From NCBI RefSeq assembly GCF_001906925.1, contig NZ_MRWQ01000015.1:53931-77930 (forward strand): a DNA stretch of 24,000 nt, in the 5' to 3' direction. A program made the translations under genes and the position numbers. The notes under the pieces are model-generated. The model was given only the letters and a program-made list of their open reading frames with translations. It did not search any database and was not told the origin of the DNA. This document shows positions 1 through 24,000 of the stretch, piece after piece. Numbering within the stretch: the first letter of the stretch is position 1; each line of letters begins with the position of its first letter. The DNA is from Domibacillus mangrovi. GTDB taxonomy: Bacteria; Bacillota; Bacilli; Bacillales; Domibacillaceae.

Positions 1-1
1 A

Positions 2-646
2 AATATGAGCTTAAACCAACGTCCATTTGAGCAATCTTCTTGGTTTCAAGACTGGACAGTTTTTTATTGGGCTTGGTGGGTTGCTGCTGCGCCATTTGCT
101 GGTTCTTTTATTGCACGTGTTTCTAAAGGAAGAACAGTACGTGAGTTTGTATTAGGCGTGCTTATCGTACCAACAATTTTCGGAATATTGTGGTTTAGTG
201 TATTCGGTGGCACCGCAATTTCTTTAGAAATGTTTGATCATTTTGGAGTAAAAGAAATTATGGAAAATCAAGGAGTAGAAGTTGCATTATTTACTATATT
301 GAAGGGATTACCATTAGGTACAATAATATCATTCCTAGGAATTCTATTAATAGGAACATTCTTTATTACAACTGCAGATTCCGGAACATACGTCCTAGCT
401 ATGCAAAGCACTAATGGTAATTTAAATCCATCAAATTCCATGAAATTTATTTGGGGTATTCTACAATCATTAACTGCCGTTATTCTGTTATGGTCTGGGG
501 GCTTAGGCGCCATAGTCAGTGCGTTAATCATTATTGGATTCCCACTAGCCATCATTTTGATACTTACAATGTTCTCTTTATTGAAGTCCTTTAAAAATGA
601 GGCAGAAAAAAAAAGCTTCAATGAAGAAAAAGAAAAAGTTAGTTAA
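2..646 (+). CDS. BCCT-family (betaine/carnitine/choline-type) osmolyte transporter, C-terminal part; the 5' end lies outside the window
   Basis: The ORF is open to the left window edge. FYWAWWVAAAPFAGSFIARVSKGRTVREF and the TM-rich sequence after it are the hallmark conserved core of BCCT carriers (OpuD/BetL type), which normally lies far from the N-terminus, so the gene is truncated by the window. A terminator follows. Confidence 0.8.
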   Translation, partial: NMSLNQRPFEQSSWFQDWTVFYWAWWVAAAPFAGSFIARVSKGRTVREFVLGVLIVPTIFGILWFSVFGGTAISLEMFDHFGVKEIMENQGVEVALFTILKGLPLGTIISFLGILLIGTFFITTADSGTYVLAMQSTNGNLNPSNSMKFIWGILQSLTAVILLWSGGLGAIVSALIIIGFPLAIILILTMFSLLKSFKNEAEKKSFNEEKEKVS

Positions 647-666
647 TAACATAATACTAAACATTG

Positions 667-699
667 AAAGTACGAAGGTCTCAGACCTTTGTACTTTTT
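667..699 (+). terminator. Rho-independent terminator of the BCCT gene
   Basis: AAAGTACGAAGGTC (667-680) pairs with GACCTTTGTACTTT (684-697) with one G-U position, then a T run. Confidence 0.7.
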
Positions 700-783
700 A
701 TATAAGAGGTTTAGAAACAAAATAGATGATAGAGAAAAAGCCTAAAAGGGAAAGAAAATTCGCAACGTTAGGAGAAAGAGAAT

Positions 784-2022
784 ATGTCAAATTTGCGGGA
801 AGAAGCTCTCAACATGCACAAAGAAAAGAAAGGGAAACTAAGTGTTTCTTTAAAGGTTCCAGTACGTGATGCAACAGATTTAAGTCTTGCATATTCTCCC
901 GGTGTAGCGGAGCCTTGCTTAGAAATTCATAAAGATGAGGATAAAGTTTACGATTATACAATGAAGGGGAATCTTGTGGCGGTCGTATCAAATGGAACGG
1001 CTGTACTTGGTCTCGGGAATATTGGCCCGAAAGCAGCCATGCCCGTTATGGAAGGAAAAGCAGCATTATTCAAATCATTTGCAGATATTGATGCATTCCC
1101 TCTTTGTCTAAATACAGAAGATCCTGATAAAGTGGTCGAAACAGTTCGAGTGTTGGAACCCACCTTTGGTGGAGTGAATTTAGAAGACATTGCGGCCCCT
1201 CAATGTTTTGAAATAGAAGCTCGTTTAAAAAAGGTTTGTCAAATTCCTGTTTTTCATGATGACCAACATGGAACAGCGATTGTCACGGTTGCTGGGCTAA
1301 TCAATGCTTTGAAACTAGCAGACAAAAAAGTAGAAGAAATTCGTGTTGTGATAAATGGGGCGGGTGCTGCAGGGGTGGCGATTATTCATCTCCTTCTTCG
1401 TATAGGAGTGAAAGAAGTCCTATTATGTGACACAAAAGGAATTATTTATGAAGGTCGTCCTGATGGGATGAACCTATTCAAGGAGAGATTAGCTCGTATT
1501 ACGAATAAGGAATTAAAACAAGGGACATTGGCAGAAGCTCTTGTAGGAACAGATGTATTTATCGGCGTATCTGCTGCAGGAGCCGTCACGGAAGAGATGG
1601 TTCGATCTATGAATCATCATCCGATTGTTTTCGCGATGGCTAATCCTACACCTGAAATTTTTCCAGATAAGGCGAAAGCAGCCGGTGCATTCGTTGTAGG
1701 GACAGGCCGTTCTGATTTCCCGAATCAAGTCAATAATGTACTTGCATTTCCAGGCATTTTCCGTGGGGCTTTAGATGTTCAGGCAAAAGAAATTAACGAA
1801 GAAATGAAGCTTGCCGCCGTCTATGCGATTGCTGAATTAGTCTCTGAAAACCTCCATACAGATTATGTGATTCCAGATCCATTTGATCGAAGAGTAGCCG
1901 CATATGTAGCTTCCGCTGTTGCAAAAGCAGCAATAGAAACGGGTGTTGCCCAAAAGATCGTTAATCCGACAGAAATACAATACCGATTGCTTAAGCTCTC
2001 TAAGGAAAAAGAATACGCATAA
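784..2022 (+). CDS. ytsJ: NAD(P)-dependent malic enzyme (malate dehydrogenase, oxaloacetate-decarboxylating), short YtsJ type
   Basis: 412 aa, collinear with my recollection of B. subtilis YtsJ. Shared blocks include [63 protein letters not shown] and [15 protein letters not shown] is AGGAGAAAGAG upstream of the ATG. Confidence 0.88.
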
Positions 2023-2105
2023 AAAGCAGGGGGTATTATCTTATAGCCATCAAGTTAAGCAAAGCGCTGACAAAAAGGACGTTTTACAGAGAAGCTTAGG
2101 TGTAA

Positions 2106-2137
2106 CCTTCCATAAGAAGTCAATGGGAAGTTTTTTT
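2106..2137 (+). terminator. Rho-independent terminator downstream of the malic enzyme gene
   Basis: CCTTCCAT (2106-2113) pairs with ATGGGAAG (2123-2130, one bulged G), followed by T7 (2131-2137). The T tract runs into the left TTTAT of repeat copy A. Confidence 0.6.
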
Positions 2138-2409
2138 ATCCCGCATTAACGGGCAGTAAGACCCCCGTTTCAAGACGTCGAAAAGAAGGATAAGCGGGGG
2201 ATCAACTGTCCGTAAAAGCCCGATTGGTTCGGGCCGGCTGAAGCCGGTCACTTAGGTATTGCCGCAGGACGCGGCGCTCTTTACCTGAGTTCCTTTTTAT
2301 TCAGTGGGGGATAAGCGGAACGCAGACTAAGATCGTCACGTCCTGTGACAACGTCTGCATGATTCACATCCTGTGAACCTAATCTCCACTGAATGAAGTT
2401 TCACTTTAT
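2135..2409 (+). repeat. Copy A (most complete, 275 bp) of a dispersed modular hairpin-dense element
   Basis: Shares long near-identical blocks with 6171-6413, 20293-20449 and 23785-23986. It contains seven predicted helices (see findings), starts with TTTATCCCGCATTAAC and ends with GAAGTTTCACTTTAT. Confidence 0.95.
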
Positions 2410-2557
2410 CCTATTTAATCAGATTTTCTGACTAACGAAAGAACTCCAACGATAACACTCAATAGGTAGATTAGTAAGAATGTATAAACATTGAAAAAAA
2501 GACTATTTGTATATTGGTTAAACCAACCGAAGCGATAAATTCGTGAGTTTTCATTGG

Positions 2558-2878
2558 CTAGCGCCCCCCTAGTGCAGCTACAAGTTCATTCGTATGCTCA
2601 ATTATTAAAAATAGTAATAAGAAACAGCTTACAAAACAAAGAGTTAAGATAATCATGTTTAATTTCTTACTAATTCTATCTATAAGTATCGTCCTCGTCA
2701 TCTTAGCTGTAAGGAAATAGGCGGCAATAAAGAACGGGGATAACCCTGATATCGCTAAAATACCAAGATTTCCATTACCAGAGGTTGTATCAGGTGGTAT
2801 CGTAAATAACCATTCTATTGCAATAAATCCAATGAATGAAACAAGAAGTAACCCTAAAGTTAAATATTTCATTTTCAA
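2558..2878 (-). CDS. Hypothetical small integral membrane protein (about 3 TM segments)
   Basis: 106-aa ORF with TTG start 9 nt after AAGGAG (2893-2888). It has three long hydrophobic stretches and AT-rich codon usage. No family recognised. Confidence 0.55.
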   Translation of the reverse strand: MKMKYLTLGLLLVSFIGFIAIEWLFTIPPDTTSGNGNLGILAISGLSPFFIAAYFLTAKMTRTILIDRISKKLNMIILTLCFVSCFLLLFLIIEHTNELVAALGGR

Positions 2879-3040
2879 AATAGATCACTCCTTGATTAAA
2901 ATATAACCATTATTATGGTGAAATGATAGATCAATTTTAATAGAATAAATGCATATATTACCATAATTTATCTAGTATGGTCTGCTTATTTTGGTTTTTT
3001 ATAGTATAATAGCCAAAAAAGTAGGGGAGCACATGTTTAC

Positions 3041-4186
3041 ATGACAGGGCAAAGAAGTGGGGTAAGACGGAAAAAGCGTCGGTTGAAACGGTCGATACGG
3101 CTCACGGTAGCAGCCTTTTTTTTATTAATTATCGGGGCACTTATGGTGAATGTGGTGACGACAAAGCAAGAAGTGAGCAATGTAGAAATTGAGCAGCAGC
3201 CGAAACAAATAGTGGAAACGAAAGAACCGGAAAAAACAACGATTACGATTAGCGCAGCCGGCGATTTTACGCTCGGTACGGATGAGTCGTTCACATATGA
3301 AGGATCATTTCCGCATGAAGCAGAGAAAAAGGGATTGTCACACTTTGTCAGCGGGCTTGGCGGTGTGTTTAAAGAAGATGATCTGTCGACGGTTAATTTA
3401 GAAACAACATTAACAGAAGCAACGAAAAAAGCAGAGAAGAAGTTCCGCTTTAAAGGGGATCCCGACTATGCGCAAATTTTGACAATGGGTGGGATTGAAG
3501 CGGTCAACTTGGCGAATAACCATATATATGATTACTTGCAGCAAGGCTATGATGACACGATTGTGAATCTGGAAAAAGAAAAGATCGGATATTTTGGCTA
3601 TGACAATCACTTTGAAACGGAAGTTAAAGGAATAAACGTCGGCGCACTCGGTTATGAAGGCTGGCAGGATAGCATAGAAATCCGTGAACAAGTAGAGAAA
3701 GACATACAGAAAATGCGCAATGACGGCGTGGAAATCATCATCGTTCATTTTCACTGGGGTGTTGAGCGAAGCTATGTGCCGGAAGAGTCGCAAAAGACAC
3801 TTGCACGGTTTACAGTAGACACGGGAGCTGATCTCGTTGTCGGCCATCATCCACATGTCGTGCAGGGAATTGAAGAGTATAATGACAAATTTATTGTCTA
3901 CAGCTTAGGAAACTTTATGTTCGGCGGCAACAGGAACCCGGCGGATAAAGACACCTACGTGTTCCAGCAGACGTATCATTTAGAAGACGGAAAGCTGACG
4001 GATAAGAAAGAAATAAAGGTCGTGCCGTTTTCAATTTCGTCATTAATGGAGCGAAATGACTACCAGCCGACTCGTTTAGAGGGCACTGAAAAAGAACGAG
4101 TAATGAATAAAATTATTGATGCATCAAACCGGATCAATGGAACGGACGTTGACTGGATGAAATATGAAACAAAACCGCCCAATTAA
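3041..4186 (+). CDS. CapA/PgsA-family (poly-gamma-glutamate capsule synthesis-like) metallophosphoesterase-fold protein with N-terminal membrane anchor
   Basis: 381 aa. A basic N-terminus plus TM (LTVAAFFLLIIGALMV) is followed by CapA-family blocks ISAAGDFTLG, NLANNH, HFHWGVE, VVGHHPHVVQG and YSLGNFMFGG. Confidence 0.75.
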   Translation: MTGQRSGVRRKKRRLKRSIRLTVAAFFLLIIGALMVNVVTTKQEVSNVEIEQQPKQIVETKEPEKTTITISAAGDFTLGTDESFTYEGSFPHEAEKKGLSHFVSGLGGVFKEDDLSTVNLETTLTEATKKAEKKFRFKGDPDYAQILTMGGIEAVNLANNHIYDYLQQGYDDTIVNLEKEKIGYFGYDNHFETEVKGINVGALGYEGWQDSIEIREQVEKDIQKMRNDGVEIIIVHFHWGVERSYVPEESQKTLARFTVDTGADLVVGHHPHVVQGIEEYNDKFIVYSLGNFMFGGNRNPADKDTYVFQQTYHLEDGKLTDKKEIKVVPFSISSLMERNDYQPTRLEGTEKERVMNKIIDASNRINGTDVDWMKYETKPPN

Positions 4187-4201
4187 CGGACGGTTTTTTT
4201 T
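4171..4201 (+). terminator. Probable terminator overlapping the CapA-like stop codon
   Basis: AAAACCGCC (4171-4179) pairs with GGACGGTTTT (4188-4197, one mismatch), followed by a long T run. Confidence 0.55.
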
Positions 4202-4389
4202 GTCTATAAATTGAAAGAAAGGGCGCTTAATCTTGGTTCATTGAGTTAAGAAATGTACATATAGATTTTCTTTACCCAGGGGAAAAGGAAGGTAAACAAT
4301 ATTTCGAAAAAATAAATTTTTTTTTGAGTGTTTTATTCTTTTGGAATAAAGGTATATTAACTGTAACAACTAGGAAAGGACAGAGGGAA

Positions 4390-4536
4390 ATGAAAGAAAA
4401 ATCAGATAAATTTATTATATCAGCATACAATAGAGCTGTGGAACTTCAACTTGAACCGGAATTTATTCGACTTTTAGAAATTGAGCTCGAACGACGAGGG
4501 ATTAAATATAGATTTTACTATGCACAACGTATGTGA
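4390..4536 (+). CDS. sda: Sda-like sporulation histidine-kinase inhibitor (48 aa)
   Basis: KSDKFIISAYNRAVELQLEPEFIRLLEIELERRGI aligns with my recollection of B. subtilis Sda ([35 protein letters not shown]). The ATG at 4390 is preceded by AGGAAAGGACAGAGGGA. The upstream part of the track ORF (from 4324) has no support. Confidence 0.7.
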   Translation: MKEKSDKFIISAYNRAVELQLEPEFIRLLEIELERRGIKYRFYYAQRM

Positions 4537-4551
4537 TAGATGAACAACGTT

Positions 4552-5346
4552 TTATTTAGAGAATCCCCAAACTTCTTTAAGAGTGTTTCGAAAAAGTTGG
4601 TCGAGCTGCGGTGTTGGATCTGGGATATGGAAGCTGACGCTTTTAGCATATGCTTCAAGCATGATCAATTCTTCTGTCAAAAAAGTATTGATCATGCTGA
4701 TTTTTGGCTCAAGATCAAGTTCATCACCAACGCTTTTTCGTTTAAGTAATGTTTTGATTTCTATTTTTAATGGTCCGTCCGGTACGATGCGTCCAAGCAG
4801 TGTATGAAATTCATTTGGCGGGAATTCATTGTACAGGGCAATCCATTTTGCAGCTAGCACGGGGCGTAAAACATAAAATTATTTCTTTATTTTCACATGA
4901 TCGGCCTGCAAAAATTCACGGAAGTTTTTGTTCGCCATATTTAGATAATGATACAGGCAGGACGACGGTGCAAAAATGCTTTCGCTCAACATGTTCATCT
5001 GATCAATCGTCGAAAAGGCTTCGTAATAGACAATGCTGGATCGGAGCCACTCCAAAAGCGGCGGATGCGATTTACGGAACAATTTCAATGCTTTCGTCAA
5101 CTCCCAACCACTTATGTCAAGTAAATCGTTGATGGGCAGCTCAATTACGTCACGTTTTTTACCGACACCGACTAGATCAATGCTTAGATAATAATCGGCC
5201 GGATGCACGTAAATAAACCGGACATCATAATCACTGGCTTTCGATGGAAATCCCCACGCCCGGCTTCCGGCTTCGCATGCGTACAATATTTTCACATTGT
5301 CGTCTGTTTCGATTTTTTTCAGTGCATCAAGGATCATTTTGTTCAT
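4552..5346 (-). pseudogene. YcgL/PF10127-type predicted nucleotidyltransferase interrupted by a single in-frame TAA
   Basis: Track ORFs 4879-5433 and 4552-4860 are in the same frame. Read through, the sequence is ...ADHVKIKK*FYVLRPVLAAKWIALYNE... with the TAA at 4879-4881. The N-terminal part has ILYACEAGSRAWGFPSKASDYDVRFIYVH and DISGWELTKALKLFRKS.P.LLEWL, typical of the family. The likely true start is ATG 5346, 7 nt after GGAGGG. Confidence 0.75.
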
Positions 5347-5489
5347 TACGAATCCCTCCATAAAAATTGTAAGGTAGCTTTGACTCGTTATGTTTCTTTT
5401 CTTAACTATGTGTGATGATGTCCATTTCGTCAATTCAAAAACAAGAATGGGAAAAGGCTGAAGTAAGGAATGTTTACTAGAATCATATG

Positions 5490-5520
5490 AGAATTAAAAT
5501 GCAAACAAGCATGCTATAAT
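5490..5520 (+). promoter_or_regulatory. Candidate extended -10 promoter for the signal peptidase gene
   Basis: TGCTATAAT at 5512-5520 (TGnTATAAT form), 37 nt upstream of the ATG. The -35 is weak. Confidence 0.35.
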
Positions 5521-5556
5521 AATATCGAAATATAAAAATAAAAGGGATGTGCATGT

Positions 5557-6105
5557 ATGGAGCAGGAGTCGATGCGAGCGGAGATTTTGTCATGGATAAA
5601 AGCGATCGTACTGGCGGTTGTTGTGACGGCTGCATGTAAGTATTTTTTCTTTGAGGGTGTTGTTGTGCACGGGGAGTCGATGCTACCGACGTTTGAGGAT
5701 AATGACAAAGTGATTGTAAGCAAGATGACGAATGTTGAGCGTTTTGATCAGATTGTGTTTCATGCACCTGATTCCGAAGATAATTATATAAAGCGTGTTA
5801 TCGGTGTGCCGGGTGATGCGGTTGAGATGAAAGACGATGTGCTCTATATTAACAAAAAAGCGGTAGATGAGCCTTATTTAGAGGAAAATAAAGAAAGTCT
5901 GATCATCGGACAGAAGTTGACCGCTGATTTTACGTTAGCGGAATTGACGGCTCATGATACAGTGCCGGATGGGTATTTGTTTGTGCTTGGAGATAACCGA
6001 TCAGTGAGCAAAGACAGCCGCACTTTCGGTTTGATTCGAGAAGATTCGGTGATTGGCGAAGTACAGCTGCGGTTTTATCCATTGAGTTCGATTAAGGCTT
6101 ATTAA
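5557..6105 (+). CDS. Type I signal peptidase (SipS/LepB family)
   Basis: 182 aa. An N-terminal TM is followed by the catalytic boxes GESMLPTF (Ser), YIKRVIGVPGD (Lys) and GDNRSVSKDSR. Confidence 0.88.
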   Translation: MEQESMRAEILSWIKAIVLAVVVTAACKYFFFEGVVVHGESMLPTFEDNDKVIVSKMTNVERFDQIVFHAPDSEDNYIKRVIGVPGDAVEMKDDVLYINKKAVDEPYLEENKESLIIGQKLTADFTLAELTAHDTVPDGYLFVLGDNRSVSKDSRTFGLIREDSVIGEVQLRFYPLSSIKAY

Positions 6106-6135
6106 AAAACGTTCCGTGCCAGGGACGTTTTTTTG
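6106..6135 (+). terminator. Rho-independent terminator of the signal peptidase gene
   Basis: AAAACGTTCC (6106-6115) pairs with GGGACGTTTT (6122-6131, one G-U), then a T run. Confidence 0.7.
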
Positions 6136-6170
6136 TTTACATATTAAATGGCTATCAACGAATAGAATAG

Positions 6171-6413
6171 TTTATCCCGCATTAACGGGCAGTAAGACCC
6201 CCGCTTCAAGACTTTGAAAAGAAAAGAAGGATAAGCGGGGAATCAACTGCCTGTAAAAGCCCGATTGGTTCGGGCCGGCTCAGGTATTGCCGTAGGACGC
6301 GGTGCTCTTTACCTGAGTTCGGAACGCAGACTAAGATCGTCACGTCCTGTGACAACGTCTGCATGATTCACATCGTGTGAACCTAACCCCTACTGAATGA
6401 AGTTTCACTTTAT
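6171..6413 (+). repeat. Copy B (243 bp) of the modular hairpin element
   Basis: Same ends as copy A. It lacks the 3' half of helix HP3 and the 5' arm of long-range helix HP5. Confidence 0.95.
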
Positions 6414-6512
6414 TTTTATGAAATTTGGGTAAATTGAATAGTCAGAATGAATAGAATCATATAAAATGTCATGATAGATGGGTACTTTAACCTAGAAAGG
6501 AATCATAATTTT

Positions 6513-8483
6513 ATGTATATCTCGATTAAATGGAAAATATTAACCCCGATTATTATTTCGCTCGTTCTTGTGTTTGTGGCGTTTTCATTCTTTTTGACGA
6601 ATCAGATGGAAAAGTCGCTTGTACAAAAAGGAGAAGCGGTCGTATCATCCATTCAGTTTGGATTGGAAGATATGATTGTGGCACGTGAGACAGCGGAATC
6701 GATACTAGAAAAAGAAATGGTTGGCCAAGCGGCGATGACCTCGCTTTTGTTTGAGAAAGGAACAACGTATGAAGAGCTAGTCACACTTGCTAAGAAATCT
6801 GGTCTTGATGAGTTCTGGATTACAGACGAAAGGGGGAATACGATTTTAACAAATATGGCCCCGTCTGTTCAGTTTAATTTCGGAAGCGATCCGGATGGGC
6901 AAGCATATGAATTTATGAAGCTTTTAACGGGTGAAGAGACAGTTGTGACGCAAAAAGCAGCGGTACGTTCTGTCGATGACAAGTTTTATAAATTTGTCGG
7001 GGTAACGGGCTGGAATGATTTGCGCATTGTGCAGGTTGGACGCGATGGAGCCATGCTGAAGGAGCTTGATCAGCACATTGGCGTTGTGCCGATGATTGAT
7101 AGTTTGAAACATGAATTAGGTGACGAAGTGAAATATGCCGCTGTTGTATTAGAATCAGGTGATGTAGTGGCGTCCACGAATGAATCAGTGTCACTTGGAG
7201 CAGGCATAACAGATGGAAAACAGTGGAAGGATACGATTGATGGAAAAAGTGTTATGTATTTTGCCAAGTCGCTATCTAATGGGCAAATGCTTGTCGTGGC
7301 GCTGTCCAATGAAGTCATGCAAACAGCGCAATGGTACACAGGTTTGGCGGCATTGATCAGCGTAATGCTTGTTATTTTTATTACCTATTTTGTTGTGAGA
7401 CGATTGATGAAGCCTCTCGATGAGATGAGGGGATCGCTTGAAGAAATTAGCAGTGGAGAAGGTGATTTAACAGCGCGTCTTGACATATCAAGAAAGGATG
7501 AAATCGGCAAGCTTGCATCTGCGTTTAATAAAACAATTTCTGAAATACAAACGATTATCGTTGGGGTGAAACAAACTGCGTCGCATGTTGTAGAGTCAAC
7601 GGTGTCATTGTCAGCATTGACGAAGGCGACGACCGATGAAACAGGGTTCATGTTGGAATCGATGCGGCAGATTGAATCGGGCGCGGCGACACAGACAGCA
7701 ATGACCGCTGAATGTGTGCAGACGACAACGGCTCTGGCGCACAGGCTTCAAGACATTACAGAAGCGTCAGGAGACTTATTCGGCCAGTCAGAGAAAACGA
7801 AAGAAGCGGCGGAAACAGGTCATAGCATCATCACAGAGGCAGTGGGGCAAATGAACATCATTGATGAATCGGTTTATGCTTTATCAGCAACGATTGACGT
7901 TCTTCAGTCAAATACAATGGAAATTGGCTCCTTTCTGTCCACGATTTCTGCCATTTCCTCTCAGACTAATTTGCTGGCGCTGAACGCTGCGATTGAAGCA
8001 GCACGTGCAGGTGAACATGGACGAGGATTTTCCATTGTCGCTAATGAAGTTCGAAAGCTTGCGGAACAGACAGACGATGCGACGGGGCAAATACAGTCAT
8101 TGATCAATCGGATGCAGGAGGAAGTGGAGCAGTCCGCAAAACGGATGACAGAAAGCAGCGAGTATGTAGAAAAAGGAAAAATAATTACAGGAGAAGCGGG
8201 ACAATCATTCATGAATGTGCTTGAAGAAATTCGCGGCATGGCCCTGAAGTTGAAGGCGATCACGACTGCGACAGATGAAGTGGCAGCCGGGACGGAAGAG
8301 GTGAACGCCGCAAATGAAACGATTGCAGGCGCATCCAATGAAGCGCAAAGCTACATTGAAGACATTGCTGAAAAATGTGTGGTTCAAAGTGAACGGATGA
8401 ATGAGATGAGTACGAGTATTCAAGAACTGCGTGAAAGCTCCGAACAACTCCACAGCAGTGTCCATCATTTTAAAACAGACTAA
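6513..8483 (+). CDS. Methyl-accepting chemotaxis protein (TM, about 270-aa extracytoplasmic sensor, TM, HAMP, MA domain)
   Basis: The C-terminal half carries the MCP signalling hairpin [43 protein letters not shown]-like segment ([10 protein letters not shown]...[11 protein letters not shown]) follows TM2. Preferred start is ATG 6513 (MYISIKWK), 9 nt after AAAGGA, rather than the track start 6471. Confidence 0.88.
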
Positions 8484-8610
8484 CTTAAATGTTTAGGAAC
8501 GAATCGGTGGAAATAGAGGGGGAAACGTATAGACGAATTGCATTGCGATTAAAATGTGATAATACATATGATATACTTACTACTCACAAACAACAGAAAA
8601 GAGGCACACT

Positions 8611-9090
8611 ATGCTCACATTTGAAGAAAAAAAAGCGATTATCGAGACATTTCCGCAGTTGACGGCGAAAGATGTTTCGATGAAGCGCGTCAATTACCAT
8701 TTTGAAGACAGCTTGTATGAAAAAACGGTTGTTGTTCATCACCTTCACCCAAACGGAAACGGCTTTGTTTTCGTCGCCGATTTGCCGGGCTATAACGTGA
8801 ATGATAAAGGACTTGTGAATATTCGTGAGGCGAGTGAAGCAGAGCTGCGCGCAGCGATTGCAGATTCAATTCGCTATCTTTCAGATAAACCGGAAGATGA
8901 AGTGATCGAACAAGTGCCTTTATCTGAAGAACAGGAATGGCGGAATCGTGAAGGTCAAACGCTTCTTCTCGCGAATGAGGATTTATTGTGGAATGTGTAC
9001 ACAGGGCTCAATTTAGAAGAAAGCTTTGAATCCTTTAAAGAAGCAGAACGGTATCTGTTAGAAGAAGGATTCCGTCCGTATACGAAATAA
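8611..9090 (+). CDS. Conserved-looking hypothetical cytoplasmic protein (159 aa, acidic)
   Basis: Clean ORF with RBS AAGAGG 6 nt upstream and codon usage like its neighbours. No family recognised. Confidence 0.6.
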   Translation: MLTFEEKKAIIETFPQLTAKDVSMKRVNYHFEDSLYEKTVVVHHLHPNGNGFVFVADLPGYNVNDKGLVNIREASEAELRAAIADSIRYLSDKPEDEVIEQVPLSEEQEWRNREGQTLLLANEDLLWNVYTGLNLEESFESFKEAERYLLEEGFRPYTK

Positions 9091-9094
9091 AGAA

Positions 9095-9124
9095 ATAGGC
9101 CGCATGCAAATGCGGTCTATTTTA
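9095..9124. terminator. Bidirectional terminator between convergent genes
   Basis: ATAGGCCGCAT (9095-9105) pairs with ATGCGGTCTAT (9110-9120, one G-U), flanked by A and T runs. It overlaps the TetR stop codon (9117-9119). Confidence 0.6.
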
Positions 9125-9959
9125 CGTGGTAATACTCTTTGACAACGTGCATAAACTCACGAAGTCCAGATTCTTCTTGCAAATTGGCGAGCATACCGCG
9201 CAGGACGGGAAGGCGCGGTGATCCGCTTTTTAATTCTTGCTCAATGACGTCGAGTGAGATCAAAATATTTTCGTCTTTCCAGTCATTTTTCAATTGAGAC
9301 AGCCAGTCAAGGATCGTTTTGTCATTTAGTTTTTCTTTAAACAACTCATTCATGACAGCCGGATCAATGACAGGGTGAGCGCCCCTTTTTCTGAAGCCTG
9401 CTTCTATATCGTCCGCACAGTTTAAGAGGAATGTGGCAAACTCATGATAATCGATGTCCGCTTTGTCGATCATGAGGACATGAATAAACGAATGCTGAAT
9501 ACCTTGCAGTGCAGTAGATAAATCCCAGAAATACGGTTCGATTCTGTCACCGTAAATGGAGGTGAGCCCCTTTTTATAAAATCGATGCGTTTCCAGACGC
9601 ATGTTGAAAATAAAGGCTTCAATTTCATCGTTAAACGGAATGGCATTTTCACGTGCCTGCATAATGATAAATTCTTTATGATGATGAATTTCACGCACCT
9701 GGCATTCGATTTGCTTCAAAAATTTTTCCCGTGGCGTTAAATCTTCCTCTTCAATGACAGTCAATTTATCGTACATTAATTGAAAGTAATAATGCAAAAT
9801 GGCAAGCAACAGTGCTTCTTTTGATTTGAAATGCAAATAAAAGGCGCCTTTTGATATTCCGCACGTAGTCGCAATTTCTTGAACCGAGGTTGCGCTGAAT
9901 CCTTTTTCTGCAAATAATTTTATCGCTTGTTCAATGATGTGTTTGTCTTTTTCTTTCAT
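9117..9959 (-). CDS. TetR/AcrR-family transcriptional regulator with a long C-terminal domain
   Basis: N-terminal HTH IIEQAIKLFAEKGFSATSVQEIATTCGISKGAFYLHFKSKEALL. Preferred start is ATG 9959 (MKEKDK), 6 nt after GAGGTG. It is divergent from the RND gene across an operator-rich spacer. Confidence 0.85.
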   Translation of the reverse strand: MKEKDKHIIEQAIKLFAEKGFSATSVQEIATTCGISKGAFYLHFKSKEALLLAILHYYFQLMYDKLTVIEEEDLTPREKFLKQIECQVREIHHHKEFIIMQARENAIPFNDEIEAFIFNMRLETHRFYKKGLTSIYGDRIEPYFWDLSTALQGIQHSFIHVLMIDKADIDYHEFATFLLNCADDIEAGFRKRGAHPVIDPAVMNELFKEKLNDKTILDWLSQLKNDWKDENILISLDVIEQELKSGSPRLPVLRGMLANLQEESGLREFMHVVKEYYHVK

Positions 9960-9983
9960 GATGGTCACCTCATTTGTCTATTA

Positions 9984-9997
9984 TGACCCAATGGTCA
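9984..9997. promoter_or_regulatory. Operator copy 1, TGACC-CAAT-GGTCA
   Basis: Inverted repeat TGACC/GGTCA with a 4-bp spacer, lying in the tetR 5' region. An extra TGGTCA half-site sits at 9962-9967. Confidence 0.6.
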
Positions 9998-10019
9998 CTT
10001 TTTTGAAACAATTATTTCA

Positions 10020-10048
10020 TTGACGATTGACCAATTGGTCATATATAT
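10020..10048 (+). promoter_or_regulatory. Candidate sigma-A promoter of the RND gene
   Basis: TTGACG (10020-10025), a 17-nt spacer, then ATATAT/TATATT (10043-10049). Operator copy 2 fills the spacer. Confidence 0.5.
10028..10041. promoter_or_regulatory. Operator copy 2, perfect 14-bp palindrome TGACCAATTGGTCA
   Basis: Perfect palindrome between the -35 and -10 of the candidate RND promoter. Confidence 0.65.
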
Positions 10049-10060
10049 TTATAAAAAAAG

Positions 10061-10074
10061 TGACCGATTGGTCA
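10061..10074. promoter_or_regulatory. Operator copy 3, TGACC-GATT-GGTCA
   Basis: Same inverted repeat, immediately upstream of the RND RBS GAAGGAG (10075-10081). Confidence 0.6.
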
Positions 10075-10088
10075 GAAGGAGATTTTTC

Positions 10089-13000
10089 ATGAATGGCTTG
10101 ATTCATTTCGTTTTAAAAAACAAATTCGCTGTCTGGCTGATGACGATCATTATCACTGCTTCGGGTTTATATTCCGGGCTGTCGATGAAGCTCGAGACGA
10201 TTCCCAATATTACGCCGCCAATTGTGACGGTCATGACGGTGTATCCGGGTGCGACGCCGCAAGAAGTGGCGGACAGCGTCTCGGAACCGATTGAAAAACA
10301 GCTGCAAAATTTAAATGGAGTGAAAGTCGTCAGCTCGACGTCATATCAAAATGCGTCGTCTGTGCAGGTGGAATATACATTCTCAACCGATATGGAAAAA
10401 GCGGAGCAGGAAGCAACAGAAGCGCTTGCGAATGTGGATTTTCCTGAAAATGTGCAGGAGCCGGACGTTTCTCGCTTGAGCATTAACGCATTTCCGGTCA
10501 TGTCGCTCAGTCTTTCTGATAAAAACTTGACGCTGCCGGAACTGACTGCGACAGTGGAAGAAGAGATTTTACCGGAAATTGAAGGTGTAGATGGAGTGGC
10601 ATCGGTTCAAATTTCTGGTCAGCAGGTGGAAGAAGCGACGCTCGTCTTTAACGAAGAGAAATTGGTGGAGCTTCAATTAGATGAAGAAACGGTCAAGCAA
10701 ATGATTCAAGCGTCCAATATGAAGGCACCGCTCGGATTATTTACGTTTGGCGATACAGAAAAATCGGTAATGATTGATGGCAATCTTTCGACGCTGGATG
10801 ATTTGAAGAATATGCAAATTGGCCCGGTGAAGCTGTCTGATCTTGCGGACATTGAATTTGTCGGGAAAGCAGAATCGATTTCACGAACGAACGGTCAAGA
10901 ATCGATCGGTTTGCAAATTGTGAAGTCAGCTGACGCGAATACGGTAGATGTTGTCAATGCTGTGAAAGAGAAGGTTACAGAATTTGAAGCAGATATAGAA
11001 GGACTGACGGTTACATCGACATTTGACCAAGGTGCGCCAATTGAAGAGTCGGTGAAGACGATGTTAAGTAAAGCATTGTTTGGGGCGTTGTTTGCCGTCA
11101 TTATCATTATGCTGTTTTTACGTGATGTGCGTTCGACGGTGATCTCGGTTATTTCGATACCCATGTCGATTTTAATTGCGCTCATTTTGTTGAAACAGAT
11201 GGATATTACGTTAAATGTGATGACGCTCGGTGCGATGACGGTGGCGATTGGCCGCGTGATTGATGATTCGATTGTGGTCGTAGAAAATATTTATAGAAGG
11301 CTGTCGCTTGAAGAGGAAGTATTGCGGGGCAAGGAACTGATCCGGGAAGCGACGAAAGAAATGTTTGTGCCGATTCTGTCGTCTACCGTTGTGACGATCG
11401 CGGTATTTTTGCCGCTCGGCCTCGTTGAAGGGACGGTCGGAGAGTTATTCTTGCCGTTTGCGTTAACGGTTGTGTTTGCACTTTTGGCATCGCTTTTGGT
11501 GGCGGTAACGATTGTGCCGATGCTTGCGCATACGATGTTTAAGCGTGGGGTTAAAGCGAAGACACATGAAGAGAAGCCGGGGAAACTGGCCGCATGGTAT
11601 AAATCGGTGTTGAACTGGACATTGAATCATAAAATCATCACGTTTTTAGCGGCGATTTTGCTGCTAGCAGGAAGTTTTCTGCTTGTGCCGAAAATCGGCG
11701 TCAGCTTTTTGCCAGGTGAAGAAGAGAAAATGGTCATCGTGACGTATTCGCCGGAACCAGGGCAGACGCTTGAGGAAGTGGCGAATATTTCAACGGATGC
11801 AGAAAGCTATTTTATGGATATTGAGGATGTTGAGACGGTTCAGTATTCAGTCGGCAGTGAAAATCCGATGAGTCCAGGCCAATCGAACAGTGCGATGTTC
11901 TATGTGATGTATAATGAGGAAACAGAGAATTTTAGTGCGAAAAAAGAAGAAGCCATCGCTAATTTGCAGGCGAGTGTTGAGAAAGGCGAGTGGGCGTCGC
12001 AAGACTTTTCGGCAAGTGCCGGCAGCAACGCGATTGCGGTGAATGTATACGGCGAAACGGTGGAAGATATTGAGCCAGTTGCTGATGAAATTGAAGCGAT
12101 TATGAAGGATAGCGGGTCGTTTAAAAAGGTCGAAACGGGGCTAGCTGATTCGTATGAGGAGTATACACTCGTTGCCGATCAAGAAAAACTGGCCGCAGCG
12201 GGCTTAACAGCGGGTCAAATTGCAATGGAACTAAGTCCTATGCGTGAACGTCCCGTATTGACGACCATTGAAAAAGATGGCAAGGACGTCAATGTGTATT
12301 TAGATGTACCAGTGGAGACATATGAAACAATTGAAGATTTAACAGGGAAAGAAGTAACATCACCGCTTGGCACATTTGTTGTGATCTCGGATGTAATGAC
12401 GGTGGAAGAAGGCAAGACGTCTGATACGGTATCGCGCCGTGATGGAAAAGTGTTTGTTGATGTGAGCGGTGAGCTTAAAGGCGATGATGTATCGGCCGCG
12501 TCTGCTAATATACAGGCGGAACTTGAAGCGCTTGATTTGCCATCTGGTGTAGACGTATCAATGGGCGGTGTAACGCAGGATATTAATGAATCTTTTACAC
12601 AGCTTGGCTTGGCAATGCTGGCTGCTGTCGCGATTGTGTATCTCGTTCTTGTGATCACATTTGGCGGAGGACTTGCACCGCTGGCGATTTTGTTCTCCCT
12701 TCCGTTTACCGTTATTGGTGCACTTGTCGCATTGTTGATTGCAGATGAAACGATCAGTATTTCGTCCATGATTGGTGCCTTAATGCTGATCGGAATTGTC
12801 GTGACGAACGCGATTGTGTTGATCGACCGAGTTATTCGTAAAGAAAAAGAAGGATTGCCTGTGCGTGAGGCATTGCTTGAAGCGGGAGCGACACGATTGC
12901 GGCCGATCTTAATGACGGCGCTTGCGACAATCGGGGCCCTGTTCCCACTTGCTTTAGGACTTGAAGGCGGCGGATTGATTTCAAAAGGATTAGGCGTTAC

Positions 13001-13097
13001 GGTTATCGGTGGATTGACGAGTTCAACGTTACTCACACTTGTGATTGTTCCGATTGTGTATGAAACGTTGTCGAAATGGATGCGGAAAAAAGCATAG
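10089..13097 (+). CDS. RND-superfamily efflux transporter permease (AcrB/SwrC-like, 12 TM with two large extracytoplasmic loops)
   Basis: About 1000 aa. It has the typical RND layout and blocks such as AIGRVIDDSIVVVENI and LIGIVVTNAIVLIDR. Preferred start is ATG 10089 (MNGLIHF), after GAAGGAG. The track start 10020 lies in the promoter. Confidence 0.88.
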   Translation: MNGLIHFVLKNKFAVWLMTIIITASGLYSGLSMKLETIPNITPPIVTVMTVYPGATPQEVADSVSEPIEKQLQNLNGVKVVSSTSYQNASSVQVEYTFSTDMEKAEQEATEALANVDFPENVQEPDVSRLSINAFPVMSLSLSDKNLTLPELTATVEEEILPEIEGVDGVASVQISGQQVEEATLVFNEEKLVELQLDEETVKQMIQASNMKAPLGLFTFGDTEKSVMIDGNLSTLDDLKNMQIGPVKLSDLADIEFVGKAESISRTNGQESIGLQIVKSADANTVDVVNAVKEKVTEFEADIEGLTVTSTFDQGAPIEESVKTMLSKALFGALFAVIIIMLFLRDVRSTVISVISIPMSILIALILLKQMDITLNVMTLGAMTVAIGRVIDDSIVVVENIYRRLSLEEEVLRGKELIREATKEMFVPILSSTVVTIAVFLPLGLVEGTVGELFLPFALTVVFALLASLLVAVTIVPMLAHTMFKRGVKAKTHEEKPGKLAAWYKSVLNWTLNHKIITFLAAILLLAGSFLLVPKIGVSFLPGEEEKMVIVTYSPEPGQTLEEVANISTDAESYFMDIEDVETVQYSVGSENPMSPGQSNSAMFYVMYNEETENFSAKKEEAIANLQASVEKGEWASQDFSASAGSNAIAVNVYGETVEDIEPVADEIEAIMKDSGSFKKVETGLADSYEEYTLVADQEKLAAAGLTAGQIAMELSPMRERPVLTTIEKDGKDVNVYLDVPVETYETIEDLTGKEVTSPLGTFVVISDVMTVEEGKTSDTVSRRDGKVFVDVSGELKGDDVSAASANIQAELEALDLPSGVDVSMGGVTQDINESFTQLGLAMLAAVAIVYLVLVITFGGGLAPLAILFSLPFTVIGALVALLIADETISISSMIGALMLIGIVVTNAIVLIDRVIRKEKEGLPVREALLEAGATRLRPILMTALATIGALFPLALGLEGGGLISKGLGVTVIGGLTSSTLLTLVIVPIVYETLSKWMRKKA

Positions 13098-13107
13098 TTT
13101 CAGTTAC

Positions 13108-13139
13108 AGGCAGTCTTTCAATGGAGAGGCTGCCTTTTC
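13108..13139 (+). terminator. Terminator of the RND gene
   Basis: AGGCAGTCT (13108-13116) pairs with AGAGGCTGCCT (13125-13135, GG bulge), then TTTT. Confidence 0.55.
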
Positions 13140-13189
13140 TGTAGGGTTATATGCGAATTTAAGGAAGGATCGAGCGGCATGGCATATAA

Positions 13190-13225
13190 AAAAGGATGCC
13201 CTGGGCTAAAATAGGGCATCCTTTT
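13190..13225. terminator. Strong bidirectional terminator
   Basis: AAAAGGATGCCCT (13190-13202) pairs perfectly with AGGGCATCCTTTT (13213-13225), flanked by A and T runs. Confidence 0.75.
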
Positions 13226-13315
13226 TTATAATGAATGGTGATCTTTTGATATGCCGATTCGTTCTTTTACTTCGCCTTTGATTTTGTCACCAAGTTTCTT
13301 TTTATCATGAGCCAT
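13226..13315 (-). CDS. Possible 29-aa ORF with a CsbD-like KxKGxxKExxG motif (MAHDKKKLGDKIKGEVKERIGISKDHHSL)
   Basis: Below the track's size cutoff. Its stop abuts the 13190-13225 terminator. KIKGEVKERIG resembles the CsbD-family repeat, but the RBS is weak (AAAGAAG 13 nt upstream) and it is only half the usual family length. Confidence 0.3.
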   Translation of the reverse strand: MAHDKKKLGDKIKGEVKERIGISKDHHSL

Positions 13316-13373
13316 GTGGCTAAACAACTTCTTTTATTTTTGTATAGTTGATGTTTACCCGGCTCACAATCAG

Positions 13374-14564
13374 TTAAACATGATCATCATTTTCAACGAT
13401 GGCGTAGCGGTCGGTTTCTTTTTCAGAAAATCGGTTATACCGTTGTTTGTAAAGGGCAAACAAGTATTGAATCAATACTTTGATGAGCGCGTATGTTGGC
13501 AGACCGATAAGTACCCCAACGACGCCATATAAATGGGCAGCTGTCAGTAAGACGAAAATGATCGTAACCGGATGAATTTGGAGTGATTTCCCCATAATTT
13601 GAGGAGAAATCAATTTACCTTCAAGTAACTGTACGATCGTCCAAACGATGACGAGTTTAAGCACCATAAATGGTGATGTGACGATGGCAATGATGATTGC
13701 TGGTGTGATCGCGATGACCGGCCCAAGATAGGGAACGATGCTCGTGACACTGGCGATTGCGGCAAGCAACAGGGCGTAATCCAAACCGATAATTAAAAAT
13801 CCGATGTACATCATAATCCCAATGCAAAGACTGACAAGCATTTGCCCTTGAATGTAGGAACGAAGCTGTTCATCCATTTCAATAAGCATCGCACCGGTAC
13901 GTCCGCGCATTTTTGGCGGCAATACGTGCAGGAGTCCTTTGTACAATTTAGTACCGTCTTTTAATAAATAAAACAAAATGAATGGAACGGTGACGAGCGA
14001 GACGACGAAATTAGTAAGCTTGGCAATTAAGCCTGTAACGCTGTCTAACGTCTGACCGGCGATATCGGAAAAGTTTTGCGTGAGTGAGCCGAGAAACTCT
14101 TCAGCGTTCGTCTGCATGTTCTTTGAAATCTCCATATACTGTGTTTCGAACGGTGAATTGCGTGCCCACATATCAATGTCCATGCCAAGCTGACGGGCAT
14201 ACCCAGGGAATGACGCGATTAACGCTTCTGTTTGATCCCGTAAAAAGGGAAGAATGGTTAACAAAAGTATCGTAATCAAGCCAGATAATACGATGAACAC
14301 AAGTAAAATGCCCCAGCCGCGTTTTATTTTATACCGCTGTAATCCATTAACGAGCGGGCTCAATAAATAGTAACCGACGATTGATAAAATAACGGGCAGG
14401 GCCACCGTCCCGATGAAACCGCTCAGCGGGTCAAAAATGAACGATATTTGGGAAAAAACCATAATAATAAGCCCAATTAACAGCACAATACTTAAAACGA
14501 AAATCGAGGTGCGTCCGCCTAAAAAGCGGACGAGCGGTGGCCGTTGCGGCTCGTTTTCTTTCAT
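13374..14564 (-). CDS. AI-2E family transporter (PerM/UPF0118-type permease)
   Basis: 396 aa, about 8 TM. The C-terminal block GKSLQIHPVTIIFVLLTAAHLYGVVGVLIGLP is typical of the family. RBS GAGGAG lies 8 nt upstream. Confidence 0.8.
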   Translation of the reverse strand: MKENEPQRPPLVRFLGGRTSIFVLSIVLLIGLIIMVFSQISFIFDPLSGFIGTVALPVILSIVGYYLLSPLVNGLQRYKIKRGWGILLVFIVLSGLITILLLTILPFLRDQTEALIASFPGYARQLGMDIDMWARNSPFETQYMEISKNMQTNAEEFLGSLTQNFSDIAGQTLDSVTGLIAKLTNFVVSLVTVPFILFYLLKDGTKLYKGLLHVLPPKMRGRTGAMLIEMDEQLRSYIQGQMLVSLCIGIMMYIGFLIIGLDYALLLAAIASVTSIVPYLGPVIAITPAIIIAIVTSPFMVLKLVIVWTIVQLLEGKLISPQIMGKSLQIHPVTIIFVLLTAAHLYGVVGVLIGLPTYALIKVLIQYLFALYKQRYNRFSEKETDRYAIVENDDHV

Positions 14565-14704
14565 GACGCCAACTCCTCATACTGTCTTTTATTAATTATA
14601 ACGCACTAACTTAAAAAACACGCATTTTCCGCATATCTGAAAAAACTATTTTTTAAGTTGATCATAAATTCTCTCTTATAATGAAGAAAAAGGGAGGTTA
14701 TCAC

Positions 14705-15511
14705 ATGAATATTGTCCTAATCATTGGCAGCGCGATGCTTGTGGCATTCGCTTACAATTTCTTTTTTATTCCACACGAAATTTTGAGCAGCGGTTTAAGT
14801 GGTATTGCGATAATGCTCGGTATTCTAACGCCGTTCAACACTGGTGTGCTGAACTTATTGCTCAATTTACCGCTTCTTATTCTTGGTATGATGAAACTGG
14901 GTAAAAGGTTCATTGCCTACACGATTTTGTCCGTCGTCACATTGTCGATCGGGCTCTATGTTGTGCCGGTCATCAAGCTTTCAAGCGAACCGATTTTGTC
15001 CTCTTTATTTGGCGGTGTACTGACCGGCCTAGGGGCAGGCATTACATTCCGTGCCTCGGCATCAACTGGCGGCTTGGATATTATCGCGATGCTATTAGCA
15101 CGGAAAAAAGACTTTCCACTCGGCTTATTATTGTCGATGATGAATGCTGTGATTATCGTGTTTGCTGGGTTTTTGTTTAGCTGGGACACAGCACTAAATA
15201 CACTGATTGGGATTTATGCGACAGGAAAAGTCGTTGACAGTATTCACACGAAACATATTAAACTGACACTTAACATTGTCACTTCTAAAGGAGATGATAT
15301 ATGTGAAAAGCTGCTTGCAAGTTTGTATCGCGGCATTACTGTAATGGATGCAAAAGGGGCGTACTCCGGGGAAAAGCGGATGATGCTCATGACGGTTATT
15401 ACACGTTATCAACTAAATGAGGTCAAGCAAATCATTCACGATGTGGACCCGACTGCGTTTGTGAACATTACGCAAACCGTCGAAGTGGTCGGATTGTTTC
15501 ACCGCGAATAA
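14705..15511 (+). CDS. YitT-family membrane protein with C-terminal DUF2179 domain
   Basis: The N-terminal AFAYNFFFIPHEILSSGLSGIAIML and a soluble C-terminal domain (GITVMDAKGAYSG...MTVITRYQL..VKQII...DP.AFV) fit the family. Preferred start is ATG 14705, after AGGGAGG. A possible promoter is TTAAGT-18-TATAAT, ending at 14682. Confidence 0.8.
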   Translation: MNIVLIIGSAMLVAFAYNFFFIPHEILSSGLSGIAIMLGILTPFNTGVLNLLLNLPLLILGMMKLGKRFIAYTILSVVTLSIGLYVVPVIKLSSEPILSSLFGGVLTGLGAGITFRASASTGGLDIIAMLLARKKDFPLGLLLSMMNAVIIVFAGFLFSWDTALNTLIGIYATGKVVDSIHTKHIKLTLNIVTSKGDDICEKLLASLYRGITVMDAKGAYSGEKRMMLMTVITRYQLNEVKQIIHDVDPTAFVNITQTVEVVGLFHRE

Positions 15512-15547
15512 GGAAAAAGCCGATCCATTTTGGATCGGCTTCGTTTG
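15512..15547. terminator. Bidirectional terminator
   Basis: AAGCCGATCCA (15517-15527) pairs perfectly with TGGATCGGCTT (15531-15541). An A run lies upstream and T-rich sequence downstream. Confidence 0.75.
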
Positions 15548-15549
15548 GA

Positions 15550-15762
15550 TTACAGGATGTCTGTGACTTCGAGGTCGATCAAAATTGCTTTTTTGGCAGA
15601 AAGAAATGGTCCGGTTTCCGCAATGAACGCGCTGGACGCAATGATCGCATCTATTGCCTGCTAAACGGTTACAGCATTGACCGGTTCGATCGGTGCATCA
15701 ATCGTGAGGCTTGCGCTTCCGCCTTCTAAAGCGTTGAATTGCAGCTGTACTGTTTTAGCCAT
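15550..15762 (-). pseudogene. DUF2922-like small protein gene with an in-frame TAG
   Basis: Hand translation from ATG 15762 (RBS AAGGGGGA 8 nt upstream) gives MAKTVQLQFNALEGGSASLTIDAPIEPVNAVTV*QAIDAIIASSAFIAETGPFLSAKKAILIDLEVTDIL*. The TAG is at 15661-15663 and the frame otherwise stays open for 70 codons. The pattern matches the roughly 70-aa DUF2922 family as I recall it. Confidence 0.6.
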
Positions 15763-15843
15763 ACTGAAAGTCCCCCTTTCTCCTTGTTGTGTACAGTGAA
15801 CGTGTAAAAATTGAAACTAAATTTGAGTCACTTCTTTCCTCGT

Positions 15844-15871
15844 AAAAAAACCGTAAAGCGACGCTTCACGG
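15844..15871 (-). terminator. Terminator of the GGDEF gene, overlapping its stop codon
   Basis: On the minus strand, CCGTGAAGC pairs with GCTTTACGG (one G-U), followed by T7 (plus-strand A run 15844-15850). Confidence 0.65.
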
Positions 15872-16846
15872 AATCATGGATTCATATATAGTTGTCTGAG
15901 CACGGCCATTCCGTTTCGATTGATACAGGGCTTGATCTGCTTGCTGAATGAGCAGTTCGGGTTTTTGATCGGAGCGAGGCCATATCGTGGCGGTACCAAT
16001 GCTGACGGAAATAATTCCGTCTAGCGAATCTGCGTGTGGAATGCGTAAGTTTTTAACCGATTGCCGGAGGAGTTCGGCCAGTTCATAACTTTCACTAGGC
16101 ACGTCAGGTGGGATAATGATGGCCATTTCTTCACCTCCGTATCGGGCTGCAATAGCACCTGATGTTTTAACCGTATCCTCAATAGTCATCGCGATGAGTC
16201 GCAAAGCTTTGTCACCTGCATCATGTCCGTACCGGTCGTTATAACTTTTGAAAAAGTCGATATCGAGCAGTAAAAGTGAGAGTGCTTTTTCCTTTTGTGC
16301 GGATTCTATAAAGGATTGTTCGAGCGTTTCATCGAAATAACGGCGGTTGCCGATACCAGTTAAACTGTCGGTAAACGAAAGCTGCTTTAGTTTTTCATTC
16401 GCTAGCTGTAGTTTTTTTTCGGCCTGCTGCCTGAGGGAAAATTCTTGATCAAGTGAACGTGCCATTTCGTTGTAGGCATTGTACAAGGCTTTAAATTCAT
16501 CGAGCGATTCATCAAGTACTTGATCGGAAATGCGATGATTGTAATCGCCAAGCCGCAGGATGACCGTTCCTTCAAGTAGTTTATCAATCGGGAAAATAAT
16601 TTGCTTCATGAGAAGCCGGATTACGACGAAGGCAATAAGAAAAACGAACAATAAAATCCAGCCGATCATAAACAACGAGCGCCAAAATTCAGTATTCATT
16701 TCCTGTTCACGCTCGTCATACACAAATACAGCGAGGGGGATCACCGCCAACACGCCACCGATTAACAGCAAAAAGACAGTGCTTACTAAAAACTGGCCAC
16801 GAATCGTATGGAATGACCAGTAATGAAACCGCCTTAACAGCTTCAT
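15866..16846 (-). CDS. Membrane-anchored diguanylate cyclase (2 TM, linker, GGDEF domain with GGEEM motif)
   Basis: DSLTGIGNRRYFDE, LLLLDIDFFKSYNDRYGHDAGD and RYGGEEMAIII are canonical GGDEF-domain blocks. RBS AAAGGAGGG. Confidence 0.85.
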   Translation of the reverse strand: MKLLRRFHYWSFHTIRGQFLVSTVFLLLIGGVLAVIPLAVFVYDEREQEMNTEFWRSLFMIGWILLFVFLIAFVVIRLLMKQIIFPIDKLLEGTVILRLGDYNHRISDQVLDESLDEFKALYNAYNEMARSLDQEFSLRQQAEKKLQLANEKLKQLSFTDSLTGIGNRRYFDETLEQSFIESAQKEKALSLLLLDIDFFKSYNDRYGHDAGDKALRLIAMTIEDTVKTSGAIAARYGGEEMAIIIPPDVPSESYELAELLRQSVKNLRIPHADSLDGIISVSIGTATIWPRSDQKPELLIQQADQALYQSKRNGRAQTTIYESMIP

Positions 16847-16870
16847 TTTTACCCTCCTTTGCTGCTTATT

Positions 16871-17499
16871 TTACCAGACCTTGCAGAAAGAATTGGCTTA
16901 AACGAAGCGATTATCCTGCAACAACTTCATTATTGGATGAAAAAAAGCGTCACTTCATTGAAGGGAAAAGCTAGGGGTATAACACGTATGAAGGTTTGTG
17001 GAAACAATTTCTATTTTGATCAGTGACGACGATTCGCCGCACGTTAAAAGGACTTGAGAAACAACGCTTACTGCTTACAGACAAATTTAGCGTAATGGCA
17101 TTTGACTGAACGAAATGGTATACGATTGATTATGAGATGATGGAATCGCTGTTGAGCCCAAGTGATCACGGTGACAGGTTGAACATGTCTGATCAGACAG
17201 CCGATATGACGTTATTGGCCACACCTATAACAGAGAGTAACAAACAAAAGACTTCAACAGAAGATGATTCTTTATCGGAACGGGAAATGTTTGAGAAAAC
17301 ACTTGGGAAAGAACGTGTCACAGAAGCGATGGAACCTGCTAGGGCGAAAGAGAATGACAAATCGAAAAAAACAGCCGGGAAAGAGATGCTCCCAGACTGG
17401 TTTAAATAAGAAGAGACAGTCATTGAATGTGACGATGATTTTGAAAAAGACCGCATGTCTTTTTTAGCGGAGCTCTTCGGCGCCAAGGAAATAACATAA
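16871..17499 (+). pseudogene. Decayed, 5'-truncated mobile-element-type HTH protein gene (family assignment tentative)
   Basis: Frame 2 reads LPDLAERIGLNEAIILQQLHYWMKK. A -1 shift in the A7 run (16940-16946) continues in frame 1 as RHFIEGKS*GYNTYEGLWKQFLF*SVTTIRRTLKGLEKQRLLLTDKFSVMAFD*TKWYTIDYEMMESLL...PDWFK*EETVIECDDDFEKDRMSFLAELFGAKEIT*. In-frame stops lie at 16972, 17017, 17107 and 17407. No start codon or RBS is present, and the left end abuts the GGDEF gene's RBS. Confidence 0.65.
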
Positions 17500-17538
17500 A
17501 TCTTTTCTATGAATCTACTCTAAGAAAAATGAGCGGCT

Positions 17539-17573
17539 GAAAAAGAAAACAGAGAGCCATAATGACTCTCTGT
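17539..17573 (-). terminator. Terminator of the second MCP gene
   Basis: ACAGAGAG (17549-17556) pairs with CTCTCTGT (17566-17573). On the minus strand it is followed by TTTCTTTTT. Confidence 0.6.
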
Positions 17574-17625
17574 CTCTACCTGTCTTTTGACGAAGTCTAT
17601 CAAACTTAGGGGAGTGACTGGCACC

Positions 17626-19692
17626 TTATTTTATTTTGAACTGTTGTATAAGATCATTCAAATTAGCTGCGCTTTCCTCTAGTGATTTTGCACTCCCAGA
17701 AACTTCATCCATTGAACTGCTTGATTCTTGAGCAGTAGCCGACACTTGTTCAATACCTGCAGCTGCTTCTTCTGAAACAGATGCTATGTTTTCAATGGAA
17801 TCATTAATAGATTTTGTATTATCTAACACCGTATATAATGATGATGCCATTTCTTCAATTTGAGTGCCAACTAAATGAATGGTTTCTTTGAGGTTTTTAA
17901 ATGTTTCCCCGGTCGTTTGGATTTGACTTGTGCCTTCATTTACTAGTTCATATCCATCATCTAGCGATTTGACCACCTGTTTTGATTCTAATTGAATATC
18001 TTTAACAATGTTTGTAATATCAGAAATAGAATGCCCAACTTGTTCCGCGAGCTTTCGAACCTCATTTGCTACGACCGCAAAACCTTTTCCTTGTTCTCCT
18101 GCACGGGCAGCTTCAATGGATGCGTTAAGTGCCAGCAAGTTTGTCTGTTCTGCAACCTCCTCAATTACTTTCACTAGCTTTGTAATTTCATTCGTCTTGT
18201 TATCTAATCCTTTGACCATGGAGAGTGAATGTTTCACTTTATCATTAATATGGTCCATTTTCCGAATGGATTCTTCCATATATTCACTTCCATTATTCGT
18301 CATCTTGAGCATGGTGTGTGATTGATCTTTTATATCTTCACCTTTATCAACGATATGCATGATTTCTTGAGAGAACTGAATCATCTTTTCATTAAGTGAT
18401 GATGACGAATGAGCTTGAATTTCTGCCCCGTTTGCCAACTCATCCATCGTTGTGGCAATTTGTTGACTGCCAGTCGTTACTGCATCTGCATATTGTGTAA
18501 GTTCTTCACTCTCGCTCGTTACATTATTCGATACAATAATGATCTCTTCAACCAACTGTTTTAATGAATTTCTCATATCACGAATACTATTAGAAATCGT
18601 TCCGATCTCATCTTTTCTTGATAAGTATTTTGTGTCAATCTCTTGGGAAAAGTCACCACTTGCAATGATTTTTAAACTTTCAGCTGATTTAATGATCGGT
18701 GTAGTGATTCGCTTTGAAATTAAAATATTTAATAAAAGAGTAAAGATGAGAACAATAACCGAAATAAGTAAAATCGTTTTGGTCATCTCTTTAGCCCCAC
18801 TTGTTAATTCATCCTCGGATATAAATGACGCTAAAGTCCAGTCGGTGTTCTTTACTTTATATGGAGAAACCATGTATTTTTTTCCTTTAATCGTTGCATA
18901 AAAGGGTTTTATATCTTTTGATAATACCTTTGTTAACCCCTCGATCTTTACTTCTTCTATCTTTTTGAAATTATTTTTGGCGTTATTTCCATCCGCCATA
19001 ATAATGCCCGTATTATGTACGATCATAGAAAAACCTGTGTTGCCTGTCCTCATTTCATTTAACATGTCACTGATAACAGATTGCTGAACATCGATTCCTA
19101 TTGTTCCTAATAGCTTCCCGTTCTTATCCGTGAATGTCTTCACATTACTTGTCCCCATTGAATTCGTAATACTGTCTATATACGGGGCTGTCCTGACGAT
19201 ATCCCCATTACCGCCTATAGCCGTTTGATACCATCCTCTAGTGGTAGGGTCATAGTTTTCGTTGATTTTTGTTTCGGGCCACGTAAGGTATGCTCCTTCT
19301 TTTGTTGCAAGATACACATACATTGTGTCTGGATGTGTATCTGCATACAGTTTAAATGCATCATATATTTTTTGTTCTAATCCTCCATTTTTAGAAGGTG
19401 TCATTTGTACTTCTTGACTGTTATTTTTATATGTTGTAATAGATGTATCCGCTTGCATAATTAATGGATGTTGAGCCATCATTTGAATATCTTTATCTAT
19501 TTGATCATAAAAAATGCCTATCGATTTCTCAACAATCATCATTTGTTCTTTTGAATTATCTAGAAAATCATTTTTAGCTTGTTTAGTAATTTGATAGCTC
19601 ATGATGCCGCCGACTATTAATAAAGTAAATAGAATCCCAATAGCTGAAGTTGCTATAAATTGTGCTTGTATACTTCTTATTTTTTTAAACAA
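17626..19692 (-). CDS. Methyl-accepting chemotaxis protein with double-Cache (dCache_1-like) sensor, HAMP and MA domains
   Basis: The sensor has Cache-type [15 protein letters not shown] is [22 protein letters not shown]...[13 protein letters not shown]. The signalling hairpin is [38 protein letters not shown]. Preferred start is TTG 19692 (MFKKIRS), 7 nt after GGGGGT. The track start at 19719 is also a TTG but has no RBS. AT-rich codon usage. Confidence 0.85.
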
Positions 19693-20197
19693 ATATTTTA
19701 CCCCCAATTGACATGACAATTCTTGCGGAAAATAACGTTAAATAATTTGTTCTAACTCAATAATGGTTTTAAAATCAGAGTATTCGCTTCTCGAAAATCG
19801 TATATGGAATTGGAAAAATTCATGAGACGGAAAGCATCTCATAATGTATCTTTGTCCGGCTATTCAGATAATAAATAGGATGAAAGTGGTGATGAACATT
19901 CCCCCTTGTTTCTAAAGTCTTTAGTGGATACAAGATATAACACCTTTCTGCAAAATAAAAAAGGTACGCCTGAAAACAAGGCCCCCTTTTTTGTAAGTTT
20001 CCTCCGGTCATCCGGCTGCCATAGCCAAAAGGCTTTAGGTCCGTAGCAATGTGTTTTTATCTGTCAATCCGTTTGCCATTATCGATAAAATTATTTAATT
20101 AGTATAATCATAACATATTATAACATATTTTCACATAATTACAATGAAATCGATATTTTTACCAGTTCGTTTTACCTATCTTTTTCGTTGAAAATAG

Positions 20198-20242
20198 AAA
20201 GGCGACATTCCGTTAAATTTTCAACGAAATGTCGCCTTTTTT
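20198..20242. terminator. Terminator hairpin (perfect 11-bp stem) usable on both strands
   Basis: AAAGGCGACAT (20198-20208) pairs perfectly with ATGTCGCCTTT (20229-20239). TTTTT follows on the + strand and CTATTTTC on the minus strand. It is interleaved with a second perfect 12-bp stem (see findings). Confidence 0.65.
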
Positions 20243-20292
20243 GATTTGAGATTTACTTACTCATTTAAAATCGCAGGCTTTTCAATGCCCTC

Positions 20293-20449
20293 TTTATCCC
20301 ACATTAACGGGCAGTAAGACCCCCGCTTCAAGACTTTGAAAAGAAAAGAAGGATAAGCGGGGGGATCAACTGCCCGTAAAAGCCCGATTGGTTCAACTAA
20401 CATTCAGTGGGGATGAAGAAAACCCCCACTGAATGAAGTTTCACTTTAT
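20293..20449 (+). repeat. Copy C (157 bp, minimal form) of the modular hairpin element
   Basis: Retains the left end, helix HP1, the 5' half of HP2, HP5 closed as a simple hairpin (ATTCAGTGGGG / CCCCACTGAAT) and the right end. Confidence 0.95.
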
Positions 20450-20622
20450 TCCGTTTCTTCATTAGTCGTGCCATCTTCAGTCTCTTTAACTTGATCTTCT
20501 TGTTGTTCATCTTCAACATTATTATCTTGATCTTCTCCATCCGCACAGCCCGTTAATCCACTAAGTGTTAAAGTAGCTGCCATTCCACCAACTAGAAATT
20601 TTTTCTTCCAATTAGAATCCAT
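20446..20622 (-). CDS. Small (58 aa) highly acidic lipoprotein
   Basis: Below the track cutoff. ATG 20622 lies 8 nt after AGGAGG (20636-20631). The product is MDSNWKKKFLVGGMAATLTLSGLTGCADGEDQDNNVEDEQQEDQVKETEDGTTNEETE. It has a basic n-region, a hydrophobic core and lipobox L-T-G-C. The mature part has 15 D/E in 33 residues. The stop codon lies in the element's terminal TTTAT. Confidence 0.6.
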   Translation of the reverse strand: MDSNWKKKFLVGGMAATLTLSGLTGCADGEDQDNNVEDEQQEDQVKETEDGTTNEETE

Positions 20623-20844
20623 GAATAACTCCTCCTATTAAACGGATTTGATGAAGCATGCCGTTCCCTTTACAAAGTAAAAGAAACGAAAGATAAAGCA
20701 TAGTGACTATATCATGAATTAAAATACAAAAGTCTAAATTTACAAAAAATTAACAATAATCCATTAATGTTTCATAAAGAATTTGTGATTATGTGGTACT
20801 ATTTACAAAGTTAAGCTAGATTCATTGAAAAAGGAGGGAAATGA

Positions 20845-21546
20845 ATGGATCTATTTCAGGGAATTAAAATTCTACATATCATTGGAGGATTTACGGCTCT
20901 GTTCACATTTTGGCTGCCCGTTGTCACAAAGAAAGGAGGAAGGCTTCATCGTCTGTTTGGATGGGTGTATGTAGGAGGAATGACGATGGTGGCTTTATCC
21001 GCTTTTTACATGGGTATATATCGTCTTTTAGACCCGTCTAGTTCTGTTGAAATGTTCTCATTTTCATTGTTTTTGCTTTTTATTTCGATTTTAAGTTCGT
21101 CGACTGTGTATTATGGGATTCGTGTGCTGCGGTTTAAAGGGAGAAAGGGCATTCATAAAAACGTACTAGATATAGGATTTCCTATTTTGCTTCTTACATC
21201 CGCGATTTGCATCAGTGTGTATGGGTTCATACAGGAGTTTGTCCTGCTGTCATGGTTTCCATTGCTTGGCGTATTCTTAGGTGCAACCCAATTAACGTAC
21301 TGGCTTCAAAAGCCAAAGAAGAACATGCACTGGTGGTTTGAACATTTTAGCGGAATGCTAGGCTGCTCGATCGCCACGATAACAGCATTTACGGTTTTTG
21401 GCGCACCGAGATTGCTCAACATCGAAGCCGTCAGCATTGTCTTATGGTTCCTGCCAACGATTATAGTAACCCCCGTTATTATAGGGCTCGCGATATATTA
21501 CACGAAAAAATTTAACGGAAAAAAGAAACCGGATATTCCAACATAA
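20845..21546 (+). CDS. Hypothetical integral membrane protein (about 6 TM, 233 aa)
   Basis: Strong RBS AAAGGAGGG. TM-rich throughout with a lysine-rich C-terminal tail. No family recognised. Confidence 0.65.
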   Translation: MDLFQGIKILHIIGGFTALFTFWLPVVTKKGGRLHRLFGWVYVGGMTMVALSAFYMGIYRLLDPSSSVEMFSFSLFLLFISILSSSTVYYGIRVLRFKGRKGIHKNVLDIGFPILLLTSAICISVYGFIQEFVLLSWFPLLGVFLGATQLTYWLQKPKKNMHWWFEHFSGMLGCSIATITAFTVFGAPRLLNIEAVSIVLWFLPTIIVTPVIIGLAIYYTKKFNGKKKPDIPT

Positions 21547-21698
21547 ATCGATCCGTGCTGCAAATTTATGCTCCAAACAGACGAAAATGGCTGTGAAGCA
21601 GGCACTGCATCCTATAGGAGTAGAGAGGAGGTGTAGCTAAAAAAGTACACAAGGCAAATAAGCTGTTTTTTGCCGTTTAATCATGTTTTCACATACAT

Positions 21699-21731
21699 AA
21701 AAACATCTCCTTGGAATATACCAAGAAGATG
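21699..21731 (-). terminator. Terminator of the osmC-like / hemY-like / small-ORF operon
   Basis: On the minus strand, CATCTTCTTGG pairs with CCAAGGAGATG (one mismatch, loop TATATT), followed by TTTTT. Confidence 0.65.
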
Positions 21732-21738
21732 TGATGAG

Positions 21739-21885
21739 TCACATGCGCCGATTTTCTACCGTTTTCATCCGGTTTTGCTGATCGGGGACACCTGCGATTT
21801 CTTCGAGTTTTTGATTTTTTTCTCTTTGAATCTGTTTGACATTTTTTTCGAACACTTCATCGTATTTTTCTTCTTTTTTGGTCAT
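21739..21885 (-). CDS. Unannotated 48-aa hydrophilic protein (MTKKEEKYDEVFEKNVKQIQREKNQKLEEIAGVPDQQNRMKTVENRRM)
   Basis: Below the track cutoff. The ATG lies 8 nt after AAAGGAG and 19 nt downstream of the hemY-like stop, and a terminator follows directly. The overlapping + strand 82-aa track ORF has no such signals. Confidence 0.55.
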   Translation of the reverse strand: MTKKEEKYDEVFEKNVKQIQREKNQKLEEIAGVPDQQNRMKTVENRRM

Positions 21886-21904
21886 CTAACACACTCCTTT
21901 GAAA

Positions 21905-23290
21905 TCAATTCACGTTAGTTTCTCCGGAGTCCGCGATTGTATCCGCGATTTTTTTGCCATTGGCGATACATGCCCCGATGCCGACACCGTAATATGAACA
22001 GCCAGCGAGCAGCACATTTGGAAAAAGGTCCGCCATTTTTTGTGATAAGGATGAGACGGCTTGACTATGCTGCAAATGGTAATTGGGCATTAAATTTGTC
22101 CATCGTGTTACGTTAACAGAATGCGGTTTTTCGATTAGACCGAGACTTTTCTGAATGTCAGACAGCGCTGCCTTCGTTAATGCCTCTTCATTCATTTGTT
22201 TCAATGCTTCATAATTTGGATTCGAGCTTTTGTAAAATAATCGGACTAATAAATGGTGATGTAAAGAGGTATGCGCCCATTTTTGACTTGTCCATGTACA
22301 TGCATCACACATTAAATCGCTGCCTTCTGTGACGATAAATCCGGTCCCGTCGGGGAGGCGTTCATTGGAAATATTAAATCCAATATAGACGCTCGTCAGC
22401 GAAGAATTCGTCAACTCGTTGAAATCGGCATCGAGTTCCGGTGAATTCAACATGCGCTGTGCAGCGTCATGCGAAGTACTCAACACGACAAAATCAGCGT
22501 GAATATGTTTATCGTTATCAAATGAAAGTTCATACCCAGCGTCCGTTTTTTCAATGTGGATTACACGAACGCCTTTTAAAAATTCGGCATGACCGGAACG
22601 TTCCTCAAGACGGTCAATAAGTGTTGAGAGGCCGTTTTTAAAGGAAATAAATTTTTTGTTACCAGCAGATTGAAAGGTTTTTTTGTTCTCGGAAAATCCT
22701 TTAATGATGCTGCCATACTTATTTTTGTAATCAAGTAAATAGGGCAATGTGGATTTCATCGTCAACGTATCCAGTTTCCCTGAATACACACCGGATAAAA
22801 TCGGAGAAATTTGTTTTTCGACGATTTCTTCACCTAAAAAATACGTCAAAAATGAGCCAACTGAACTGTCGATTGTAAAGGGGTTTTCCGTTTTTTCAAA
22901 GTCAAGCATCGCTTCCTGCTTGCCTTTCTCTGAAATTAATGTGCTGCTAAACAGTGAATCGACACTTGTAGGAATGCCGAAAATAGTGTCTTCGGGAACT
23001 TTATGCAGCATGTTGTCGGTATAAATATAGGATGTACCCGTTTCGTTATAGACGAGTTCATTAAGCAAATCAAGTTCTTCGATGAGCGGCATCACCCCTT
23101 CGCTTCGCGCGACAATCGAATCGGCGCCTGCTTCCATAATGAATTCATCATTATTCACCGTGCGTATTTTACCGCCGAGTTCCTCGTTTTGTTCAACGAG
23201 AATGACATGTAGATTTTGTTGTTGTTTCTGTAAATAATACAAGGCGGACAAGCCTGTGATACCGCCTCCGATAATGACAGCTGTTTTCAT
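21905..23290 (-). CDS. HemY/CgoX-family FAD-dependent protoporphyrinogen/coproporphyrinogen oxidase-like protein
   Basis: N-terminal dinucleotide fold VIIGGGITGLSALYYL...LVEQNEELGGKI. It is family-collinear with B. subtilis HemY, including ACTWTSQKW, VTRW...MPNY and YYGVGIGACI. RBS GAGGAG. Confidence 0.75.
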   Translation of the reverse strand: MKTAVIIGGGITGLSALYYLQKQQQNLHVILVEQNEELGGKIRTVNNDEFIMEAGADSIVARSEGVMPLIEELDLLNELVYNETGTSYIYTDNMLHKVPEDTIFGIPTSVDSLFSSTLISEKGKQEAMLDFEKTENPFTIDSSVGSFLTYFLGEEIVEKQISPILSGVYSGKLDTLTMKSTLPYLLDYKNKYGSIIKGFSENKKTFQSAGNKKFISFKNGLSTLIDRLEERSGHAEFLKGVRVIHIEKTDAGYELSFDNDKHIHADFVVLSTSHDAAQRMLNSPELDADFNELTNSSLTSVYIGFNISNERLPDGTGFIVTEGSDLMCDACTWTSQKWAHTSLHHHLLVRLFYKSSNPNYEALKQMNEEALTKAALSDIQKSLGLIEKPHSVNVTRWTNLMPNYHLQHSQAVSSLSQKMADLFPNVLLAGCSYYGVGIGACIANGKKIADTIADSGETNVN

Positions 23291-23312
23291 AAATGTTCAC
23301 TCCTCGCCATTA

Positions 23313-23762
23313 TCATAGCATTTTTTCAACAGCTGTCTGCAGGTCAATTTCGACATTTCCTTTAATTGCGCGGCTGATCATGCATGATCGTTCCGCTTTT
23401 TCTGCCAGTTTATGCGCAAGCTGGACATCTTTTTCTGTTGCATCTACTTTTAACACAATTGCCGGTCGATGAATTATTTTTTTATACGTCATGATGCCGT
23501 TCGTCACATCGACAATGCCTTCTGATTCCATTGTGAGGGAGACCTTTTCGAGCTTATTACGCTCAAGCATCGCAGCAAGCGTAATAATGTAGCACGTTGC
23601 GGCTGCTCCGAGCAGCATCTCATCGGGATTCGTACCAATGCCTGGACCATTCATTTCAGGCGGGATGGACACGTTCGTTATTAAATTTCCTGCTTTAATT
23701 GTCCCGACATCATTTCGAGCACCCGGCCAGTCCGCTTTTAAATGAAAGATATGCTCCGCCAT
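23313..23762 (-). CDS. OsmC/Ohr-family (peroxiredoxin-like) protein
   Basis: 149 aa with family-typical NPDEMLLGAAATCYIITLAAM and the C-terminal AEKAERSCMISRAIKG (the two conserved Cys). RBS GGAAGGAG lies 8 nt upstream. It sits 22 nt upstream of the hemY-like gene, so co-transcription is likely. Confidence 0.8.
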   Translation of the reverse strand: MAEHIFHLKADWPGARNDVGTIKAGNLITNVSIPPEMNGPGIGTNPDEMLLGAAATCYIITLAAMLERNKLEKVSLTMESEGIVDVTNGIMTYKKIIHRPAIVLKVDATEKDVQLAHKLAEKAERSCMISRAIKGNVEIDLQTAVEKML

Positions 23763-23784
23763 AAAATCATCTCCTTCCGTTCAG

Positions 23785-23986
23785 TTTAACGAAGGATAAG
23801 CAGGGGATCAACTGCCCGTAAAAGCCCGATTGGTTCGGGCCAGGCAGAGCCTGGTCACTCAGGTATTGCCGCAGGACGCGGCGTTCTTTACCTGAGTTCC
23901 TGTTTATTCAGTGGGGAGAGAGGAAGGCAGACTAAGAACGTCACATCCTGTGAACCTAACCCCCACTGAATGAAGTATCACTTTAT
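23785..23986 (+). repeat. Copy D (202 bp, 5'-truncated variant) of the modular hairpin element
   Basis: Starts inside HP1 (GAAGGATAAGCAGGGGATCAACTGCCCG). It has HP2, a covarying HP3, HP4 and HP5, fused HP6/HP7, and the canonical right end ...CACTGAATGAAGTATCACTTTAT. Confidence 0.9.
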
Positions 23987-24000
23987 TGAAAAGAACGATC

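Follow-up and report, generated by a model that had tools for sequence, protein, structure and literature searches.

A 24-kb stretch of the Domibacillus mangrovi genome (the window, in which all positions are counted from the first letter) carries four copies of a hairpin-rich sequence, designated A to D, which are all intergenic and all lie in the same (+) orientation. An earlier note on this DNA had described them as a dispersed modular element without a match to any named repeat or Rfam family, which raises the question of what kind of element these copies represent and how they came to occupy their present sites. The analysis presented here leads to the answer that the four copies are most probably a non-autonomous, gene-less mobile DNA repeat, which is built from two components that had been described before. 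One component is a shell of approximately 157 bp whose features point to the bcr1 family of repeats, and the other is the Bacillaceae-1 motif (RF01690; Weinberg et al., 2010), which is nested within the shell in the form of cassettes. The copies are a new combination of known parts, a bcr1-type repeat and Bacillaceae-1, and not a new kind of element.

Four copies and their predicted folds

The presence and positions of the four copies, as given in the earlier note, were borne out by a repeat search of the window and by a MAFFT alignment, and the repeated blocks measure 42-94 nt with an identity of 87-100%. Copy A (2135..2409, +; 275 bp) is a full double composite, which consists of the shell, an inverted module and a forward module, and nhmmer models of the left and right parts of the shell match it at 2135-2230 and 2374-2409, respectively. 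Copy B (6171..6413, +; 243 bp) is a composite with two internal deletions: the alignment reveals losses of 13 nt in the second hairpin of the inverted module and of 24 nt including the 5' arm of hairpin HP5, in agreement with the previous description of copy B as lacking part of HP3 and the HP5 5' arm. Copy C (20293..20449, +; 157 bp) is a plain shell without any module, to which the two shell models match along their whole length (left 2-103, right 1-56) and which, according to the alignment, holds only HP1 and HP5. Copy D (23786..23986, +; approximately 200 bp) is a 5'-truncated composite with an intact inverted module and a reduced forward module. Its match to the left shell model begins at position 55, and 28 nt separating the two CAC(G/A)TCCTGTGA loops have been lost from its forward module, which accounts for the missing left end and the fusion of HP6 and HP7 noted before.

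The minimum-energy fold of copy A has a free energy of -104.5 kcal/mol (z = -5.4), none of 200 shuffled sequences folds as well, and the predicted structure reproduces all of the proposed hairpins HP1-HP7 including the long-range HP5 helix. The reverse strand folds nearly as well (-100.8 kcal/mol, z = -4.6). This nearly equal folding of both strands, together with the random orientation of the copies relative to genes (see below), favors a nested-hairpin reading, so that the multi-branch, RNA-like fold suggested earlier is better described as two independent shell hairpins with nested, separately folding cassettes.

No open reading frame of more than 52 amino acids is located within a copy and none is conserved between copies A-D, as had been claimed, while a 68-amino acid frame at 1943-2149 reaches merely 15 nt into copy A. 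A coding element was consequently rejected. Segmental duplication was likewise rejected, as alignment showed that the flanks of the copies are unrelated.

Shell anatomy and nested Bacillaceae-1 cassettes

From left to right, the shell reads (TTTAT)CCCGCATTAAC, HP1, GTAAAAGCCCGATTGGTTCAACTAAC, HP5 and GAAGTTTCACTTTAT. Its left end is marked by TTTAT followed by CCCGCATTAAC and HP1, and its right end by HP5 followed by a terminal GTTTCACTTTAT. HP1 (2149..2213, + in copy A) is formed by an outer stem, ACGGGCAGT / ACTGTCCGT, around an inner stem, CCCCCG / CGGGGG, and among 84 copies double changes were observed in six of the seven outer-helix pairs and in all five inner-helix pairs. The 5' arm of HP5, ATTCAGTGGGGG, is located at 2299..2310 (+) and pairs in the fold with 2384-2394; its 3' arm, CTCCACTGAAT, forms together with the conserved right end, GAAGTTTCAC-TTTAT, the segment at 2384..2409 (+) that was identified by nhmmer. 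Strong covariation among family members is seen at the base of HP5, with one pair present as C-G in 44 and as U-A in 40 copies and another as A-U in 62 and as C-G in 16. For HP1 and HP5 taken together, 97.1% of cells are paired, compared to 26-51% if the partners are slid against each other, and 136 cells are doubly changed, compared to 10-16 with slid partners; none of 500 shuffles reached the observed values. The mismatches within the shell (48 G-U vs. 34 A-C) are not decisive as to which of the two strands folds.

The 61 plain copies whose lengths were evaluated show a modal length of 156-160 bp. Copy C with its 157 bp therefore represents the standard form of the family and not, as assumed in the earlier note, a deletion derivative. 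The proposed clean loss of modules is mostly to be reversed: the plain form is widespread, cassettes were acquired at two fixed sites, and secondary deletions are found only in copies B and D. HP2 (CCCGA-TTGGT-TCGGG, CCCGATTGGTTCGGG; 2219..2233, +), which had been counted among the basic parts of the element, arises at the junction of a conserved shell box, GTAAAAGCCCGATTGGTTC, with an inserted module. This hairpin is confined to copies in which the inverted module joins GATTGGTTC, including composite copies of Rummeliibacillus and Sporosarcina, while plain copies read GATTGGTTCAACTAAC at this position.

The inserted modules could be assigned to a catalogued family. An Rfam search returned RF01690 for HP6+HP7 on the (+) strand and for HP3+HP4 on the (-) strand, an outcome which the earlier note itself had set against the novelty of its element and which applies to these two parts. 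Four modules span the full model (positions 1-67) at scores above the gathering score of 35 bits. In copy A, the inverted module (2234..2299, -; 57.3 bits, E = 2.6e-08) occupies insertion site 1, where it replaces the AACTAAC box of the shell, and the forward module (2311..2377, +; 80.5 bits, E = 1e-13) lies in the HP5 loop, which constitutes insertion site 2. The remaining two are the forward module of copy B (6315..6381, +; 76.4 bits, E = 9.2e-13) and the inverted module of copy D (23840..23906, -; 54.0 bits, E = 1.6e-07). The polarity of insertion is strict in all 17 composite copies examined, as site 1, which is located between GATTGGTTC and HP5, held eleven inverted modules and site 2 held six forward modules, with no exceptions.

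In line with published Bacillaceae-1 sequences, the modules consist of two hairpins with RUCCU loops. The forward module of copy A exhibits the loops CGUCCUG and CAUCCUG, which read GUCCU and AUCCU, and that of copy B exhibits GUCCU and AUCGU, the latter of which deviates from RUCCU at one loop position. In the inverted modules the first hairpin keeps GUCCU and the second loops have decayed (UUCA in copy A, CUCUG in copy D). Between forward and inverted modules, compensatory changes are found in 12 of 16 pairs while the loops are conserved. Nested Bacillaceae-1 variants display as many as four RUCCU loops.

The cassette is found in at least three unrelated carriers, namely the bcr1-like shell, a repeat that occurs in B. 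subtilis as well as in B. licheniformis, and a further Bacillaceae-1 cassette, where it sits in the loop of the first hairpin. It also exists free-standing. Eight Bacillaceae-1 loci have been reported in B. subtilis, and in the first of the 17 parts of the original Bacillaceae-1 alignment file the B. subtilis and B. licheniformis copies sit in another conserved shell (CAGCGUGUCGACAAACCCUCG ... CACGCUGA); motifs of the present shell occur in none of the sequences of this alignment file. Rfam files RF01690 as an sRNA gene, and the motif has been scored as supported by covariation and as probably acting in trans, whereas here it is a cassette that is nested in a mobile shell and occurs in both orientations within one element.

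Insertion at TTTAT and candidate mechanisms of mobilization

Comparisons with related genomes revealed empty sites for several copies. In D. aminovorans (L117), the sites corresponding to copies A and B read GGGAGGTTT-TTTAT-ACTATTTCATC and AATAGAATAT-TTTAT-TTTTGTAAAG, respectively, with a single TTTAT at the point of insertion. Copy D is absent from two relatives (L121 and L120), whose empty sites read TTTAA or TTTGC; at its 3' junction CACTTTAT is followed by TGAAAAG, compared to ATTTTAA followed by TGAAAAG in L121. A plain copy in the Domibacillus genome GCA_000744645.1 is missing from a close relative as well. The syntenic regions of four other Domibacillus genomes, 88 kb in total, contain a single shell and lack Bacillaceae-1 modules, compared to four shells, three of them with Bacillaceae-1 modules, in the 24 kb of D. 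mangrovi. Copies A and B were inserted recently.

Copies A, B and C show TTTAT at both ends in the alignment. Among 84 plain copies, the end pentamer is TTTAT at the 5' end in 65, at the 3' end in 78 and at both ends in 61, so that deviations are confined to the 5' pentamer in 17 copies and to the 3' pentamer in four (two-sided binomial p ~0.007). As judged from the empty-site comparison and these pentamer counts, the 5' TTTAT of copy A (2135..2139, +) is probably target DNA and not part of the element, whereas the element itself seems to supply the 3' TTTAT. The shell would accordingly insert directly 3' of a TTTAT, or a near-TTTAT, in intergenic DNA, and since it brings its own terminal TTTAT the filled site would resemble a 5-bp duplication. 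In head-to-tail arrays, adjoining copies have one TTTAT in common.

The first and last 16 nt of the shell (TTTATCCCGCATTAAC and GAAGTTTCACTTTAT) are not reverse complements of each other, and a classical MITE was rejected in view of the missing terminal inverted repeats, which such elements derive from an insertion sequence with a DDE transposase. Instead, the two ends are unlike each other and each is accompanied by a subterminal hairpin on the same strand. With regard to genomic context, 137 of 139 copies are intergenic, and their orientation is random relative to genes and to replication: 33 copies are co-oriented and 36 anti-oriented with their flanking genes, while 27 are located between divergent and 19 between convergent genes. 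A crude test for replication strand yielded 66 vs. 42 loci (p = 0.026), but the bias disappears (30 vs. 29 loci) if only loci are considered at which GC skew and gene-strand bias agree, and the former numbers are therefore not used as support. Consistent promoter or terminator sites and T-tracts were not detected in the copies, and a role as terminator or promoter module was rejected on these grounds.

The shell encodes nothing, and its movement would depend on an enzyme provided in trans, which would recognize the conserved ends and the two subterminal hairpins. A gene-bearing parent with the same ends was not found in approximately 950 kb around 170 copies. Three apparent long pairs of left and right ends turned out to be mis-paired separate short copies, and left ends without a partner continue either into ordinary genes or into composite copies. 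An IS200-type transposase was not detected by tblastn with an approximate TnpA query, and no transposase was found beside five partial matches on plasmids.

Two types of enzyme were considered in particular. The shell might be a PATE (palindrome-associated transposable element) of an IS200/IS605 insertion sequence, a tentative proposal according to which a Y1 HUH transposase, TnpA, would excise a single-stranded circle of the top strand and re-insert it 3' of TTTAT, with HP1 at the left end and HP5 at the right end serving as subterminal hairpins. The 3' TTTAT would then be a cleavage motif encoded by the element, and consequently there would be no true target duplication. The lack of terminal inverted repeats and the unlike ends with hairpins on the same strand would be in agreement with this mechanism, and the same applies to the tandem arrays with their common TTTAT, to site D, where TTTAT at the 3' end of the element contrasts with TTTAA or TTTGC in the empty sites, and to the empty sites in general, which correspond to the scarless donor joint expected of IS200/IS605 elements. 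The asymmetry of the end pentamers points in this direction, too, but is also compatible with a 5-bp duplication followed by unequal decay. For such elements, work on IS608 and ISDra2 leads to the expectation of a marked replication-orientation bias, which the shell does not show, and neither TnpA or TnpB genes near any copy nor a full-length element with these ends was found in the approximately 950 kb inspected. Furthermore, the AACTAAC box just 5' of HP5, where the right-end guide would sit, has given way to the module in copies A, B and D, and yet A and B were inserted recently. A precedent exists in the same bacterial family: Geobacillus stearothermophilus harbors PATEs, gene-less ISGst derivatives with subterminal hairpins that insert 3' of a pentanucleotide and are mobilized in trans, and its ISGst2 targets TTTAT (Meers et al., 2023). 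The shell resembles them in being gene-less and in its unlike hairpin ends, apparent TTTAT target and scarless empty sites, and differs from them in its lack of replication-strand bias and in that no cognate transposase or parent was found around the copies. Alternatively, a tyrosine or serine recombinase of the host or of a prophage could move the shell by conservative site-specific recombination between the TTTAT core of a circle and a chromosomal TTTAT, which is regarded as slightly less probable still. Site-specific recombination has been proposed for bcr1, as reported in reviews of this repeat, and would explain why TTTAT is found on both sides of filled sites, once in empty sites and once between the neighbors of a tandem array, as well as the absence of replication-strand bias. 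A 5-bp core without flanking inverted recombinase-binding arms would be unusual, however, none of the copies has a recombinase gene linked to it, and the unequal conservation of the end pentamers requires an extra assumption on the position of strand exchange. The remaining probability is assigned to neither enzyme, so that both transposase and recombinase stay candidates of limited likelihood.

Two further explanations were considered. According to one, which is considered unlikely, the copies are structured sRNA genes or RNA cis-elements whose function resides in the Bacillaceae-1 hairpins, with the shell as a vehicle or RNA extension. The GGA loops (CAGGAC, CAGGAU) of one strand could sequester CsrA, as CsrB does in Gammaproteobacteria, or the UCCU loops of the other strand could pair with Shine-Dalgarno sequences. 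This proposal draws on the classification of RF01690 as a covariation-supported, probably trans-acting sRNA gene, on the match of its reverse complement to the CsrA-binding motif, on the conservation of loops whose stems change in a compensatory manner, and on the nested variants with four RUCCU loops, which would be expected of a protein sponge. It is difficult to reconcile with the lack of a consistent promoter or terminator, with the random orientation relative to neighboring genes, with the recent origin of copies that are absent from sister species and with the decay of the second-hairpin loops in the inverted modules of A (TTCA) and D (CTCTG). In addition, full copies carry modules in both orientations, so that any transcript would contain both GGA and UCC loops, and the literature searched gave no experimental support for CsrA binding. 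The other explanation views the copies as host-domesticated palindromes of the REP/BIME or BOX type, which would have spread by recombination rather than transposition and would act as stabilizers of mRNA 3' ends, as transcription attenuators or as binding sites of nucleoid proteins. Strictly intergenic copies, mosaics of hairpin modules in alternating orientation and the stable folding of both strands would all fit, but the units, with their 157-275 bp and their asymmetric conserved ends, differ from palindromes of 20-40 bp, the insertions at TTTAT are precise and their empty sites clean, T-tracts are lacking and the 3' ends of convergent genes are not preferred (19 convergent vs. 27 divergent loci), which renders this explanation highly improbable. 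The comparison with BIME and BOX elements drawn in the earlier note is fair as an analogy, since all of these are modular, hairpin-rich, non-coding mosaics in which few hairpin modules are found in varying number and orientation in intergenic, gene-less units. BIME units consist of REP palindromes, which measure 20-40 bp and are associated with RAYT transposases, and BOX elements comprise boxA-boxB-boxC. A sequence relationship does not exist, neither of the two shows TTTAT-specific insertion or an asymmetric shell of 157 bp, and the conserved GTAG or CGTC tetranucleotide tag of REP/BIME is not present in the 157-275 bp units.

Under the preferred reading of a mobile repeat, Bacillaceae-1 cassettes would have nested into the shell at its two fixed sites to yield a composite ancestor of copies A, B and D, which would then have transposed as a unit, and copies B and D would later have lost pieces via deletion between short repeats or palindromes. 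An effect on neighboring genes is probably incidental, though the conserved loops and pairing of the modules could reflect a host-level function in RNA or protein binding beyond a selfish model.

Family distribution and probable relationship to bcr1

The view of the copies as members of a dispersed family was upheld beyond the window. A 19-mer of the shell was found in at least 116 matching stretches among the GTDB representatives with one genome per species, and the hosts include many species of the B. cereus group as well as at least 15 genera outside this group, among them Lysinibacillus, Rummeliibacillus, Sporosarcina, Solibacillus, Neobacillus, Cytobacillus, Peribacillus, Lederbergia, Fredinandcohnia, Siminovitchia, Tigheibacillus, Terrilactibacillus and Amphibacillus. 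Copy C shows a median identity of 80% to copies of the B. cereus group, and its identity reaches 87% in the case of a Sporosarcina copy. Of the 57 plasmid records with a match, 53 belong to Bacillus, and those listed are from B. cereus-group species, while no exact shell matches were present in viral contigs. In a metagenome scan with a junction pattern, which was too short for that collection, merely four of 120 matches were real shells.

The primary descriptions of bcr1 are said to be those of Okstad and colleagues in 2004, Klevan and colleagues in 2007 and Kristoffersen and colleagues in 2011. As published, bcr1 is a repeat of approximately 155 bp with TTTAT ends and two independent stem-loops that show compensatory changes; it is the most abundant repeat of the B. 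cereus group, its locations are not conserved, and it has been described as specific to this group and placed in Group A of the repeats bcr1-bcr18. The present shell corresponds to this description in its length (156-160 bp for plain copies), in the TTTAT on both sides of copies A, B and C, in its two independent stem-loops (HP1 and HP5) kept by compensatory changes, and in locations that differ between close relatives, as seen from the empty sites for A, B and D. High copy number, intergenic location and the absence of genes are also common to both. A survey of bcr repeats counted members at 75% identity and 50% coverage, a rule that copy C would pass with its median identity to B. cereus-group copies of approximately 157 bp, which are used here as a proxy for the bcr1 consensus. 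We infer that the shell belongs to the bcr1 family, an assignment which was made on four descriptive features and not on the consensus sequence, and the shell, too, can be matched to a named repeat, which the earlier note had not been able to do. The published restriction to the B. cereus group conflicts with a distribution over Domibacillus and at least 15 genera, so that the shell and bcr1 could also be sister families. A further difference concerns the inserts: Bacillaceae-1 cassettes are found in three of the four copies described here and none were seen in B. cereus-group copies, which instead carry a different insert of approximately 120 bp in the loop of HP1.

A second system invites comparison, namely a 190-bp interspersed repeat that was reportedly described by Kunst and colleagues in 1997 in the genome of B. 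subtilis 168. It resembles the present family in being dispersed and intergenic, in its conserved secondary structure and in having Bacillaceae-1 at its center. However, its shell shows no sequence relationship to the present one, with ends that resemble inverted repeats (TCAGCGTG / CACGCTGA) in place of TTTAT ends, and its orientation relative to replication is said to be uniform, unlike that of the present family.

The main value of these findings lies in the correct classification of the copies and in the leads that follow from it, and no major concept is changed. That Bacillaceae-1 behaves here as cargo in mobile repeats, and in either orientation, calls for more caution in annotating it as an sRNA gene. 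There is a slim chance that the cassette propagates on its own, as a parasite of parasites. If Bacillaceae-1 is copied into hairpin loops by a dedicated mechanism, this would constitute a new class of mobile hairpin cassettes that nest in other elements, and the bcr1-family carrier may in turn owe its movement to an HUH transposase that is specific for TTTAT and of the TnpB-associated kind; in a weaker variant, the cassettes would scatter CsrA-binding GGA hairpins through untranslated regions. The element appears to bring a 3' TTTAT of its own and to land beside a TTTAT, and in combination with the TTTAT-targeting IS200/IS605 element in Geobacillus this provides a concrete, testable mechanism, against which the absence of a strand bias argues. 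Finally, bcr1 has served for two decades as a marker of the B. cereus group, and its relatives in Domibacillus and at least 15 genera widen the family and thereby offer many independent lineages in which the mobilizing enzyme may be sought.

The plain shell and its probable identity with bcr1

The repeat carried by this stretch of Domibacillus mangrovi DNA is not a new class of element but, very probably, a mobile repeat of the bcr1 family in a new host genus. Repeat finding recovered the four plus-strand copies described in the earlier note (A, 2135-2409; B, 6171-6413; C, 20293-20449; D, 23786-23987), which have common blocks 42-94 nt long that are 87-100% identical and, as also described there, differ from each other block by block when aligned. 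The predicted plus-strand fold of copy A reproduces the proposed helices HP1 to HP7 (-104.5 kcal/mol, z = -5.4, 0 of 200 shuffles as stable) and is nearly equaled by the fold of the complementary strand (-100.8 kcal/mol, z = -4.6). The claimed absence of a conserved reading frame held as well: all ORFs overlapping the copies are short, none inside a copy exceeds 52 aa and none is kept between copies.

Copy C represents the plain, module-free unit, here termed the shell. Its 157 bp are organized as TTTAT-CCCGCATTAAC, HP1, GTAAAAGCCCGATTGGTTCAACTAAC, HP5 and GAAGTTTCAC-TTTAT. In a collection with one genome per species, the invariant 19-mer GTAAAAGCCCGATTGGTTC of the shell was found in at least 116 matching stretches, many of them from the B. 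cereus group (B. paranthracis, B. mycoides, B. pseudomycoides, B. thuringiensis, B. cereus, B. mobilis, B. luti, and others); further hosts among the matches listed belong to Lysinibacillus, Rummeliibacillus, Sporosarcina, Solibacillus, Neobacillus, Cytobacillus, Peribacillus, Lederbergia, Fredinandcohnia, Siminovitchia, Tigheibacillus, Terrilactibacillus, and Amphibacillus. Typical copies span 156-160 bp in register with copy C, and profile searches of the shell loci identified 177 left and 153 right halves, most of which pair as units of 150-160 bp. Among plasmid records with the shell, 53 of 57 are from Bacillus, those listed being B. cereus-group species. Copy C shows a median identity of 80% to B. 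cereus-group copies and at most 87% to a Sporosarcina copy.

In the literature, bcr1 is described as the commonest repeat of the B. cereus group, about 155 bp long and flanked by TTTAT, with two independent stem-loops maintained by compensatory changes, a location that varies between strains and frequent transcription within neighboring mRNAs. All of these published features are shared by the shell, with the exception of the reported restriction of bcr1 to the B. cereus group. The shell is thus very probably bcr1, matched by published description rather than by consensus sequence.

Covariation within the shell was analyzed on 84 distinct plain copies, for which RNAalifold recovered the outer and inner stems of HP1 as well as HP5. 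In this structure, 97.1% of alignment cells are paired, versus 26-51% when partners are slid by one to three columns, and 136 cells are doubly changed, versus 10-16; as the copies are related by transposition, these changes are not independent events, though the slid controls have equal relatedness. The observed values were reached in 0 of 500 shuffles. Covariation is clearest at the base of HP5, where one pair is C-G in 44 and U-A in 40 copies, a second is A-U in 62 and C-G in 16, and a third occurs in five types. The numbers of wobble and A-C mismatches in the same alignment (48 versus 34) do not indicate the folding strand.

Bacillaceae-1 cassettes and composite forms

The earlier note matched the repeat to no Rfam family. 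This does not stand, as an Rfam 15 scan of the whole window at gathering thresholds (35 for this family) yielded four matches to Bacillaceae-1 (RF01690): on the plus strand in copies A (2311-2377, 80.5 bits) and B (6315-6381, 76.4 bits), and on the minus strand in copies A (2234-2299, 57.3 bits) and D (23840-23906, 54.0 bits). These matches identify HP6 and HP7 as a forward module and HP3 and HP4 as the same module inverted. Each site is matched on one strand only, which shows the model to be strand-specific. A borderline match to the c-di-GMP-I riboswitch (RF01051, 36.2 bits; gathering score 35) is located at 20003-20087 on the minus strand, upstream of a methyl-accepting chemotaxis protein gene (17626-19719, minus strand). 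Elsewhere in the window, a 14-bp palindrome resembling TGACCAATTGGTCA occurs three times (9984-9997, 10028-10041, and 10061-10074, within 9981-10077) between a divergent TetR-family gene (9117-9968, minus strand) and an RND transporter gene (10020-13097, plus strand); the three copies look like putative TetR operator sites.

Bacillaceae-1 was discovered in 2010 by comparative genomics as a probably trans-acting RNA of two hairpins with RUCCU loops, found in many gene contexts. According to a later paper, the discoverers had doubts about the strand, and the motif resembles CsrA-binding sites when reverse-complemented. When 12 modules of both orientations, from the window and other genera, were aligned, 12 of 16 pairs showed compensatory changes, and loops and bulges were conserved. 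The opposed modules are therefore diverged homologues rather than products of a recent inverted duplication. The conserved RUCCU/AGGAY loops may be recognized by an agent that copies the cassette, or may bind a protein at the RNA level, for which CsrA has been proposed. In one inverted module of Rummeliibacillus (L023, 402-464), the first hairpin is flipped at its tip only (loop AGGAC versus GUCCU in all others), which looks like a hairpin-tip inversion.

About 20 copies in the shell loci exceed 175 bp, and Rfam places Bacillaceae-1 in ten of them. The modules occupy two sites. At site 1, between GATTGGTTC and HP5, the module replaces AACTAAC and is inverted in every case (Rummeliibacillus L023, L053, and two copies in L065; Sporosarcina L075; Lederbergia L077; Bacillus sp. 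L058 and L105; window copies A, B, and D). At site 2, in the loop of HP5, all modules are forward (Siminovitchia L016; Lysinibacillus L074; Cytobacillus L082; window copies A and B, with a remnant in D). This rule of site and polarity comprises 17 cases with zero exceptions. The site-1 junction, at which HP2 arises, is identical across all genera, suggesting that site-1 composites descend from one origin. Both modules were found in one shell only in Domibacillus copies, and the window form is a previously undescribed double composite with two opposed Bacillaceae-1 cassettes.

Shells of the B. cereus group instead carry an unrelated insert of about 120 bp at a third site, the HP1 loop (L097, 3996-4268; L072, 3302-3577; L115, 5442-5722; L112, 5386-5666; duplicated in L101, 4011-4411; shorter in L030, 2491-2684). 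It has no Rfam match and may be another named bcr repeat. A module can also sit in the loop of another module's first hairpin, which brings the number of RUCCU loops to four; such nests occur both in shells (L058, 7005-7135; L105, 1945-2068) and free-standing outside any shell (L105, 1368-1495). In the first of 17 file parts of the Weinberg 2010 alignment, the motifs of B. subtilis (NC_000964) and B. licheniformis (NC_006270) lie in a different conserved shell, a repeat of about 190 bp with inverted-repeat-like ends (TCAGCGTG ... CACGCTGA) unrelated to the present one, whose own motifs are found in no sequence of the alignment file. Bacillaceae-1 thus behaves as a cassette of several unrelated carriers.

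Within the window, the two deletions of copy B and the internal deletion of copy D lie between short direct repeats or within a palindrome: in B, the module tails GTTCC and GGAAC bracket the missing HP5 arm, and in D the two CAC(G/A)TCCTGTGA loops are fused. Copies B and C are 99% identical over their first 70 nt, and all four copies have the HP5 variant ATTCAG/CTGAAT, indicating that plain and composite shells of D. mangrovi are close kin. A hairpin with a 19-bp stem (AAAGGCGACATTTCGTT...AACGGAATGTCGCCTTT) is present about 55 nt left of copy C (20198-20239); it scores as terminator-like on the minus strand, though no minus-strand gene ends there.

Empty sites, insertion and genomic context

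A D. aminovorans contig is syntenic with the window, whose signal peptidase gene (5557-6105) encodes a product 100% identical to a D. mangrovi protein and 91% identical to that of D. aminovorans. The sites of copies A and B are exactly empty in this relative, with one TTTAT each. Site A reads GGGAGGTTT-TTTAT-ACTATTTCATC in D. aminovorans and GGGAAGTTTT-TTTAT-[element with TTTAT end]-CCTATTTAATC in the window; site B reads AATAGAATAT-TTTAT-TTTTGTAAAG and AATAGAATAG-TTTAT-[element]-TTTTATGAAA, respectively. Copies A and B inserted recently and separately yet have a common composite architecture, so the composite moved as one piece. Copy D is missing from two relatives, whose empty sites read TTTAA or TTTGC at the position of the element's 3'-terminal TTTAT, and one further Domibacillus genome has a plain shell that its close relative lacks. 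Across 88 kb syntenic with the window, four other Domibacillus genomes (L117-L121) contained a single plain shell (L120, 13307-13465) and no match to Bacillaceae-1. The window holds four shells in 24 kb, three with modules. This suggests that the element expanded recently in D. mangrovi, and its density looks lineage-specific.

Of the 84 plain copies, 65 have TTTAT as the 5' pentamer and 78 have it as the 3' pentamer, with variation restricted to the 5' side in 17 and to the 3' side in 4 (binomial p ~0.007). This asymmetry suggests that the 3' TTTAT would travel with the element while the 5' TTTAT would be the target, without true duplication. Head-to-tail arrays of two or three shells in Lysinibacillus (L013, 4296-4764; L037, 4028-4493; L071, 7275-7521) have one TTTAT per junction, common to both neighbors, as would fit an element that restores its target motif with its own end. 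The two ends differ, subterminal hairpins lie on a single strand and empty sites are scarless, all of which recalls IS200/IS605 elements; one of these, ISGst2 of Geobacillus stearothermophilus, has the same target motif TTTAT, and gene-less derivatives of such elements are known from that species. Two tests gave this model no support: orientation relative to replication is unbiased under strict replichore calls (30 versus 29; 66 versus 42 in a looser test), and no transposase or parent element was found near any copy. Site-specific recombination, as proposed in the bcr1 literature, is an equally open explanation.

Almost all shell copies are intergenic (137 of 139), and their orientation to neighboring genes is random, with 33 co-oriented tandem, 36 anti-oriented tandem, 27 divergent, and 19 convergent arrangements. 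This randomness, together with the lack of any consistent promoter-like or terminator-like site in the window copies, disfavors an orientation-dependent RNA element. The pattern is that of selfish DNA tolerated between genes. New points on the repeat are the wide spread of the shell beyond the B. cereus group, its clean empty sites, the fixed rule of site and polarity for Bacillaceae-1 cassettes, and evidence for the 3' TTTAT as the element's own.
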